Source: Candidatus Parcubacteria bacterium
GTDB lineage: Bacteria > Patescibacteriota > Minisyncoccia > Phycocordibacterales > CAIZLB01
Assembly (NCBI GenBank): GCA_039795775.1
Contig: JBDKLC010000005.1
Location: forward strand, 185,624-249,623
Length of the DNA: 64,000 bases
Direction: 5' to 3'
Part shown: positions 1 to 64,000 of the stretch, one piece after another
Layout of the letters: the number at the start of each line of letters is the position of its first letter
How positions within the stretch are numbered: the stretch's first letter is position 1
Position numbers and translations under genes: made by a program
The notes under the pieces: generated by a model
What the model saw: only the letters and a program-made list of their open reading frames with translations
Databases searched by the model: none
What the model was told of the DNA's origin: nothing

Positions 1-2122
1 CTTTTGTGGCGTGATTGAGAATATAGGCTGTTTCCACCATTTCTACCATGAATGTAGACAATCCACGACCAATGCTGTCAGAAGCCCCTGAACGCACAAA
101 AATACGGTCTACGAGCGATATTGTAGCCCGACGTGCTGGTACGAAGCACCCTATATGCGCCATGAGTACGATGAGGGCCACTTGTCGCATATACACAGAT
201 TTTCCTGCCATATTCGGGCCTGTAATTAGCAGCAATTGATTGTCCCGTGCATCGAGGGTTGTATCGTTAGGTACAAACGATGTGTCTTTCAGACGCTCTA
301 CGACAGGATGGCGACCATCAAAAATAGAGATGTCGCCATCCGACGTAATAGTTGGTTTGATGTATCGCTCTCGGTCTGCAATTTCTGCGAAGCAGGTGAG
401 ACAGTCGATGGTCGCAATATGTGTTGCAACTTCTTTGAGTTTCACAATATGTGTTAAAACTTCATCAATTAATTCTAAAAATAATTTGTACTCAAGTTTA
501 TTGATCACATCTTGTCCGCGAAGTACTTTGTCTTCGTATTCATGCAAATCTGCAGTGATGAATCGTTCAGCATTGACTGTCGTCTGCTTGCGTACATACT
601 CCTTTGGCACCATGTCGAGATTTGGTTTGCTTACTTCGATGTAATAACCAAACACATTATTGAATCGTACTTTAAGAGATGAAATACCCGTTCGCTCACG
701 TTCACGTTGTTCGAGGTTTGCAATCCACTGTTTACTATCAAAAATTCCATCATGGAGAGCATCGAGTTCAGTAACAACGCCTCTCTTGATGAGTCCTCCT
801 TCTTTTGCATCAAATGGCGGTTGGTCGACGATGAGCGACTGAATTTTTTCGGCAATACTATGAGGCCCAGACACAGCACTGATAGATGCATGTGCCTCAG
901 CAAACAAGGCAGGAACTTTTGAAACATCCGTAAGAAGCTCGCTCACATCTTTCGCAGCATTCAATGTCACTTTGAGATTGATAAGGTCGTGTGGAGTACT
1001 AATACCAACAGCAAGTCGAGAAACAATTCGCTCGATGTCATACATAGTCTGAAGACGTGCACGTACTTTTTGACGAATACTTCGCTCCTGGATAAAAAGA
1101 TCAACGACCGCTAGACGTTCTTCGATATGCTTTTTTACCCGAAGAGGTTCACGTACCCATTGCTTGAGGAGTCGACCACCCATGGCTGTCTTTGTCTCAT
1201 CAATACATTCTATAAATGAACCTCGCTCGTCCGCATCTCGAATAGTTTTGAACAGCTCAAGATTAGAAATAGTCGATGCATCAAGAGATACATATTCGTC
1301 GGATGCATACGTTCGTACCGTCGTCACATGACTGACTTTTTGTTTCTGCGTATGACTCAAATATCCAAACAGCGCGCCTGCTGCCTTGAGAGCTTGGTCT
1401 TTGTCGTGCAAACCAAATGACCGAAGAGTTTTTACATTGAATTGTTTTTTGAAAAGTTGTTCAGCATTCTTTGCATGAGTATCCCACTCAGGAAAATAGT
1501 ACACGTTGAGTGACCGTTCTTTGCGGAGGGCTCCCAGTATTCGTGGATCATTGTATGAAGTTTCATTGACAATACATTCAGCAGGAGAGAATCGCACGTA
1601 TTCGTTTGCAATTGCTTGTTCAAACTGTTCAGTGTACGGCACTTCAGTTACTTGAAAGTCTCCCGTAGAAACATCAGCAAATGCAATACCAACAGATGAG
1701 TCACCAATAGAAATACTCATCGTGTAGTTGTGTTCTTTCGCTGTGAGTGTTTTTTCATCAAGAATAGTACCCGGAGTAACAATACGCACCACTTCTCGCT
1801 CCACAATCCCTTTTCCTGGCTCACTCACTTGTTCACAGATAGCAACTTTGTGTCCAGCTTTTACGAGTTTAGCGATGTACGCATCTGCTGCATGAAAGGG
1901 AACACCGGCCATAGGAATATCGCCGTCTTTGCCACGAGGTCGTTTTGTCAAAATAATATCGAGTGCTTTTGCACCTACGAGCGCATCATCGAGAAAAAGT
2001 TCATAGAAGTCGCCAAGGCGAAAAAGAAGGAGACAGTCGGGATACTGTCGCTTGATGTGCATAAATTGTTGCATCATAGGAGTACTAAACTCTCGTTCTG
2101 CTTCTGGCGTCGGGCTCTGCAT
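1..2122 (-). CDS. mutS: DNA mismatch repair protein MutS. The N-terminus is complete and the C-terminus runs off the window start.
   Basis: The reverse strand reads without a stop from ATG at 2122-2120 down to position 1. The ORF track omits it because there is no stop inside the window. The translation contains TPMMQQF near the N-terminus, GHKVAICEQ, VVRIVTPGT and the Walker A TGPNMAGKS. These are canonical MutS motifs. Confidence 0.9.
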   Translation of the reverse strand, partial: MQSPTPEAEREFSTPMMQQFMHIKRQYPDCLLLFRLGDFYELFLDDALVGAKALDIILTKRPRGKDGDIPMAGVPFHAADAYIAKLVKAGHKVAICEQVSEPGKGIVEREVVRIVTPGTILDEKTLTAKEHNYTMSISIGDSSVGIAFADVSTGDFQVTEVPYTEQFEQAIANEYVRFSPAECIVNETSYNDPRILGALRKERSLNVYYFPEWDTHAKNAEQLFKKQFNVKTLRSFGLHDKDQALKAAGALFGYLSHTQKQKVSHVTTVRTYASDEYVSLDASTISNLELFKTIRDADERGSFIECIDETKTAMGGRLLKQWVREPLRVKKHIEERLAVVDLFIQERSIRQKVRARLQTMYDIERIVSRLAVGISTPHDLINLKVTLNAAKDVSELLTDVSKVPALFAEAHASISAVSGPHSIAEKIQSLIVDQPPFDAKEGGLIKRGVVTELDALHDGIFDSKQWIANLEQRERERTGISSLKVRFNNVFGYYIEVSKPNLDMVPKEYVRKQTTVNAERFITADLHEYEDKVLRGQDVINKLEYKLFLELIDEVLTHIVKLKEVATHIATIDCLTCFAEIADRERYIKPTITSDGDISIFDGRHPVVERLKDTSFVPNDTTLDARDNQLLLITGPNMAGKSVYMRQVALIVLMAHIGCFVPARRATISLVDRIFVRSGASDSIGRGLSTFMVEMVETAYILNHATK

Positions 2123-2180
2123 ATTGGATGCATTATAACATTTAAAATTTGTGAGCCGAAAAGATGAGGGAAATATGAGA

Positions 2181-2230
2181 AAAATATAAAACCCCTGGAG
2201 CCGAAGCGCTCCAGGGGTGCATGTTTTATT
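2181..2230 (-). terminator. Rho-independent terminator downstream of the methyltransferase gene.
   Basis: A perfect GC-rich inverted repeat, cccctggagc and gctccagggg, has a short loop. It is flanked by A-rich and T-rich runs. Confidence 0.6.
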
Positions 2231-2242
2231 TGTATTTGTGGG

Positions 2243-3136
2243 CTAGCCGACCGTAGGGGTTGCCACAAACATGTTGTATCGGTTCAGGCCGAGCTGGCCG
2301 CACGACAGCAGACGGTTGTCGCCCACGAGTTCTTGGTCGTCCACGTTCCAGCCGTTGAGGCGTAGTAACGTTTCAAACTCATCGCTTGGTGCAGTGGCCC
2401 ACGGCAGAGGGAGGTTGCGTCCATATTTCAGGACACGCTCCATGAAGTAGGCATTGAGCAGCTGGATGTTGGTCTCCAGGAAACTGCCATCGAGTGGCAC
2501 AGGCTCCACAAACACCACCGGCCCTTGGACAGCTTTCCGCAGCGCTTTGAGTGTCGCCACTCTGGATTCGGGTTCGATGTAACTGAGCACATCTACCACA
2601 AGAGCTCCAGTGAACTGATCCTTTGAGAAGCCCATTCCGTCTGGAGTGCCACCCAGCTGATGGAAGGGCACTCTGCAACCAACATCCTGTTGGTCAGTGA
2701 GGTCTGCTCCGAGCACATCGATTTCACTTTGCAGTTGAAGCAACTTGCTGATAGCAGCGTCGCCGCAGCCAAAGTCGAGCACGATGCCACCCGTGTGGGT
2801 GAGGTGCGGTGCGACCAGAGTGTGAATCTTTGATGCACGTTCCTCAAAGGCTGATGCCAAAGCGGTGGGGAAGTGTTTTCCTTCCAGTCCGCGTGTGTTT
2901 ATCCAAAGACCCTCGAGCATTGCATTTGCAATATATTCGATGGTCTCAAGTGGACAATTTCCGACTTGGTAGATCGTCAGCATCGCTGGCACGACTTTTT
3001 CTGCGTTATCTGCAGCGACACCGATGTGTTTGAGCATCGCGATCCAATCCTCTCGAATTCGGTCACGAACTTGGCTTTGTTTGAGCGCAGCTTGAATGAG
3101 CTGCAGCATATCTTCTAACGGGCGTGGTTGCGCCAT
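2243..3136 (-). CDS. SAM-dependent methyltransferase (class I).
   Basis: A 297 aa ORF carries the motif VLDFGCGDAAISKLL, which is a glycine-rich SAM-binding motif I. The gene is GC-rich relative to its surroundings. A canonical SD, AAGGAGGT, sits 4 nt upstream of the ATG. Confidence 0.7.
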   Translation of the reverse strand: MAQPRPLEDMLQLIQAALKQSQVRDRIREDWIAMLKHIGVAADNAEKVVPAMLTIYQVGNCPLETIEYIANAMLEGLWINTRGLEGKHFPTALASAFEERASKIHTLVAPHLTHTGGIVLDFGCGDAAISKLLQLQSEIDVLGADLTDQQDVGCRVPFHQLGGTPDGMGFSKDQFTGALVVDVLSYIEPESRVATLKALRKAVQGPVVFVEPVPLDGSFLETNIQLLNAYFMERVLKYGRNLPLPWATAPSDEFETLLRLNGWNVDDQELVGDNRLLSCGQLGLNRYNMFVATPTVG

Positions 3137-3254
3137 ATATACCTCCTTGTTTAGGTTTAGACTACGGGTTAAGAAGGCACCAATACAGATGTAAGGTGCT
3201 TTTCGTATACTATTATACTACAAAACGTGTAAAAAGTAAAGCGTATGAAGGTGT

Positions 3255-3503
3255 ATGAAAGCGTTTCAAATCGTGTGTCCGACATGTACAATTGTATACA
3301 TCATGAATATACATACACTTGCTCACAACGGAGTCATCCATACAAGTGCGGCCGAATCAGCAGCACACGTTTCAGCGAATACATCATCAGTACCAGCACA
3401 TTCTTTTGTAGAACATCACGCAGTACATATAGTTCTTATTGGTGCTGCAATTTTGTATTGCGTATATCTTATTATCTCAGATCGTATCAATCGGGCTCGC
3501 TAA
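3255..3503 (+). CDS. Hypothetical small His-rich protein with a C-terminal TM helix.
   Basis: An 82 aa ORF lies in an otherwise unannotated 350 bp gap. There is no homology signal, and an overlapping ORF occupies an alternative frame. Confidence 0.25.
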   Translation: MKAFQIVCPTCTIVYIMNIHTLAHNGVIHTSAAESAAHVSANTSSVPAHSFVEHHAVHIVLIGAAILYCVYLIISDRINRAR

Positions 3504-3894
3504 GGTATTTAAGATAGTAATCTGCGTTGTTTGAAGAGGCAGTCTTAAAGTGGTGAGTGAATACCATGATACCAATAATGACAGCTGCAACTGCTGTTAC
3601 AAGGACGAATGCTGCAAGAGTATCTTTTATTTTTCCAATGATGGGGTCATGTGCTGGTTCTACTTTATTACACAAATCTTCGATAGCAGTATTTACGATT
3701 TCTGCTCCAAGCACCATTACAATGGCCAAAATAAGAAGTGAAGATTCGACAAAAGAAAAATCAAAATATACTGAACAAAGAATAACGACGAGAGCCGCCA
3801 ATATATGAATTTTGAAGTTGTGTTCTTCTCGGGCTACAGTGGCAAACCCTCGGAGGGCGTGCTGAAATGATCGGAGTACTTTTTTGATTATCAT
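3487..3894 (-). CDS. dgkA: Diacylglycerol kinase / undecaprenol kinase family (DgkA).
   Basis: The protein is 135 aa with three predicted TM helices. It carries the motifs AREEHNFKIH and EIVNTAIE that are typical of prokaryotic DgkA. Confidence 0.75.
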   Translation of the reverse strand: MIIKKVLRSFQHALRGFATVAREEHNFKIHILAALVVILCSVYFDFSFVESSLLILAIVMVLGAEIVNTAIEDLCNKVEPAHDPIIGKIKDTLAAFVLVTAVAAVIIGIMVFTHHFKTASSNNADYYLKYLSEPD

Positions 3895-3925
3895 TGCCTT
3901 ATTTTAATTTACTATTTCTTTAGTA

Positions 3926-4840
3926 TTAATTGAAGATAAGTAAGAGATAATTATCGAGATCTCGTTGGTCGAAGTCATAGAAGAATTTTCCTTCACGCTT
4001 TAGTCGACTCGCAAGGTCTACACCCACAAATCGCCAATGCCACGGTTCATATATATAGTATTTGTTGTTTGGTGGATATGAAAGAGTGAATCCATATGAA
4101 TGAGCATTATTCATAAGCCATGTATACGCTGGAGTTTTTTCAAATCCGTCGAATGAAGCGCCTGTAGCTGATGTTGTGAAGTCGAGAGTAGTTCCGAGTT
4201 GGTGTTCTGAATATCCTTGGTCTGCAGAAAATTTATTTGCTGTTCCTGCACCATATGTAACTTTGTAGCTCGATTTGAGTTGTGCCTGAGTATTGAATGA
4301 TCGATACGCTGAAGCAACTTGAATATCGATACCTTGATTTCGAGCCGAAGAAATCATTTGCTGAAGGTAGGGAGCAACTTTAGAATGAATTTGAAGATCA
4401 CTACTCTTGTTGAAGAGGAACTGAGGAGCAATAGGAGAGAGAGCGTCAGGAGTGTAGTGTTCATTAAGGAAATAAATCTTTGAATATTTTTGAAGAAGTT
4501 GAGGATCAGTTTTACTCAATTTATCTAGTGTTCCGACAGTATCATACACACGTCCGATTTGTTCTTGAACAGTACTATTTTTTGATTGTTCTGTAGCAAG
4601 CACATCTTTGAGAGAAGCACTCTCACCACTAAGTGTGAGCACAATATCATTGAGGGCTTGAATTTTACTTTCTATATTGAGTGTCGATGATGCGATGAGC
4701 TGATCTCGTACGGTTATTTCGTCTTTCAGTTGTCTGAAACGGTACTCGCCGTAAATAGATGCTCCTAATGACAATACAACAATGGCTACTCCAAGAAGAA
4801 CATGTGTCCGTGTTGGAAAATGGCTTAAATGAGGGTTCAT
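3926..4840 (-). CDS. D-alanyl-D-alanine carboxypeptidase, VanY/peptidase M15B family, membrane anchored.
   Basis: An N-terminal TM anchor is followed by a coiled coil. The catalytic region carries SAYRSF, SEHQLGTTLDF and EPWHWRFVG. Confidence 0.75.
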   Translation of the reverse strand: MNPHLSHFPTRTHVLLGVAIVVLSLGASIYGEYRFRQLKDEITVRDQLIASSTLNIESKIQALNDIVLTLSGESASLKDVLATEQSKNSTVQEQIGRVYDTVGTLDKLSKTDPQLLQKYSKIYFLNEHYTPDALSPIAPQFLFNKSSDLQIHSKVAPYLQQMISSARNQGIDIQVASAYRSFNTQAQLKSSYKVTYGAGTANKFSADQGYSEHQLGTTLDFTTSATGASFDGFEKTPAYTWLMNNAHSYGFTLSYPPNNKYYIYEPWHWRFVGVDLASRLKREGKFFYDFDQRDLDNYLLLIFN

Positions 4841-4905
4841 GCCGATAATTGTATCATATTAAAAAACGATCATATTCGTAGAATGAAGCGTGATATACTT
4901 TTTAT

Positions 4906-5859
4906 ATGAAAAAAGGAATTATTATTCTTGCTAGTTTTATTCTTATTGCTGGTGCAGCGGGGAGTATAGTTTTATACACAAATTCATTGCCACAGCAGGC
5001 CGAAGGTCCACAAATCGCTACTTCGACAGACACTGATGTAACAGGTACGACTGATGTAAAGAGTCAGCAAACAAAAGATGAAGAAATTGCGTTGCAAGTA
5101 AGTACATTACTTTTTACAACTATCTATAAGACTACTATCGATGCGCGGACATTGGGTACACCTTCGACACCAACAGTGGGGTACAGGGTAAACGAACATA
5201 TTTTATTGATTTCAAAAAATCCTGAACCTCTTCGGAAGTATCTTTCATTAAATAAAGATATGAGTGCCCCTGTGCAGGAACGATTGTATAAAGAGTATGT
5301 GCTTTCTCTTGTCCTTCCTCGACCAGCGCAACAAGACAATTTTGATGAATACTATAATGATATGCTCAAAGAAAAAACTACATACGAAGAAATAGATACC
5401 ATGTATTCTGTAGATGCATACCAAACAAGCAGTACTACATATTCTGTCATTATGACAAATTTTTCGATGAGTGGGGCATACAATCTCGATCAACATCTCT
5501 ATACATTTTCTCCAAAAGATTATGTTCTTAAGCCTGCTACATTATTTTCAGTTGAAAATAATAAATTGGTAAAACAATCAGGAAAAGATCTAACAAACGT
5601 GTATGTTGATGATAGAGATCCAACAACAGTCCACCTTCTTGGATTCAGAGCTTTTGGTCTGTGGCCATGCTTTATAAATGAAGCATACAAACTCTATGGA
5701 GATAGATTTATTGTTGTATCAAAGACTCAGTTGAAAGGATGTATTGGCACATCGATAGATAGCCCCGATGATATTCCTGAAAACTTTGATGAAACTCCTG
5801 TCGTTATTTATACGACACCTGCATCTATGATAGAGAAGGTAAAGCAGGCAGCTTTATAA
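4906..5859 (+). CDS. Hypothetical secreted or membrane-anchored protein.
   Basis: The 317 aa protein begins with the signal/anchor MKKGIIILASFILIAGAAG. No recognisable motifs were found. Confidence 0.55.
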   Translation: MKKGIIILASFILIAGAAGSIVLYTNSLPQQAEGPQIATSTDTDVTGTTDVKSQQTKDEEIALQVSTLLFTTIYKTTIDARTLGTPSTPTVGYRVNEHILLISKNPEPLRKYLSLNKDMSAPVQERLYKEYVLSLVLPRPAQQDNFDEYYNDMLKEKTTYEEIDTMYSVDAYQTSSTTYSVIMTNFSMSGAYNLDQHLYTFSPKDYVLKPATLFSVENNKLVKQSGKDLTNVYVDDRDPTTVHLLGFRAFGLWPCFINEAYKLYGDRFIVVSKTQLKGCIGTSIDSPDDIPENFDETPVVIYTTPASMIEKVKQAAL

Positions 5860-5943
5860 AATACATACAACAAAAATCCACCGTCAACGACAGGGATTTC
5901 TGGGTTGAAAGTGGATGTGGATGTATGAGCAATTTGGGTTGAA

Positions 5944-6435
5944 TCACTCACGACATATGAAGATCGCTCCTTTTTGATTTCCCTTTGTAATGGAAACTTT
6001 AAGGAGGGCTTGAATACTTGGAATTTTATTCTCCCAAATGTGATGGATCGCGGCATTGTTGCCGTTACCGAGTCTCACCATAAAGATGTCATCGTTGTCG
6101 ATCGCAAGTTGCATAAAGCAAGCGATGAGTTGAATGCTGTAGCCATTTCCTCGGAACTTTTCTGGCACATAGACCGAGAATACCTTCCAAATCTGCTGCT
6201 CCTTTTGGAAGAAGACGTGGCCGATGAATTCTCCTGCATCGTTGTGGAAAAGAAGCCCGTCGTAGCCCATGAGATTCATGAGGACGAGGAGCACCCAATC
6301 AGGTAGCCAGTTACGGAACCATCGGGTCTTGAGGTCGAATGCGCTGCCTTTGTCGGGATTGCGAATACATGTAGCAACGTATGCGCGTTCTGCTTGGTGT
6401 GCTTTTGTGAGTGCACTAACTCGTTGGGTTTTCAT
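5944..6435 (-). CDS. GNAT-family N-acetyltransferase (putative).
   Basis: The 163 aa protein contains FRGNGYS, which is an acetyl-CoA binding Q/RxxGxG/A-like motif, within a GNAT-sized fold. The assignment is a weak inference. Confidence 0.5.
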   Translation of the reverse strand: MKTQRVSALTKAHQAERAYVATCIRNPDKGSAFDLKTRWFRNWLPDWVLLVLMNLMGYDGLLFHNDAGEFIGHVFFQKEQQIWKVFSVYVPEKFRGNGYSIQLIACFMQLAIDNDDIFMVRLGNGNNAAIHHIWENKIPSIQALLKVSITKGNQKGAIFICRE

Positions 6436-6568
6436 AATCGTAAAGAATCTCCGGTTGACTGATGCGTCATTGCGTCAGTTTTTCTGGATACAGAGTACAA
6501 TATGGTTTTTGTTTTGTAAATGTCTCTCTCATCTGTCACTTATCCATGTAAGATGATAAAATTTTGAT

Positions 6569-8080
6569 ATGAAATTTATCGACAACTTTTTGAACTCAGT
6601 CACTATGTACAATCTGGTACTCAAGTGCCTTTGGGTGATTGCGGGTGTAGCTATTGTATTAGGTGCGTTTGGTGTTATTCCATATAGTCCATTATCTCTT
6701 ATCGGTTCATTCCTTACGCTTGCAGTTGTGAGTTGGGCTGTGAATGGACTTTTTGCACATATTTTTAAAGTACCTGCAAACGTTGAATCATATTCGATCA
6801 CAAGTCTCATTTTGTTCTTCATCATGCCGCCAGCAACATCTATCGCTGGGTACGGTGTGCTCGCTCTTACGGCTGCAATTGCAATGGCATCAAAATATCT
6901 GCTTGTTGTGCATCATACACATATTGCTAATCCTGCAGCGTTTGGTGCATTTGTAGTTGGTCTTATAGGATTTGGTGACTCGTGGTGGGTGGGCAACTAC
7001 ATGTCTCTCTATCCATTTCTCATTGTGGCAGGTGCTCTTATCGTAAAAAAGATTCGTCGATGGCCGCTCTTTATCGGGTATGCTCTTGCTGCACTTGTCG
7101 GTTCGTCTATAGTCGCTCTACTCAATGACTTGAGTGTTCCAAGTGTTGCTCTAGGTGTTCTCACCAACGGTGCACTTATATTCTTGGGAACAGTGATGCT
7201 TACAGAGCCGCTGACAATGCCTTCGACTCGAAAGATGCAAATCATCTATGGAGTGATCGTAGGATTCCTTGCTACATTCACCGCGGGCGCCTTCTATGTT
7301 TCTCTCGAGCTTGCTCTTATTATTGGAAACGTATTTGCGTTTGTCGTGAGTCCAAAGTTTCGACTCAAACTGACACTTGTTGCAAAGCGTGCCTTATCAC
7401 CTGATATTCATGAGTTTGAATTTTCTTCAACTGAAAAAATACAGTTTGACCCAGGGCAGTATCTTGAATGGACATTAGCGCATCAGGGTCCAGACTCTCG
7501 AGGAAATAGACGATATTTTACGGTAGCGTCATCTCCGACTGAACAAACAATAAAGCTTGGTATTCGACTTGCTCCAGAAAAGGGAAGTTCATTCAAAAAC
7601 GCTCTTGTTGGTCTTGAAGTAGGACATGCTATTTTTGCAGGACAAATTGCTGGTGATTTCGTGTTGCCAAAAGATACATCAAAGAAAATAGTATTTGTAG
7701 CTGGTGGAATTGGTGTGACTCCATTTAGAAGTATGGCGAAATATCTTATCGACTCAGGTGAAAAACGAGATGTAACTCTTTTTTATGCAGCAATGACTCC
7801 TCAGAGTTTTGTATATTCAGATGTGTTTGCTGAAGCTGCTCAAAAGTTTGGTATGAAAACAGTCAATGTACTTTCTGGTGCAAAAGAAATTCCGCAAGGA
7901 TGGAATGGGGAAGCCGGTTTCCTTACTGCTGACATGATTAAAAAATATATTCTAGAATATACTGATCATTTGTTCTATCTCTCTGGTCCAAATGGTATGG
8001 TAATGGCGTACAAAGACATGCTCAAGAAGGCTGGAGTTATTGAAACAAATATTCATACAGACTATTTCCCAGGGTTCTAG
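6569..8080 (+). CDS. Membrane oxidoreductase. An N-terminal polytopic domain resembling the RnfD/NqrB (NQR2_RnfD_RnfE) family is fused to a C-terminal FNR-like FAD/NAD(P)-binding domain.
   Basis: The protein is 503 aa. The first roughly 270 aa are multi-TM and contain MLTEPLTMPSTRK, which resembles the D/E-P-x-T-x-P motif seen in RnfD/NqrB proteins. The C-terminal half carries RRYFTVASSP (the RxYS FAD motif), GGIGVTPF (the NAD(P) motif) and YLSGPNGMV. Confidence 0.7.
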   Translation: MKFIDNFLNSVTMYNLVLKCLWVIAGVAIVLGAFGVIPYSPLSLIGSFLTLAVVSWAVNGLFAHIFKVPANVESYSITSLILFFIMPPATSIAGYGVLALTAAIAMASKYLLVVHHTHIANPAAFGAFVVGLIGFGDSWWVGNYMSLYPFLIVAGALIVKKIRRWPLFIGYALAALVGSSIVALLNDLSVPSVALGVLTNGALIFLGTVMLTEPLTMPSTRKMQIIYGVIVGFLATFTAGAFYVSLELALIIGNVFAFVVSPKFRLKLTLVAKRALSPDIHEFEFSSTEKIQFDPGQYLEWTLAHQGPDSRGNRRYFTVASSPTEQTIKLGIRLAPEKGSSFKNALVGLEVGHAIFAGQIAGDFVLPKDTSKKIVFVAGGIGVTPFRSMAKYLIDSGEKRDVTLFYAAMTPQSFVYSDVFAEAAQKFGMKTVNVLSGAKEIPQGWNGEAGFLTADMIKKYILEYTDHLFYLSGPNGMVMAYKDMLKKAGVIETNIHTDYFPGF

Positions 8081-8090
8081 ATAAAAGAAA

Positions 8091-8150
8091 ACCGCCAATT
8101 CATACAGGTTGTCAGGCTGCATGAACGGCGGCTTGTTTTCTTCGGAGTCG
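8091..8150. terminator. Imperfect hairpin between convergent genes.
   Basis: ccgccaattcat pairs with atgaacggcgg, followed by cttgttttc. Confidence 0.35.
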
Positions 8151-8176
8151 GAGGACGAGTCCTCTTGTGCTGTGGT

Positions 8177-8839
8177 TTAGGTGACCTCTCCATCGAGCGG
8201 TTGCACGTTGGGGACGAGCGGACCTCGTGGCTGTGGAAACGCCCTGTTTGCACGGGTGCGCAAGGTGCCGAGCACCCAATCAGCAAATGGCAGGACAACG
8301 TTGAAGTTGTTGTCAGACATATACCGATGATGGAGTAAGTGATGACCGTTGAGCTTTTTGAAAATCCAGCCCACCAGTTTGAACTTAAACAGACGGCGTG
8401 GTCGCGGCAGGTGCATGCACCAGTGAAGGTATTCATACGTTGCATAGTATGCTGCAAGCACTGAGGCCAAGGTGATCATAGGCCACCACACACCCATCCA
8501 GATGCCCAAAGGCAAGAGTGGAAGAGATGCGATGACGATGAGCACGGGTCCATTCCACGGTGCCATTGGAATTGTTTTGGCATCTACGGGTCTTTGCAGC
8601 TCGTAGGTTTTGTCGGATCTAAATGTTCTGTGATGCACACGGGCGTGCGCGTCATAGGCATAGTTGAATCCAAAAAATGGTTGGTGCATGACGTAGCGGT
8701 GCAGAAACCACTCGAAGAACGATGTGTAGAGCACACATCCGATGAGAGTTAATGTGAAGATCATATGAAATGAGCGTTGGTTGTTTGTCAGAATCAGTGA
8801 AGTGCTGTTTTGGACGGTAGATTGCAGAATGACGCACAC
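8177..8839 (-). CDS. Fatty acid hydroxylase / sterol desaturase superfamily membrane protein. The exact start is uncertain.
   Basis: Three histidine boxes are present: HRYVMH, HARVHH and HHLLHH. The protein has several TM segments. The gene is GC-rich relative to the genome. Confidence 0.65.
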   Translation of the reverse strand: MCVILQSTVQNSTSLILTNNQRSFHMIFTLTLIGCVLYTSFFEWFLHRYVMHQPFFGFNYAYDAHARVHHRTFRSDKTYELQRPVDAKTIPMAPWNGPVLIVIASLPLLPLGIWMGVWWPMITLASVLAAYYATYEYLHWCMHLPRPRRLFKFKLVGWIFKKLNGHHLLHHRYMSDNNFNVVLPFADWVLGTLRTRANRAFPQPRGPLVPNVQPLDGEVT

Positions 8840-8914
8840 GCGTATTCAGGTCCGTTCGTAGTATACACGAAATTGTGCGTTATGATTATTTAAAAGTTAT
8901 TGAAAAAGTAGGTA

Positions 8915-8962
8915 ACAGAAAACCCACCATATCGCAGATGGGCATCTGTGATACGGTGGGTG
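8915..8962 (-). terminator. Hairpin terminator downstream of the 9060-9524 gene.
   Basis: An 18 bp stem with two mismatches pairs cccaccatatcgcagatg with catctgtgatacggtggg. The minus strand is T-rich after the stem. Confidence 0.45.
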
Positions 8963-9059
8963 ATTACATCATCCCACGTAGCGGCTCCTTCCGGTGTAAT
9001 AACCATTAGGGCCGACTTCATACTGGTATTTTCCGATACGTTGCCAGATCATAGTGTTG

Positions 9060-9524
9060 TTAAGCGTTGGCTTTCTCAGCGTTGTGTTGCGTGACATCTT
9101 GTCCACGCCAGAATGTCCAGGAAGCGGAGCATCCGAGGTGCGACACTTTGAGGCCGACGATTCCGAGGAACGTCGTGGAGATCATCCAGAGATTTCCTTC
9201 TTGGTGAGTCAGGACGATGCTGTTGTAGAGCACCACTTCTTCATTGAGGAAGTCGCCTTGAGTGTGGAAGAACCAAGAGCCGAAGCTCGAGTGTTGAAAC
9301 CACATCATGATCATGGGAAACATGATGATGAAGCAGGCGATCATGGTTGCTAGTGAGATTGCCCACAGCAAGGGCCAATACCAGGCGCCTTCCGTTTTTC
9401 GGATGGAGCGCAGGGCGTTGGCAACATGGGTGCTGATATTTTGGAACGCGATTATGAGGCTAAACGGTAGGACCCACAGCGAAGTGAGACCGAGGAGTAG
9501 TGCGGTGATGATGACGAGGTGCAT
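9060..9524 (-). CDS. Hypothetical polytopic membrane protein.
   Basis: The 154 aa protein has 4-5 predicted TM helices and no recognisable motif. It is GC-rich like the neighbouring hydroxylase gene. Confidence 0.5.
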   Translation of the reverse strand: MHLVIITALLLGLTSLWVLPFSLIIAFQNISTHVANALRSIRKTEGAWYWPLLWAISLATMIACFIIMFPMIMMWFQHSSFGSWFFHTQGDFLNEEVVLYNSIVLTHQEGNLWMISTTFLGIVGLKVSHLGCSASWTFWRGQDVTQHNAEKANA

Positions 9525-9552
9525 ATTATGTGATATTCAGGTTGTGTTGAGT

Positions 9553-9598
9553 TTAAAACTGCTTGTAAGACACAATGTCTTACGTCTTAGAAGCAGTT
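9553..9598. repeat. Nested inverted repeat (compound hairpin) in the intergenic region.
   Basis: aaaactgctt pairs with aagcagtttt as an outer 10 bp stem. gtaagaca pairs with tgtcttac as an inner 8 bp stem. Confidence 0.5.
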
Positions 9599-9698
9599 TT
9601 AGAATGTCACATCTGCGTATATAATAGCATACTTTATTATAAAAGTCAAGCATAACTATGGCTCAACAAAGGGATAAAGCGCGTTTTCTATGAATAAA

Positions 9699-10589
9699 TT
9701 ACTCCGTAAAAAATCCTCCTGGAAATGCTATAGAGTGGGTGAGTGAACCGTCCGCATGGAGAATAGCGTAGTCAAAATGAAATTCTTTTTGAAGCTTTTC
9801 AGGAGACACGAAAAAGAGCGCTGTAGTTAGGGCATCAGCAAGAAGAGTTGTTTCTGCAACTACCCACAAGGCAGTTATATGTCGTGGCGACTCAACAGAA
9901 TGTGCATCAATAACGTGATGAAATTTATTCCATGTTCGTCTATTGCCGGCGGATCCACAAATACTTTTGTTTACAATCGTTGCTACCCCAATTGCCTTTG
10001 ACGTATCACGTGGATCTTCAAGTCCTATCTGCTGAGGTATCTTGTCCTTACTTGTATGTAAAATATCACCGCCTGCATTGATAGTGTATTCTTCGATTCC
10101 TGAGTCTGTCATAAGCTGACCGACAATATCTATAATGTGTCCCTTACCCAAAGCGCCGAAGTCGAGAGACACGGGCTCTTTAATGATGAGTTTTGGATGT
10201 GGTCCGTCATTATGATATTCCATAACATCTTTCCACTTTTTTGCAGGGAGAATTTTTTCTTTTGGAGTGAGTGAATACTGCGCATCATATCCTGCATCTA
10301 CAAGTACTTGGCCAATGAGGGGTGTCATTTTGCCATGTGTAATGCTGTACAACTTTTCGTAGAGTGAAAGCATAGGTCCTGCATCTGTTGGAAGGTTGTA
10401 GGTGCCAGCAGTTTTTCTGATTTGTGCAATGAGTGAACCGTCTCGAAATCGTGAGTATGTTTCTTCAAAGTGTTCGATGCGAGCTTTTACCACATTAGCA
10501 ATAGAATCAGACGCGATAACGTCTGATTCTATAAAATCAATCTTCCATTCAGTACCAATTGCACGAAATGCAAATTGGAAGTGAGTCAT
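9699..10589 (-). CDS. apbE: FAD:protein FMN transferase (ApbE family).
   Basis: The 296 aa protein contains GALGKGHIID, INAGGDIL and GSAGNRR in an ApbE-like core. No N-terminal signal peptide is evident. Its start overlaps the stop of the upstream FMN-binding gene in a TAATG arrangement. Confidence 0.8.
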   Translation of the reverse strand: MTHFQFAFRAIGTEWKIDFIESDVIASDSIANVVKARIEHFEETYSRFRDGSLIAQIRKTAGTYNLPTDAGPMLSLYEKLYSITHGKMTPLIGQVLVDAGYDAQYSLTPKEKILPAKKWKDVMEYHNDGPHPKLIIKEPVSLDFGALGKGHIIDIVGQLMTDSGIEEYTINAGGDILHTSKDKIPQQIGLEDPRDTSKAIGVATIVNKSICGSAGNRRTWNKFHHVIDAHSVESPRHITALWVVAETTLLADALTTALFFVSPEKLQKEFHFDYAILHADGSLTHSIAFPGGFFTE

Positions 10590-11101
10590 TAGCTTCGAGC
10601 TTTAACTTTGATCTGCTCTACAGCATTGTTGAAACCAATTGGTGTGAGAGATGCGCCTGATACGTTGCCAAGTTTGAGACTTGCGATACTTTTGCCAACT
10701 ACTTGTGCTTTGAATCCAGAAATGAATTTAGCCTGAAGATCTTTAGAAATTGGGTTGATAGCTTTTGCTGTAACTGTAGCGTCTGTTACTACATCGCCTT
10801 TGAGCACGAGACTTACATCAATACTTTCAGCGCCAGCTGGTGACTTGTATGAGCCAGAAGCTGTGTATGTGCCATCTTTGTATGATTGAGTACTTTTTGG
10901 CTTGTCAGCTGGTGTTGTTGTAGGAGCCGATGTTCTAGAAGAAGTAGTTGTTGAAGATGTTGTTGCAGTTGCACCAGCTGAAGTAGTGTTATCAATTATA
11001 GGAGTAGGTGTTGTTGTAGACTGAGGTCGTGTTGAATACATACCTGCAATAATAAGTGCTGCTACCACGATGATTCCGATATATGTTTTCTTTGAATTCA
11101 T
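10589..11101 (-). CDS. Membrane-anchored FMN-binding domain protein, a candidate flavinylation substrate.
   Basis: An N-terminal TM anchor is followed by a Thr/Ser/Pro-rich linker and an FMN_bind-like domain. That domain begins DGTYTAS and ends GNVSGASLTPIGFNNAVEQIK. The second segment carries the SGAT-type flavinylation motif with Ser in place of the terminal Thr (SGAS). Confidence 0.7.
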   Translation of the reverse strand: MNSKKTYIGIIVVAALIIAGMYSTRPQSTTTPTPIIDNTTSAGATATTSSTTTSSRTSAPTTTPADKPKSTQSYKDGTYTASGSYKSPAGAESIDVSLVLKGDVVTDATVTAKAINPISKDLQAKFISGFKAQVVGKSIASLKLGNVSGASLTPIGFNNAVEQIKVKARS

Positions 11102-11166
11102 TGTTTCTAAATGTCTAAATTAACTAAATTTGTTGTGTTGATTATACCGAATAGCCCAGATTTTGG

Positions 11167-11823
11167 CTAATCAGGCATTTTTTCTCCTTCATCTCGCCAC
11201 TCGATTATCTTGCCGGACTTACGTTCCATGCGGTCAGCCCTTCGGAGGTGGCGTTTGTTTTTTGATGGGAGGTAAGGGAAGTGAGGAGACTTGTCGACTA
11301 CGGCTGCGAGATCAAAGAGCTCTTCTTCTGTTGTGAGCCACTCTGTACCAAATCGTTTGAGGTTGATGGGACGTGAATAGCTTTGGAGGACTTTGTCGCC
11401 TGTCGTATTCACAAAATATTCATGAAAATATGACATGGCAAGTTCTCTCACTGTGCGATATACAGGATCACGAAATCGTACGGTCGTATGATTTGTTTTT
11501 GAAATTGCTCCCCAGAATCCGTTTATTTTGTACAACGCAACGCAGTGATCATCATCGTAGGGATACGCTTTCATATTCATAATAAGTGGTTCATGCCCGT
11601 GGAGCCACAGTGTAGCTGCCGCAAAAAGTGCTGCTTCCATACAGTGCGCCTTTTTGTGACGGAGTACACGACGCGGAGACATGTTTGTCTCGCCATCATA
11701 TTCAAAATTGATAGAAAGCGTATCAAGAAAATCTTGTATTTGTATTGGCGTAGAAAGCGACTGCAATTTTTTCAGTTCTGATGCATTGAATATTTCTTTG
11801 GCGATTTTTTGAAACGATGACAT
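11167..11823 (-). CDS. Hypothetical protein with a papain/transglutaminase-like Cys-His signature.
   Basis: The 218 aa protein contains KAHCMEAALFAAATLWLHGH. The family assignment is tentative. Confidence 0.5.
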   Translation of the reverse strand: MSSFQKIAKEIFNASELKKLQSLSTPIQIQDFLDTLSINFEYDGETNMSPRRVLRHKKAHCMEAALFAAATLWLHGHEPLIMNMKAYPYDDDHCVALYKINGFWGAISKTNHTTVRFRDPVYRTVRELAMSYFHEYFVNTTGDKVLQSYSRPINLKRFGTEWLTTEEELFDLAAVVDKSPHFPYLPSKNKRHLRRADRMERKSGKIIEWRDEGEKMPD

Positions 11824-11904
11824 GTCTTTCTATTTTACAGTATTTATAACAGAAAACCCCAGCAGAGCTCGAGTCTCTGTGGGGTATTTTGGATGGTTGG
11901 GTGA

Positions 11905-12207
11905 TTACCAAATTAAGTCGTGGCGGCCTTCTTTCCGCTTGAGCCAAAGTGGAGCATCGTGCAGCCAGTCATAGTCATGTAGGCGTGCGTATCCATTTTT
12001 GTCTTGAATGCTTACGGTAGTGGCGATGCCTACTTTTTCAGGTTCTTTGAAAAAAGGGTTGGAGCCTCCCATAATGAGAATTCCTTCCCAGGCTTCTTCC
12101 GCAGTGCGACCGCGGGTTGTAGTTATTTTTTTGGGATCGTCAGATGTTGGTTTCTCTCTATACCCAAAGGTCCAGAGAGGGAACGTGTCGTCGGGATAGA
12201 TGGGCAT
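11905..12207 (-). CDS. Hypothetical protein.
   Basis: A 100 aa ORF with no motif. Its codon usage is compatible with coding. Confidence 0.4.
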   Translation of the reverse strand: MPIYPDDTFPLWTFGYREKPTSDDPKKITTTRGRTAEEAWEGILIMGGSNPFFKEPEKVGIATTVSIQDKNGYARLHDYDWLHDAPLWLKRKEGRHDLIW

Positions 12208-12267
12208 AGGTGCTTTCTTGTTGAGTTTCTTCTAGTATCAAAATACGTTAAATAATCAGATTTGTCT

Positions 12268-12312
12268 AGGTTAAAAGAAAAGGCGCCCGAATCCGCGAGG
12301 ATTCGTGCGCCT
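12268..12312 (-). terminator. Hairpin terminator after the 12337-12906 gene.
   Basis: ggcgcccgaatcc pairs with ggattcgtgcgcc over 13 bp with one mismatch. The minus strand is T-rich after the stem. Confidence 0.5.
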
Positions 12313-12336
12313 TGATTGCTGGAGTGTTTCCAGTGG

Positions 12337-12906
12337 TTACTTCTTGGCCTGGGTGTTCTGATTGGACGTGGTGTTTTGACTGTAGGTCAGGAGCATAGTC
12401 CCGTCGGCTTGTGGCTCCCTATTTATCCTCATATCTTTGCGTTGATCTTCGGATAAAGACATGAGCCACTCTTGTATGCTTCTAAAGTCAGCAGACTTTT
12501 TCTTTTCGTCCATAAGCCTTACGACAAAGGTTTTGACACCTTTTGGGGTCGCCGCTTCCTTGATTTCATCAGAGGCTGGTTTGTTTTCGCCTTTGACGTT
12601 CTGCTTGAACGTGACCTTGTAATTGAAAATCACGAGCACGCTGCCGTCGGCTCGGGCCACCGAGCTTCGGCTGATGACCTCGCGGTTGGTCTCGGGAAGA
12701 CCCGCGAGCCATTCGTTGATGTCATTGAGCTCGGCATCGATGCCTTGGGCGTCCTTGGCGGTCAGGACAAAGGCCTTGATGCGTTCGGAGGTCGTCGTTT
12801 GCTTGACTTGTTCGAAGCCTGGTAGATCTTCGTTGCCGCCCGCTTGGACGTTTGAGGCAGTGAAGCAGAGTGCCAGACTGAGAAGTATTGAATAGATGGT
12901 TTTCAT
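12337..12906 (-). CDS. Secreted protein with two tandem domains of about 65 aa.
   Basis: The N-terminus is the signal peptide MKTIYSILLSLALCFTASNVQA. Two internally similar repeats begin VKTFVLTAKDAQ and VKTFVVRLMDEK, and both contain the motif EWL. The gene is GC-rich. Confidence 0.6.
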   Translation of the reverse strand: MKTIYSILLSLALCFTASNVQAGGNEDLPGFEQVKQTTTSERIKAFVLTAKDAQGIDAELNDINEWLAGLPETNREVISRSSVARADGSVLVIFNYKVTFKQNVKGENKPASDEIKEAATPKGVKTFVVRLMDEKKKSADFRSIQEWLMSLSEDQRKDMRINREPQADGTMLLTYSQNTTSNQNTQAKK

Positions 12907-12960
12907 GGATTGTATGTGTATAGTAGCTGTGTTTTTGGATCACAACTCAACAAGAGCGTT

Positions 12961-13016
12961 GAGCTGCATCTGAGAAGGCAGACAATGTCTGCGCTCTCAG
13001 ATGCAGCTCTTTTCCA
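12961..13016 (+). terminator. Strong hairpin terminator-like element.
   Basis: A perfect 15 bp stem, gagctgcatctgaga and tctcagatgcagctc, has a loop containing the inner hairpin gcagaca and tgtctgc. TTTTCC follows the stem. Confidence 0.55.
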
Positions 13017-13126
13017 TCTATATTCTATATAATGTACTTTACCTATATTATTATATCACAATATGCTGTTTTGTCAAACTAGATTTAAACAAAAATCGTC
13101 CATATTTCTATGGGCGATGTTTATTT

Positions 13127-13552
13127 CTAACTTTTCATTGGTTCTACCTGGAAGTTGAGCATCCACTCTACACCGTACTTGTCAGTCACTACACCGAAGA
13201 TAGCACCCCAGAATGTTGGTTCTGGTGCCATGAAAACGTTGCCGCCTTCTGAAAGCTTTGCAAAAATGTCTCGAAGCTGCTGTTCACTTTCTAAGTTGAG
13301 TGACATACCTACGTTGTCTCCGATAGTTGCTTTGTCTTGCATCATGTCCATTCCTACGAAAGTGATTGGGCCTGCTGTAAGAATAGAATGCATAATGTTG
13401 TTCTGCTTTTCTTCTGGCATATCTTTTGCCATTGGAGAATCTTTCACAAGCATAGTTTCGAGCGTGCCTCCAAATACTGATGTATAAAAATTCATACCTT
13501 CTGTACCTTTGTTATCGTTGAAACGAATGAACGGTGTAAGTGTTGTTGTCAT
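13127..13552 (-). CDS. VOC-family (glyoxalase/PhnB-like) protein.
   Basis: The likely start is MTTTLTPFIRFNDNKGTEGMNFYTSVFGG, which is a PhnB/3-demethylubiquinone methyltransferase-like N-terminus. It is a paralog of the 14228-14656 gene. Confidence 0.65.
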   Translation of the reverse strand: MTTTLTPFIRFNDNKGTEGMNFYTSVFGGTLETMLVKDSPMAKDMPEEKQNNIMHSILTAGPITFVGMDMMQDKATIGDNVGMSLNLESEQQLRDIFAKLSEGGNVFMAPEPTFWGAIFGVVTDKYGVEWMLNFQVEPMKS

Positions 13553-13639
13553 GGTATGCATTCTAATACAAAAGTTGTAAAAACGAAAAACCACCACCCA
13601 CATTCATGGATGGCGGCATCGTGAATGGGGAAGTGGCTG

Positions 13640-13879
13640 TTAGCCTGCGGTCTTTGGAGATCCGCTTGGTTTTTTGGCGAGCTCGTGTATGAGTCGCATC
13701 AGTTCGATAGTGCGACGAGCATGTTCGCTTGGTGAAAGCTGAGGTGCGATTACTCGAACCTTAAATCCACAGCGATGAAACTCTCGCACAACTACATATC
13801 CTGGTTGCATAGGTTGTTTCTCCAGTTGAGGTTGTTGTTGCGTACTGACAGAAGTATCAGTCCGTATGGTATTATACAA
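13640..13879 (-). CDS. Hypothetical small protein.
   Basis: A 79 aa ORF, possibly starting at the internal Met of MQPGYVVVREFHRCGFK. It has no confident family assignment. Confidence 0.3.
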   Translation of the reverse strand: MYNTIRTDTSVSTQQQPQLEKQPMQPGYVVVREFHRCGFKVRVIAPQLSPSEHARRTIELMRLIHELAKKPSGSPKTAG

Positions 13880-13907
13880 TCAATTTGTATAAGGTCAAGT
13901 ATTGGGT

Positions 13908-14216
13908 TTATTTTTTGGATCGAGATCCGAGAATGTATTTTTGTGATGGACTCAGTGCTTTATCTTTTCTATGAGTACAACCAATCCAACAGCATGGACG
14001 TCGTTTGCCGCCTTTGAGTTCTGAAGCCGTTCGCATGACATGCTCTTTTCTTTTTTCTGGAGTCTTTACTGACTGTACCCAGCAAATCCATTCGTTGCGA
14101 GCAAGGGGAGTGATATCTTCCCATGCTGCTAGGGCTTTTTTATCTGCAAGGAGAACTTTTTTGAGATCAGCTGGGAGTGGGTGAGCTACACCACTAGAGA
14201 TACTTGTTTTGATCAT
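13908..14216 (-). CDS. YdeI/OmpD-associated family protein (DUF1801-related).
   Basis: The protein begins PLPADLKKVLLADKKALAAWEDITPLARNEWICWVQSVKTPEKRKEH. This is the signature of the YdeI family. Confidence 0.7.
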   Translation of the reverse strand: MIKTSISSGVAHPLPADLKKVLLADKKALAAWEDITPLARNEWICWVQSVKTPEKRKEHVMRTASELKGGKRRPCCWIGCTHRKDKALSPSQKYILGSRSKK

Positions 14217-14227
14217 ATACAGTTGAG

Positions 14228-14656
14228 TTATACAACCGGTACAAATTCAATAAGCCATTCAATACCGTACTTATCTCGTAGCATGCCAGCATAACTACCC
14301 CAAGGACTATCACCCATAGGACCTTCTACTTCGGCGCCATCTGAAAGACCATTAAAAATAGCATCTGCTTTTTCCTTAGTGTCTGCATTGATCACAATTT
14401 TACTTCTGTTTTCTTTTTCGTTTACGGTACCCATAAATGAAGGGATATCATTTCCCATGAGTACACTATTTGGACCGATAGGAAGGCTTATGAGCATGAG
14501 CTTGTTTGCTTCTGCCTCCGGAATCTGAACCTCTGCACTGGCAATGTCTTTGAACCGAACCGTTTTTGTAAATTCACCGCCGAATATTGATTTATAAAAA
14601 GTAAACGCTTCTTCGGCATTACCGTTAAAGTTGATCCAAGGGTTGATAGTTGTCAT
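14228..14656 (-). CDS. VOC-family (PhnB-like) protein.
   Basis: MTTINPWINFNGNAEEAFTFYKSIFGGEF is a typical PhnB-like N-terminus. The gene is 142 aa. Confidence 0.7.
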   Translation of the reverse strand: MTTINPWINFNGNAEEAFTFYKSIFGGEFTKTVRFKDIASAEVQIPEAEANKLMLISLPIGPNSVLMGNDIPSFMGTVNEKENRSKIVINADTKEKADAIFNGLSDGAEVEGPMGDSPWGSYAGMLRDKYGIEWLIEFVPVV

Positions 14657-14947
14657 GTGCTAATCATACCGTGGTATAGAGTATTTTCAACTTTTGTAGA
14701 CCTCGATGAATGATCACCGCTATGGTGTTTTCTCGCTGTCCTGTAATAACTGAAATTTCTCTCAAAGAAAGTCCATCAATATATTTCATTGTAAGAAGTT
14801 TTTGGTATGAGATGGGCAAAAAGCGAAGGAGAAGTATTGGTGGTTACTCCTTCTCCTTGCGGTGATTATCAGTTACTACGTATATCGTCAGTATAAAAAA
14901 GACGAATATAGAAAGTAGCTTATAGCACTGCACATAGTTCGGTACAA

Positions 14948-14990
14948 AAAAGCAACACCTCGAATATATGCCGAGGTGTTGTTTTTTGTA
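14948..14990. terminator. Bidirectional rho-independent terminator.
   Basis: A perfect 10 bp stem, caacacctcg and cgaggtgttg, has an A-run before it and a T-run after it. Confidence 0.6.
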
Positions 14991-15560
14991 TTATTTTTTT
15001 CGCTTAATGAACCCAGTCATGAGAGAGTTCGTACAAATCATGGCGATTGAATGGAAGGTTGTAGCTATGTTGTATGTTTGGAGTGAGAAAAGGGTGAGAA
15101 CATGTCGAGCAACATTCATTTCGTAGAGCAATGGTTTTTCTGATTGTGGGTGAGCCCATGTTTTTCGTAGTGTTGGAATAAACGCAATGATATCAATGAG
15201 AACAACTATGACTACAGAAATTGTCGGATCTTTTGTCAGTGCCCACGGAATGAGGCCGAGAAGACAAATGGCGAGGAAGTAATTATCTATAGTTCGAATA
15301 TGGCCAGCTTTTCCTTGAAATAGATGCTTAAGAGAAAATAAAAAAATAATGATGGTAAATCCTTCAGCAATTCCTGTTGGAAGTGCACCTATACCAGCTC
15401 CTTTTGCGAGGCCACCAAAAAATGTTGTCATTGATACGATAGACCACACAAGCCATGTGTATGGATGTGGCTGAACTCGTCCTTTAAACACATCTTTGAG
15501 ATACGAAATATTACCAACAAAGGCGAGAACTGCTGCAATAATGGCGATAGTTTCTTTCAT
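14991..15560 (-). CDS. Hypothetical polytopic membrane protein, paralog of 54856-55446.
   Basis: The 189 aa protein has multiple TM helices. Its layout aligns with the 196 aa protein at 54856-55446, including a shared C-terminal P-x-SE motif. Confidence 0.55.
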   Translation of the reverse strand: MKETIAIIAAVLAFVGNISYLKDVFKGRVQPHPYTWLVWSIVSMTTFFGGLAKGAGIGALPTGIAEGFTIIIFLFSLKHLFQGKAGHIRTIDNYFLAICLLGLIPWALTKDPTISVVIVVLIDIIAFIPTLRKTWAHPQSEKPLLYEMNVARHVLTLFSLQTYNIATTFHSIAMICTNSLMTGFIKRKK

Positions 15561-15587
15561 GAAAAAATGCGTAAGGAATTTTTATGT

Positions 15588-16064
15588 TTAATTGAGAATC
15601 CAGATTGAATAGTTGAGATAAGAAGCAAAACTTACCCAGAGAATGTAGGGGAGGAGAAGCCACATTGCTGGTTTCGAAATTTTGTAAAAAAGTGTCATGG
15701 TCCAAACTATTGCGAGCCACATTGCCACGATATTTACCAAAGCCCACCCTGGGCTCTGTAGTCCAAAGAATACAATTGACCAGGCTGCATTGAGTACGAG
15801 TTGTAGACTAAATATGCTTATTGCTTTTCGTACATCGTATCGGTCAAAGCCTTTTTTCCAAACAAGAAAGAGAGCAATACCCATGAGAGCATAGAGTGTT
15901 GTCCACACAGGTCCAAAGACCCAACTTGGAGGGTTGAGAGTTGGTTTAGTAAGTGTGGCGTACCAAGTTGGAATTGCTGATATCGAAAATACTGAACCAA
16001 TAAGACCAGCAAGTTCACAAATAATAATTGCACCAACTAGTTTGAGAATGGAATGTGATTTCAT
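15588..16064 (-). CDS. tspO: TspO/MBR family tryptophan-rich sensory protein.
   Basis: WYATLTKPTLNPPSWVFGPVWTTLYALMGIA is the classic TspO signature. The protein is 158 aa with 5 TM helices. Confidence 0.85.
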   Translation of the reverse strand: MKSHSILKLVGAIIICELAGLIGSVFSISAIPTWYATLTKPTLNPPSWVFGPVWTTLYALMGIALFLVWKKGFDRYDVRKAISIFSLQLVLNAAWSIVFFGLQSPGWALVNIVAMWLAIVWTMTLFYKISKPAMWLLLPYILWVSFASYLNYSIWILN

Positions 16065-16173
16065 AATAATAAGTATACTCTAAAATATTAAAACATTTCC
16101 AGATAAATATAAAAAACAGAAAACCTACCATCGCTCGACAGTGGTTTCTGTGGAGGGATGGTGGGGGTGTGTT

Positions 16174-16506
16174 TTAACCGAAGTGGGGCTTGACCATTTC
16201 TGGAATTTCCACGAGGATTTCCGCATCATTTTTTCCTTTCGTCTCGTAACGTTCATCGGTAAAAATTGCGATATCCTTCATGTTTTTAAGTTTAGGTAAA
16301 ATCCAGCCAATAACATCTTCTGGCGCTGGAGCCGCCTCTGCGAACAAGACGAACAAGTGAGGGTGAGACGGCACATGATGAAATCTGCCATCGTGTTCGT
16401 GTATAAACTCAAATGCCAATTCGGTCCATGTAAGAGTTTCTTGAGACCAAGGGGCTGTTAAGTGCTTAAAAACAACGAGTGCTAATGTTGTAGATTGGGT
16501 TGGCAT
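16174..16506 (-). CDS. Hypothetical protein.
   Basis: A GC-rich 110 aa ORF with no confident motif. Confidence 0.45.
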   Translation of the reverse strand: MPTQSTTLALVVFKHLTAPWSQETLTWTELAFEFIHEHDGRFHHVPSHPHLFVLFAEAAPAPEDVIGWILPKLKNMKDIAIFTDERYETKGKNDAEILVEIPEMVKPHFG

Positions 16507-16546
16507 GAATCGGGATTCCTTTCTCGTGATTGGTGTTTAGTTTGAG

Positions 16547-16855
16547 TTACTGAGGAAAATTCGTATTGAACCGTGTAAACACCAAGACCATTGGCATAAA
16601 ATCCATTACCTTATCTTGCGGGATGGGGCTGTCCAAGAGAGCCGCAGGAAAGTGTTCGAGCATGACTGTAGCCATAACGCCGAAAGCCTTGCATTGAGCG
16701 ATAATATCGATCTTGATTCTCTGGAGGGCAAGTTCAGCAAGTAATTCGCTTGGCTGTGCCGTTGCAAAGTCACCGACAGGCTTGATTGTCTTTTCGGCGG
16801 CTTCGATTTGTGTGGGGGTAATTACGCGAGTAGTGAGAAATTCACGGTATGTCAT
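16547..16855 (-). CDS. Hypothetical protein. The start is probably the internal Met of MTYREFLTTRV.
   Basis: The ORF track places the start further upstream, but the N-terminal extension looks non-native. Confidence 0.4.
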   Translation of the reverse strand: MTYREFLTTRVITPTQIEAAEKTIKPVGDFATAQPSELLAELALQRIKIDIIAQCKAFGVMATVMLEHFPAALLDSPIPQDKVMDFMPMVLVFTRFNTNFPQ

Positions 16856-16957
16856 TGTGTATTTTATTGTATGTTTTTTTGTGCTTGTTGAAATAGTTGT
16901 CTGGTAACACGATACCATTAAATTATAAAAAGTAAATGGTTCGAAAATAAAATATGA

Positions 16958-17010
16958 AAGATAAAAAAAGAGCCGTACCTGCTGTTACGGGTACGGCCTT
17001 TTTTTTTACT
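16958..17010. terminator. Bidirectional terminator.
   Basis: The stem gccgtacc and ggtacggc has poly-A on its 5' side and T9 on its 3' side. Confidence 0.6.
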
Positions 17011-17028
17011 CTCGATATCTGCTGATAT

Positions 17029-18063
17029 TTAGAGAGTCACTTCACCAACGAAGTTTGTTCCGATAACTGTTCGGAGTGCTTCAGATGAGTTGTGTCCTTG
17101 TGCGAGCGCCCACATGAATTTTACTTGAGCGCTGACATCGGTCATATCGAATGTGCCGATGGCTCCTGCTTCGAGGGCTTCCTTGCCTGGCTCATATAAG
17201 TCCATTCGTGTGTTGCCACCGACGAACTTTGTCGAAACCAGAATTGGAATGCCAAGATCTTTGGCAAGTCTGATGACAGGAATCAGTGAGTAGTCGTCGA
17301 GGCTTGGGACATTACCCGCACCAAGTGACTTCAGAAGCAGGCCTCTGCATGTTCCAGATCGCAAGACGACCAAGAGCATGCTCGGTTCGATTCCTGGGAC
17401 CAAATCCACAGTGAGAATGCCTCTTTGAAAGTGAGGCCTTAGATCAATCAGTCCGTTTCCACTTCTCACTTGAGCATGAGGATGGAAAGTCACTCCAACT
17501 GCAGTGATGTGTGCCAGGTCTGGATAGGCTGGTGACTCGAATGCAGTGAATCTCGCTTCACTCGATTTGATTGCTCTGCTTGCACGGAGCACCCGATCAT
17601 GAAAGACAATCATCACTTCACTTATGCGCAGTTCTATTGCGGCTTGCACTGCTTTCATCGCATTTTCAAGGTTGAACCTTGCATCCGTCCCGAACTCGAC
17701 CAAAGGCAATTGCGCTCCAGTAAAGACGATTGGGATGGGGGGCTTGCCACCGAGGGCAAAAGACACGGCTGTGGCTGTGTAAGCCATAGTGTCAGTTCCG
17801 TGGGTGATAATCATACCATCGTAGCCTATGTAATTTTCTGCGATCTTCATGGCCAACATGGTCCAATGACTTGGATTCACATTGGTGCTATCGATGTTGA
17901 GAACTTGCATCAAGGTTAGATCTTCATTATTTCCCAGCGATGGGACGATTGCCAGCATATCTTCGATTGATTTTGCTGGGACGAGAACATTGCCTCGTGA
18001 AGGATCGGGGACCATAGCTATGGTGCCTCCAAACCCAATTATCAGTATTTTCTTTTTGTTCAT
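17029..18063 (-). CDS. ansA: L-asparaginase (type I / GatD-like).
   Basis: IGFGGTIAM and THGTDTMAYTA are the threonine catalytic motifs. The protein is 344 aa. Confidence 0.85.
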   Translation of the reverse strand: MNKKKILIIGFGGTIAMVPDPSRGNVLVPAKSIEDMLAIVPSLGNNEDLTLMQVLNIDSTNVNPSHWTMLAMKIAENYIGYDGMIITHGTDTMAYTATAVSFALGGKPPIPIVFTGAQLPLVEFGTDARFNLENAMKAVQAAIELRISEVMIVFHDRVLRASRAIKSSEARFTAFESPAYPDLAHITAVGVTFHPHAQVRSGNGLIDLRPHFQRGILTVDLVPGIEPSMLLVVLRSGTCRGLLLKSLGAGNVPSLDDYSLIPVIRLAKDLGIPILVSTKFVGGNTRMDLYEPGKEALEAGAIGTFDMTDVSAQVKFMWALAQGHNSSEALRTVIGTNFVGEVTL

Positions 18064-18209
18064 CTAGTCGGTTCCTTTCGTGTTTTGTTGTTTGTGTGCA
18101 TGATTTTTACTACGGAATTTTTATCATAAATTGTCAACAATTGCAAAGAACCTATGTCTCGCAGCTAAAGTAGCAAGACATAGTTGTCTGGTAGTAATAG
18201 TGAAGTTAC

Positions 18210-18443
18210 TTACTTCAAATTTTGTATACCCCCACCATCTGTAACTTTATGAAAACCAGCTTGTTCCAAAAGATGTTTGGCAACTTGTGAGCGACGTCCT
18301 GATCCGCAGTAAACAGTAATATCGAGATCTGTATCAATATTCGGCAACATACCATTCATCATATCGTGCACATCAATATTGATAGCCCCAGAAATGTGTT
18401 CAGCGTCATATTCTTCTTTTGTTCGGACATCGATGATGATCAT
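18210..18443 (-). CDS. Single-domain rhodanese (sulfurtransferase).
   Basis: The 77 aa protein contains the active-site loop YCGSGRRS. Confidence 0.7.
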   Translation of the reverse strand: MIIIDVRTKEEYDAEHISGAINIDVHDMMNGMLPNIDTDLDITVYCGSGRRSQVAKHLLEQAGFHKVTDGGGIQNLK

Positions 18444-18447
18444 ACAA

Positions 18448-19077
18448 TTATTGTATTTCTGTAAGCACTCCGTTTTTCCATATGTAGTACGTGTATGTTT
18501 TCTGTTTTGTTTTAGAATCTGTCATATATGAGCTTAGCGTTTGCGGTTTGTCTTGTTCAATAGATAGATTCTCTAAGTAGCTCAACTCGAGGTTGTATTC
18601 AAATTGTCGCTCTTGCTTATCATAGAGAAATACAAGCGTTTGTACGAAATAATCAGGACCTACATCGTTTGTGATAGCAAGGTCATTGTATCCGTCGAAG
18701 TTGTAGTCTTTGGCTACTTGTATCATGTTTTTGTCTGGTGCTCCGAGGTCGGGATCCCCAGCAATGTGATGGTCATATGCGTCTTTATCAGAATTTGCAT
18801 AAATACCTTGAGTCACGCCACCTTCTATGAGTAGATTATTGAAATCGCATGAATAATGAAGTGTTACGGGAATATCCTTTGTGACATTTCCATAAAAAGT
18901 ATAGTAAGGAGTACTTGCAAATGACTGCTCACACGGATGTCGCTGCGCGTAATAGGGAAGCGCCACTTTTGCGCCGACTACAATGATGAGTATAACTATT
19001 GCAATAAGAAGATATATTTTTTTCACGATGTGTGGGTGTCGAGGAGCATATTGATAATGTATATATAAGTATAACAA
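18448..19077 (-). CDS. Hypothetical membrane-anchored protein.
   Basis: The 209 aa protein has an N-terminal TM helix and no known motif. Confidence 0.5.
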   Translation of the reverse strand: MLYLYIHYQYAPRHPHIVKKIYLLIAIVILIIVVGAKVALPYYAQRHPCEQSFASTPYYTFYGNVTKDIPVTLHYSCDFNNLLIEGGVTQGIYANSDKDAYDHHIAGDPDLGAPDKNMIQVAKDYNFDGYNDLAITNDVGPDYFVQTLVFLYDKQERQFEYNLELSYLENLSIEQDKPQTLSSYMTDSKTKQKTYTYYIWKNGVLTEIQ

Positions 19078-19144
19078 ATCCAGTTGCTCTTTTTTTTATA
19101 TGATTCATAATAATGTAATAAAAAATATTTAAATATTAACAGTA

Positions 19145-19960
19145 ATGCAAAAATCACACAGTAGTCTCTCAGTAGTTGGTGTCGCTCTAGTTATGGTGGC
19201 ACTTCTTGCCGGATCAGCATATGTATTTGGAAAAGCAGGAACATCAGATGATCTTGTGGCCCAAGTAAATAAGGCCGTTTCCGGACCTACTATTCCAGGC
19301 AGTGCTACAAAACCTCCTTCAACAGCCTCTACAACACCGCCGACAGCCTCTACAACTCCACTAAAGCTGCCAACATGTATGTTCAAACCTGTTGACTGCG
19401 CTAAGTACGAAAAAGCTGTAATTGATGCACAAGAAGTACTCGATAGTGACTTATTGAAGCTAAGAGATCTGTATAAGGATCAAGCTAAGTACGAAAGACA
19501 ATTGACTGAAAATAGAAAACAACAAAAAGAGATTATTGATGAACTAGTGTATCAGTACTCACTGATTGAGGGAGAGCAACGAGATATTGCAAATATACAA
19601 GAGGAGATTACAAGTGTTCAGCGACGCTTAACTGATCCAGGAATAACACCTCAAAAGAAAGCGCAATTGCAGCAGCAACTAAAGAAGCTTCAAGAGCAAT
19701 TATTCGAATCTCAGGAAGTGGTTAAAGTTGCGCGGGCAACCGTGGAATATCTAGACGGCGAACTACAGTCACTCGAAGAAGCTGAACGTAGAATTAATGC
19801 AGCTCTTGCTGGAGTGAACGAGAGCATCACAAGAATGAATGCCAAAATTAGAACAGATGAAAGTGAATTGGCTAAAGCAAAGAGAAATCTGGAAACATGT
19901 AGAAAGCTTCAGCAGCAGGCGATCGATCTATATCTAAGTTGTGTGTCTAGTTTCTACTAA
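19145..19960 (+). CDS. Membrane-anchored coiled-coil protein with a TP-rich linker.
   Basis: A signal anchor is followed by a PSTASTTPPTASTTP linker and a long heptad-rich region. Confidence 0.55.
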   Translation: MQKSHSSLSVVGVALVMVALLAGSAYVFGKAGTSDDLVAQVNKAVSGPTIPGSATKPPSTASTTPPTASTTPLKLPTCMFKPVDCAKYEKAVIDAQEVLDSDLLKLRDLYKDQAKYERQLTENRKQQKEIIDELVYQYSLIEGEQRDIANIQEEITSVQRRLTDPGITPQKKAQLQQQLKKLQEQLFESQEVVKVARATVEYLDGELQSLEEAERRINAALAGVNESITRMNAKIRTDESELAKAKRNLETCRKLQQQAIDLYLSCVSSFY

Positions 19961-20006
19961 GAGCAAAAGACTTACTTAAATAATATTTAAAGTTAGACGA
20001 CTTGTT

Positions 20007-20047
20007 AAAAAAAAGCATCAATGTAAATACATTGATGCTTTTTTTAC
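20007..20047. terminator. Bidirectional terminator between convergent genes.
   Basis: agcatcaatgta pairs with tacattgatgct in a perfect stem. It is flanked by A8 and T7 runs. Confidence 0.65.
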
Positions 20048-20070
20048 TGCATTACTTTGGTTGAAAACAT

Positions 20071-20922
20071 TTAGAAAAGAAGTAACAACAATAGTATGGC
20101 TAAGGTAAAGGCCATTCCGCCGTAGTATTTAGTTTTCATTACTTTTTTGTATTCTGATCTATCTCCTGTGATTGTTTTGACAACTTGCCATATTGATATG
20201 TACGCGACTACTCCAATGATGAAAAGTGAAAGCGCAACTGGATTGTTTGAATGAAATGAAGAGGAGAGTAACAAAAAACCAATGATAAAAAGATAGAGAT
20301 AGTTTTTTTGTATTGCTTGTATACCGTATGCGGCTGCAAATGTACGGTCACCTCTCTTTGTATCTTCTTTAATTTGATATGCCTGAGAAAATGGATACAT
20401 ACTGAGAATGATGATGGTTATACCTAGTGCTCCGAGTATGAGTTCACTAGATACAGTAGTTCCGCCACTGGCGAGGTATCCCATAATTGTTGTGTTGAAG
20501 GCCGTGCCGATACCAACCACAAAAAAACTGAGTAGTGGTTTTGCTTTGAGTCGTACTGTCGTACCGCTGTACATCCACGATAGCAGTATTGAAACCAAAT
20601 ACAGCACACCAAATATAAAGTTTATAGAGATAGATACTATGAATCCAAGTATCTGAATGAGCCAGGCACCATAGTACATCCATCTCGCCATCTTCGGTGG
20701 ATGTTCAAGTCCACCAATTGGTCCTTCATCTTTATCAATATATGAGTTGTACGCATTCGCTCCACCAAAGAGCAAAATGTAAACGAGGAAAAATAAAAAA
20801 GCAAAATGTGTATAGTCTGAAATTGTAGGGAGGTACAGCGCTCCAAGAAAGAAGGGAGCTGAAAGAATAAAAAGGTTGTAGTTCAACCGTAGGTGCAACA
20901 CAAAGTCTTTTATGTGAGACAT
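20071..20922 (-). CDS. UbiA-family prenyltransferase.
   Basis: A polytopic membrane protein containing NAYNSYIDKDEG, an Asp-rich motif of the UbiA type. Confidence 0.7.
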   Translation of the reverse strand: MSHIKDFVLHLRLNYNLFILSAPFFLGALYLPTISDYTHFAFLFFLVYILLFGGANAYNSYIDKDEGPIGGLEHPPKMARWMYYGAWLIQILGFIVSISINFIFGVLYLVSILLSWMYSGTTVRLKAKPLLSFFVVGIGTAFNTTIMGYLASGGTTVSSELILGALGITIIILSMYPFSQAYQIKEDTKRGDRTFAAAYGIQAIQKNYLYLFIIGFLLLSSSFHSNNPVALSLFIIGVVAYISIWQVVKTITGDRSEYKKVMKTKYYGGMAFTLAILLLLLLF

Positions 20923-20975
20923 AGTGAAAGTATAGCAAAAGTTTGAATTTGAGTTGCGGTTCTGAGTCTACGTTT

Positions 20976-21140
20976 CTATTTTGATGAACGAATAAGTGAT
21001 ATTGCTGTATGTAACATTACAAATATAACTAAGGCGAGGACAGTCACAATCAGCAAGTTTGGACCTTCGGGATCATCGATGAGAAAAAACATCAGACGAG
21101 AGAGAATGAATGATGCTATGAGTAGTGTGACGCGGAGCAT
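20976..21140 (-). CDS. Hypothetical small membrane protein (54 aa), absent from the ORF track.
   Basis: The protein begins MLRVTLLIASFILSRLMFFLIDDPEG and has a single TM helix. Confidence 0.25.
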   Translation of the reverse strand: MLRVTLLIASFILSRLMFFLIDDPEGPNLLIVTVLALVIFVMLHTAISLIRSSK

Positions 21141-21274
21141 GGCAAGGTTTATTTTTTGCTTTTATAACTAAATTGTATCACGTCCTAAAATCGCTTTGTG
21201 GCAGCAAAAACAAAACCCCACCTGCCATGGCAGATTCGGGTCTGCTGATGAGGTGGGGGGATTGAGGATGGTAG

Positions 21275-21664
21275 TTAACCAACGATATTGGCGATGAGCC
21301 GCTGCATTTCAAACATTTCTTCAGCAAGAGAGAGTTGCCAGGTTTGGAGTCCTGTCTCGCGATCTCTAAGTAGAGTGCCAAGGCGTTCATTGACTTGGTG
21401 GAGTGCGTTTAGATCACTGTCCATTCCCTTGGACTCATGGCCATACTTTTCCTTCTGCTGTTGGAGGTAGCGGGCGACATCTTTTACAGATTCGTTTTTT
21501 GAAATTTTGAGTTCGTCCACGCGACGAGTCCAGACTGTGATAAGAGCTAAGTGCCCATTATGGATGTCTGCTTTCAGGATGAGCTGTGCCAAGAAGGCCA
21601 TTTGCACAGGAGTTGCTTGTGGAATGCTTGCGATGATTGCTTTTACGAATGATTTGGATGTCAT
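21275..21664 (-). CDS. Hypothetical protein. The start is probably the internal Met of MTSKSF.
   Basis: The ORF is GC-rich and about 129 aa from the internal Met. Confidence 0.4.
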   Translation of the reverse strand: MTSKSFVKAIIASIPQATPVQMAFLAQLILKADIHNGHLALITVWTRRVDELKISKNESVKDVARYLQQQKEKYGHESKGMDSDLNALHQVNERLGTLLRDRETGLQTWQLSLAEEMFEMQRLIANIVG

Positions 21665-22190
21665 AGATGTTGTGTTCTGTTTCGCAACAAAAGTATCACA
21701 AAAGTTATATATGTCAATATACACAAAATGAAGTATGTATTGAATTTAAACCTGTCTCCCTGACTTTGCATATCATATCTAGTATCAATATTTTACAAAT
21801 TACAAAATGAAAAGCGCGCCGTAGGGGGGTTACGGTCGCGCTTGATCTGAAGAGCGGGGGCTCTTTAGAAGAGACTGAGTATCCATCTTACTGGACTTTG
21901 GTCTCCGTCAATAAACCACGAAAGTGTGGCAAAGAGACCGAGTGCTAGTGCGAAGAGGATGACACGAGTAGATGTTTTCATAGATGACAGATGTTTAGAT
22001 GCGGTGTGAAGGTCAGTAATCCATTCATGTGGCTTTTGCCAAACGAGCGTTTACAGAACCACTACTGAATCCAAACATCAAAAGATCTATATATGTATAT
22101 AATAACACATATTAGTGTTTATGTCAAATATGATAGTGAGCCGTACAGAGGCTTACAAAGACAGTAAAAATGTAGATCTGTGGGTAATAC

Positions 22191-23168
22191 CTAAGCCAAC
22201 AAATTCTTGTTTTGTGAAAGATATTCTCTTAAATAAGCAAGTCTTTTTTCTTGTGCTGTTTTATTCCAATACGGAAATTTCATATATGTCCCCAAGAGGA
22301 TAGAAGCTTGTAACGCTTTCTTATCATAGGTCTCATTTTTAAAATATCCTTCTATAAGCTGATGTGCTGCATCACTTGGTCCGCATCGAGATGTCGCAAT
22401 CACAATGGTTCTTCCAAGATCAATAATAGGATGATTGAACATCGGGTCTGGGTCAAAAACTGTCAACGGAGTTGTTGCAAAAATATTTTCTGGAGCAAAG
22501 TCATTATGGCAATACGTACTGCGAGGATCTTTTTCAACATACTCAATTAGTATTCGTAGAGCTGTATCTATAGATCCATGATCTTGGTCATTCAGTAATG
22601 ATTTCTCTTGTACCTCCTCAATGTTTTTTGTTACATGATCATAATCAGTAATCCAAGATGAAAATGTTGAGAATTGAGGTTTGTTATCAAGTATCTGTCC
22701 ATATCCCTGTGCAACGGTAGTATGCATTTGCTTGAGAGTTGATCCCATTTGTACAAATACTTTTTCTCGAACTAAACCTCCGAGTTTGTACTGTTCTGTA
22801 AGATGTACGGCATCAATATAATTCATCAAAATATATCTATGTGTATCAATGACTCCTTCTTCAATAACATGGGGAACTGATACACCAACCTTTTCCCAGG
22901 CTGTAAGAAAAGCACCTTCTTGTTCAACAGGTTTGGCTCGAAGGGGAATTTTAAGCACATATTTTGTATCAGGTGTTTCAATGATACTTACAAGAGACAT
23001 GACACCCTTTTGCGCAAAAAACACCTGTACATCTTTATCTTTAAATAAGTCATGTGATGAAAGAAACGTTTCTATTTTTGGAACAAGGCTAAGTCGCTTT
23101 TCATTACGTTCTTTATCTACTTCATGTTCAGTGAGACGAGGCTGATTGAGAAAGGTGATTGATGACAT
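22191..23168 (-). CDS. Aminoglycoside/choline kinase-like phosphotransferase (APH family).
   Basis: HNDFAPENIF is the Brenner motif. DPDPMFNHPIIDLG follows it. The protein is 325 aa. Confidence 0.7.
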   Translation of the reverse strand: MSSITFLNQPRLTEHEVDKERNEKRLSLVPKIETFLSSHDLFKDKDVQVFFAQKGVMSLVSIIETPDTKYVLKIPLRAKPVEQEGAFLTAWEKVGVSVPHVIEEGVIDTHRYILMNYIDAVHLTEQYKLGGLVREKVFVQMGSTLKQMHTTVAQGYGQILDNKPQFSTFSSWITDYDHVTKNIEEVQEKSLLNDQDHGSIDTALRILIEYVEKDPRSTYCHNDFAPENIFATTPLTVFDPDPMFNHPIIDLGRTIVIATSRCGPSDAAHQLIEGYFKNETYDKKALQASILLGTYMKFPYWNKTAQEKRLAYLREYLSQNKNLLA

Positions 23169-23243
23169 GGGTACAGTATAGCAAAAGATGTACGCACGTT
23201 GGTTTTAACCATATAATTGAGGGACATCAATTATTGTACGAAC

Positions 23244-23690
23244 ATGAAAACACTGCTTATTATTGTGGGTATCGGACTGGTTAGTCTTCCCGTGTATATT
23301 CTTTCTCAAAGACACAAAGGATCTGTCGAACTTGGAAAAGTGTTTTCTTTAGAATCAAAAAGCACTATTTACTATAAAAATATTTCTTTTCACTTTTCAA
23401 CTGAAACAGTCCCATTTTCAAAAGATCCTGTTACTGGTAGAGAGAAATATCCCCACGATATATATGTGGTTGATGTTGTATTGAATGGGCTTGTTTCAAA
23501 TAAAAATTCTGATGTTCCAAAAAGTAAACTTTATTTTGATACGAGTGGAGGGTACCAAGAATTTACTCTGAATTCTATGAGATACGAATTACAATTAGTT
23601 AACTATAAGGATGGTAAGGGTGAATTTATTTTAAAAGAAGTCGGTCCTGGTTTGAAAGATACAGGTATCTCGAAAGAGAAGGCGATATAG
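23244..23690 (+). CDS. Hypothetical membrane-anchored protein.
   Basis: The start is at MKTLLIIVGIGLVSL, an N-terminal TM helix. Confidence 0.5.
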   Translation: MKTLLIIVGIGLVSLPVYILSQRHKGSVELGKVFSLESKSTIYYKNISFHFSTETVPFSKDPVTGREKYPHDIYVVDVVLNGLVSNKNSDVPKSKLYFDTSGGYQEFTLNSMRYELQLVNYKDGKGEFILKEVGPGLKDTGISKEKAI

Positions 23691-23714
23691 CTACTGAGCT
23701 CCGGCTTTCGATCC
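23687..23714. repeat. Partial tRNA 3'-end-like repeat, copy a.
   Basis: atagctactgagctccggctttcgatcc is about 80% identical to the sequence at 25442-25470. It shares the gctccggc core with the 3' end of tRNA-Asn. Confidence 0.5.
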
Positions 23715-23824
23715 TGGCTACCAAACCAGACAAAAGTGGGACGATGTTCGAACTTCTTTTTGTAAAACAAAACCCCGACCTACACCTGTAAGTCGGGGCT
23801 TGTGATGTGTGTCGGGGGGGCGGC

Positions 23825-23983
23825 TTAGTAGCGCCAGCTTGTTCTGGCTCCGGATTGGTTTTTTCGGATTTGCTCCAGGCGCGCGGCTTCCTGTGCTTTG
23901 ATGTGTTCTGGGATTGAAGCGCAGGCTCCTGATTCGGCCCACTTTTTCCAAAAACGGTGCTGTCTTGACTTGCTAGTGTTCAT
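23825..23983 (-). CDS. Small basic protein (52 aa) with a canonical SD.
   Basis: AAAGGAGGTGA sits 8 nt upstream of the ATG. The translation begins MNTSKSRQHRFWKKWAESGACASIPEHIK. The ORF is GC-rich and lies in a different frame from the track ORF at 23718-23951. Confidence 0.35.
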   Translation of the reverse strand: MNTSKSRQHRFWKKWAESGACASIPEHIKAQEAARLEQIRKNQSGARTSWRY

Positions 23984-24146
23984 TCGGGTGTTCACCTCCT
24001 TTCAGGTGTTAATGGTTTTGATCAGCCAGAGGAATTCTAGCTGTATCTTCAAGAACACTTAAATAAATGTCCAAAAAGATACAGCCAGCACGTGAAAAGA
24101 ACTGGCTGTATATTGCAATATATCTAATATCCAGTCAACAGTTTGC

Positions 24147-24240
24147 TCGCTCTTGTGGACGATTTCAGAACGATAGACTGGGCTAAAGAGTATCCATATC
24201 CAACTTTAGCCTTATCTGAACTGAAAGAGCTGATTTTGAT
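24147..24240 (+). repeat. Junction repeat R, about 90 bp, directly upstream of the 24252 gene.
   Basis: The repeat begins ggacgatttcagaacgatagactgggcta and ends gccttatctgaactgaaagagctgatttt. It is about 75% identical to R' at 24819-24900. Its core resembles the sequence at 23738-23753. Confidence 0.55.
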
Positions 24241-24251
24241 ATAATGATGAA

Positions 24252-24746
24252 ATGGAAGCAGAATTTGTTGCCCTAAGAAATAGGTACTTACCAAAGAAAA
24301 TAAAAGCTGTTTTTATATTGGAATCACCACCAGCAGGTCACGGCTATTTCTATAATCCAGCAGGGCGAGTATCCGAAGTATTGTTTAGAGCTTTTATGAA
24401 AGCTGTATTGAATTTCAAACCTGAAACAAAGGAAGAAGGTTTACGGAAACTTGCAGATGAAGGATATTTACTTGTAAATCCAATCTATACACCTGTAAAT
24501 AAATTGAGTGATAAAGAAGCTGACAAACTCATTCTTGCTAATTACGACAATTTCAAAAAAGATTTAGTTTCATTGATTGGAAAATCAAACACTCCGATTA
24601 TTCTAGTAAAGTCGAGCATATTCAGATTATTGGAGAAACCTATGTTGGTTGACGGGTTCAATGTAGTAAATAATGGTGTACTTATTCCATTTCCACTTCA
24701 TTATCATATGAATACTTTTGAAGAGAGAGTAAAAGCTTTGTTATAG
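24252..24746 (+). CDS. Hypothetical protein (164 aa), cargo of the cassette-like array.
   Basis: An intact ORF with no recognisable motif, flanked by the R and H repeat elements. Confidence 0.5.
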   Translation: MEAEFVALRNRYLPKKIKAVFILESPPAGHGYFYNPAGRVSEVLFRAFMKAVLNFKPETKEEGLRKLADEGYLLVNPIYTPVNKLSDKEADKLILANYDNFKKDLVSLIGKSNTPIILVKSSIFRLLEKPMLVDGFNVVNNGVLIPFPLHYHMNTFEERVKALL

Positions 24747-24748
24747 GA

Positions 24749-24812
24749 GTTCGAAACTATTTTAGGGTAAACAAAAATCACCTTGTTTTATAAGGTGATT
24801 TTGCTTGCTCGC
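24749..24812. repeat. Hairpin repeat H, a terminator-like element shared by two cassettes.
   Basis: gttcgaaactattttagggtaaac precedes an 11 bp perfect hairpin, aaaatcacctt and aaggtgatttt. The copy at 25283-25345 is near-identical. Confidence 0.6.
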
Positions 24813-24818
24813 TTTACA

Positions 24819-24900
24819 GGACGATTTTCGAACTATCGATTGGGCTAGGGAATATCCGTTTCCGTCAATTGCCTTAAAAGAAATTGAAAGTCTCTTATCT
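24819..24900 (+). repeat. Junction repeat R', second copy.
   Basis: The repeat begins ggacgattttcgaactatcgattgggctagggaatatcc and ends gccttaaaagaaattgaaag. It is homologous to R at 24147-24240. Confidence 0.55.
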
Positions 24901-24904
24901 CAAA

Positions 24905-25264
24905 CTACTTAACCGGTGTGCCTTGATGAAAATACATCTGCCAATCATTGCCTGTCTTTTTCCATATTGAACTTCTGAGAGAAGTCAGCCTCGTGCCATC
25001 AAGGTTAATTCTATCTGTTTTGAACCTTGTTTGAGCAAATGTTTCAGAGAGAGAAATTATCTCGAAGTCATAAATCTTGTAGGTCGGTGATGGGGCACTG
25101 GTCAGAGAGTTGATTGTTATTTCTTTATTGTAAATTAAGCCTGAACTACCATATTCAATAAAATCATCAGCCAATAACTTGTTCAGTTTTTCAGCCGAAG
25201 AACGATTGTCTTGATTTACAAGGCTTAGTTCAAGTTGATAGAGAGTATCCTTTAATTCATTCAT
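24905..25264 (-). CDS. DUF4440 / SnoaL-like (NTF2-fold) protein.
   Basis: The start is at MNELKDTLYQLELSLVNQDNRSSAEKLNKLLADDFIEYGSSG and the protein ends WQMYFHQGT. The 15 codons upstream of this Met are encoded by the H' repeat, so the shorter start is preferred. Confidence 0.55.
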   Translation of the reverse strand: MNELKDTLYQLELSLVNQDNRSSAEKLNKLLADDFIEYGSSGLIYNKEITINSLTSAPSPTYKIYDFEIISLSETFAQTRFKTDRINLDGTRLTSLRSSIWKKTGNDWQMYFHQGTPVK

Positions 25265-25282
25265 AAGATAATTATACCAAAA

Positions 25283-25345
25283 AGTTCGAAACAGTTTTAG
25301 GGTAAACAAAAATCACCTTGTTTTATAAGGTGATTTTGCTGGCTC
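25283..25345. repeat. Hairpin repeat H', second copy of H.
   Basis: gttcgaaacagttttagggtaaacaaaaatcaccttgttttataaggtgattttgct. Confidence 0.6.
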
Positions 25346-25481
25346 CGGCGGTAGGGATCGGTCACGGATAATAATTGCTACGCAATTATTTCCTCGACCC
25401 CGCCTCACTCGTGGCAGTCGCCTTCTACTATAGAAGGCGACATAGCCACTTCGCTCCGGCTTTTCGATCTCTGCAGTCAGA
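25341..25481. repeat. Degenerate tRNA-3'-end-derived segment with two perfect hairpins, bounded by partial att-like repeats b and c.
   Basis: The 19 nt gctccggcggtagggatcg at 25342-25360 is identical to the tRNA-Asn 3' end at 25532-25550. Two internal hairpins are aataattgc with gcaattatt, and tcgccttcta with tagaaggcga. The right end at 25442-25470 matches copy a at 23687-23714. No cloverleaf can be drawn. Confidence 0.5.
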
Positions 25482-25491
25482 ATAGTAGAAA

Positions 25492-25526
25492 TAAAAAAGA
25501 ACGTCCTTGTGGGACGTCTTTTTATT
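25492..25526. terminator. Bidirectional terminator downstream of tRNA-Asn.
   Basis: aaaaaagaacgtccttgtgggacgtctttttatt has the stem gacgtcc and ggacgtc flanked by A-runs and T-runs. Confidence 0.55.
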
Positions 25527-25532
25527 TCTATG

Positions 25533-25604
25533 CTCCGGCGGTAGGGATCGAACCTACGACCAAGCGATTAACAGTCGCTTGCTCTACCTCTGAGCTACAC
25601 CGGA
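25533..25604 (-). tRNA. tRNA-Asn (anticodon GTT). No CCA is encoded.
   Basis: The reverse complement is tccggtgtagctcagaggtagagcaagcgactgttaatcgcttggtcgtaggttcgatccctaccgccggag. It folds with a 7 bp acceptor stem, a D arm (gctc/gagc) and an anticodon stem (agcga/tcgct) with the loop ctGTTaa. The T arm is gtagg-ttcgatc-cctac. Confidence 0.85.
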
Positions 25605-25807
25605 ATGTGTTCTCCGCTCAAGCTTGCTCTACCTCTTCGTCAGTAGCTGCTTGCTGGAATGTGTTCTTGCGATCCTCAAAGAGAATATCGCTTGAATACG
25701 GTGTCATAATATCCAAAAACCATCAAATATGCAACCCAATGCCTGGGGCCAGAACCTGTGACTAACATCCTTGTGTACAGGCCACCTTGTTCATATATAA
25801 TTATAGT

Positions 25808-26188
25808 ATGAACATCATAATAAAAGGTAATCATCTTGAAGTAACAGAAGCCATTCAGGCCTATGTTGCCAAGCGTTTTGAGGGAGTTAACAAGTTCCTC
25901 GCAGAAAACGCTCAAGTAGAAGTAGAACTTTCACGTACTACGAACCATCACAAGTCTGGAGATATTTTCCGGGCTGAAGTGAATATTGATAATAATGGTG
26001 ATCAGACTTATGCCTCTGCAAATCTTTCAGATATGTACGCAGCAATAGATGAAGTGCGAGAAGAAACGCTTCGTGTATTGTCTTCAAAAAAGGGAAAGAA
26101 GCAAAGTTTGTGGAAGCGAGGAACGCTCCGTCTCAAGAAGATGCTTCGATCTTCGGCTCCAGAAACTGACTCTACAGACCAAGAATAA
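25808..26188 (+). CDS. hpf: Ribosome hibernation promoting factor / RaiA (short form).
   Basis: The start is at MNIIIKGNHLEVTEAIQAYVAKRFE. The fold is of the YfiA/HPF type. The protein is about 127 aa. Confidence 0.8.
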   Translation: MNIIIKGNHLEVTEAIQAYVAKRFEGVNKFLAENAQVEVELSRTTNHHKSGDIFRAEVNIDNNGDQTYASANLSDMYAAIDEVREETLRVLSSKKGKKQSLWKRGTLRLKKMLRSSAPETDSTDQE

Positions 26189-27041
26189 AATCTTCGTATC
26201 GCATCTCTTTCTTTCCTTCAGGTACAACACGAGTAGGTACGAGTTGTCCTTCGATAAAGTCCGCGTCAATCACTTTGACGCGGATTTTTGTACCGTGTCG
26301 TTCAACAAAAAAGTATGTACCAGGCCAACCCTGAAACGCTTTCACTTTCAAAAAATCTGCATACTGTTCTTCAGGTGAACGTGACTCATCAATAGAAATA
26401 AGTCCGTCTTCTTTTGTAATTTTTCGAGTACATGTAGCTCGTGCTTCATCTTGTACCTCTGGCACGATAGACCCATCAATATATCCGGGAATACTATCAG
26501 CGAGAATTTCTCCTCCAATAGTTGCCAATTTTTGTTCGAGCTCGAGTACGCCAATTGGCCATGGGTCAATAGCAACTTCTTTCACTGCGACAATCGGGCC
26601 GTGGTCCATGAGTGCATCCATTTTGATAATAGTAACGCCAGTATTGGCATCATCAGCAAGAATAGACGACTGTAATGGTGAAGCTCCTCTATAAAGCGGA
26701 AGAAGTGAAGGATGCACATTGAGCGCACCTTTGGCAGGAATATCAAGAACTTTTTGTGGAATTATTTTTCCGTATGAAGCTACTATATATAAGTCAGCGC
26801 CAATCTTTTTAAGTTCAGCTACAGCATCATCATTGAGCTTTTCAAACTGATGCACTGGAATACTGTGCTCATGCGCCCACACTTTTGTAAGTGGAGGAGT
26901 GAGAACCATTTTTCGTCCCTGTGGTTTGTCAGGTGTTGTCACAAGAGCAATAGGCAACAATCCTTTTTGTTTGAGGGTGTTAAGTACAACGACTGAAAAT
27001 TCAGATGTTCCAAAAAATATAAATGAAGGGTGTGTGTGCAT
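26172..27041 (-). CDS. fmt: Methionyl-tRNA formyltransferase.
   Basis: The start is at MHTHPSFIFFGTSEFS. NVHPSLLPLYRGASP is the formyltransferase motif. A 4 nt gap separates it from the def stop, consistent with a def-fmt operon. Confidence 0.85.
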   Translation of the reverse strand: MHTHPSFIFFGTSEFSVVVLNTLKQKGLLPIALVTTPDKPQGRKMVLTPPLTKVWAHEHSIPVHQFEKLNDDAVAELKKIGADLYIVASYGKIIPQKVLDIPAKGALNVHPSLLPLYRGASPLQSSILADDANTGVTIIKMDALMDHGPIVAVKEVAIDPWPIGVLELEQKLATIGGEILADSIPGYIDGSIVPEVQDEARATCTRKITKEDGLISIDESRSPEEQYADFLKVKAFQGWPGTYFFVERHGTKIRVKVIDADFIEGQLVPTRVVPEGKKEMRYEDFILGL

Positions 27042-27045
27042 ATAA

Positions 27046-27657
27046 TTAGCGAGCTTTTGTTCGTTCGTCTTCAGGCATTTCTTCGATGTCCTTTGCTTTA
27101 TCAATAAAAAGCACTCCGTCGAGGTGATCCACTTCGTGTTGGAAGATGTGCGCCAAAATACCACCTGCACCACGTTCTACTTTTTTGCCTTGTTCGTCAT
27201 AGGCTACAAGCGTTACTTTTGTAGATCGTTCTACTTTTCCATAGAGCCATCGTACAGAGAGACATCCTTCACCTTCCATCCATCGCTTTTCTTTTGAAAA
27301 TTTTGTGATGACTGGGTTGATGAATACGAGGTCCGCAGGGATAGGAGTTTTTGAAGATCGCTTTTTTCCTTCAGAAAGTTCGAGACGTTCTTCAGGCGGG
27401 AGTAACACTTTTCCAGACACAATAAAGATCCGAACTGATTCACCAATCTGAGGTGCTGCAAGTCCAATGCCGTCTTCTTGTGTTGAGAGCACTTTTTTCA
27501 TACGAGCGATAAGTGTCTTGATTTTTTCAGAAGAAATGTCGCCAAGCGCCACAGGAGTAGCTTTTTGGTGCAATACAGGATCGCCAATCTGTACGATGTC
27601 TTTCGTACTATGACCACTTGCTGGTGTAGATGCTGTTTGATGATTATGTGAAGCCAT
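27046..27657 (-). CDS. def: Peptide deformylase.
   Basis: The three PDF motifs are GIGLAAPQIG, EGCLS and HEVDHLDG. Confidence 0.9.
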   Translation of the reverse strand: MASHNHQTASTPASGHSTKDIVQIGDPVLHQKATPVALGDISSEKIKTLIARMKKVLSTQEDGIGLAAPQIGESVRIFIVSGKVLLPPEERLELSEGKKRSSKTPIPADLVFINPVITKFSKEKRWMEGEGCLSVRWLYGKVERSTKVTLVAYDEQGKKVERGAGGILAHIFQHEVDHLDGVLFIDKAKDIEEMPEDERTKAR

Positions 27658-27715
27658 TGGTAGGTATTATATCAAATCAATGATGTAGGAACGCATCCGT
27701 GTGAGACAAATACGT

Positions 27716-29647
27716 TTACAAGAGACTTTCAGGGTTTACTTTTACCATAAACTCATGGGGAAGCGCTACTAACGTATCTCGCAGTCTCGCCTCAGGCCAT
27801 TGTTCTGGTGGCACACTAATAAGCATGTGGAGGACAGCCTTTCCACGCTGCGTAGGAATAAATGCAGGGAATACCATCGGCTTCCATTGTTCAAGAATGT
27901 GGTGGAGGCGTTCCATTTCGTCAGCGGCTTTTTCTCGAGTATCTTCTACGGTGATTTTTATTTGCACTGAAAATGGCGGATAGTTGATAGCTTTGCGAAC
28001 AGCAATTTCATCTCGATAAAAATCTACAAACGTTCCGGTTGTAATTTGTTTGAGGAGTGGTACGTGAGCATTTCGTGTTTGGATAAGGAAATACGTAGAT
28101 GCTCTATATATAAGTCGAAGAAGAATATGAGCGATACGTTCGTTCACACGGAAATCAGGGAGAGAGAACAAACTATCCATAGAGGCAATAGCTATATGTG
28201 GCACTGGTGGCAAGAAGGTGAGCGCCGTTTCTGTTCCAATGAGAATTGATCCAGGAGTTCGTTCATATTGTTTGATGATATCTTTTGCCTGCTTTTCTGT
28301 TTTGACAGAATCTTTATCTATTTTGAAAAGTTTCACATCTGGGAATTTTTTTTCAATTTCTTCGTACACAGTGTCGATACCAATTCCAAGAGTAATGAGT
28401 TTCCAACTCGTACATTTTTTACAACACTCCATTGCACTTCGTTTGTGACCGCAGTGATGACAGAGAAAATACCGGCCACCTTCATTTTTTGAATTATGTA
28501 ACACAACAGGTGCACTACAATGCGTACAGAGTACTGTCGATCCACAATCTCCACACACCGCCTGAGGTGAGAGACCACGACGTGCACAAAAAATAAACAT
28601 ATTCTCTTTTTTCTTTTGAGAATATTCAATCATTGAGATGAGCTCTTCACTGAGCACTCGGAAGCCATCTTTTTCTCTATGACTTTTTTCTGTCATATCT
28701 ACAATGATAGTTCCAGGCAAATTTTCGAGTCGGAATGATGGGGGAAAGAGATCATGTATTTCACCACGTTCTCGTCTATATAATGTCTCTACGCGTAGAA
28801 GCGTATCAGCGAGAATAAGTCGTGCGTGCATGTGTTGAGCGTAGTACTCGATATGTGTTCGGAAATCTATATACGGAGGAAATGAGTTTATATATGAGCG
28901 TGATGATTCTCTGTCTAGAATAATAGTGCTGATATCTGTTCGAGGCACAGACATAAACATCGGCGTAGCAATAATGACCATCGGGTGGTCTTCACGAAGT
29001 GCTTTGTCCCAGTTTTCTTTTTGCGCTTTTTTAGAAAGACCACTGTGAAGTCCTACTACATAATCGTCGATTCCTTTTTTGAGCAGTTCTTTGAACATCT
29101 CTACATGCACTGTAGTTGGCACAATGAGGAGTACAGATTTTTTTCGAGCAAATTCTTCTCGCACTATCCCTTTGTATGTTGAATATCTATCTTGATTGTG
29201 CGATTGGAAGGTCAGTACTTCTGGAATAAATTCATCTTCGTCTGGTGTGTCGTTATCTGATGATGTATCAGTGTCTGTAACAGAATCAGCTGGAGCTACA
29301 TCTGGGATTGTTGCTTCAGATAAAATCGCTTCAGGAATGAGGGCTTTCATCACTGTGCCAAGTGGCTCCGCAAAATAGTACGCTGTTTGTTCTGCCGCTT
29401 TTATACATTCAGGATGGACGATTTTGTAGGGAGTTGTTACCTCGAGTTTTCGTGTAACGAATGAAGCATTTTTGATGTCACTTTTTGCAGCAGATGCATC
29501 ACTCGATGATTCTACGAGAGCAAGCACGGACCCACTTCGGAAGGGCACTTTGATGACAGAGCCAGGAGATACTTGATGGCTACTCCAGTAGGAGAGCCGT
29601 TCTTTGAATGCGCCTTTGGTAATAGGGAAGACAGTAATAATAAACAC
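27716..29647 (-). CDS. priA: Primosomal protein N' (PriA-like) with degenerate helicase motifs.
   Basis: The protein is 643 aa. The N-terminal 3' DNA-binding region is VIKVPFRSGSVLALV. The Cys-rich zinc-binding insertion is CGDCGSTVLCTHCSAPVVLH followed by CHHCGH and CKKCTS. No GxGKT Walker A is present. The position of the DExH box is occupied by ILDRESS. Confidence 0.7.
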   Translation of the reverse strand: MFIITVFPITKGAFKERLSYWSSHQVSPGSVIKVPFRSGSVLALVESSSDASAAKSDIKNASFVTRKLEVTTPYKIVHPECIKAAEQTAYYFAEPLGTVMKALIPEAILSEATIPDVAPADSVTDTDTSSDNDTPDEDEFIPEVLTFQSHNQDRYSTYKGIVREEFARKKSVLLIVPTTVHVEMFKELLKKGIDDYVVGLHSGLSKKAQKENWDKALREDHPMVIIATPMFMSVPRTDISTIILDRESSRSYINSFPPYIDFRTHIEYYAQHMHARLILADTLLRVETLYRRERGEIHDLFPPSFRLENLPGTIIVDMTEKSHREKDGFRVLSEELISMIEYSQKKKENMFIFCARRGLSPQAVCGDCGSTVLCTHCSAPVVLHNSKNEGGRYFLCHHCGHKRSAMECCKKCTSWKLITLGIGIDTVYEEIEKKFPDVKLFKIDKDSVKTEKQAKDIIKQYERTPGSILIGTETALTFLPPVPHIAIASMDSLFSLPDFRVNERIAHILLRLIYRASTYFLIQTRNAHVPLLKQITTGTFVDFYRDEIAVRKAINYPPFSVQIKITVEDTREKAADEMERLHHILEQWKPMVFPAFIPTQRGKAVLHMLISVPPEQWPEARLRDTLVALPHEFMVKVNPESLL

Positions 29648-29690
29648 ACCTCTATATTGGCAGAAAATACGTTGAAAAACAATGTTATTT

Positions 29691-29744
29691 TGGAGCTCTA
29701 AACATTGACTTTTGTGTCATTTATGCTATAATGTATAACAGAGC
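29691..29744 (+). promoter_or_regulatory. Consensus-like sigma70 promoter framed by an 8 bp inverted repeat.
   Basis: TTGACT at 29704-29709 and TATAAT at 29727-29732 are separated by 17 nt. ggagctct and agagctcc flank the promoter. The tandem repeat actgtctgaa x2 at 29779-29802 abuts the ATG at 29804. Confidence 0.45.
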
Positions 29745-29836
29745 TCCTTAACCCAGGATCTCATTCACAACAACCCAAACTGTCTGAACATACTGTCTGA
29801 ATCATGAACCTATCGTTCTTCCTTGAAAACTTCACC

Positions 29837-30238
29837 ATGATCTTCCAAACCCGTTACGGCCTTTGGGTCGCGGCGGGGATCATCATTGTCGTGCTGGCGG
29901 TCTCTGGTTTTCTCAAATGGGTGGGAGCGCATCGCGAACCCACCGAAGCTGAGAAAATCTGGCTCGCCATTTTCACCGCGATTGACCCCTTCGTCACCTC
30001 ATCCGTAGAAGAAAAGCTCGCTAAGCTTTATTCCAACGGTGTAGCAGGTGTGCTTTTTACCAGAGCTTCAGGCTCTTTTATTTGGCAAGTTCGTTGGGAC
30101 AATCGTGCAGGACGCAACCAAGGCATCATTGCCGTCAGTTGCCCCAATAACCCGCAGCTTCGACGTCAAGTCGAATTTATAGGCACAAAAGAGCTTAAAC
30201 GCTTGCGTTGGCCTATAGTTGCTGTATGCGGTGAATAA
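29837..30238 (+). CDS. Hypothetical membrane-anchored protein (GC-rich).
   Basis: The start is probably MIFQTRYGLWVAAGIIIVVLAV. No motif was found. Confidence 0.45.
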   Translation: MIFQTRYGLWVAAGIIIVVLAVSGFLKWVGAHREPTEAEKIWLAIFTAIDPFVTSSVEEKLAKLYSNGVAGVLFTRASGSFIWQVRWDNRAGRNQGIIAVSCPNNPQLRRQVEFIGTKELKRLRWPIVAVCGE

Positions 30239-30295
30239 GCCAGACAAATACATCAGGAACGCGTAAGCGATCCAAGTCTTGGGTTCAATCCCTGA

Positions 30296-30330
30296 GGCGC
30301 GTCACTCCAACCGGGTGACGTTTTTTTGTT
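30296..30330 (+). terminator. Rho-independent terminator.
   Basis: The stem cgtcac and gtgacg has the loop tccaaccgg, followed by T7. Confidence 0.6.
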
Positions 30331-30438
30331 GAAATTTTCTAACTAGAGCGACAAGATCCGGTACTTGATTTTTGTATAAATATGTGTTATTATATACACG
30401 TACTAAGTCCTTTTGAAATTACATATAACGGATAGTGG

Positions 30439-30518
30439 TTTTGTTGGTGTGGTCAGTGCAATGTGGCCGGAATGCCTATATATCGCTTCGCGACGGGCAA
30501 GCATTCTTTCTTCATTGC
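30439..30518. repeat. Perfect 14-15 bp inverted repeat enclosing a 50 nt GC-rich loop.
   Basis: gtggtcagtgcaatg pairs with cattgcactgaccat. It lies about 100 bp upstream of the 30617 gene. Confidence 0.55.
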
Positions 30519-30616
30519 ACTGACCATATGCCATACAGGCTCTTCTATGAAACGAAGTGAATACAAGCAACCCTGCTTTTATTCTATATGCAATATGCAA
30601 CCCAAAAAAAACCATT

Positions 30617-31429
30617 ATGAAAGTGTTCGTATCAAGTAGTGAATTCCTCCACAAAGTCCGCATTGTGTTGGGCTGTCGGACCCCCCTCAACGTTGTTGAA
30701 GGCCACGCCATCGAGAAACTCATCAAGGTCCTTAAACCCGTCTGGCCGAAGATTCAGTTCGACCCTATGTTGAATTGCATCTTCGGTGAACCTCAGTCAC
30801 TCGATGCAATTGTCGCATCCGCGATCGGGGCCGGCGAAATGCCTTTGCTCGTCAACATCACTCGCACGACGGTGCTCAAAGGATTCTGCCAGTTTGTGAG
30901 TGCAGAGTCTCACCTCTACGGTCGCTCTGCGCTTCTGCAATTGTGTGACATGTTTCAGCAGCCACCCACGCGCTACATGGTGCAGGTGGCGGCGTATGTC
31001 ACGGCGGGCATCCTCGGACTCAAAGCCGTCGGGATGACGGAGAAAGTGGATATTGAGGCCTTCCTCACGTTCGCACGAAAGTTGATTGATGTGCCTTGTG
31101 AAGATGAGATCGCGGCGACCAGGTTTATGGCCAACCCAAAGAAGGATGGCAACCTGCTGATTGCGGATCTTCCGGAATGCAAAGCGCCGCATGCGGTCCA
31201 TGATCATGTTGCGGTGGACTCACCACTTGGAGTGGCAGAATGTCTCTTGGTCCACTGTGGCCGGGGGCAATCTACCTTCTATGGTTCCTACAATGTGTGT
31301 CTGAAGCTGCGCGAAACCTTTGGCGGAGAAATCACCTTCGCCCTGGGTAACAACGACTATGCCCACATTAGCGTGTCATCCGATCGCCGCCAAGGCTTCG
31401 AGGCCGCTGTGAAGCATCACGTGAAGTAG
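30617..31429 (+). CDS. Hypothetical protein (GC-rich, about 270 aa).
   Basis: The long ORF has a markedly higher GC than the genome background. No motif was found. The start is uncertain, either 30557 or MKVFVSS at 30617. Confidence 0.5.
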   Translation: MKVFVSSSEFLHKVRIVLGCRTPLNVVEGHAIEKLIKVLKPVWPKIQFDPMLNCIFGEPQSLDAIVASAIGAGEMPLLVNITRTTVLKGFCQFVSAESHLYGRSALLQLCDMFQQPPTRYMVQVAAYVTAGILGLKAVGMTEKVDIEAFLTFARKLIDVPCEDEIAATRFMANPKKDGNLLIADLPECKAPHAVHDHVAVDSPLGVAECLLVHCGRGQSTFYGSYNVCLKLRETFGGEITFALGNNDYAHISVSSDRRQGFEAAVKHHVK

Positions 31430-31494
31430 CACCACTCACCATCCGTTGTCAGTTCAAATCTGACGAGGTTCCTGATCCTTACAAAACTTGCAGG

Positions 31495-31530
31495 AGGCCC
31501 AGCGCAACGCGCTGGGCCTTTTCCTTTTAT
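31495..31530 (+). terminator. Rho-independent terminator.
   Basis: ggcccagcgc pairs with gcgctgggcc in a perfect stem, followed by a T-run. Confidence 0.65.
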
Positions 31531-31635
31531 ATCTCCTTTATATTTTTTTGAATTTTTCTTTATTTTTCATAACAACTTCAACATTATGTCCAAATTGTAT
31601 TGTGACTAGAAAAGCCGTATGATAGTCACATCTTT

Positions 31636-32649
31636 ATGGGATTTTTTTCTAAAAAACTTGGCATCGATTTAGGTACAGCAAATACACTCGTATTTTTGCC
31701 TGGAAAAGGAATTGTACTCAACGAACCATCTGTGGTGGCAGTGTCAGAACAAGACAATCAGATTCTTGCGGTAGGCATTGAAGCAAAAGAAATGATTGGT
31801 AAAACTCCTGAAAGTATTATTGCGTATCGTCCTATGAAGGATGGCGTGATTGCTGACTACCGAGTGACAGAAGCAATGCTTCGATATTTCATCAACAAAG
31901 CTCTTGGCAAATGGAATATTTGGAAACCAGAAGTGATGGTATCAGTGCCAGCGGGTGTGACATCTACAGAACGACGAGCGGTGATTGAGGCTGCCGTAAA
32001 AGCGGGCGCAAAAATGGCGTACGTTGTGAAGGAACCAATTCTCGCTGCTATAGGCGCAGGTATTTCTATTCAAGAAGCAGTAGGGCACATGATTGTAGAT
32101 ATTGGTGGCGGTACCACAGACGTGGCGGTGATTTCTCTTGGAGGTATTGTGTCTTGTACATCGGTTAAATGCGCAGGCAACAGAGTAGACGCAGCTATCA
32201 CAGACTATATAAAGAAGACATACAACCTCGCTATCGGTGACCGAACAGCAGAAGAAGTCAAAATCAAGATTGGCTCTGCTGTACCACTTGAAGAAGAACT
32301 TACTATGTCAGTGAAGGGACGAGATTTTCTTACAGGTCTTCCACGATCTGTAGAAGTGAAGACAAACGAAGTTGTGAAAGGAATTTCAAAAGAACTTCGA
32401 GAAATAGTGAAAGCTATCAAAGATGTACTTCAAGAGACACCTCCTGAATTGGCTTCAGATATTATTGATCACGGCATCATCATGACTGGGGGATCATCAC
32501 AGCTTCGAAATCTTCCTGAACTCGTATTCCGACGAACGGGTGTAAAGGCAGTGCTTGCGGAAGATCCACTCTACTGTGTGGCAAAGGGCACTGGTGTAGC
32601 ACTCGACCACCTCGACACCTACAAGAAGACTATTATTTCTAAACGATAA
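31636..32649 (+). CDS. mreB: Rod shape-determining protein MreB.
   Basis: The protein begins LGIDLGTANTLVF and contains DIGGGTTDVAVISLGG. These are actin-fold ATPase motifs. Confidence 0.9.
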   Translation: MGFFSKKLGIDLGTANTLVFLPGKGIVLNEPSVVAVSEQDNQILAVGIEAKEMIGKTPESIIAYRPMKDGVIADYRVTEAMLRYFINKALGKWNIWKPEVMVSVPAGVTSTERRAVIEAAVKAGAKMAYVVKEPILAAIGAGISIQEAVGHMIVDIGGGTTDVAVISLGGIVSCTSVKCAGNRVDAAITDYIKKTYNLAIGDRTAEEVKIKIGSAVPLEEELTMSVKGRDFLTGLPRSVEVKTNEVVKGISKELREIVKAIKDVLQETPPELASDIIDHGIIMTGGSSQLRNLPELVFRRTGVKAVLAEDPLYCVAKGTGVALDHLDTYKKTIISKR

Positions 32650-32655
32650 AGCACT

Positions 32656-33384
32656 ATGGCTTTACACAAAGAAACACTTCAACAACAACTTCCTCTCCAG
32701 AAGCTGCATCATACATATATAGTAGTGGGTCCTCGTGAGACTGCTGTGGTTTCTGTGGTAGATTTTTTGCGAGATTCATTTAGTCTTGAACATTCATATC
32801 CAGATATGTGGGTGAAGTCGTATGATTCAGTGGGTGTTGATGACACAGAAGAAATTGCATCAGTACATCAGCGACGACCGATTGGCACAAACAAAAAATT
32901 TATTATTTTTGAAACATCGCAGATTACTCAGCAAGCGCAAAACAGTTTACTTAAAATGCTTGAAGAGCCTTCAGCCGAAACTCATTTCTTTATTGTTATA
33001 CCGTCAGTGGTGATGTTGCTTCCTACAATTCTTTCTCGAGTGCATGTGGTAACGTTGGACGAGACAGATGCAACATCTAGCCAAACGTCAGAAGTGGCAG
33101 AATTTTTGGCTTCATCTATGGGAAGTCGTGTCGCATTTGTAGCGGGGCTTTTGGCCGACTACGATAAGGAAAACATCACAAAAGAAGACATCTATTCGTT
33201 TGTAAATGGGGTAGAGCAGATGGTTCATGAAGAAATGCTCAAAAAATCATCAAAAGATGGAGCGTATGGTGAGGCGCAACAAGCCCTCGCAGCTGTGGCA
33301 CATGTGCAGACATATATACGAGATACGGCATCATCTTTGAAGCTCCTTCTCGAGTATCTTGCACTTCGCTTGCCTAGACTTTAG
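32656..33384 (+). CDS. holB: DNA polymerase III delta' subunit-like protein.
   Basis: The clamp-loader box is NSLLKMLEEPSAETHFFIVIP followed by LLPTILSRVHVV. The P-loop is degenerate, as is typical of delta'. Confidence 0.65.
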   Translation: MALHKETLQQQLPLQKLHHTYIVVGPRETAVVSVVDFLRDSFSLEHSYPDMWVKSYDSVGVDDTEEIASVHQRRPIGTNKKFIIFETSQITQQAQNSLLKMLEEPSAETHFFIVIPSVVMLLPTILSRVHVVTLDETDATSSQTSEVAEFLASSMGSRVAFVAGLLADYDKENITKEDIYSFVNGVEQMVHEEMLKKSSKDGAYGEAQQALAAVAHVQTYIRDTASSLKLLLEYLALRLPRL

Positions 33385-33431
33385 AATAAGTACATATTAT
33401 AGGAGGTTTATACGAGCAAATATCATCATTT

Positions 33432-33983
33432 ATGGCATACAATTTTTCGAAATTTCAACAGAAAATCAAAGAAACACAAGACTGGCTTACACGCGAAATG
33501 TCGGCTATTCGAACAGGACGAGCATCTACAGCTTTTCTTGATAGTGTCCGAGTAGACTCATACGGGTCAGAAATGCCACTTAGTGGTGTTGGCTCTCTTT
33601 CTACAGAAGACGCACGAACAATTCGAATCACTCCATGGGATCACAGTCAGACTCAGGCTGTAGAGAAAGCTATCGTTGCATCAAATCTCGGTGTATCAGT
33701 TGTGGTAGACGACAAAGGCCTTCGAGTAATCTTCCCAGAACTCACAGGTGAACGACGAGAACAGCTCATCAAAGTAGCTAAACAGAAACTGGAAGACGGT
33801 AAGGTTGCAATTCGACAGGAACGAAATGAAGTTTCAAACGATTTGAACGATAAAAAGAAAGAAGGAACAATGGGTGAAGATGATGTAGCTCGAGCAAAAG
33901 CTGAAATGGAAAAGATAACACAAGAAGGTTCAAAGAAACTTGAAGAAATGTTCAATAAAAAAGAACAAGAAATCAAAGGCTAA
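33432..33983 (+). CDS. frr: Ribosome recycling factor.
   Basis: The 183 aa protein has the RRF fold signature MSAIRTGRASTAFLDSVRVDSYG. Confidence 0.9.
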   Translation: MAYNFSKFQQKIKETQDWLTREMSAIRTGRASTAFLDSVRVDSYGSEMPLSGVGSLSTEDARTIRITPWDHSQTQAVEKAIVASNLGVSVVVDDKGLRVIFPELTGERREQLIKVAKQKLEDGKVAIRQERNEVSNDLNDKKKEGTMGEDDVARAKAEMEKITQEGSKKLEEMFNKKEQEIKG

Positions 33984-34048
33984 TGTAAGGTGAGTAGAAC
34001 GCAGACAGGAACAGTACAAAAAAGGTCGGGAAACTAACAACATATTAC

Positions 34049-35140
34049 ATGATTACAATTATTCTATTCTTACTCGTTCTCACCGCTCTCGTGTTTGTCC
34101 ACGAACTCGGGCATTTTCTTGCTGCGAGATTCTTTGGTGTCCGAGTAGATGAATTTGCTATCGGTTTTCCTCCTCGACTTTTCTCAAAAAAATATAAAAA
34201 TACTGACTACTCAATCAACCTTCTTCCTGTCGGTGGATACGTGAAAATTTACGGAGAAAATCCTGAAGATGCTCCAACACAAGACAACCTCCTCGTGAAG
34301 CCAAAGTGGCAGCAGCTCGTTGTCCTTGTCGCAGGTGTTACATTCAATATTATCTTTGCTTGGATTCTTTTGTCACTCGCTCTTATGGTAGGTACAAAAA
34401 CATCTACTGATGGTTTTCCTCAGCAATATGTTCAGAGTCAGTCAATTCTCATTTCATATGTAAGTCCAAATAGTCCAGCAGCTACAGCTGGTCTCAAAAC
34501 TGGTGATGAAATTATAAATGTGACAGGTATAGATACAGTGCTCGCTACCACAAGTCTTTCAGTAGCAAACATCCAGAAGCTCACAAATGATAATGGTGGA
34601 AGTCTCACAGTCACATACAAACCTGCAAAAGGTGAAGAAGTAAAAAGTGTACGTGTTGAACCTGCAGCGGGTCTTGTAGAAGGGAAGCGAGCTATTGGTA
34701 TCGCTATGTCAGAAGTTGGAGAAGTGAAGACAGGATTTTTCTCATCATTCTATTACGGAGCAAAGCAAACATTCTTCCTTACAATTAATATTGTCGTAGG
34801 TTTGTACGGATTCTTCAAAGATATTGTTGTAGGTCATCCAAACTTCAGCGAAGTTGCTGGGCCCGTGGGTATCGCAAACATCGTAGGCGATGCTTCTCGA
34901 GTAGGTCTTGCTGCACTCATCACTATCACTGCGGTCATCTCTGCCAACCTTGCTGTTATCAACCTTCTTCCATTCCCGGCCCTCGACGGTGGCCGAATCG
35001 TAGTGATTCTCATCGAAGCTATTCGAAGAAAGACACTTTCACCCAAAATCATCAACTACATCAATATGGCAGGATTTTTCCTCCTTATTGCACTCATGGT
35101 TATCATTACATTCAAAGATATTCTTAAATTGATCAAATAA
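34049..35140 (+). CDS. rseP: RIP metalloprotease RseP (site-2 protease).
   Basis: HELGHF is the zinc motif. A PDZ-like central domain is followed by the C-terminal NLLPFPALDGGR motif. Confidence 0.85.
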   Translation: MITIILFLLVLTALVFVHELGHFLAARFFGVRVDEFAIGFPPRLFSKKYKNTDYSINLLPVGGYVKIYGENPEDAPTQDNLLVKPKWQQLVVLVAGVTFNIIFAWILLSLALMVGTKTSTDGFPQQYVQSQSILISYVSPNSPAATAGLKTGDEIINVTGIDTVLATTSLSVANIQKLTNDNGGSLTVTYKPAKGEEVKSVRVEPAAGLVEGKRAIGIAMSEVGEVKTGFFSSFYYGAKQTFFLTINIVVGLYGFFKDIVVGHPNFSEVAGPVGIANIVGDASRVGLAALITITAVISANLAVINLLPFPALDGGRIVVILIEAIRRKTLSPKIINYINMAGFFLLIALMVIITFKDILKLIK

Positions 35141-35167
35141 TTCGTACAATAAGTACATAATCTCTAT

Positions 35168-36427
35168 ATGCGACAATCACAACTTTTCACTAAAACACGA
35201 CGTGAAGCTCCAAAGGATGAAGTAGCAAAAAATGCGCAGCTCCTCATTCGAGCTGGATATATTCACAAAGAAATGGCGGGCGTGTATGCCTTCTTGCCAC
35301 TTGGTCTTCGAGTTCTCAAAAACATCGAACATATTATTCGTGAAGAAATGAATGCAATCGGCGGACAGCAAGTATCGCTCACTGCTCTTCAGGATAAAAA
35401 TCTTTGGGAAAAAACAGATCGATGGGACGATGCAAAAATCGACAACTGGTTTAAAACAAAACTCAAGAACGGCAGCGAAACTGGTCTTGGTATTACACAC
35501 GAAGAACCTCTAACAAACATTATGTCTGAGTATGTTTCGTCATATCGAGATTTACCAGCGTACGTCTATCAGTTCCAAACAAAGTTCCGAAACGAAACTC
35601 GAGCAAAGAGTGGTATCATGCGAGGACGAGAATTTCTCATGAAAGATTTGTACTCATTCTCAGCCACAGAAGAACAGCACGCTGAATTTTATCAAAAAGC
35701 AAAAGCAGCGTATGTTCGCATCTTCGACAAAGTAGGTCTAGGCGAATCTACATACGTCACATTTGCTGATGGAGGAATCTTCAGTAAATATTCTGAAGAA
35801 TTTCAGACTGTGTCTGAAGCAGGTGAGGACCTTATATATGTAGATGTTCAGAAGGGCATCGCTGTGAACAAAGAAGTACTCAATGACGAAGTACTCGCTG
35901 AGCTCGGCCTCAAACGAGAAGATCTCATAGAAAAGAAATCTATTGAAACTGGAAACATTTTCAACCTTGGTACTCGATTTGCAGAACAGCTCGGTCTTCA
36001 ATTTAAAAACGAAGCTGGTGAACTCAAACACGCCATCATGGGTTGCTATGGTATTGGACTCAGTCGGCTCATGGGTACAGTGGTAGAAACTCTTTCAGAT
36101 GAAAAGGGAATTGTGTGGCCAATCAACATTGCACCATTCAAAGCTCATATCATCCTTGTTTCTTCATCAGAAGAAAGTAAGGCACGAGCAGAAGAAGCAT
36201 ACAAAGTGCTTGGTGAACAACTCGACGGTGTACTTTACGACGACAGAGATGCACGAGCAGGAGAAAAGTTTGCAGATGCAGATCTCATTGGTCTTCCATA
36301 TCAAATTCTCATTGGAGACAAAAACCAAAAAGATGGCAACGATAACTGGCTCTGTGAAGTAAAGAATCGAAAGACAGGTGAAGTACAGCATGTGGTGCTT
36401 GCGGATATTGCGTCAGCTATAAAATAA
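35168..36427 (+). CDS. proS: Prolyl-tRNA synthetase, short bacterial form without an editing insertion.
   Basis: The class II motifs are FRNETRAKSGIMRGREF and GCYGIGLSRL. The protein is 419 aa. Confidence 0.9.
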   Translation: MRQSQLFTKTRREAPKDEVAKNAQLLIRAGYIHKEMAGVYAFLPLGLRVLKNIEHIIREEMNAIGGQQVSLTALQDKNLWEKTDRWDDAKIDNWFKTKLKNGSETGLGITHEEPLTNIMSEYVSSYRDLPAYVYQFQTKFRNETRAKSGIMRGREFLMKDLYSFSATEEQHAEFYQKAKAAYVRIFDKVGLGESTYVTFADGGIFSKYSEEFQTVSEAGEDLIYVDVQKGIAVNKEVLNDEVLAELGLKREDLIEKKSIETGNIFNLGTRFAEQLGLQFKNEAGELKHAIMGCYGIGLSRLMGTVVETLSDEKGIVWPINIAPFKAHIILVSSSEESKARAEEAYKVLGEQLDGVLYDDRDARAGEKFADADLIGLPYQILIGDKNQKDGNDNWLCEVKNRKTGEVQHVVLADIASAIK

Positions 36428-36430
36428 ATC

Positions 36431-37495
36431 ATGTTCAAAAAACTGAAACAAAAATTTTTCAAGATGGCGTCAAACGATATCGGGATTGATCTCGGTACTG
36501 CTAATACGCTGGTGTATGTTTCAGGACAAGGTGTCATCATCAATGAGCCTTCTGTTGTGGCTGTAAACCAAAAGACAGGGCAGGTTGTAGCCGTTGGTAC
36601 ACAGGCAAAGCTCATGCTTGGAAGAACGCCAGGCCACATCACCGCTGTAAGACCTCTCGTCGACGGCGTTATTTCTGATTTCGAAGTAACAGAAGAAATG
36701 CTTTCATACCTCATCAAAAAAGCAGAAGGCATGTCAAAGAAAATGCTTGGTCCAAAAGTTGTGATCGGTGTTCCATACGGAGTTACAAACGTAGAGCGAA
36801 GAGCTGTACGAGATGCTGCAAAAAACGCAGGAGCACGAGAAGTGCATATTGTAGAAGAACCTATGTCTGCAGCTATTGGTGTACGACTTCCTGTACGTGA
36901 AGCTGTTGGCACAATGATTATTGATATCGGAGGTGGTACAACAGACATTGCTGTCATTTCTCTTGGTGGTATCGTGAAAGCAAAAAATCTCAAAATTGCA
37001 GGCGATCGTTTCAACAACGACATCATTTCATATATTAGAAATGAATTTAAAATTTTGATTGGTGAAAAGACAGCCGAGACAATCAAGATTGCTATCGCAA
37101 GTATGGTCCCATGTCAGCCACCGCTTGAAGCTGCTATTCGAGGTCGAGATCTCGTTACAGGTCTTCCACGAGAAGTGATCATCACTGACGGTGATATTCG
37201 TGAAGCTATTGGTTCATCAGTAGACACACTCCTCGATGCGGTAAAAGAAGTACTCGAAACAACACCACCAGAAATTCTTTCTGATGTGATGCAGCATGGC
37301 ATTTATCTTTCTGGTGGAGGTGCACTTATCCGAGGGTTGCCAGAAATCCTTTCTGAATACGTTGGCATTCCAGTGAAAGTTGCAGATGATCCTTTGACTG
37401 CGGTTGCACGTGGAGCTGGTATAATCTTAGAGAACTTAGAAGATTACGTAGACGTACTAATACAAAACGAGGATGAACTACCTGCGGCTCGATAA
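36431..37495 (+). CDS. mreB: MreB paralog (second actin-like protein).
   Basis: The protein begins IGIDLGTANTLVYV and contains DIGGGTTDIAVISLGG. It lies directly upstream of mreCD. Confidence 0.85.
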   Translation: MFKKLKQKFFKMASNDIGIDLGTANTLVYVSGQGVIINEPSVVAVNQKTGQVVAVGTQAKLMLGRTPGHITAVRPLVDGVISDFEVTEEMLSYLIKKAEGMSKKMLGPKVVIGVPYGVTNVERRAVRDAAKNAGAREVHIVEEPMSAAIGVRLPVREAVGTMIIDIGGGTTDIAVISLGGIVKAKNLKIAGDRFNNDIISYIRNEFKILIGEKTAETIKIAIASMVPCQPPLEAAIRGRDLVTGLPREVIITDGDIREAIGSSVDTLLDAVKEVLETTPPEILSDVMQHGIYLSGGGALIRGLPEILSEYVGIPVKVADDPLTAVARGAGIILENLEDYVDVLIQNEDELPAAR

Positions 37496-38213
37496 TAGAA
37501 AAAGAAAATCAAATAATAGCGACATTGCAAAAGCATCAATTGTCGTTGTTATTCTTATTATTGTTTTCTATGCACTTTCAGGTCCAATTTCTGATGGCCT
37601 TCGCTGGATTCAAAGTTCAATAGCTCAAACATTTGGACGTACCAGTACTATTGTTCGAGACGAAGCTGATAACGCTCTCATCAAAAGTCTTGAAGCTGAA
37701 AATACACAACTCAAAGAACTCATTGGACGAAAAGTTGCATCTGAGCCAGTTATTTTGGCAGCTGTAGTAGTTCATCCACCAAAAAGTCCGTACGACACTA
37801 TCGTTGTGGATGCTGGAGAGTCTCAGGGAGTAAAAAAAGACATGGTTGTATTTGGTGAACTTCAATACGCAATCGGTCGAGTAACAGATGTTCGTACAAA
37901 CTCATCTGTCATTACACTTTTCTCATCATCAAATCAAAAAGAAACTGTCATCATTGGTACAAGTACAAGTGGTAGTAGTACAGAAGCTATTGCAGAAGGA
38001 AGAGGAGGAGGAAATTTTTATATAAAGCTTCCGCGAAATGTTGAAGTCGCTGTTGGTGATCCTATTGTATGGCCGGCGTCATCAATCGTGCTTCTTGGTG
38101 CAGTAGAAAAAGTAGATGCAGATAAAGGTGGCACATATGCACATATCTACTTCAAGAGTCCTATTAATATTCAATCGCTTCGATATGTCCAAATCAAAGA
38201 ACAGCTTTACTAG
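37473..38213 (+). CDS. mreC: Rod shape-determining protein MreC.
   Basis: An N-terminal TM helix is followed by a coiled coil and a beta domain. The position after mreB is canonical. Confidence 0.75.
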   Translation: MNYLRLDNRKRKSNNSDIAKASIVVVILIIVFYALSGPISDGLRWIQSSIAQTFGRTSTIVRDEADNALIKSLEAENTQLKELIGRKVASEPVILAAVVVHPPKSPYDTIVVDAGESQGVKKDMVVFGELQYAIGRVTDVRTNSSVITLFSSSNQKETVIIGTSTSGSSTEAIAEGRGGGNFYIKLPRNVEVAVGDPIVWPASSIVLLGAVEKVDADKGGTYAHIYFKSPINIQSLRYVQIKEQLY

Positions 38214-38469
38214 GCTTTATCTCAACATAGGCGTTCTCGTGGCTCTCTTTTTCTTGCCATGGTGGGTGTCGTTGGTAGCTGGCATGATCGCTATGCGATG
38301 GTTCAACTACTACGAGCTCATAGGTATTGGCTTTGTGCTTGATCTACTCTATGGCAGTAGTGTTATTTGGAAAGACCATTATCTCTATCCGCCACTCTTT
38401 TTTATGTGGTTGAGCTTCGCATATTTTGTTGCTTTCCAGCTCATCAAAAAGAGAGTAAGATTGCACTAA
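38185..38469 (+). CDS. mreD: Rod shape-determining protein MreD (putative).
   Basis: A small polytopic membrane protein between mreC and mrdA. The start at MSKSKNSF is assumed. Confidence 0.55.
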   Translation: MSKSKNSFTRLYLNIGVLVALFFLPWWVSLVAGMIAMRWFNYYELIGIGFVLDLLYGSSVIWKDHYLYPPLFFMWLSFAYFVAFQLIKKRVRLH

Positions 38470-40154
38470 TGCGAAGGCTTAAGTTACGTTCACATCATGA
38501 GATTGCACCAGATGAAATATTCCTGGACTCATCAAACATACCTGAGTTTGATCGAAATCAGTTTGAAGGACGTATCGAAAAAACTATTTCTCGAAGAACT
38601 TTGTATATTACAGGTACCTTCTTTTTAGCAATCGGTTGTTTTTTCCTCTTTAAAATTTCCGCTCTTCAAATTGCACAAGGAGACAAGTATCAGGCTATTT
38701 CAGAAAACAATACACTTCACCACAGTTTGATTTTCTCTGAGCGTGGAGCAATCACAGACAGAAACGGAAAGCTTCTGGCCTGGGATACTATTGATCCAAA
38801 TCAAACAGACTATTCACTTCGTGCATATATCAAAGAGCCTGGTATTAACAATCTTCTCGGATATGTGAAATATCCGAAGAAAGATAAATACGGCTTCTAC
38901 TACAACACTGATTACAACGGCGCAGATGGTATTGAACAATACTTCAACGGCGTGTTGAGTGGTGAGAGTGGTTTGAAAATAAACGAGACAGATGCGCTTG
39001 GGCACAAAGTATCAGAAAGTATGATTCGTCCTGCAAAGAAAGGTGATAACTTGGCGTTGTCTATAGATCTTCGTCTTCAAAAAGCAATGTTCCAAGCAAT
39101 CAAGAACACTGCTGATAGTTCAGGATTCAAAGGGGGAGCGGGAGTCATCATGGATGTAAATACGGGTGAAGTGCTCGCATCAGTTACATATCCTGAATAC
39201 GATTCAAATATTCTTACAGATGGTAAAGATACAGAAAGTATCAAAGCCATTCTCTCAAATGACAGCAATCCATTTCTCGATAGAGTGACATCTGGATTGT
39301 ACTCACCCGGATCTATTGTGAAGCCGTTTTTTGCACTCGCAGCTCTAGAGGAGCAGATCATTTCTCCTCAAAAAGAAATTGAAAGTACGGGTTCACTCAA
39401 GTTGGCAAATCCATACCGACCAGGCGAATTTAGCGTTTTTAACGACTGGAAAGCTCACGGGTGGACCGATATGCGAAAAGCTATCGCCGTCTCGTCAGAC
39501 GTCTATTTTTACCAAATTGGAGGGGGTTTTACGGGTCAGCAAGGACTGGGTATAGAGCGTATCGATAAGTACTCAAAAATGTTTGGTTTTTCTACTGTGA
39601 TTGAGAATAGTTTCTTCACTGGAAAGAAAGGAAATATTCCAACACCTGAATGGAAAAAAGAGACATTCGGTGGCGATATCTGGAGAGTAGGAGATACCTA
39701 CAACACGTCTATTGGTCAGTACGGATTCCAAGTGACTCCAATACAAGCTGTACGAGCTGTTGCTGCTCTTGCCAATGGTGGAAAACTCCTCGAACCAACC
39801 ATCCAGCTCGAAGACAAAGCTGCTATTGGTCGGGCCACAACCGTCAGCGTTCAAAATCCTGAATATTATAAGGTGATTCGAGAGGGAATGCGTATGACTG
39901 TGACAGATGGTACTGCCCAGTCTATAAACGTTCCTTATGTGAATGTTGCTGCAAAGACAGGTACTGCACAGGTGGGTACTCGTAATCAGTACATCAACTC
40001 GTGGGTAGTTGGATTTTTCCCATATGATAAGCCAAAATATGCCTTTGCACTGCTCCTCGAGCGAGGTCCAAACAGTATTACGGTGGGAGCTTCTCCAGCC
40101 TTCCGATTTTTCCTTGATTCAGTGAATTTGACCGCCAACGAATACTTCCAATAA
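38469..40154 (+). CDS. mrdA: Penicillin-binding protein 2 (peptidoglycan transpeptidase).
   Basis: The start ATG overlaps the mreD stop in a TAATG arrangement. The SxxK motif is SIVKP, and the KTG box is KTGTAQ. Confidence 0.85.
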   Translation: MRRLKLRSHHEIAPDEIFLDSSNIPEFDRNQFEGRIEKTISRRTLYITGTFFLAIGCFFLFKISALQIAQGDKYQAISENNTLHHSLIFSERGAITDRNGKLLAWDTIDPNQTDYSLRAYIKEPGINNLLGYVKYPKKDKYGFYYNTDYNGADGIEQYFNGVLSGESGLKINETDALGHKVSESMIRPAKKGDNLALSIDLRLQKAMFQAIKNTADSSGFKGGAGVIMDVNTGEVLASVTYPEYDSNILTDGKDTESIKAILSNDSNPFLDRVTSGLYSPGSIVKPFFALAALEEQIISPQKEIESTGSLKLANPYRPGEFSVFNDWKAHGWTDMRKAIAVSSDVYFYQIGGGFTGQQGLGIERIDKYSKMFGFSTVIENSFFTGKKGNIPTPEWKKETFGGDIWRVGDTYNTSIGQYGFQVTPIQAVRAVAALANGGKLLEPTIQLEDKAAIGRATTVSVQNPEYYKVIREGMRMTVTDGTAQSINVPYVNVAAKTGTAQVGTRNQYINSWVVGFFPYDKPKYAFALLLERGPNSITVGASPAFRFFLDSVNLTANEYFQ

Positions 40155-40271
40155 GACAGAAGGGTAAAACAATAGACAACAGGATGTGTGCAGGCGAAAC
40201 TGGACTTTTTAGTCATTTTGATGTATCTTTGTTGTCTTAGACAGCTTAAAAATATACTTTTTCGCAAACAC

Positions 40272-40736
40272 ATGGCAGCAAAAGAATATCTCACAAAAGA
40301 AAAGCACAAAGAGCTCACAATCGAATTGGAGCATCTTAAGACTGTTCGACGAAAGGAAATCGCAGAAGAATTGGAATTCGCCAAGTCCCTCGGTGATCTC
40401 TCCGAAAATGCTGAATATCACGAAGCTCGAGAAGCTCAGGCTGCTCTTGAGGATCGTATTTCTCAACTCGAATCTATTCTTTCAACTGCTGAAATTGTGA
40501 AGGTACACCACAGTAACACTGTGGAAATTGGATCAAAGGTACATGTGAAGAAAACTGGCGATAAGATTGAAAAAATCTACGTTATCGTTGGTTCAGAAGA
40601 AGCAGATATGGCAGCTGGAAAAATCTCATTTAAATCACCACTTGGTGAAGCTATGCTCGGAAAGAAGAAAGGTGACGAATTTACATTCAAATCTCCAGTT
40701 GGAGTGATGAAGTATACAATCGTCTCAATCGAATAA
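40272..40736 (+). CDS. greA: Transcription elongation factor GreA.
   Basis: The start is at MAAKEYLTKEKHKELTIELEHLK. GDLSENAEYHEAREAQ is the GreA signature. Confidence 0.85.
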   Translation: MAAKEYLTKEKHKELTIELEHLKTVRRKEIAEELEFAKSLGDLSENAEYHEAREAQAALEDRISQLESILSTAEIVKVHHSNTVEIGSKVHVKKTGDKIEKIYVIVGSEEADMAAGKISFKSPLGEAMLGKKKGDEFTFKSPVGVMKYTIVSIE

Positions 40737-40750
40737 CACTCCATATCATA

Positions 40751-40836
40751 TCTAGTTGCTTCCTACGCGTTCTGGCCTGCTGGCCAGCCGCTCTGCTCGG
40801 TCCGTCGACCTACGCAAGAGTCATCAACTAGATATG
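40751..40836. repeat. An 11 bp AT-rich inverted repeat enclosing a 64 nt GC-rich palindromic core.
   Basis: atatctagttg pairs with caactagatat. The core contains ctggcctgctggccag and gtcgac. Confidence 0.5.
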
Positions 40837-40879
40837 CTATTATGTCAGGTATCATTACTTGCATTCATACATATAATTC

Positions 40880-42808
40880 ATGGCATCACTCGAAGAACTA
40901 CGAGAGGTTCGGTTACAAAAACTTCAACTATTAAAAGACAAAGGGATTGATCCATATCCTGCGGTTTCAACTATTACCTCTACGGTTGCAGAAGCAATAA
41001 AAAACTTTGATACACTCGCATCAGAAGTGAAGTCTCTTGTTCTTGGTGGCCGAATTATGTCACTTCGATCTCAGGGTGCAATTACATTCTTCAACTTTTT
41101 TGATGGTACAGGTACATTCCAAGCGCTCCTCAAAAATGATGACACCATCGATCAATCTACAAAAGACTCATTTGAATTATTTAGTAAAGTAACTGACATC
41201 GGTGACTTCGTAGAAGTGACAGGTACACTTTTTGTTACAAAGACAGGTCAGCAGACTATTCAGGTGACAAACTGGCGAATGCTCGCAAAAAGTCTTCGAC
41301 CACTTCCAGAAAAATGGCACGGTCTTCAGGATGTAGAAGAACGATACCGAAAGCGATATCTCGACATTCTCACAAACCCAGAGCTCCGAGATCTTTTTGA
41401 AAAGAAATCAAAATTCTGGGATGTCACACGAAATTTTTTGAAATCAAAAGGCTTTCTTGAAGTTGAGACTCCAACTCTCGAAGTAACAACAGGAGGCGCT
41501 GAAGCTAACCCATTTAAAACACACCACAACGACTATGACATGCCGGTGTATCTTCGAATTTCAGTAGGAGAATTGTGGCAGAAACGACTCATGGCTGCAG
41601 GTTTTCCAAAGACATTTGAAATTGGACGACTCTATCGAAATGAAGGCTCAAGTCCAGAACACCTTCAGGAATTTACAAACATGGAATTCTATTGGGGATA
41701 CGCAAACTTCGAAGACGGCATGAATCTTGTACAAGAAATGTACACAACTATTGCTCAAGAAGTATTTGGTACTACAAAGTTCACAACTCGTGGTCATACA
41801 TTCGACCTTGCAGATGAATGGAAGATTGTTGATTACAAAGATGAAATCAAACGACAGACAGGTGTAGATATTATTACTGCATCAGACAAAGAGATCACCG
41901 CAAAACTCGATGAACTCGGTGTGAAATATGACGGTACAAACAGAGAACGACTTACAGATACGCTCTGGAAATACTGCCGAAAGGGAATTGCTGGTCCTGC
42001 GTTCCTCATCAACCATCCAAAACTCGTTGCACCACTTGCAAAAGCAAATCCAAACGATCCGACAACTGTGCAGCGATTCCAGCCTATTCTCGCAGGAAGT
42101 GAAGTGGGCAACGGATACTCTGAACTCAACGATCCAATCGATCAGCGACAGCGATTTGAATTACAACAGAAACTCATCGAATCAGGTGATGAAGAAGCGA
42201 TGATGCCAGAATGGGAATTCGTTGACATGCTCGAGCACGGTATGCCACCAACATGTGGATTCGGATTCGGCGAACGACTCTTTGCATTCTTTGTAGATAA
42301 GCCTGTACGAGAAACTCAACTCTTCCCACTTATGAAGCCAGAAGACGCTGAAGGATCAGCAGGCAAAAAGTCTAAAGATAAAGATACAAAAGTTGCGGTA
42401 GCAGTAATCAACAAGGGCAGTAAGCTCGAAGCGTGGCAAGAACTCAATACTATTGGGCATCTTTCGGCTGCCTTTGGTGCACGAACAGGCAAAAATCTTT
42501 TCTCACAGCCTCACATTACGACAAAAGACGGCCAGCACATCAATCTCAATATTCAGCATGCAATTGTCATCAAAGAAGCACATGCAACAGCTGACCTCAA
42601 AACACTCGTCGCACATGCAAAGAAAGCAGGACTCATCATTGAAGAATTTACTCGAGAAATGATTGAGACAACAAACGATAAAAAAGTTGCAGCTAAGACA
42701 AAAGAAAAAAATCACGAAGAAATTGAATATCTCGGTGTACTTGTCTTTGGTCCAAAATCTTCAGTAGATGAATTCACATCATCATTTGCGCTTTATAGTG
42801 GAAAGTAG
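40880..42808 (+). CDS. lysS: Lysyl-tRNA synthetase (class II) with a C-terminal extension of about 145 aa.
   Basis: The core motifs are FEIGRLYRNEG, and GFGFGERLF as motif 3. After about residue 495 an extra domain begins KVAVAVINKGSKLEAWQELNTIGHLSAAFGAR and ends VLVFGPKSS. Confidence 0.9.
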   Translation: MASLEELREVRLQKLQLLKDKGIDPYPAVSTITSTVAEAIKNFDTLASEVKSLVLGGRIMSLRSQGAITFFNFFDGTGTFQALLKNDDTIDQSTKDSFELFSKVTDIGDFVEVTGTLFVTKTGQQTIQVTNWRMLAKSLRPLPEKWHGLQDVEERYRKRYLDILTNPELRDLFEKKSKFWDVTRNFLKSKGFLEVETPTLEVTTGGAEANPFKTHHNDYDMPVYLRISVGELWQKRLMAAGFPKTFEIGRLYRNEGSSPEHLQEFTNMEFYWGYANFEDGMNLVQEMYTTIAQEVFGTTKFTTRGHTFDLADEWKIVDYKDEIKRQTGVDIITASDKEITAKLDELGVKYDGTNRERLTDTLWKYCRKGIAGPAFLINHPKLVAPLAKANPNDPTTVQRFQPILAGSEVGNGYSELNDPIDQRQRFELQQKLIESGDEEAMMPEWEFVDMLEHGMPPTCGFGFGERLFAFFVDKPVRETQLFPLMKPEDAEGSAGKKSKDKDTKVAVAVINKGSKLEAWQELNTIGHLSAAFGARTGKNLFSQPHITTKDGQHINLNIQHAIVIKEAHATADLKTLVAHAKKAGLIIEEFTREMIETTNDKKVAAKTKEKNHEEIEYLGVLVFGPKSSVDEFTSSFALYSGK

Positions 42809-42868
42809 TGTGGTGCGTGTTTATTTGACGCTGTCTAAGGAATAGGTAGAATTTGGGACAGGCTAGTC

Positions 42869-43408
42869 ATGACGCAAAAACAACCTAGTTCGTGTCACCA
42901 TCTGAATGGCCACAGTATCACTGGAGAAGATGCACAACATCTCCTTCGGCCTCTTTGGGAATTCCCAGTCCACTTACAACAAGATGCAAGTTTGAATCGT
43001 TGCCCAACCCGCACTATTCGTTTCTGGCCTGATGACCTCACGCCGGAGAACTTTCGCTCTGAATTGGAATCTGGAGAATATGTAGTTGAAGTGTATGAAG
43101 TCCTCGACGCTGTATCAAACGATCAGCTTGTTGATATCGGTCTTAAACGGGGAAAAGTTATGCCAGGTTCACTTGGCCTCGCTTGTCTCTGTCATCCCGA
43201 TCATGCGGAAAAACTCCCGCAGGGTCTCATCGTAAGTCCACATGCAGAGTCTCAACGTTTCTTCTCAGGAAGACGCGAAAAGACGCCGCTACGCCTTATG
43301 GCAGCTCACTACGAACCTGTTGTCTTCGAGTTCTCACTCGTGGCCAACACCAAATTGATCACTGTCGGCACGTACGTGATTTACTACAGGATTCTAACCC
43401 AATCCTGA
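42869..43408 (+). CDS. Hypothetical protein (GC-rich insertion).
   Basis: The 179 aa protein has no motif. The segment is compositionally distinct. Confidence 0.45.
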   Translation: MTQKQPSSCHHLNGHSITGEDAQHLLRPLWEFPVHLQQDASLNRCPTRTIRFWPDDLTPENFRSELESGEYVVEVYEVLDAVSNDQLVDIGLKRGKVMPGSLGLACLCHPDHAEKLPQGLIVSPHAESQRFFSGRREKTPLRLMAAHYEPVVFEFSLVANTKLITVGTYVIYYRILTQS

Positions 43409-43469
43409 ACAATCACGGCACGTTGTGAAGTCTTTGTCCCAACACTGACTTCTGTAACCTGAACTTCCA

Positions 43470-43540
43470 CGGCTCCCGCCGGCATCACTGCCTGCGGGAG
43501 CTTTCACTTTGTCTCAATTTCCCTCGGAAATGAGGCTTTT
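43470..43540 (+). terminator. Tandem hairpin terminators after the GC-rich ORF.
   Basis: The first stem is gctcccgc and gcgggagc. The second is cctc-ggaaat-gagg followed by T7. Confidence 0.55.
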
Positions 43541-43592
43541 TTTGATGTTTCGTCAAAACAACCTCTATACAAAAAACCAAACCTATTTCGTA

Positions 43593-43669
43593 CTTGGTAA
43601 ATGTGGATAAAAAGGTATCAAAGTGTTTGCGAGTGGGAGAGCAGTGGTATAAAATGTAATCAAGTGGGA
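43593..43669 (+). promoter_or_regulatory. MraZ-box array upstream of mraZ.
   Basis: Six GTGG(G/T) or GTGTT motifs lie at 43593, 43613, 43623, 43634, 43654 and 43664. Their spacings of 10, 11 and 20 bp are helically phased. Confidence 0.6.
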
Positions 43670-43723
43670 TGAAGTGGTAAAGAAAAAGAAAGTAGTGTAA
43701 GGTAGGTAGTAACGTCCAAATAT

Positions 43724-44158
43724 ATGCTGATCGGCGAATATACTCATACACTCGATGAAAAGAAACGACTCTCGCTCCCTTCTAAATTTAGAAAGGAACT
43801 CGGGAAGACAATTGTAGTGACACATGGTCTCGACAACTGTTTGTTTCTCTACACAGTGAAAGAGTGGTCAAAGATCTCAGAAAAACTTGGCAACCTATCT
43901 ATGGGTCAGGCAGATACACGAGGTTTCAATCGAATTATGCTTGCCGGAGCTGTGGAGCTCGAAGTTGATTCAATCGGTCGAGTGTTACTTCCTGAATTTC
44001 TTAGAGATTTCGCTTCTCTCACGTCAAAGGCCGTATTCGCAGGTGTTCACAGTAGAGTGGAAATCTGGGATGAAGCTAAATGGAAGGAATACAAGACAAA
44101 GGTTTTGAAGCAAGCAGATCAGTTGGCACAGAAGCTTGGCGAAATCGGCGTTATCTAA
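43724..44158 (+). CDS. mraZ: Division/cell wall cluster transcriptional regulator MraZ.
   Basis: MLIGEYTHTLDEKKRLSLPSKFRKEL reflects the duplicated MraZ fold. Confidence 0.9.
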   Translation: MLIGEYTHTLDEKKRLSLPSKFRKELGKTIVVTHGLDNCLFLYTVKEWSKISEKLGNLSMGQADTRGFNRIMLAGAVELEVDSIGRVLLPEFLRDFASLTSKAVFAGVHSRVEIWDEAKWKEYKTKVLKQADQLAQKLGEIGVI

Positions 44159-44182
44159 TCCATCTATTTAATACTCATCTTT

Positions 44183-45106
44183 ATGCGACATACGCCAGTT
44201 CTTTTACAAGAAGTGATCAGTGAGGCAGGTCTTACACCAAAGAGCGTCTTTGTCGACTGCAACTTGGGGGACGGTGGCCACACACAAGCAGTGATCGAAC
44301 ATATGCATGGAAAAGTATCAGTTGTGGGAATTGATCTTGACCAAGATGCAATCGATCGAGCTACGGAGAACATCTTTTCATCAAAAGACGTCCAGAAAAG
44401 TGGGTTTAAGAAAGAGCAATTGTTCTTTTTTAGAAAAAATTTCAGACATCTTAAGGAAATGTATGCTTCTACCGGCTTGGATAATGCACAAGCAGTATTG
44501 TTTGACCTTGGAATCAGTTCATATGAGCTCCAAGAGTCGGGAAGGGGGTTTAGCTTTTTGAAAGAAGAACCACTTTCTATGATGTTCGGTACAAAAGAAG
44601 ATCATCATTTTACTGCGTATGACATTATCAACACTTGGGATGAAGAAAATATTCGAACAATAATTCAAGCCTATGGCGAAGATAAATTCGCCCTTCGAAT
44701 TGCTCGAGCACTCGTTGAACAGAGAGAACACAAGCCGATTCTCACTACTTCACAGCTCGCAGACATTGTTAAACATGCGGTACCAAGTTTTGCACGATTT
44801 GGCCGCATCCATCCAGCCACCAAAACCTTTCAGGCCCTACGAATTGCAGTCAACGACGAATTACGCTCTATCGAGGATGCGCTACCACAAGCTTTTGATA
44901 TTTTGAAAAAAGGTGGACGATTACTCGTTATCTCATATCACAGTCTCGAAGATAGAATCGCAAAACGATTTTGCAAGAGACTTGTGGCAGAAGATAAGGC
45001 CGTAGAACTTTCCAAAAAGCCGATCACTCCTTGTACTGAGGAACTGGAGAAAAATCCACGATCTCGAAGCGCAAAACTTCGAATTATCGAGAAACTCACA
45101 GATTAA
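44183..45106 (+). CDS. rsmH: 16S rRNA (cytosine1402-N4)-methyltransferase RsmH (MraW).
   Basis: The protein begins VDCNLGDGGHTQAV and contains FDLGISSYEL. Confidence 0.9.
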   Translation: MRHTPVLLQEVISEAGLTPKSVFVDCNLGDGGHTQAVIEHMHGKVSVVGIDLDQDAIDRATENIFSSKDVQKSGFKKEQLFFFRKNFRHLKEMYASTGLDNAQAVLFDLGISSYELQESGRGFSFLKEEPLSMMFGTKEDHHFTAYDIINTWDEENIRTIIQAYGEDKFALRIARALVEQREHKPILTTSQLADIVKHAVPSFARFGRIHPATKTFQALRIAVNDELRSIEDALPQAFDILKKGGRLLVISYHSLEDRIAKRFCKRLVAEDKAVELSKKPITPCTEELEKNPRSRSAKLRIIEKLTD

Positions 45107-45143
45107 ACAACCATTACAAAGCACATTAGTTAGAGTACATTCA

Positions 45144-45461
45144 ATGAAAACAGCAGCAATCGCAATCAAATCAATAGAAAAGACATCAGCCGTAATCTTT
45201 TGGGCGCAGGTAGGCCTTATTGTGGCTATGATTTCAATGTATATGTACTTGGTAAACAAGACAGTGTGGAATGTAGTGGCGCGACAGCAGGCAGAATCAT
45301 CAATCGTGAGCCTCAACTCAAAGCTCAGTGATCTCGAATTCCAATACATCACTTCAAAGAACAACATTACTCTTGAAATGGCACAGTCTCTTGGATATGA
45401 GTCAACACACAATACTGTGTTTGTAACACGAGATCAGGCTGCTGCTGTCGCTTTGCGATAA
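45144..45461 (+). CDS. ftsL: Cell division protein FtsL (putative).
   Basis: The 105 aa protein has a single TM helix followed by a coiled coil. Its position between rsmH and ftsI is canonical. Confidence 0.65.
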   Translation: MKTAAIAIKSIEKTSAVIFWAQVGLIVAMISMYMYLVNKTVWNVVARQQAESSIVSLNSKLSDLEFQYITSKNNITLEMAQSLGYESTHNTVFVTRDQAAAVALR

Positions 45462-45473
45462 TTCCGTTAAAAG

Positions 45474-45512
45474 CCCTCATGTTGGATTTGTCCAGCATGA
45501 GGGTTTTTAACT
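45474..45512 (+). terminator. Rho-independent terminator.
   Basis: The stem ccctcatg and catgaggg is followed by TTTTT. Confidence 0.55.
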
Positions 45513-45559
45513 GCCAAATTTTTTAAACTGGCTTTCAAATATGATAAAATACTCACACA

Positions 45560-47266
45560 ATGCTTAGAACTCGAATCAGAATTATTTCTCTTGGCTTTCT
45601 CGTATTTGCACTGTTTCTTTTTGTAAAATTGTATTCACTTCAGATCATCCATGCTGATGATTTTGCAGAACGAGCTGACCACCAGTACCAAAGACCTTCA
45701 AACAACTTGTTTAGTCGTGGCACTATTTATTTTCAGGATAAAAATGGCGGGCTCATTTCAGCTGGCTCTATCAAATCCGGCTTTACCATCACCATCAACC
45801 CAAAAGTAGTCCAGAAAGAGGGAATTGATAAGATTTACACAAAGTTGTCTGCCGTGCTCGAATTTGAAAAAGACGACTTTATCCAAAAAGCAAACAAGCA
45901 AAACAGCTCGTACGCTGAAATCAAAAAGCGTGTAGATGAAGACACTGGCAAAAGTATTGCTGCTCTCAAAATTCCAGGGGTAGGAGTGTACAAAGAAAGT
46001 TGGCGATACTATCCAGGCAACTCTCTTGCTGCGCATACACTTGGTTTCCTCGCCTTCAACAAAGAGAACGAATACGGCGGACGATACGGTCTCGAACGAT
46101 ACTACGACCAGACACTCAATCGTGACACAGACAATGTGTACGTGAACTTCTTCGCTGAAATCTTTTCTAATTTTAAAAAGAAAGTGATTGAAGGTGACGA
46201 CCTTGCGGGAGACATTGTCACAACAATCGAGCCAACAACACAGTCATATCTCGAAACAACGCTCAAGGGCATCATGACACGGTATTCATCGCAGAGTGCC
46301 GGGGCTATTATCATGGACCCAAAGACGGGCGAAATTTATGCTATGGCTCTCGCTCCAAGTTTTGATCCAAACAATCTCAAAGAACAAAAAAGTGTAGATA
46401 TTTTTCAAAATGACCTTGTAGAAAACGTGTACGAAATGGGATCTATCATCAAACCGCTCACTATGGCTGTGGGTATTGATACAGGAAAAGTGACTGCACA
46501 ATCTACATACAACGACGAAGGTTCTGTTACCTTGAGTGGCAAGACTATGTACAACTTCGACAAAAAAGGTCGAGGTGTCATCAACTATCAGCTCGCTTTG
46601 GCAAAATCACTCAACACAGGCTTCATTCATATTGCACAGCTTGTGGGGAACGAAACGATGTCTACCTATTTCAAAAAGTTTGCTCTTGGAGAAAAGACAG
46701 GTATCGACCTTCCAAATGAAGGGTCAGGACTCATCAGTACACTCGATAGAAACATCGATGTCGAAATTGCTACAGCGGCATTCGGACAGGGTATTGCTAT
46801 GACGCCTATTGAAACTGCACGTGCTCTTTCAACAATCGCAAACGGCGGATACCTTGTGACTCCGCATGTTGTAAAAAAGGTTGACTATCGAGTGGGCTAC
46901 ACAAAAACAATTGAACCAAAAATAGGCGAGCGAGTGATCAAAGAGTCGACAGCAACAGCAGTGACAGATATGCTCATCAACAACGTCGACACATCACTTC
47001 TTGATGGAAAAGCAAAGAATGCACACTACGCTGTAGCAGCAAAGACAGGGACAGCTCAGATGCGAGGTCCAGGTGGTACATATTATGACGATAGATATCT
47101 TCACTCATTCGTTGGCTTCCTTCCTGCCAAAGAACCACGATTCTTGGTCTTCATGTACACGATCAACCCACGAGGCGTGCAGTATGCGTCAGAAACACTT
47201 GCGCAGCCGTTCATCGACCTCACCAAATTCCTCATCAACTACTATCAGCTACCGCCGGATAGATAG
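45560..47266 (+). CDS. ftsI: Penicillin-binding protein 3 / FtsI (septal transpeptidase).
   Basis: The three PBP motifs are SIIKPL (SxxK), SLN and KTGTAQ. Confidence 0.85.
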   Translation: MLRTRIRIISLGFLVFALFLFVKLYSLQIIHADDFAERADHQYQRPSNNLFSRGTIYFQDKNGGLISAGSIKSGFTITINPKVVQKEGIDKIYTKLSAVLEFEKDDFIQKANKQNSSYAEIKKRVDEDTGKSIAALKIPGVGVYKESWRYYPGNSLAAHTLGFLAFNKENEYGGRYGLERYYDQTLNRDTDNVYVNFFAEIFSNFKKKVIEGDDLAGDIVTTIEPTTQSYLETTLKGIMTRYSSQSAGAIIMDPKTGEIYAMALAPSFDPNNLKEQKSVDIFQNDLVENVYEMGSIIKPLTMAVGIDTGKVTAQSTYNDEGSVTLSGKTMYNFDKKGRGVINYQLALAKSLNTGFIHIAQLVGNETMSTYFKKFALGEKTGIDLPNEGSGLISTLDRNIDVEIATAAFGQGIAMTPIETARALSTIANGGYLVTPHVVKKVDYRVGYTKTIEPKIGERVIKESTATAVTDMLINNVDTSLLDGKAKNAHYAVAAKTGTAQMRGPGGTYYDDRYLHSFVGFLPAKEPRFLVFMYTINPRGVQYASETLAQPFIDLTKFLINYYQLPPDR

Positions 47267-47413
47267 TCTGTCAGGAGATTGCCAAGGGGATACTTGTCGA
47301 TATTGTGCTGAAGTCGCTGAAATAGTAGGATAGGCAAGTTGCGGCGGGCGTTCACGTTAGCACTCTCTGAGTGCGGAACAGAACAGTACGACCGTCGCAA
47401 TAGAACAGAAAAC

Positions 47414-47485
47414 GGCCCTATCGTCTAACGGTTAGGACAGAGCCTTCTCAAGGCTTAAATCGGGGTTCGATTCCCCGTGGGGTCA
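47414..47485 (+). tRNA. tRNA-Glu (anticodon CTC). No CCA is encoded.
   Basis: The sequence is ggcccta-tc-gtct-aacggtta-ggac-a-gagcc-ttCTCaa-ggctt-aaat-cgggg-ttcgatt-ccccg-tggggtc-a. The T arm and D arm are canonical, and the acceptor stem has two G-U pairs. The overall form resembles bacterial tRNA-Glu. Confidence 0.75.
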
Positions 47486-47486
47486 T

Positions 47487-47527
47487 GGTAAATAAAAAGC
47501 ACCAGACATGCTGGTGTTTTTTATTTG
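47487..47527 (+). terminator. Terminator after tRNA-Glu.
   Basis: agcaccag pairs with ctggtgtt, followed by T6. Confidence 0.55.
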
Positions 47528-47602
47528 CCACATGATCGCCGGGGGCGAGAACCTGTGACCACTTCTCCTGGACGGTGTGACAATTGAGGTATACTGTAAT
47601 GT

Positions 47603-47890
47603 ATGAAAACAAGATATACATACGGATTACTATTTTTAGTAATTCACTCGATCTTATCTCTTGGAGCAATATTGTTTGTATATGATGCTAATATTCCAAA
47701 TAGTGATTTGGGACTGATTATGTTCCCAAATATTTTTATTCCTTTGCTTTTAACTGATCAATTACCTCGTATTTTTGGATATTGGTCTAACTTATATTGG
47801 AGTGGAATCTTTTGGTTTATTATAGGTTATTTAATTGGATTAATTGTTGAAAAGAGAAGATTAAGAAAATCAAATGAACACCTCCAATAA
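47603..47890 (+). CDS. Hypothetical small membrane protein.
   Basis: The 95 aa protein has 3 TM helices and AT-rich codon usage. Confidence 0.45.
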   Translation: MKTRYTYGLLFLVIHSILSLGAILFVYDANIPNSDLGLIMFPNIFIPLLLTDQLPRIFGYWSNLYWSGIFWFIIGYLIGLIVEKRRLRKSNEHLQ

Positions 47891-49298
47891 CAATCTTGAA
47901 CAAACAAGGCAAGAAGTACAAAAGTTTTTACACGATGACATTTCAGTTTTTACTGTAAAAGGAAAAGGCGCAGTAAATAACGCTTATTATGTTGAAACAA
48001 AAAGCGGGTCTACATACATAGTGAAACAAGAACGCGAAGATAAAGAGTTTCAACCTCAGAACGATTTACTTGTAGAAGCGAATGTTATACAACAGCTTTC
48101 ATCAGTAGGTCTGACACTTTCAATACCCAAAGTTTCATTTATATCTGAGAAGCCAAAGATGTATGGCTATGAGTATATCGAAGGTGAAATGCTTCGAGGA
48201 ACATGGCCATCTCTTTCTGAAGAAGAAAAAATAAGCATATGCACTGCTTTGGGTGAATTTCATGCAGAAATTGGAAAGAAATGTACTAAAGAAATGGCTG
48301 AATCTCTGGGTATTACAATTGACCTATCTACAGGCTTACACCCAGAAGTCTCAAGAGATTATGAATTAATCCTACAAAATTCACAGGTACCAGACTCATT
48401 TAAAATTCTCGCACGACGGGCAAAAGAGATATTTGATATCACAGAGCATGATATACTCTTTCAGTTTCTTCATAATGATGCTCATCACGAGAATGTTTTA
48501 ATCAAAAATAAGCAGATCTCTGGAATCATCGACTTTGGTAATGCCGAGTATGGTGAAATTGCAAAAGAGTTTTCACGCTACATACGAGATTTCCCATTTC
48601 ATTTTCAATATATTGTCTCTGCCTACGAAAAAGCATCTGGCAATAAGCTTTCATATACGCGTCTCGTAACCAACTCTTTTTTGAGCGGTCTTATTGATAC
48701 TGTAGGAGATTATTTGAAAGGGGGAGAGGGAAGAGTGAATGCTGAAAAAGCTATGGCTAGATATAAAAAACTCATAGATACATATACGCAGACACAAAAT
48801 CCCAAACGTATTCTGATAGTCGGTGATGCTGGTAGAGGAAAAAGTACATTTGCAAAAAAACTTTCGGCCAAGCTTGGTATTCCAGCGTATGAGACAGATG
48901 ACTTTTATTGGATAAAGAAATTTTCTGTACCAGCAAACAAACAGGAGAGTATAGATGCTATTGCAAAAGTATATCTAGAAGATACGTGGATTGTAGAAGG
49001 CACTACACGACACTTGGTACAGGGAGCATTTGAAAAAGCTGATGTAATTTATAGTCTCGAATTTAAGTGGATCATCTCGCAGTATTACCGGCTTATTAAA
49101 AGATCATTTGGCAGAGATCATGAAAGCTGGAGGGGACTGTGGGTTCTTCTGGTACACGTCACACGAAAAAGATTTAAAAAAGGATACAGAGCCGAGCTCC
49201 CGTCTATTCAAGAGATGATCAAACCGTATGAGAGTAAAGTGGTACATCTTTGTTCGTTCAAAGAGATACAATCTGAATTACATAAATATAATTTGTAA
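47874..49298 (+). CDS. Fusion protein: an N-terminal APH/choline-kinase-like phosphotransferase domain and a C-terminal P-loop NTPase (adenylate-kinase/zeta-like).
   Basis: The kinase-like half carries HNDAHHENVL (Brenner motif) and IDFGNAEYG. The C-terminal half carries the Walker A LIVGDAGRGKSTFAKKL. Confidence 0.65.
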   Translation: MNTSNNNLEQTRQEVQKFLHDDISVFTVKGKGAVNNAYYVETKSGSTYIVKQEREDKEFQPQNDLLVEANVIQQLSSVGLTLSIPKVSFISEKPKMYGYEYIEGEMLRGTWPSLSEEEKISICTALGEFHAEIGKKCTKEMAESLGITIDLSTGLHPEVSRDYELILQNSQVPDSFKILARRAKEIFDITEHDILFQFLHNDAHHENVLIKNKQISGIIDFGNAEYGEIAKEFSRYIRDFPFHFQYIVSAYEKASGNKLSYTRLVTNSFLSGLIDTVGDYLKGGEGRVNAEKAMARYKKLIDTYTQTQNPKRILIVGDAGRGKSTFAKKLSAKLGIPAYETDDFYWIKKFSVPANKQESIDAIAKVYLEDTWIVEGTTRHLVQGAFEKADVIYSLEFKWIISQYYRLIKRSFGRDHESWRGLWVLLVHVTRKRFKKGYRAELPSIQEMIKPYESKVVHLCSFKEIQSELHKYNL

Positions 49299-49330
49299 TC
49301 TGATATAAAAGGTATGCTAAGCTTTGTAAT

Positions 49331-49786
49331 ATGGAATCAAAATATAACTTCAAAAGAAATAGTCCTAGCCAAATAGTAATCTATAGTGTGTTTGGAGTTT
49401 TAACGCTCATTTTAATACTTGTCTGGATGGTGTTGAGGTCTATTAACCCAGAGTTGGCTTTTGTTTCTAATATATTTGTGCCGATAATGATTTTCTTCGG
49501 AATAGCCGGATTCCTTATGCAGATCTTTGTAGTAAGCAAGAGGCAGTTTATAAAACTAACTGATACATCAGTAATGGTTTATAGGGGATTAGGAATTATT
49601 CCAAATACATTTAAATATATAGACATTAAGAGAGTTAACATCTCTGGAGAAATGCTCAAAGGTATTGATACAGGATTATATGCAGCATGGCCAATATTTT
49701 TAAACGTAGAAAATGTTCAGCAGTTTGTTCAAGATTTATCATTGAGATACAAAAGTAGCACTGGGACTGACATAGTCATATATTAA
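49331..49786 (+). CDS. Hypothetical membrane protein with a PH-like (bPH) C-terminal region.
   Basis: Two TM helices are followed by a soluble domain of about 80 aa. Confidence 0.5.
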   Translation: MESKYNFKRNSPSQIVIYSVFGVLTLILILVWMVLRSINPELAFVSNIFVPIMIFFGIAGFLMQIFVVSKRQFIKLTDTSVMVYRGLGIIPNTFKYIDIKRVNISGEMLKGIDTGLYAAWPIFLNVENVQQFVQDLSLRYKSSTGTDIVIY

Positions 49787-49869
49787 GACTGTTTAGGTAA
49801 GGAAATACCTATAATAGTTGAAGAGGGGGTTCGATTTTAGTTGGAATGAGCAAGATGTATAGCGCTAAG

Positions 49870-49955
49870 TTGACAGCTTAATTTTGACATAGAGATTCTT
49901 TATGAAAATTGACAAAGTAGCAATTTTGTCATATTATAAAATCAGCAACTGACAA
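49870..49955 (+). promoter_or_regulatory. Promoter with TGACA repeats and a palindrome upstream of the helicase gene.
   Basis: TTGACA at 49909-49914 and TATTAT at 49932-49937 are separated by 17 nt. tgacaaa pairs with tttgtca as a palindrome spanning the spacer. Additional TGACA(A/T)AG copies lie at 49871, 49885 and 49950. Confidence 0.45.
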
Positions 49956-50030
49956 AGCTCTTTAATAATCTGAAGGGCTATTTTCATTTCTCAACAATCA
50001 ATCTCAAACCAACTCAGAACATCATACATA

Positions 50031-51779
50031 GTGAAAGTAATACAACCGCGCCCATATCAGGCGATCGCTGTGAGGGCCGCACTTAAGGCTCTTCGTTCGA
50101 AGCTGAAACGTGCGTTAGTTGTTATGGCTACTGGACTCGGTAAAACGATTACTGCGGCTATGATAACAAAAGCACTTTTCGCAAAAGGGAGAATTCTCTT
50201 TTTGGTGCATAACACCTTCATCCTTGATCACGCCGTGTCTGAGTTCAAACTCATTTTCGGTGAAGACATGGATGTATCGATCTACAAGGGCGGATCTAAA
50301 ACGGCTCCTCACAAAGCACAATTCGTCTTTGCTACATGGCAGACAATGGGTATCAATCTCAATAACTGGGACACAAAGCATTTTGACCTAGTCATTGTGG
50401 ACGAGGCCCATCATACTGAAGCAATTACCTACGCTCCTACTATTCGGTATTTCCTTGCTGCCAAACTTGGCATCACGGCAACTCCTGATCGAAACGACGA
50501 TGCGGATATCCGCGAAGTATTCGGTGAGGAAGTCGTTAACTTCAGTTTGGAGGAGGCAATCGTTAATGGTTGGCTCCCACCGATTGAGTATCGACTTTGT
50601 CATGACAACAGTCTCGACAACGTGGAACTGCAAAAAGTCCTCGACGAGATTCGGACAGCAAAAAGAAGAATGTCGATTGCGGAAATTAATCGGCGTGTTT
50701 TTATTCGAAAAAAAGCGAAAGTCGTGGCAAAGACCATCATGGACGAAGGTAAGCCCGCACTTATCTTTTGTAAGGATATTAGCCACGCTAAACGCATGGC
50801 ACGTATTATTCCCAAATCTCGCGCATTTCATTCTGGAAAGGATGCAAAGCATAAAACGCAGAGGAAGATATGGGATCGTAATCTAAAGACACTTAGTGAC
50901 TTTCGCAGTGGTAAGTTGCGTTATGTTACTGCCGTCGATGCATTCAACGAGGGTGTCGATGTCCCAGCAATTCATCTCATTGCTCTGTTACGTCAACATG
51001 GCGTGATTACCAGATGGAAGCAGCAGATTGGACGTGGTGCTCGACCCGATGACGGAAAGACAAAGTTGGTGGTTATGGATTTCGTAAGTAATCTAGAGCA
51101 TCTGCAATTTCTTCTATCTTTCAAAAAGAAGATCGCCCAAATGGAGCGTAAGAAGTATCCGAAAGGTCCAAAGGTTTCAAAATCCATTGAGATAAGCGGA
51201 GACCCATTTACGTTCACATTCACACAAGAAATTGTGAATCTCATGGAGGTACTGGAATCCTGTTCAAAAGATTTCTACGCGACGTGGGAGGAAGCATCTG
51301 AAGTTGTCAAAAAACTTGGAATTACAGGAACCTACAGTTACAGACAAAAAAGAAGTTTTGATTCGAAGCTTCATTCTGCACCTGATCAGTTTTATGCCAA
51401 TTTCCCCGGCTGGAAAACGTTTTTTGGAAGAGTTGAGTATTACTCTACGTGGGAAGACGCATCAATAGCGGTCAAGGCTCTTGGAATACGTTCATGGGAA
51501 GAATACAAAAGTCTTCACAAAAACGATCCACGGCTGCCTCCAGACTTGTATGGTGCCTATCCAGCACTCCCGAACTTTAAAAAGTTGTGCGGGTTAGAAG
51601 AAAAAAACCTATACGTGACAGTCCAAGAAGCATCAACAGCGGCTATAGCTTTAGGGATCAAAACGAGCACTCAGTATTGGAAAGACTCGCACTTAGACGG
51701 GCGCTTGCCAAAAAATCCAAGAAACAAATACAAGAAAAAGTTCCCAGGGTGGGATATGTTTTGGGGAAAGAAGAAGTAG
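50031..51779 (+). CDS. SF2 DEAH-box helicase (ResIII/type III restriction-like) with three C-terminal tandem repeats of about 50 aa.
   Basis: The helicase motifs are ATGLGKT (motif I), VIVDEAHH (II), ITATP (III) and QQIGRGAR (VI). Residues 420-580 contain three repeats of the form WEEAS-x-VKKLGI ... P-x-FPGW-x-FFG. Confidence 0.8.
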   Translation: MKVIQPRPYQAIAVRAALKALRSKLKRALVVMATGLGKTITAAMITKALFAKGRILFLVHNTFILDHAVSEFKLIFGEDMDVSIYKGGSKTAPHKAQFVFATWQTMGINLNNWDTKHFDLVIVDEAHHTEAITYAPTIRYFLAAKLGITATPDRNDDADIREVFGEEVVNFSLEEAIVNGWLPPIEYRLCHDNSLDNVELQKVLDEIRTAKRRMSIAEINRRVFIRKKAKVVAKTIMDEGKPALIFCKDISHAKRMARIIPKSRAFHSGKDAKHKTQRKIWDRNLKTLSDFRSGKLRYVTAVDAFNEGVDVPAIHLIALLRQHGVITRWKQQIGRGARPDDGKTKLVVMDFVSNLEHLQFLLSFKKKIAQMERKKYPKGPKVSKSIEISGDPFTFTFTQEIVNLMEVLESCSKDFYATWEEASEVVKKLGITGTYSYRQKRSFDSKLHSAPDQFYANFPGWKTFFGRVEYYSTWEDASIAVKALGIRSWEEYKSLHKNDPRLPPDLYGAYPALPNFKKLCGLEEKNLYVTVQEASTAAIALGIKTSTQYWKDSHLDGRLPKNPRNKYKKKFPGWDMFWGKKK

Positions 51780-51867
51780 TCGTCATGAAAGTGACTTCAG
51801 ATAGAGGGGGCACGGCGTGTCCTTATAGTGGTATTCTCCACAGGTAGAGTTATCCAGAAGCTCAAAA

Positions 51868-51905
51868 TCATCCCCCGCACCAGCAATGGTGCCGGGGATG
51901 TTTTT
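51868..51905 (+). terminator. Rho-independent terminator after the helicase gene.
   Basis: A 14 bp stem with one mismatch pairs catcccccgcacca with tggtgccggggatg. The loop is gcaa, followed by T6. Confidence 0.65.
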
Positions 51906-51926
51906 TATACTATAATGTACACAACA

Positions 51927-52382
51927 ATGAAAAAAAACATTGCCTCAATTGCAATACTCCTCATCGCATGTGTCGGTATCTTTTTTATAATTAAAAGCGT
52001 GTACGTGAGCAAGGCTGAACCAACACCTCCCGACATTCCGTTTACTGATACTCAAGGTAGAACCGTTATGACACCGTCAGGTCGTTCTGCTGTTTTGACT
52101 ATATCACCATGTGAATCAACATCAATTCAAGCTTGCTTTGGATCAGGAATGACTTTTATGGCGAGTTCAACTGGTGTAGATATATATAGTCTTGTCAGTA
52201 CCGAATCACTGACACGCTATGGTGCGGCTTTGTCTGACACATCGAGCACAGCAAACACACCTGACTCTTCTGATCCTCAAAGATTGTTTGAAGTTACGTT
52301 CGACACAAAAGATCAACCTGCAACAGGAGACGATATACTATTTTTCAACAAGCTCGTTTCTAATTTATTCACACGTACATAA
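51927..52382 (+). CDS. Secreted or membrane-anchored protein carrying a novel Cys-containing domain.
   Basis: The start is at MKKNIASIAILLIACVGIFF. The C-terminal region reads ISPCESTSIQACFGSGMTFMASSTGVDIYSLVSTESLTRYG. It is homologous to the C-terminus of the 53928-54830 protein. Confidence 0.5.
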   Translation: MKKNIASIAILLIACVGIFFIIKSVYVSKAEPTPPDIPFTDTQGRTVMTPSGRSAVLTISPCESTSIQACFGSGMTFMASSTGVDIYSLVSTESLTRYGAALSDTSSTANTPDSSDPQRLFEVTFDTKDQPATGDDILFFNKLVSNLFTRT

Positions 52383-52383
52383 T

Positions 52384-52811
52384 ATGGCTGAACTTAAAAC
52401 AACAAAAACAAAAGCGAGTGTAATGCATTTATCAAATCTCTCTCAGATGAACAACGTCGGAAAGATGCACAACTGTTACTTACTATTTTCAAGAAAGCGA
52501 CTGGTCTGAAACCTGTGATGTGGGGGACAAGTATTATTGGATTCGGTTCGTATCATTACAAATCAGAAAAGTCGTCGCAAGAAGGAGATTGGATGCTTAC
52601 TGCGTTTTCTCCACGTAAGGCTAATATGACGGTGTACATTATGTCAGGTGCCAAACAGTATCCAGAATTATTGAAAAAGCTTGGAAAGCATAAAGTATCA
52701 AGCGGTTCTTGCATTTATATACGTACAGTTGATGATATTCATATTCCTACTCTGAGCGCTCTTATCAAACAGTCTGTAAAAGATATGAAAGTACGATATA
52801 ACGTGAAATAG
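52384..52811 (+). pseudogene. DUF1801 (YdhG-like) family gene disrupted by a -1 frameshift.
   Basis: Frame 1 reads MAELKTTKTKASV and then runs into a stop at 52509. The adjacent frame, from about 52422, encodes NAFIKSLSDEQRRKDAQLLLTIFKKATGLKPVMWGTSIIGFGSYHY and continues to YPELLKKLGKHKVSSGSCIYI. The two frames can be joined by adding one A in gtaatg at about 52420-52425. Confidence 0.55.
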
Positions 52812-52994
52812 TTCCGGTTATAAGTGTTATATTGAGCGATGTAACATGAATCGACGAAGTATGAAGGCTCAGGTGACAAGTCGTTGACTTTTTGTATATT
52901 TATTGTAATGTTATCTCAGCAAACATTTTGTTCTCCACAACAATTCAACTGAATTCACACACAAACCCACACACCACACAACCAGTATCATACA

Positions 52995-53357
52995 ATGCAA
53001 ACAGCCAGATTAACTACCGAATCGTTTGCTCGCTACATACGCGGGCAAGTTCACTTCAGCAGTCCAGAACTTGGGCTTAGCTTTGAATGTCGCGCCGTCG
53101 TCTCAAGCGTCAATCTCGATGATAGCGGCATCCTGACTATTCAATTTGAGGTCGCTGCGTCTCGTCCTACAGACCGGAAAGATGAACAGCCCTGGGCACG
53201 CATCTCTCGCATGAGCTTCGTGACCAGCATCACAGGCTACAATGTGAGTGAAGACGTTGAGCGTTCGCTTACGCTTCAATCCGACAGCAGGAACACGCAC
53301 ATGATCTTCCGCATGCCCGAGCATGACGATGATCTCGACTTCAACACCATCCACTGA
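52995..53357 (+). CDS. Hypothetical protein (GC-rich insertion).
   Basis: The 120 aa protein has no motif. It is followed by a hairpin with a T-run at 53385-53440. Confidence 0.4.
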   Translation: MQTARLTTESFARYIRGQVHFSSPELGLSFECRAVVSSVNLDDSGILTIQFEVAASRPTDRKDEQPWARISRMSFVTSITGYNVSEDVERSLTLQSDSRNTHMIFRMPEHDDDLDFNTIH

Positions 53358-53496
53358 CCAGTGATGACTACCGACCAGGGTTCTAGCCCCACAAGAAATG
53401 ACTCACCCGATTCATTTCAGGTGGGGCTTTTCTTTTTATCGCGAAGTATATGTTGTGTATCTATAAGTTTTGAATGTAGGTTATACTATATGTACT

Positions 53497-53913
53497 ATGA
53501 AAGATAGATCGTCTTGGTTACATTGGTTTTTGGGAAGTATTCTTATATACACTGTGGTCGTCGGACTCACTGTTCTAATGGAGCTTTCTTGTGAAGGAGA
53601 AACAATGTGTGGAATTCTTACATTTGGTGCAGCAGTTTTCCTCCTCCCAATTATTCCTGTTGCTACTTTTGTGGGTTGGTACAAAGGGAGAAAAGACCCC
53701 AACGCCGCTTCTTTGAAGTTATTTTGGCTTAGAGGTGCAATATTTGGTCTTACTGCGTGGATTGTTATTTTCGCGATTTCAGAGTCTTTCTACTTCTATG
53801 GTAATTTTCCAGTCATCTATAAGTTACTATACTTTGGTTATGATGAAATTGGTGGTTTGCTGTATGTGGTTGCCGGTGGGGTGTGCGGTTTTGTTTATCA
53901 GAAATTTCAGTAA
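53497..53913 (+). CDS. Hypothetical membrane protein.
   Basis: It starts at MKDRSSWLHWFLGSILIY and has 4 TM helices. Confidence 0.45.
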   Translation: MKDRSSWLHWFLGSILIYTVVVGLTVLMELSCEGETMCGILTFGAAVFLLPIIPVATFVGWYKGRKDPNAASLKLFWLRGAIFGLTAWIVIFAISESFYFYGNFPVIYKLLYFGYDEIGGLLYVVAGGVCGFVYQKFQ

Positions 53914-53927
53914 ACTTTTAACATAGT

Positions 53928-54830
53928 ATGAAAGAACTCATCACTAAAATTCTCAGAAAGCCTCTCGATATAATGGGATTTAATTTTCGAAACGAACCAA
54001 CACTCACAACGATTCTCATTTCATATGCTATCTTGATAGCCATTTTTGTTGTGATGGCACTTCTATTATTTTCATACATACCATCTCCTTATATATACCA
54101 GATATATCTTCGTAATATCCTCGCCTTAATATTTGGAGCAATTTCTATTGTCGGTCTTGGTTATTCTTTAAAAAATATCAAGTCTACTTCAAATGGTGGT
54201 TATTTAGTTGCTCTGTGTCTTATTGTGGGAGTAGTTTGTTGTATAGTAGTTAGTAGTTTTATATATGATAGCTTTGGTTTTAAAAGAGAAATAATTGAAA
54301 CAAAACTCACAACACATTATGGAGCAAAAACTAGAAATGTTGTTTGTAATGGGAGTGTACGAGCTGAAATAGATAATAAGCTCTACGGTTTTGGATGTTT
54401 AGATTCTAATGTCGAACAAATTTTACCTCACAACTTAAATACAGACAGTACCTATAGATTGGTCATCTTGCCGCATTCACACGACATAATAAGTGCCGAA
54501 AAAATAGAAACCAAACAACATGTGCTGAAATTGCCATCAGGTCTTTCTGCCAAAATGGAACTATCTTCTTGTGAGACATCTGCTCTGCAAACTTGTTTTG
54601 GTTCGGGAATGGAGTTCGTAGCAAGCTCAACAAAGCTTGATGTATACAGTTTAGTAAGTACAGAGTCTGCAACTCGGTATGGAGTGGTAATTGATCCTAC
54701 GATTGATTCTCCAGCTGCATATGTGGTGGTTATTAGTACTGAAAGTGGCACTGGCACTTTTTCAGATCGAGATTTTGTATTCTTAGATACAATAGTACGC
54801 AATATAGATAAGTTGGGCTTAATTAAATAA
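53928..54830 (+). CDS. Membrane protein with a C-terminal Cys-containing domain, paralogous to 51927-52382.
   Basis: An N-terminal multi-TM region is followed by LSSCETSALQTCFGSGMEFVASSTKLDVYSLVSTESATRYG. Confidence 0.5.
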   Translation: MKELITKILRKPLDIMGFNFRNEPTLTTILISYAILIAIFVVMALLLFSYIPSPYIYQIYLRNILALIFGAISIVGLGYSLKNIKSTSNGGYLVALCLIVGVVCCIVVSSFIYDSFGFKREIIETKLTTHYGAKTRNVVCNGSVRAEIDNKLYGFGCLDSNVEQILPHNLNTDSTYRLVILPHSHDIISAEKIETKQHVLKLPSGLSAKMELSSCETSALQTCFGSGMEFVASSTKLDVYSLVSTESATRYGVVIDPTIDSPAAYVVVISTESGTGTFSDRDFVFLDTIVRNIDKLGLIK

Positions 54831-54855
54831 CAGAAAAAATTGATATAATACTCAT

Positions 54856-55446
54856 ATGACTATCCCAGAAATTCTCGGACTTTTATCCGGTATCTTCCTC
54901 ATTGCAGGATATATTCCGTACATGTATGAAGTACTCAAGGGTACTGACATTCCAAATAGAGCGAGTTGGTTTATTTGGTCACTATCTACCATAACTATTC
55001 TTATTGGAGTACGAGAGACAGGTACAAATGAAGCTATCTGGGTGCCTATCGCCGATGCTATCGGTTGTTTCATTATCTTCATATTATCTATCCGAAAGGG
55101 AACAGGAGGCTGGAATCGCACAGACAAAATCTCTCTTGCTTTTGCAGCCGTTAGTCTCGCGCTCTGGGCATTTACAGGAAATATACTTGTCGCACTTATA
55201 ACAAATCTTGCTATTTATACAAGTGGCTATATTTCTACCATCAAAAAATCAATTGATGATCCAAAGAGTGAAAGTTTTGTGGCGTGGACAATGTTCTTCA
55301 TGGGTGTGGTTCTCAATCTTGTGACAGTTATTATTGGCACAGACACTGGCTTCGCGGTGTGGCTCTATCCAATCGTGCTTGTGGCAACCGTTGGCACGTT
55401 GTATGCAGTGCTCTTCAGACGGTTTAAAAATGAGATTCCGGCTTAG
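54856..55446 (+). CDS. Hypothetical polytopic membrane protein, paralog of 14991-15560.
   Basis: The 196 aa protein has a TM topology and a conserved KKSIDDPKSE-type segment shared with the 14991-15560 product. Confidence 0.55.
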   Translation: MTIPEILGLLSGIFLIAGYIPYMYEVLKGTDIPNRASWFIWSLSTITILIGVRETGTNEAIWVPIADAIGCFIIFILSIRKGTGGWNRTDKISLAFAAVSLALWAFTGNILVALITNLAIYTSGYISTIKKSIDDPKSESFVAWTMFFMGVVLNLVTVIIGTDTGFAVWLYPIVLVATVGTLYAVLFRRFKNEIPA

Positions 55447-55511
55447 CTGAATAAATAACCAGCAAAGCACAATTAGCATATCTGCCCACACAGCCAGCCC
55501 CAATACTTATA

Positions 55512-55631
55512 TTGACAAACTATTTAAATGTAGTATAATATAATAGTAATTTGGGTTAGTTCTTTCACAAATGCAAGTGTTTGATTTCGGCTTTTTATGT
55601 ACCTTTTGTAGGTATCTAAAAAGCCGAAATC
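55512..55631 (+). promoter_or_regulatory. Consensus sigma70 promoter followed by a 14 bp perfect leader hairpin.
   Basis: TTGACA at 55512-55517 and TATAAT at 55534-55539 are separated by 16 nt. In the transcribed leader, gatttcggcttttt at 55583-55596 pairs with aaaaagccgaaatc at 55618-55631. Confidence 0.5.
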
Positions 55632-55674
55632 AACGGCAAAACATCTCAACAATCCAAAATACCATAATAACCGT

Positions 55675-56109
55675 ATGAAAAAACTGTCCGATATGAATCT
55701 AGGTGCCCTTGTGGAACTAACCCGCTACGCTAAGGATTTCTTCAGTGCAAACTATCTTCCACTGATTCGCAAAAATCTCGAGGAAGTCGTGGTTGGCGAA
55801 GACCGATGTGTAGTAGCTACCTGCCTCCCTACAGTGGCAGTAACATCATTGTTGCGTGGAAGAGACAAAGTCGAACCAGCACACAGCAGGGCGCAATACA
55901 TCCATTACGTTACAAAGGCAACTACCATGAGCTCAGGTCGAATCATCCTCGGTCCGCTCAATCCTAATGTTGAAAATGCTCAGGCGGATGACACATGGGT
56001 CATTATCATCATGGAAAAACATCCTACAAGTAGTGACTTTTGCAAAAGCCGTGAGTTCTTTGGTAACGCTGCCTGGCATTTCATCCAGGTAGGTAAACTC
56101 CAACCCTAG
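55675..56109 (+). CDS. Hypothetical protein (moderately GC-rich).
   Basis: The 144 aa protein has no confident motif. Confidence 0.45.
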   Translation: MKKLSDMNLGALVELTRYAKDFFSANYLPLIRKNLEEVVVGEDRCVVATCLPTVAVTSLLRGRDKVEPAHSRAQYIHYVTKATTMSSGRIILGPLNPNVENAQADDTWVIIIMEKHPTSSDFCKSREFFGNAAWHFIQVGKLQP

Positions 56110-56127
56110 TAACCAACACTCGCATTA

Positions 56128-56176
56128 ATTTAGCCCCGTCTAGTAACTTCAAAAGTGAACGACGGGGCTTTTTTCT
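56128..56176 (+). terminator. Rho-independent terminator.
   Basis: gccccgtc pairs with gacggggc, followed by T6. Confidence 0.65.
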
Positions 56177-56256
56177 TTCTCTAATTAATGCATTAATTAT
56201 GCTGTTCTTGTCTTGAATGTATTATGCATGCGATTTATTGTTGTATAATTATATAT

Positions 56257-57441
56257 ATGAAAAAACTCATCATTCCAATTATTATTCTTGCGATTGCAGC
56301 GTTTGCTTTTGTGAAATTTAATACTGGTGCCCCACGCATTACTCCACAGACTATAGATGTATCAGGCACTACAAGCACTCAGGGAGCTTCATCTTCTGTT
56401 GCATCAAACGAAGTTGCTATTGTCACGCCTCTTTCTGCTGATGTGAATGTCAAAACAACTACACTTGCTCCTTTTAGAACAATAACAGAAGCAGCATCGA
56501 CAACTATCGGCACAGTGGTGAAGACATCTTCATCTGGACGAGCTATTGTCGAAGCATCATTTAGTCATCCTACCGCCCTCGACTATAGTTCTGAACTTGT
56601 TATCAAAGACAGTCGAGCTGAACAAAAGAGAACATCTATCGAACTTACGACAGGCGGTCTGTGGGCGCGAGCTAAGAAGCTTTTTGAAAAAGGAGAATTT
56701 TATGAAATTAAAACAAGTAACGCTGTCGCCGTGGTGCGAGGCACATCGTTTGGTGTGACATACAAGGCAAACAAAACGACAGTTATTGTTACGCAGGGTG
56801 AAGTTTCAGCTTTTAATAGAGACCCTAAAACAGGTAATGCAGCTTCATCAACACAGATAGTAGTTCTCGCAGGATACAAACTAGAAATAACAGGAACAAG
56901 CAAGGGAGTACTTACAAGAATTTCATCAGAGGACATGCGAAGTGATTGGTACAAATACAACACGTCAGCAGATGGTACAGGTGCCAGCACTGGCAAGGGC
57001 ACAAGTGCGGCTGGTTCAACATCTGGCACACAATCTGGAACACAAGGCGTGAGCACAACGGGTACTACAGCACCTGCTGGCTCAGTACCAGCGTCAGGAG
57101 GTTCAAGTGTTCCTACAACCGTTCCTGGAGCAGGTAGTACTTCATATGGAGGTACAGGAGCGACATCTGTAAAGGTTTCATCGGTGAGTCCTCGAAGTGT
57201 TATGGCTGGTGATAGTCGTACATATGTAGTGGTGAATGGTGTTGGCCTCAAACAAATAGAAGAAGTATCAGCAGGCGAATCTGTCATGATCGATCTTATG
57301 GTTGTAAATGATAATAAGTTGCAATTCCATGTCGATCCACAACTTCCAGTTGGAACATATGATCTCATCTTGATTGCATCAGATGGTTCTGACGTCACTC
57401 TTAACGCCGCACTTACTGTTCAATACGGATCAGTACGATAG
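56257..57441 (+). CDS. FecR-domain protein with a Ser/Thr/Gly-rich linker and a C-terminal Ig-like domain.
   Basis: It starts at MKKLIIPIIILAIAAFAFV, a signal or anchor. The FecR-like beta region begins ELTTGGLWARAK and ends NAVAVVRGTSFGV. A low-complexity stretch begins GTSAAGSTSGTQSGTQGVSTTG. Confidence 0.6.
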   Translation: MKKLIIPIIILAIAAFAFVKFNTGAPRITPQTIDVSGTTSTQGASSSVASNEVAIVTPLSADVNVKTTTLAPFRTITEAASTTIGTVVKTSSSGRAIVEASFSHPTALDYSSELVIKDSRAEQKRTSIELTTGGLWARAKKLFEKGEFYEIKTSNAVAVVRGTSFGVTYKANKTTVIVTQGEVSAFNRDPKTGNAASSTQIVVLAGYKLEITGTSKGVLTRISSEDMRSDWYKYNTSADGTGASTGKGTSAAGSTSGTQSGTQGVSTTGTTAPAGSVPASGGSSVPTTVPGAGSTSYGGTGATSVKVSSVSPRSVMAGDSRTYVVVNGVGLKQIEEVSAGESVMIDLMVVNDNKLQFHVDPQLPVGTYDLILIASDGSDVTLNAALTVQYGSVR

Positions 57442-57453
57442 CCGGTAAAAAGT

Positions 57454-59367
57454 ATGAAAAAATACTCAAAAAAATATTGGATTATTGCGGTAGTACTTAT
57501 CGGAGTATTCCTGTTGAGTTTTTGTTCATATTATTTTCATTTATTTGAAACTCTTCAAAATAAATTCACTGATCGTTTATTCTTGAAACGTCAGCCTTCG
57601 CAACATATTGTGATAGTTGCAATTGATGAGCAAAGTCTTGCGCAAATAGGGAAGTGGCCCTGGAGTCGTGATGTGTTTGCAAAAGTGATCCCGCAATTCG
57701 ACGCTTCTAAGGCTGTTGGATTTGATATTAATTTTTCCGAATCTTCATCTCTCTCTAATAATGGTGTAGACGCAGACAAAATACTTGCCCAAGCATTGGC
57801 TAGTTCAAATTCGGAAATATTCCTACCAATTCAACTGAGAGCTGACGGTGTAGTAGAAGTCGCTCCGCTTTCTCTCTTGGCTGAACATGCAAAGCTTGGG
57901 TATGTAAATGTTCTTGTAGATTCAGACAATACTGTTCGCTCGCTCATTCACTCAAGATCGGGAGCTACAAGCTTTTCATCTCTTTTCGCACCATCGCAAG
58001 CTATCACTTCTGAGCCTCAAATCATCAATTACACCGGACCGGCAAAAACTATTCTCACAGTTTCATTCGTAGACGTGTTGAATAAGAAAATACCACCAAG
58101 TATTTTTAAAGACGCAAACGTCCTCATTGGTGTAACAGCAAATGATTTGCACGATGTTCTCAATACTCCCTTTGGTCTCATGCCTGGAGTAGAAGTTCAT
58201 GCAAATGCTCTTGAGACTTTAGCATCAGGCTCGGCGATTAAACCGGCATCCAAAGAAACAGCAGCAGCTAGTCTTGCTATTGTCATTCTCATAGGTGCAG
58301 CTATTGTCTTCTTATTCAAGAGATTTATATATATTATTGCAACGCTCATAGCACTTTTTGTTGGAATTATTGCTGCTACGTTTGTCTCATTTCAGTTGGG
58401 CATAATTTTACCAGCTGCATATATGCTCTTGGCGTTCTTACTAGGCTCTGTAAGTACACTCATATATCAATATGTTGTTGAATCAAAAGAAAAGCGATTT
58501 ATCCAAAAGACATTTCAATATTATTTAATGCCAGAAGTGATCAAGGAGATTATGGAGAATCCAAAAAAACTCTCACTTGGTGGGGAAAAGAAAAAACTTA
58601 CAATTCTTTTCTCAGACATTCGAGGATTCACAGCACTTTCAGAAAAACTGACAGCCGAAGAACTCGTGCATATTATCAACCAGTACTTTACTCGTATGAG
58701 TGATAGCATTATGGAGCATAGAGGGTTGGTAGATAAATACATTGGTGATGCAATTATGGCTTTTTGGGGAGCACCAATCGCCAATGAATCTCAGGCTGCT
58801 GACGCATGTCTCACTGCTCTCGCTATGTCTGCACAGCTCAAGAGCCTCAATGCTGCGTGGAAAGCCGCAGGAGTACCTGAAATAGGTATTGGTATCGGAC
58901 TCAACACAGGAGAGGTAATTGTAGGCAATATGGGAAGTGAAAAGCGGTTCAACTATACGATTATGGGAGATGAAGTGAATTTTGGCTCGCGACTTGAAGG
59001 TCTCAACAAAATGTACGGTACAGAATGTATTTTGAGTGAAGAAACAAAAAAGGCTGTCGAAGGTGATAGTCGTTTCGTTATTCGTGAACTTGATACTGTA
59101 ATGGTAAAAGGCAAGAAAGAACCAAAGAACATTTACGAGCTCATCACAGCTGAAGTGACTGATCCGTTTAAACAAGTGTTACCACTGTTTGCAGAAGGTT
59201 TAGATCTGTACAAGAAAGGGAATTTTAAGCAGGCTCTAGAAACCTTTAAAAAGGTCCTCGATACATATCCGGATGGACCAAGTCAGACATTTATGGAACG
59301 ATGTAACTATCTGATTGAACATCCACCTGAAGTATGGAACGGTGTATATGAATTTAAGACAAAATAA
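57454..59367 (+). CDS. CHASE2 sensor-containing class III adenylate/guanylate cyclase.
   Basis: An N-terminal TM helix is followed by an extracytoplasmic domain of about 300 aa, three TM helices and the cyclase core. The core contains LTILFSDIRGFTALSE, DKYIGDAIMAFWGAP and NLGSRLEG. A helical C-terminus follows. Confidence 0.8.
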   Translation: MKKYSKKYWIIAVVLIGVFLLSFCSYYFHLFETLQNKFTDRLFLKRQPSQHIVIVAIDEQSLAQIGKWPWSRDVFAKVIPQFDASKAVGFDINFSESSSLSNNGVDADKILAQALASSNSEIFLPIQLRADGVVEVAPLSLLAEHAKLGYVNVLVDSDNTVRSLIHSRSGATSFSSLFAPSQAITSEPQIINYTGPAKTILTVSFVDVLNKKIPPSIFKDANVLIGVTANDLHDVLNTPFGLMPGVEVHANALETLASGSAIKPASKETAAASLAIVILIGAAIVFLFKRFIYIIATLIALFVGIIAATFVSFQLGIILPAAYMLLAFLLGSVSTLIYQYVVESKEKRFIQKTFQYYLMPEVIKEIMENPKKLSLGGEKKKLTILFSDIRGFTALSEKLTAEELVHIINQYFTRMSDSIMEHRGLVDKYIGDAIMAFWGAPIANESQAADACLTALAMSAQLKSLNAAWKAAGVPEIGIGIGLNTGEVIVGNMGSEKRFNYTIMGDEVNFGSRLEGLNKMYGTECILSEETKKAVEGDSRFVIRELDTVMVKGKKEPKNIYELITAEVTDPFKQVLPLFAEGLDLYKKGNFKQALETFKKVLDTYPDGPSQTFMERCNYLIEHPPEVWNGVYEFKTK

Positions 59368-59369
59368 AT

Positions 59370-59651
59370 ATGAATAAAATTTGGTTTAAAGCAAAGCGAT
59401 ACGGTTGGGGATGGACTCCTTCGACATGGGAAGGTTGGCTTTCTCTTGTTATTTTTATTGTGCTTCAGTTTGCAAATGCGAGACGCCTCGAAGTTGTATC
59501 TGAGTCTCCAAGCAATACTGTAGTTATATTTATTATTGAAACAATTGTACTTGTAGCTGCACTCATTGCCGTTTGTTATTGGAAAGGGGAGAAGCCATCA
59601 TGGCGCTGGGGTGATCGAGATGCAGGAAAAGATGATTTGAATAATACATAA
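59370..59651 (+). CDS. Hypothetical small membrane protein.
   Basis: The 93 aa protein has 2 TM helices. It is 2 nt downstream of the cyclase stop. Confidence 0.45.
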   Translation: MNKIWFKAKRYGWGWTPSTWEGWLSLVIFIVLQFANARRLEVVSESPSNTVVIFIIETIVLVAALIAVCYWKGEKPSWRWGDRDAGKDDLNNT

Positions 59652-59655
59652 TACA

Positions 59656-60147
59656 ATGCGCTTCAAAAGCTTCAATAGTCTTCGAGCTATTATATATAAG
59701 CTCGGCTATCCTATTGCAAAGTCGGTCTGGTTTTTTACACGACCAACTACTCAGGGAGTAAAATGTTTGATAATTAAAAAAGGTGAACCCGCGACTTCGG
59801 GGAGTGATCAGCTGCTTCTTATTCGTCACACGTATGGAAAGGGTACATGGAACCTACCTGGTGGGGGAATAAAAAGAGATGAAGATCACGTAGAGGCAAT
59901 TAAACGTGAGGTGTTTGAAGAATTAGGAATCTGTCTTGAAGACACAAAGATACGTGCGGTTGGGTCCTTTTTTACAACAAGAGAATTTAAGAAAGATACA
60001 GTGTTTTGTTTTGCTGCAGAGGTGACAAATGAGTATTTTAAAATTGATGAGCATGAAATAGCTGAAGCAAAATGGTTTTCTCTGGATACTATACCTGATC
60101 ACACTTCAACAATAGTAGGAAAGATTCGGAAACTTTCTAGTGTTTGA
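59656..60147 (+). CDS. NUDIX hydrolase.
   Basis: The Nudix box is GGGIKRDEDHVEAIKREVFEELGI. Confidence 0.75.
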   Translation: MRFKSFNSLRAIIYKLGYPIAKSVWFFTRPTTQGVKCLIIKKGEPATSGSDQLLLIRHTYGKGTWNLPGGGIKRDEDHVEAIKREVFEELGICLEDTKIRAVGSFFTTREFKKDTVFCFAAEVTNEYFKIDEHEIAEAKWFSLDTIPDHTSTIVGKIRKLSSV

Positions 60148-60308
60148 TTTTGTACTATATTTGTAAACATATTCATATCTAGACTATATACGATAATGTG
60201 GCCTAATAAAGCCATGTTTTTCACACAATATACTTGATAATCCTGCAAGATGGGTGTAGAGTTTTAAATCGTCTGTTAGACATTTTATCTAAAGCTTATT
60301 ACCACATT

Positions 60309-61943
60309 ATGAAATCAATTTTGTCTGAAATGAAAGCAAACTGGAAAGCTGCTTTGTCCGTTGCTCTTATTAACATCCCGATGTCAATTTCTCTCGCTAT
60401 CGCCTCAGGTGTTGCACCTACAGTAGGTATCGTGACAGCCATTTGGGCAGGTCTCGTAGCAGCAATCTTTGGAGGAAGTCACTACAACGTTGTAGGACCA
60501 GCCGGAGCTCTCTCTGGTATCCTCGCCGGCTACTCACTCATTTTCGGTCCACAAATTCTTCCTGTTATTGCACTTATCACTGGCGTGATGGTGCTTATTA
60601 TTTGGGCGCTTCGATGGGATAGATACATTGTATTCATTCCTTCAAGTGTGGTGCACGGATTCACACTCTCTGTGGCTTTTGTAATCGGTCTTGGTCAGCT
60701 CAACTCAGCATTTGGTCTCAAGGGATTGATCAAACATGAAAAGTTTGTCGGAAATGTGGTGGAAACGCTCCGACACCTCGGTTCAACACACGCTCCAACA
60801 TTCATTCTTTTTATTATTGGTCTTGCCATGATGTTTGCTCTTTTCAAGTGGTTACCAAAGATTCCAAACTCAGTAGTAGTAGCACTCTTCGGTATTGCGG
60901 TTGGTGTTGTTGCATCAAAAGGCTACCTTCCATATGGATTCGAGACTATTCAGTCAAAGTATGGCGCTCTTTCTCTCAACCTTTTCTCAATGCCACACTT
61001 CACAAAAGAAATGTTTAGTATCGCAGTATTCAAAGCCATTCCACTTGTAGCTATTGTTGTTATTTTGGAAACACTCCTCAGTGCCAAGATTGCTGATGGT
61101 ATGACAAAGACACGATACAACCAAAAGAAAGAAGTATTTGGTATTGGTCTTGCCAACGTCGTATCAGGTCTCTTTGGTGGTTTGCCTGCAACTGGTGTAT
61201 TCGCTCGAACAGCTATGAATATCAAGAGTGGAGCCACATCTCGATACTCAGCTATTATGAACACTATTGTAGTAGCCATCGTCTCATTTTTCCTACTTCA
61301 GTACTTCTCATATTTACCAATGGCCATCGTTGCATCAATCCTCATTTACATTGCGCTCCGAATGGTTGCGTTGAAGCACTTCCAAAATCTCTACCGATTC
61401 GACAAGACTGCATTCATTCTTTCAATTGTAGTAGCCGTGCTTTCAATTGTGTATGACCCACTTATTGGTATTTTGCTTGGTTCAGGTGTATCACTCCTTA
61501 TCTTCATGAACTACATGTCAAAAGCTCAGTCAGAAGTATTGATTGGAAGTGCGCAAGGTGAAATGGAAAGACTTCGAGTGAACGACATCAACTTCGAGGA
61601 AGTAGGCGGGGACACAATGATCTATCGATTCGTAGGTGAGCTTAACTACATGAACGCCGAAACACACAAAACATTCCTTGTGAATCTCAAAGCTGATAAG
61701 TATGTCATTTTCAACTTTAAAAACCTCTTCTACATCGACATCGACGGTCTCGATGCTCTTGATGAAATCATTGAAGAACTCGAACTCCACGGTAAGCATG
61801 TGTATGTCTCTGGTCTTCCTCCAATCTTAGAAAGTCTTTTCCTTCAGAAAGCATGGTATCTCCGAAAGAAAGAACAAAAGCATGTATTTGAAGGGACAGC
61901 TGGCGCTCTTGATAAGATCACAAATGAATTTCCTAAAAATTAA
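60309..61943 (+). CDS. SulP-family anion transporter with a C-terminal STAS domain.
   Basis: The start is at MKSILSEMKANWKAAL. The SulP signature is VALINIPMSISLAIASGVAPTVGIVTA. The STAS-like C-terminus reads YRFVGELNYMNAE. Confidence 0.85.
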   Translation: MKSILSEMKANWKAALSVALINIPMSISLAIASGVAPTVGIVTAIWAGLVAAIFGGSHYNVVGPAGALSGILAGYSLIFGPQILPVIALITGVMVLIIWALRWDRYIVFIPSSVVHGFTLSVAFVIGLGQLNSAFGLKGLIKHEKFVGNVVETLRHLGSTHAPTFILFIIGLAMMFALFKWLPKIPNSVVVALFGIAVGVVASKGYLPYGFETIQSKYGALSLNLFSMPHFTKEMFSIAVFKAIPLVAIVVILETLLSAKIADGMTKTRYNQKKEVFGIGLANVVSGLFGGLPATGVFARTAMNIKSGATSRYSAIMNTIVVAIVSFFLLQYFSYLPMAIVASILIYIALRMVALKHFQNLYRFDKTAFILSIVVAVLSIVYDPLIGILLGSGVSLLIFMNYMSKAQSEVLIGSAQGEMERLRVNDINFEEVGGDTMIYRFVGELNYMNAETHKTFLVNLKADKYVIFNFKNLFYIDIDGLDALDEIIEELELHGKHVYVSGLPPILESLFLQKAWYLRKKEQKHVFEGTAGALDKITNEFPKN

Positions 61944-61974
61944 ATCAAATTAGTATAAAAAAGTAAGAAAGAGT

Positions 61975-62012
61975 AAACGCCGGCGCCCTGTAAAGGGGGC
62001 CGGCGTTTTAAC
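61975..62012. terminator. Bidirectional GC-rich terminator.
   Basis: aaacgccggcgccc pairs with gggggccggcgtttt. Confidence 0.6.
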
Positions 62013-62029
62013 GAGGAATGCAAGGATTC

Positions 62030-62344
62030 CTAGTAGTCTTCAGGGAGAAGGTGATCTCCTCGTTCTTCGGCGACGCGCTGTGCGTCGGCGTAGAGGGCAG
62101 CTCGGCTCATAGGAATTAAGCGTATTCCTTGAACTTGGCGTAGTGCTCTTGGTCTGGATACACGACCGCTACCTTGCAGGCGGCGTTTTTTGCCGCTGGC
62201 GAGGAGCTTTCCTACATCGGACATGAGTGTGCCGACTTGGATGCGTTCTTCGCGTGCGATTGGTAAGCAAACATCATAGAGTGAAGTGCCCTGACGTGCT
62301 GATTTGAAGGCTGCAGCAGCCTTTTCAACGATCGAACTGTTCAT
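62030..62344 (-). CDS. Hypothetical basic protein (GC-rich), possibly nucleic-acid binding.
   Basis: The start is at MNSSIVEKAAAAFKSARQ. GGAGGA lies 9 nt upstream. The protein has an Arg/Lys-rich central segment. Confidence 0.45.
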   Translation of the reverse strand: MNSSIVEKAAAAFKSARQGTSLYDVCLPIAREERIQVGTLMSDVGKLLASGKKRRLQGSGRVSRPRALRQVQGIRLIPMSRAALYADAQRVAEERGDHLLPEDY

Positions 62345-62527
62345 TGTCTGTTTTCCTCCGTGTTGTGGGTTGTGGTGTTCGGCGGGTGAGTGCCGAGAGA
62401 GTATTGACAAATCGTGAGATCTATCTGGAACTATATTATACCACTATAAATTTAGTTGTAAATAGCTGTAAAAAGGACTGTTTTCCACAGGCTGAGATCA
62501 AGATATGATCAAAACCAGACAAAGTAA

Positions 62528-62570
62528 AAAGTAGGAAAGATTCCTACTTTTTACTTAGATACATATTTAT
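62528..62570 (-). terminator. Terminator downstream of yqeY.
   Basis: aaaaagtagg pairs with cctacttttt in a stem with a T-run. Confidence 0.55.
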
Positions 62571-62619
62571 ATGTGTAGTCTGGCTTAAACGCTGCAAAGC
62601 GATGCAAAACTATCCGAAA

Positions 62620-63075
62620 CTATGCAAACAATCCTTCTACCACAGCTTTCACATCAGCACCGTCAGCTTTGCCTTTAAGGTCTTTCATAAGAGCACTCAT
62701 GAATTTTCCTGTTTCAGATTTGTCTGTAATACCAAGCTCAGCTTTCTTTGCTTCTGCAATTTTCTGAATTTCTTCTCGAGACATCATCTGAGGGAGATAC
62801 GCTTCGAGTATAGAAAGTTCTTTCTTTTCATCTTCTGCGAGTTCTGGTCGGCCACCGGCAATGAATTGATCGATAGAATCTTTTCGCTGCTTAGCTGATC
62901 GTCGAATAACAGCGAGTGCTTCGTCGTCAGTGAGGGTATCCTGAGGAGTTCGGTTTGTCGCTACGAGCTCATTCATGAAAGCTGTAGTGAGACCTCGTAC
63001 TACAGTCAATTTGATAGCATCCTTTGCAAGCATTGCTTCCTTAATCTGGCCTTTAATCTGGTCGTGTAGAGACAT
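62620..63075 (-). CDS. yqeY: GatB/YqeY domain protein.
   Basis: MSLHDQIKGQIKEAMLAKD is followed by RGLTTAFMNELV, which is the YqeY fold signature. Confidence 0.8.
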   Translation of the reverse strand: MSLHDQIKGQIKEAMLAKDAIKLTVVRGLTTAFMNELVATNRTPQDTLTDDEALAVIRRSAKQRKDSIDQFIAGGRPELAEDEKKELSILEAYLPQMMSREEIQKIAEAKKAELGITDKSETGKFMSALMKDLKGKADGADVKAVVEGLFA

Positions 63076-63108
63076 ATATTTGTTCGTATTTTTGATATAC
63101 TAATTCGT

Positions 63109-64000
63109 ATGACTAATAATTCGATACTGCTCATTGTAGCCTTTCTTTTCGTCGCTATCAACGTAGGGGCGTTTTTGTACATTATCAGACGTGATAAACG
63201 AAAAGAGGAACTGGCAGCTCTCGAAGCCCTCAAACCTCAAGATAATTCTGGTCTTCAGCTCCTTCTTCAGCAAATTAACGAGCTCAGTCGAACTGTCGAT
63301 GGTCGTATCAGCGACATGGCAAAGACAGTTGATAATAAATTGGGGGAAAGTTCAAAAAATATGCAGGAATCCTTCAGACACCAGACATCTGAATCATTCC
63401 AACTTCTCAAGGACGTAACAGAGCGAATCACAAAGCTCGATGAGACTAACAGACAAGTAGTGTCATTTGCAGATCAGCTCCAAAGTCTTCAGGATATTTT
63501 GAAGAATCCAAAACAGCGAGGAATTCTCGGTGAATATTATCTCGAAACACTTCTTAAGAACGTGCTTCCACCTGGTAGTTTTCAAATGCAATACGCGTTT
63601 AAGGATGCCACTATTGTCGATGCTGTTGTCATGGTAAAAGACAAGATCATTCCAGTTGACTCAAAGTTTAGTCTTGAGAACTACAATCGTCTCGCAGAAG
63701 AACGAGATCCGGTAGAGCGAGAGCGACTCGAAAAACTTTTTAAATCTGATCTCAAAAACCGAATCGACGAAACATCGAAGTACATTAAACCAGAAGAAAA
63801 TACTATGGAGTTCGCCTTCATGTTTATTCCGCACGAAGCCATTTACTATGATCTTCTCGTTGCTCAGGTAGGTTCTGTGAAAATTAATACACGAGACCTC
63901 ATCGAATATGCATTTAAAGAAAAGAGAGTGATTATCGTATCTCCAACATCATTCCTCGCGTATCTACAGACCGTGCTTCAAGGTCTCAAGGCCATGCAAA
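63109..64000 (+). CDS. rmuC: DNA recombination protein RmuC. The C-terminus runs off the window end.
   Basis: An open frame runs from ATG at 63109 to the end of the window and is absent from the ORF track. It has an N-terminal TM helix and a coiled coil. The RmuC core begins QRGILGEYYLETLLKN and ends FMFIPHEAIYYDLL. Confidence 0.85.
   Translation, partial: MTNNSILLIVAFLFVAINVGAFLYIIRRDKRKEELAALEALKPQDNSGLQLLLQQINELSRTVDGRISDMAKTVDNKLGESSKNMQESFRHQTSESFQLLKDVTERITKLDETNRQVVSFADQLQSLQDILKNPKQRGILGEYYLETLLKNVLPPGSFQMQYAFKDATIVDAVVMVKDKIIPVDSKFSLENYNRLAEERDPVERERLEKLFKSDLKNRIDETSKYIKPEENTMEFAFMFIPHEAIYYDLLVAQVGSVKINTRDLIEYAFKEKRVIIVSPTSFLAYLQTVLQGLKAMQ

What the first reader, a model, noticed from the sequence alone, without database searches (positions are those of the whole stretch)
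47486..55450. tRNA-Glu-adjacent accessory island carrying a kinase/P-loop fusion, a PH-like membrane protein and an SF2 DEAH helicase: a candidate defence or stress module
Immediately after tRNA-Glu the dcw cluster stops. It lacks the downstream mur and fts genes normally found after ftsI. A block of poorly characterised genes follows. The first three are overlapping and AT-rich: a small TM protein, an APH-like phosphotransferase fused to a Walker-A NTPase, and a PH-like membrane protein. Next comes a separately promoted ResIII/DEAH helicase with unusual C-terminal repeats. After it lie secreted and membrane proteins sharing a novel Cys domain, a frameshifted DUF1801 gene and a GC-rich ORF. 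The tRNA-proximal location, the mosaic composition and the helicase-plus-kinase content are features often seen in anti-phage defence islands. The gene combination does not match a named system that I can identify.
Basis: inference. Interest (0 to 1): 0.6.

Follow-up and report, generated by a model that had tools for sequence, protein, structure and literature searches.

The report
Variable chromosome stretch, not a defence module
The genes after tRNA-Glu in this ultra-small (Parcubacteria) bacterium are real and mostly as described, but they are an unlinked mix of a conserved lineage kinase, a widespread stand-alone DNA motor protein and orphan membrane proteins, with no sign of an anti-phage system.

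Summary
The defence-module reading is not supported.

- **Locus frame.** The window is a Candidatus Parcubacteria chromosome. A dcw cluster ending at ftsI, followed by tRNA-Glu(CUC) and then an APH-family kinase, is also the arrangement in the three related contigs found.
- **Kinase.** It sits in its ancestral position. It is 71% identical to those relatives, more conserved than FtsI. About 200 homologues exist, nearly all about 300 aa and standalone. Only this organism carries the in-frame fusion to an adenylate-kinase-like P-loop domain.
- **Helicase.** It belongs to a large Patescibacteria family (over 1,700 hits) with a ResIII/Helicase_C motor and 3–8 INT_rpt repeats. It has no nuclease domain. 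It is a stand-alone gene, mostly among housekeeping genes, with no recurrent partner.
- **Other genes.** The PH-like protein, the Cys-domain pair and the remaining small ORFs have few or no detectable relatives and never co-occur with the kinase or helicase.
- **Mobility and defence.** PADLOC matches only the helicase core. There is no integrase and no att-type repeat.
- **What is right.** The content between the conserved anchors does differ among relatives, and one relative carries a SIR2-STAND gene there.

Ordinary overall. The uncharacterised helicase family is the only lead worth following.

The parts
47414..47485 (+). tRNA-Glu (anticodon CTC). Conserved left anchor of the variable interval.
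   Evidence: ARAGORN and Rfam tRNA at 59.6 bits. The same tRNA follows ftsI(-epimerase) in L003, L004 and L006.
47500..47525 (+). Terminator-like hairpin after the tRNA: CACCAG-ACATG-CTGGTG followed by a T run.
   Evidence: Sequence read. The scan lists the same stem on the - strand.
47603..47890 (+). 95-aa orphan protein with about 2-3 hydrophobic segments. It overlaps the kinase start by 17 nt. GC 0.28.
   Evidence: ORF. Hydropathy. No family hit. No homologue in the other loci held at the time.
47874..48773 (+). APH-family (eukaryotic-like kinase fold) small-molecule kinase domain, aa 1-300 of the 474-aa ORF.
   Evidence: PF01636 E 4.5e-18. About 200 homologues at 56-73% identity, nearly all about 300 aa, in Patescibacteria. 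K51, E68, H200-N-D202...N207 and D220 are invariant. Nearest solved structures are APH(2'') (E 1.5e-8) and Mph.
48774..49298 (+). In-frame C-terminal P-loop domain of NMP-kinase type, aa 301-474 of the same ORF. The fusion is seen only in this organism.
   Evidence: NCBIfam PRK08118 'DNA topology modulation protein' E 9.4e-16, 58 bits against a cutoff of 215. AAA_18 and adenylate kinase are weak hits. Other long APH homologues carry different extensions. The same ORF appears in the JGI and Logan contigs, and as a fragment on a third, short contig.
49331..49786 (+). 151-aa membrane protein with an N-terminal hydrophobic region of about two helices and a possible bacterial PH-like C-terminal domain.
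   Evidence: 14 cluster representatives among 1.84 billion proteins. 3 of 14 weakly match bPH_4. Homologues lie on archaeal-looking contigs with no kinase or helicase nearby.
49909..49937 (+). Promoter-like site TTGACA-17-TATTAT upstream of the helicase.
   Evidence: 11 of 12 consensus matches. This is a consensus match only.
50031..51779 (+). 582-aa SF2 DEAH helicase/translocase. The motor core is aa 1-355. Three INT_rpt repeats occupy aa ~415-582 (51273-51776). There is no nuclease domain.
   Evidence: Pfam ResIII, Helicase_C and INT_rpt. 1,789 homologues, and the top 120 share the same architecture. Motifs are conserved in alignment A1. AF2 pLDDT is 82. The core is nearest to SauUSI, HsdR, RadD and XPB. 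The repeat model (pLDDT 93) has no solved structural relative.
51828..52382 (+). 184-aa protein (probable start M34) with one N-terminal hydrophobic helix and the shared Cys-containing domain.
   Evidence: No family hit.
52384..52811 (+). DUF1801 gene interrupted by a frameshift after about 13 codons.
   Evidence: Two-frame translation. PF08818 E 3.9e-8 on the 3' part. The same truncated call appears in both assemblies.
52995..53357 (+). GC-rich orphan ORF of 120 aa (GC 0.52, GC3 0.59). Coding status uncertain.
   Evidence: No protein family. No Rfam match. RNA fold z-score -1.9.
53470..53913 (+). Orphan membrane protein of 111-147 aa, depending on the start codon.
   Evidence: No family hit.
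53928..54830 (+). 300-aa membrane protein with about 3 hydrophobic segments and the shared Cys-containing domain.
   Evidence: No relative found in the metagenome scan.
54856..55446 (+). 196-aa polytopic membrane protein, orphan.
   Evidence: Only a weak hit to phrog_2642, E 0.003.
59656..60147 (+). NUDIX hydrolase. Right-hand syntenic marker shared with relative L003.
   Evidence: PF00293 E 3e-19. 34% identity to the NUDIX gene of L003.
62620..63075 (-). YqeY. Conserved right anchor.
   Evidence: PF09424 E 1.6e-39. 66% identity to L003 and 60% to L173.

Best explanation
The stretch is not one functional module. It is the flexible part of a Candidatus Parcubacteria chromosome, lying between conserved anchors: ftsI, tRNA-Glu(CUC) and the APH kinase on the left, NUDIX and YqeY on the right. 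It holds three independent kinds of gene.

1. **A lineage-conserved APH-fold kinase in its ancestral place.** Here it has gained, by in-frame fusion, a second kinase-type domain (adenylate-kinase/FlaR-like P-loop). It is flanked by two orphan small membrane proteins. I infer an active ATP-dependent small-molecule O-phosphotransferase doing a conserved job for these reduced cells: salvage or modification of a metabolite, or detoxification of an antibiotic-like compound. The fused P-loop domain may add a second phosphoryl-transfer or nucleotide-handling step.

2. **A separately transcribed SF2 DEAH motor with three INT_rpt helical repeats.** It is one member of a very large Patescibacteria-wide family of stand-alone genes. 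I infer an ATP-driven double-strand DNA translocase or remodeller. The repeat array would tether it to DNA or to a partner protein. Its role would be in DNA repair, recombination or transcription-linked processes, not in restriction, because it has no nuclease domain and no fixed partner.

3. **Lineage-specific envelope proteins, a decayed DUF1801 gene and orphan ORFs.**

Shown: gene structures, domain content, conservation, synteny, and the absence of linkage between the genes. Inferred: the substrates and cellular roles.
For: **Synteny**
- Relatives L003/L004 and L006/L007 have mraZ/rsmH/ftsL/ftsI, an epimerase, tRNA-Glu(ctc), 0-5.6 kb of differing genes, then the APH kinase.
- The window's NUDIX and YqeY match those downstream in L003.

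**Kinase**
- The kinase is 71% identical to both relatives. FtsI is 64% and 56%, RsmH 46% and FtsL 43%. This suggests stronger purifying selection than on core cell-division genes.
- About 200 mostly standalone homologues have unrelated neighbours.
- All catalytic residues are invariant.
- The fusion is unique to this organism.

**Helicase**
- 1,789 homologues. The top 120 share the motor plus INT_rpt architecture across Parcubacteria, Nomura-, Kaiser-, Staskawicz-, Yanofsky- and Uhrbacteria, many on contigs of 0.4-1.1 Mb.
- Family members start at the same N-terminus, so no domain is missing here.
- Neighbour census over 21 loci: no family recurs in more than 3 loci.
- 150 neighbouring ORFs from 17 of those loci are mainly RNA polymerase, EF-Tu/G, SecDF, RecG, sigma-70, PolA, RecA, ClpB and aaRS.
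- Immediate neighbours include Mfd, UvrA, UDG/Fpg and RecA.
- There are no close viral relatives: 25-34% identity, core only.

**No linkage, mobility or defence signal**
- tblastn of the island proteins against the 176 other loci then held finds only the expected kinase, helicase and PH151 homologues, never two together.
- PADLOC gives no full-length match to any defence model.
- There is no integrase and no att-like repeat.
Against: - No relative closer than about 70% protein identity was available. Recent gain or loss at this locus cannot be resolved.
- The interval does vary. It carries defence-type or mobile cargo in relatives: SIR2-STAND in L006; MTase, serine recombinase and a helicase-INT_rpt gene within 7 kb of tRNA-Glu in L173.
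- The helicase core is most similar to the motors of restriction enzymes: SauUSI (E 5.6e-67) and EcoAI-type HsdR.
- Some genomes carry two paralogues. A few loci have DNA methyltransferases or recombinases nearby.
- Neither the kinase nor the helicase reaches the curated cutoff of any named housekeeping family.
Confidence: 0.68

Rival explanations
1. The helicase-INT_rpt protein is a stand-alone defence or anti-mobile-element factor. It would be a nuclease-less relative of Type IV/Type I restriction motors. It recognises foreign DNA through the repeat array, then translocates to displace or expose that DNA to a nuclease encoded elsewhere. The tRNA-Glu/YqeY interval would be a lineage hotspot where such cargo accumulates.
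For: - The core is nearest to SauUSI and HsdR.
- In L173 a homologue lies with a Type II-like MTase and a serine recombinase, 6.7 kb from tRNA-Glu.
- MTases lie within 5 kb in about 3 of 21 loci and resolvases in about 3.
- Paralogue pairs occur in L017 and L018.
- L006 has a SIR2-STAND gene in the same hotspot.
Against: - There is no nuclease or effector domain and no conserved partner.
- Most homologues sit among core genes.
- The architecture is uniform and 45-52% identical across many Patescibacteria classes, which is unlike typical patchy defence genes.
- All PADLOC hits cover only the generic motor.
Confidence: 0.12
2. TM95, the APH::P-loop kinase and PH151 form a membrane-associated stress or resistance operon. 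The kinase would inactivate an aminoglycoside- or macrolide-like antibiotic, for example one made by a host or neighbour. The two membrane proteins would assist sensing or localisation.
For: - The nearest solved structures are APH(2'') and macrolide 2'-phosphotransferases.
- There are weak NCBIfam hits to Mph and APH(2'')-IIa.
- The three genes are tightly packed, co-oriented and share low GC.
- A terminator-like hairpin precedes them, and a promoter-like gap follows.
Against: - Similarity to resistance kinases is remote: E about 1e-8, and 17-22 bits against cutoffs of 500-625.
- TM95 has no homologue at all.
- PH151 homologues never sit beside a kinase.
- The kinase's neighbours differ in every relative.
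- Operon status is inferred from spacing only.
Confidence: 0.13
3. The whole 47.5-59.6 kb stretch is a classical mobile genomic island integrated at tRNA-Glu.
For: - It lies next to a tRNA.
- Its GC varies gene by gene.
- It holds many orphan genes.
- Its length differs from the same interval in L003.
Against: - There is no integrase, recombinase or transposase in the interval.
- There is no direct repeat of the tRNA 3' end. The longest repeats are 14-24 nt and look like chance matches.
- The first large gene after the tRNA is a conserved resident at that position in relatives.
- GC heterogeneity is window-wide.
Confidence: 0.05

Closest known systems
SauUSI-type ATP-dependent Type IV restriction endonuclease (PDB 7CLG; PADLOC mREase_IV)
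   Same: It is the best sequence and fold match for the helicase motor. Profile E is 5.6e-67 over aa 2-350. Foldseek E is 1.2e-18. PADLOC E is 6e-39.
   Different: SauUSI is about 950 aa. It has an N-terminal nuclease and a C-terminal modified-DNA recognition domain flanking the motor (PMC3141236; bioRxiv 10.1101/2025.10.16.682607). The window protein starts at the motor and ends in INT_rpt repeats. Matches cover only positions about 220-568 of the SauUSI chain or model.
Type I restriction R subunit, EcoAI family (NCBIfam NF046051; PDB 3H1T)
   Same: The motor domains are similar: E 8.6e-50 and E 1.2e-41.
   Different: The score is 170 bits against a cutoff of 550. There is no nuclease domain, and no HsdM or HsdS genes lie nearby.
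RadD (YejH) and XPB DNA-repair helicases
   Same: The SF2 motor fold and size are similar. Some homologues neighbour repair genes such as Mfd, UvrA, UDG/Fpg, RecA and RecG.
   Different: The RadD score is 107 bits against a cutoff of 720, and the XPB score is 41 against 610. The C-terminal region is an INT_rpt array, not the accessory domains of RadD or XPB.
APH(2'') aminoglycoside and Mph macrolide phosphotransferases (Pfam APH, PF01636)
   Same: The kinase fold and the full catalytic motif set are shared.
   Different: Similarity is only remote, and the protein falls below all resistance-family cutoffs. It forms its own highly conserved Patescibacteria subfamily. Here it is fused to a P-loop kinase-like domain.
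FlaR / 'DNA topology modulation protein' P-loop kinases (NCBIfam PRK08118; adenylate-kinase fold)
   Same: It shares the Walker A motif and the overall pattern of a roughly 170-aa NMP-kinase-like domain, E 9.4e-16.
   Different: It is well below the family cutoff (58 bits against 215). It occurs as a C-terminal fusion, not as a free protein.

Membership tests
Known anti-phage defence system (PADLOC-DB v2) | Full-length match of at least one protein to a system model, with the system's required partner genes adjacent | tested here: not met
   Only the helicase core matches (mREase_IV, REase_I, PbeA), over the motor region alone. The kinase gives weak hits, E >= 2e-4. The other eight proteins give no hit or only a weak one.
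tRNA-integrated mobile genomic island | Integrase or recombinase gene next to the tRNA | tested here: not met
   No such domain is found in any ORF from 47.6 to 61.9 kb.
tRNA-integrated mobile genomic island | Direct repeat of the tRNA 3' end at the far boundary | tested here: not met
   No repeat involves the tRNA. The longest repeat families are 14-24 nt elsewhere in the region.
tRNA-integrated mobile genomic island | Presence/absence polymorphism among relatives | tested here: inconclusive
   Content between the anchors differs in L003, L006 and L173. The relatives are only 56-71% identical in protein, and the kinase next to the tRNA is conserved.
SauUSI-type Type IV restriction enzyme | N-terminal nuclease domain | tested here: not met
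   The protein and all 19 aligned homologues begin at helicase motif Q/I. The matches start at position about 220 of SauUSI.
SauUSI-type Type IV restriction enzyme | C-terminal modified-base recognition domain | tested here: not met
   The C-terminus is INT_rpt x3, which has no solved structural relative.
Type I restriction R subunit | Score above the family cutoff, with adjacent hsdM/hsdS | tested here: not met
   170 bits against 550 for NF046051, and 32 against 285 for TIGR00348. No MTase or S gene lies in the window region.
RadD DNA-repair helicase | Score above the NCBIfam equivalog cutoff | tested here: not met
   106.9 bits against 720.
SF2 helicase (ResIII + Helicase_C) | Pfam gathering scores met, with conserved Walker A, DEAH, TAT and QxxGRxxR motifs | tested here: met
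   ResIII 109.5 against 22.5, and Helicase_C 37.6 against 23.5. GLGKT, DE(A/S)H, TATP and QQxGRG are invariant or nearly so.
INT_rpt (PF14882) repeat proteins | Pfam gathering score met | tested here: met
   43.4-48.9 bits against 26.5. Three repeats are visible in alignments A1 and A3.
APH phosphotransferase family (PF01636) | Gathering score met, with the catalytic HxDxxxxN and DFG-type motifs and the ATP-binding Lys | tested here: met
   66.3 bits against 23.2. K51, H200/D202/N207 and D220 are invariant in 19 sequences.
Antibiotic resistance kinases APH(2'')/Mph | NCBIfam resistance-model cutoff | tested here: not met
   17-22 bits against 500-625.
FlaR-type 'DNA topology modulation' P-loop kinase | NCBIfam equivalog cutoff | tested here: not met
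   58.3 bits against 215. A Walker A motif (GDAGRGKS) is present.
Bacterial PH domain membrane proteins (bPH) | Match to a bPH profile, or a PH fold | tested here: inconclusive
   The window protein itself has no bPH hit. 3 of 14 family members hit bPH_4 at E >= 0.004, and the STM3941 hit has E 6.7e-4. No structure was predicted.

The most novel reading that the evidence does not exclude
The helicase-INT_rpt family would be a Patescibacteria-wide, nuclease-less offshoot of restriction-enzyme motors. It would act as a new kind of single-gene barrier to phages or mobile DNA, or as a chromosome remodeller specific to these reduced cells. The tRNA-Glu/YqeY interval would be a conserved hotspot where such cargo is exchanged: SIR2-STAND in one relative, and MTase, recombinase and helicase in another.
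Probability: 0.12. Interest if true: 0.55.

Novelty: new member of a known kind. Interest (0 to 1): 0.2.

Why it matters
As a defence island it does not hold up, so it should not go forward as a candidate new immune system. Two by-products have modest value.

1. A very large, uniformly built and apparently unstudied family of helicase plus INT_rpt proteins exists across Patescibacteria. The literature search found no functional work on it. Its repeat unit has no solved structural relative.
2. An APH-fold kinase is more conserved than FtsI between the related genomes compared here. That points to an unrecognised core function in organisms that depend on salvage.

Either could be followed up biochemically. 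Neither is surprising enough to change current views.

Tried and rejected
- **Defence HMMs.** PADLOC on all ten island proteins and on four downstream proteins gave only generic motor or cyclase-domain hits.
- **Phage origin.** PHROGs, IMG/VR and the INPHARED collection gave only 25-34% identity to the helicase core. For the kinase there was one weak P-loop hit.
- **Att sites.** No tRNA-derived repeat was found.
- **Hidden RNA gene under the GC-rich orf120.** No Rfam match at gathering score or at E <= 1, and the fold z-score is only -1.9.
- **Conserved partner of the helicase.** All-against-all clustering of 382 ORFs from 21 loci found none in more than 3 loci.
- **Conserved partner of PH151.** Its relatives lie on archaeal-looking contigs with unrelated neighbours.
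- **Relatives of the Cys-domain protein in JGI metagenomes.** None was confirmed.
- **Fusion as a family trait.** Other long APH homologues carry unrelated N-terminal extensions or a second APH domain.
- **Pycsar reading of the downstream CHASE2 cyclase.** Only the generic cyclase domain matches. It is paired with a FecR-domain protein, and no recognisable effector is present.

Full report
**What is there**

The window is part of a 118-kb JGI metagenome contig. The same sequence occurs on a Logan contig, and the helicase and PH-like proteins recur at 100% identity in an NCBI 'Candidatus Parcubacteria' assembly whose longest contig carrying them is 509 kb.

tRNA-Glu(ctc) lies at 47414-47485. 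It follows mraZ, rsmH, an ftsL-like gene and ftsI. A hairpin plus T-run follows the tRNA. The ORFs after it are all on the + strand:

- **TM95, 47603-47890.** 95 aa with about 2-3 hydrophobic segments.
- **Kinase fusion, 47874-49298.** 474 aa. It overlaps TM95 by 17 nt.
- **PH151, 49331-49786.** 151 aa.
- **A 244-nt gap.** It contains a TTGACA-17-TATTAT site.
- **Helicase, 50031-51779.** 582 aa.
- **Remaining ORFs:**
  - a 184-aa and a 300-aa protein that share a 65-aa Cys-containing segment (54% identity, E 7e-22);
  - a DUF1801 gene frameshifted after 13 codons;
  - a GC-rich 120-aa ORF (GC 0.52);
  - two further membrane proteins.

Only the first two genes overlap. The helicase repeats are the known Pfam INT_rpt unit. 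GC heterogeneity is a property of the whole window: 500-bp windows range from 0.31 to 0.56.

**The kinase**

- **Domains.** Residues 1-300 match Pfam APH (66 bits against a cutoff of 23). Residues 301-474 form a Walker-A domain. Its best match is NCBIfam PRK08118, 'DNA topology modulation protein', an adenylate-kinase-fold family (E 9.4e-16, but 58 bits against a cutoff of 215).
- **Distribution.** The APH part has about 200 homologues at 56-73% identity. Nearly all are about 300 aa, and the sources that name them label them Parcubacteria or Patescibacteria.
- **Active site.** In 19 aligned sequences the ATP-binding Lys, the HxDxxxxN catalytic loop and the metal-binding Asp are invariant. I conclude it is an active kinase.
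- **Nearest structures.** These are APH(2'') (E 1.5e-8) and macrolide phosphotransferases. The protein is far below the resistance-family cutoffs.
- **The fusion.** Other unusually long homologues carry unrelated extensions. The fusion to the P-loop domain is therefore specific to this organism. It is real, because the ORF is identical in the JGI and Logan contigs and recurs as a fragment on a third, short contig.

**Synteny**

| Contig | Arrangement after ftsI |
|---|---|
| L003/L004 | epimerase, tRNA-Glu(ctc), two genes, APH, two genes, NUDIX, one small gene, YqeY, then ribonucleotide reductase |
| L006/L007 | epimerase, tRNA-Glu(ctc), a 1038-aa SIR2-STAND protein and three other genes, APH, then other genes and ribonucleotide reductase |
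| Window | tRNA-Glu(ctc), TM95, APH fusion, about 10.3 kb of other genes, NUDIX (59656-60147), YqeY (62620-63075, minus strand) |

The SIR2-STAND protein of L006 matches PADLOC ThsA-type SIR2 at E 3.7e-18. The window's YqeY is 66% identical to that of L003.

Three conclusions follow. The dcw stub ending at ftsI is a lineage trait. The kinase sits in its ancestral position. Only the material between the anchors varies.

The kinase is 71% identical to both relatives. FtsI is 64% and 56%, RsmH 46% and FtsL 43%. A gene evolving more slowly than FtsI is unlikely to be island cargo or a defence gene.

**The helicase**

- **Architecture.** Pfam finds ResIII, Helicase_C and INT_rpt.
- **Family size.** There are 1,789 homologues at E <= 1e-3. 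The top 120 all share the architecture, with 3-8 repeats, at 36-52% identity. They span many Patescibacteria lineages, often on contigs of 0.4-1.1 Mb.
- **Completeness.** All members start at the motor, and all SF2 motifs are conserved. There is no nuclease domain.
- **Nearest relatives of the motor.** By sequence and by fold these are SauUSI (PDB 7CLG), an EcoAI-type HsdR fragment, RadD and XPB.
- **Viral relatives.** These are distant: 25-34% identity, core only.

**Linkage tests**

- tblastn of the island proteins against the 176 other loci held at that point found no case of two island genes together.
- In 21 Patescibacteria helicase loci (382 ORFs), no neighbour family occurs in more than 3 loci.
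- 150 ORFs within 5 kb of the helicase in 17 of those loci are mainly RNA polymerase subunits, EF-Tu/G, SecDF, RecG, sigma-70, PolA, RecA, ClpB and aminoacyl-tRNA synthetases. Methyltransferases occur three times and resolvases twice.
- Individual contexts include dprA-topA | helicase | mfd, helicase | UDG-Fpg, recA | helicase, helicase | uvrA, and helicase-MTase...serine recombinase.
- PH151 belongs to a family of only 14 cluster representatives among 1.84 billion proteins. Two members that could be placed lie on archaeal-looking contigs with unrelated neighbours.
- TM95, the Cys-domain proteins and the other small ORFs have no detectable relatives.

**Defence and mobility tests**

PADLOC matches only the helicase motor, plus weak P-loop or kinase-lobe similarities. 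No integrase or transposase is present. No repeat of the tRNA 3' end was found.

**Interpretation**

The best reading (confidence about 0.68) is a flexible chromosomal interval holding unrelated genes:

- a conserved lineage kinase that has recently acquired a second kinase-type domain;
- a member of a widespread stand-alone DNA-motor family, probably acting in DNA repair, recombination or transcription-linked remodelling;
- lineage-specific envelope proteins;
- a decaying gene and orphan ORFs.

The substrates and roles are inferred, not shown.

The rivals are:

| Rival | Confidence |
|---|---|
| Helicase as a nuclease-less defence factor in a hotspot | 0.12 |
| The three-gene block as an antibiotic or stress operon | 0.13 |
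| A classical tRNA-integrated island | 0.05 |

The hotspot idea keeps some support. Relatives carry a SIR2-STAND gene (L006) and an MTase-recombinase-helicase cluster (L173, 6.7 kb from tRNA-Glu) in the same general interval. Genomic islands and defence-gene transfer are reported for Patescibacteria (PMC12455944).

**Limits**

- No relative closer than about 70% protein identity exists in the databases searched.
- Operon structure rests on spacing and consensus motifs only.

**Verdict**

Novelty is low, since these are new members of known protein kinds. The uncharacterised helicase-INT_rpt family is the only item of some wider interest.

Noticed in passing
L006:4705-7821 (GCA_013565595.1; same gene in L007): A 1038-aa protein with a SIR2 domain (PADLOC ThsA-like, E 3.7e-18), a STAND NTPase and a weak cold-shock-domain hit. 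It sits between tRNA-Glu(ctc) and the conserved APH kinase. That slot is empty in the window.
   Followed up: partly
L173:8001-16912 (GCA_001757125.1): A helicase-INT_rpt homologue (48% identity) lies co-oriented with a Type II-like N6/N4 methyltransferase, an HTH protein and a serine recombinase. It is 6.7 kb from tRNA-Glu(ctc), next to NUDIX and YqeY. This is the same general region as in the window, but rearranged.
   Followed up: partly
L017:9980-15298 and L018:4706-12049: Two helicase-INT_rpt paralogues lie within 10 kb of each other in two Patescibacteria genomes. The family is therefore not strictly single-copy.
   Followed up: no
L177:6001-6447 and L178:6001-6477: Homologues of the 151-aa PH-like membrane protein lie on contigs with archaeal markers (MCM with intein, eIF-1A, eIF-2B and RIO1 on L177; TrmB and Sua5 on L178). 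This hints that a tiny gene family is shared between ultra-small bacteria and archaea.
   Followed up: partly
window 56224-59651: A FecR-domain membrane protein is followed by a CHASE2 sensor fused to a class III nucleotide cyclase. The cyclase domain hits the PADLOC Pycsar cyclase model at E 7.6e-32, which is generic to the domain. A 93-aa hydrophobic ORF starts 3 nt after the cyclase stop codon. This looks like an ordinary signalling pair, but the small ORF is unexplained.
   Followed up: partly
window 52995-53357: A GC-rich patch (GC 0.52, GC3 0.59) carries a 120-aa ORF with no homologue and an 83-aa ORF on the opposite strand. There is no Rfam match and only weak excess RNA structure (z -1.9). 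Its nature is unresolved.
   Followed up: yes
window 52384-52811: The DUF1801 gene has its first 13 codons in a different frame from the rest. The truncated gene call is identical in two independent assemblies. It is a likely pseudogene, not a sequencing error.
   Followed up: yes
L015:845-10003, L020:53-11851, L026:133-12145: In 3 of 21 loci the helicase-INT_rpt gene lies beside or within 3 kb of rpoB-rpoC. This could be coincidence or shared ancestry of those genomes. It was not tested.
   Followed up: no
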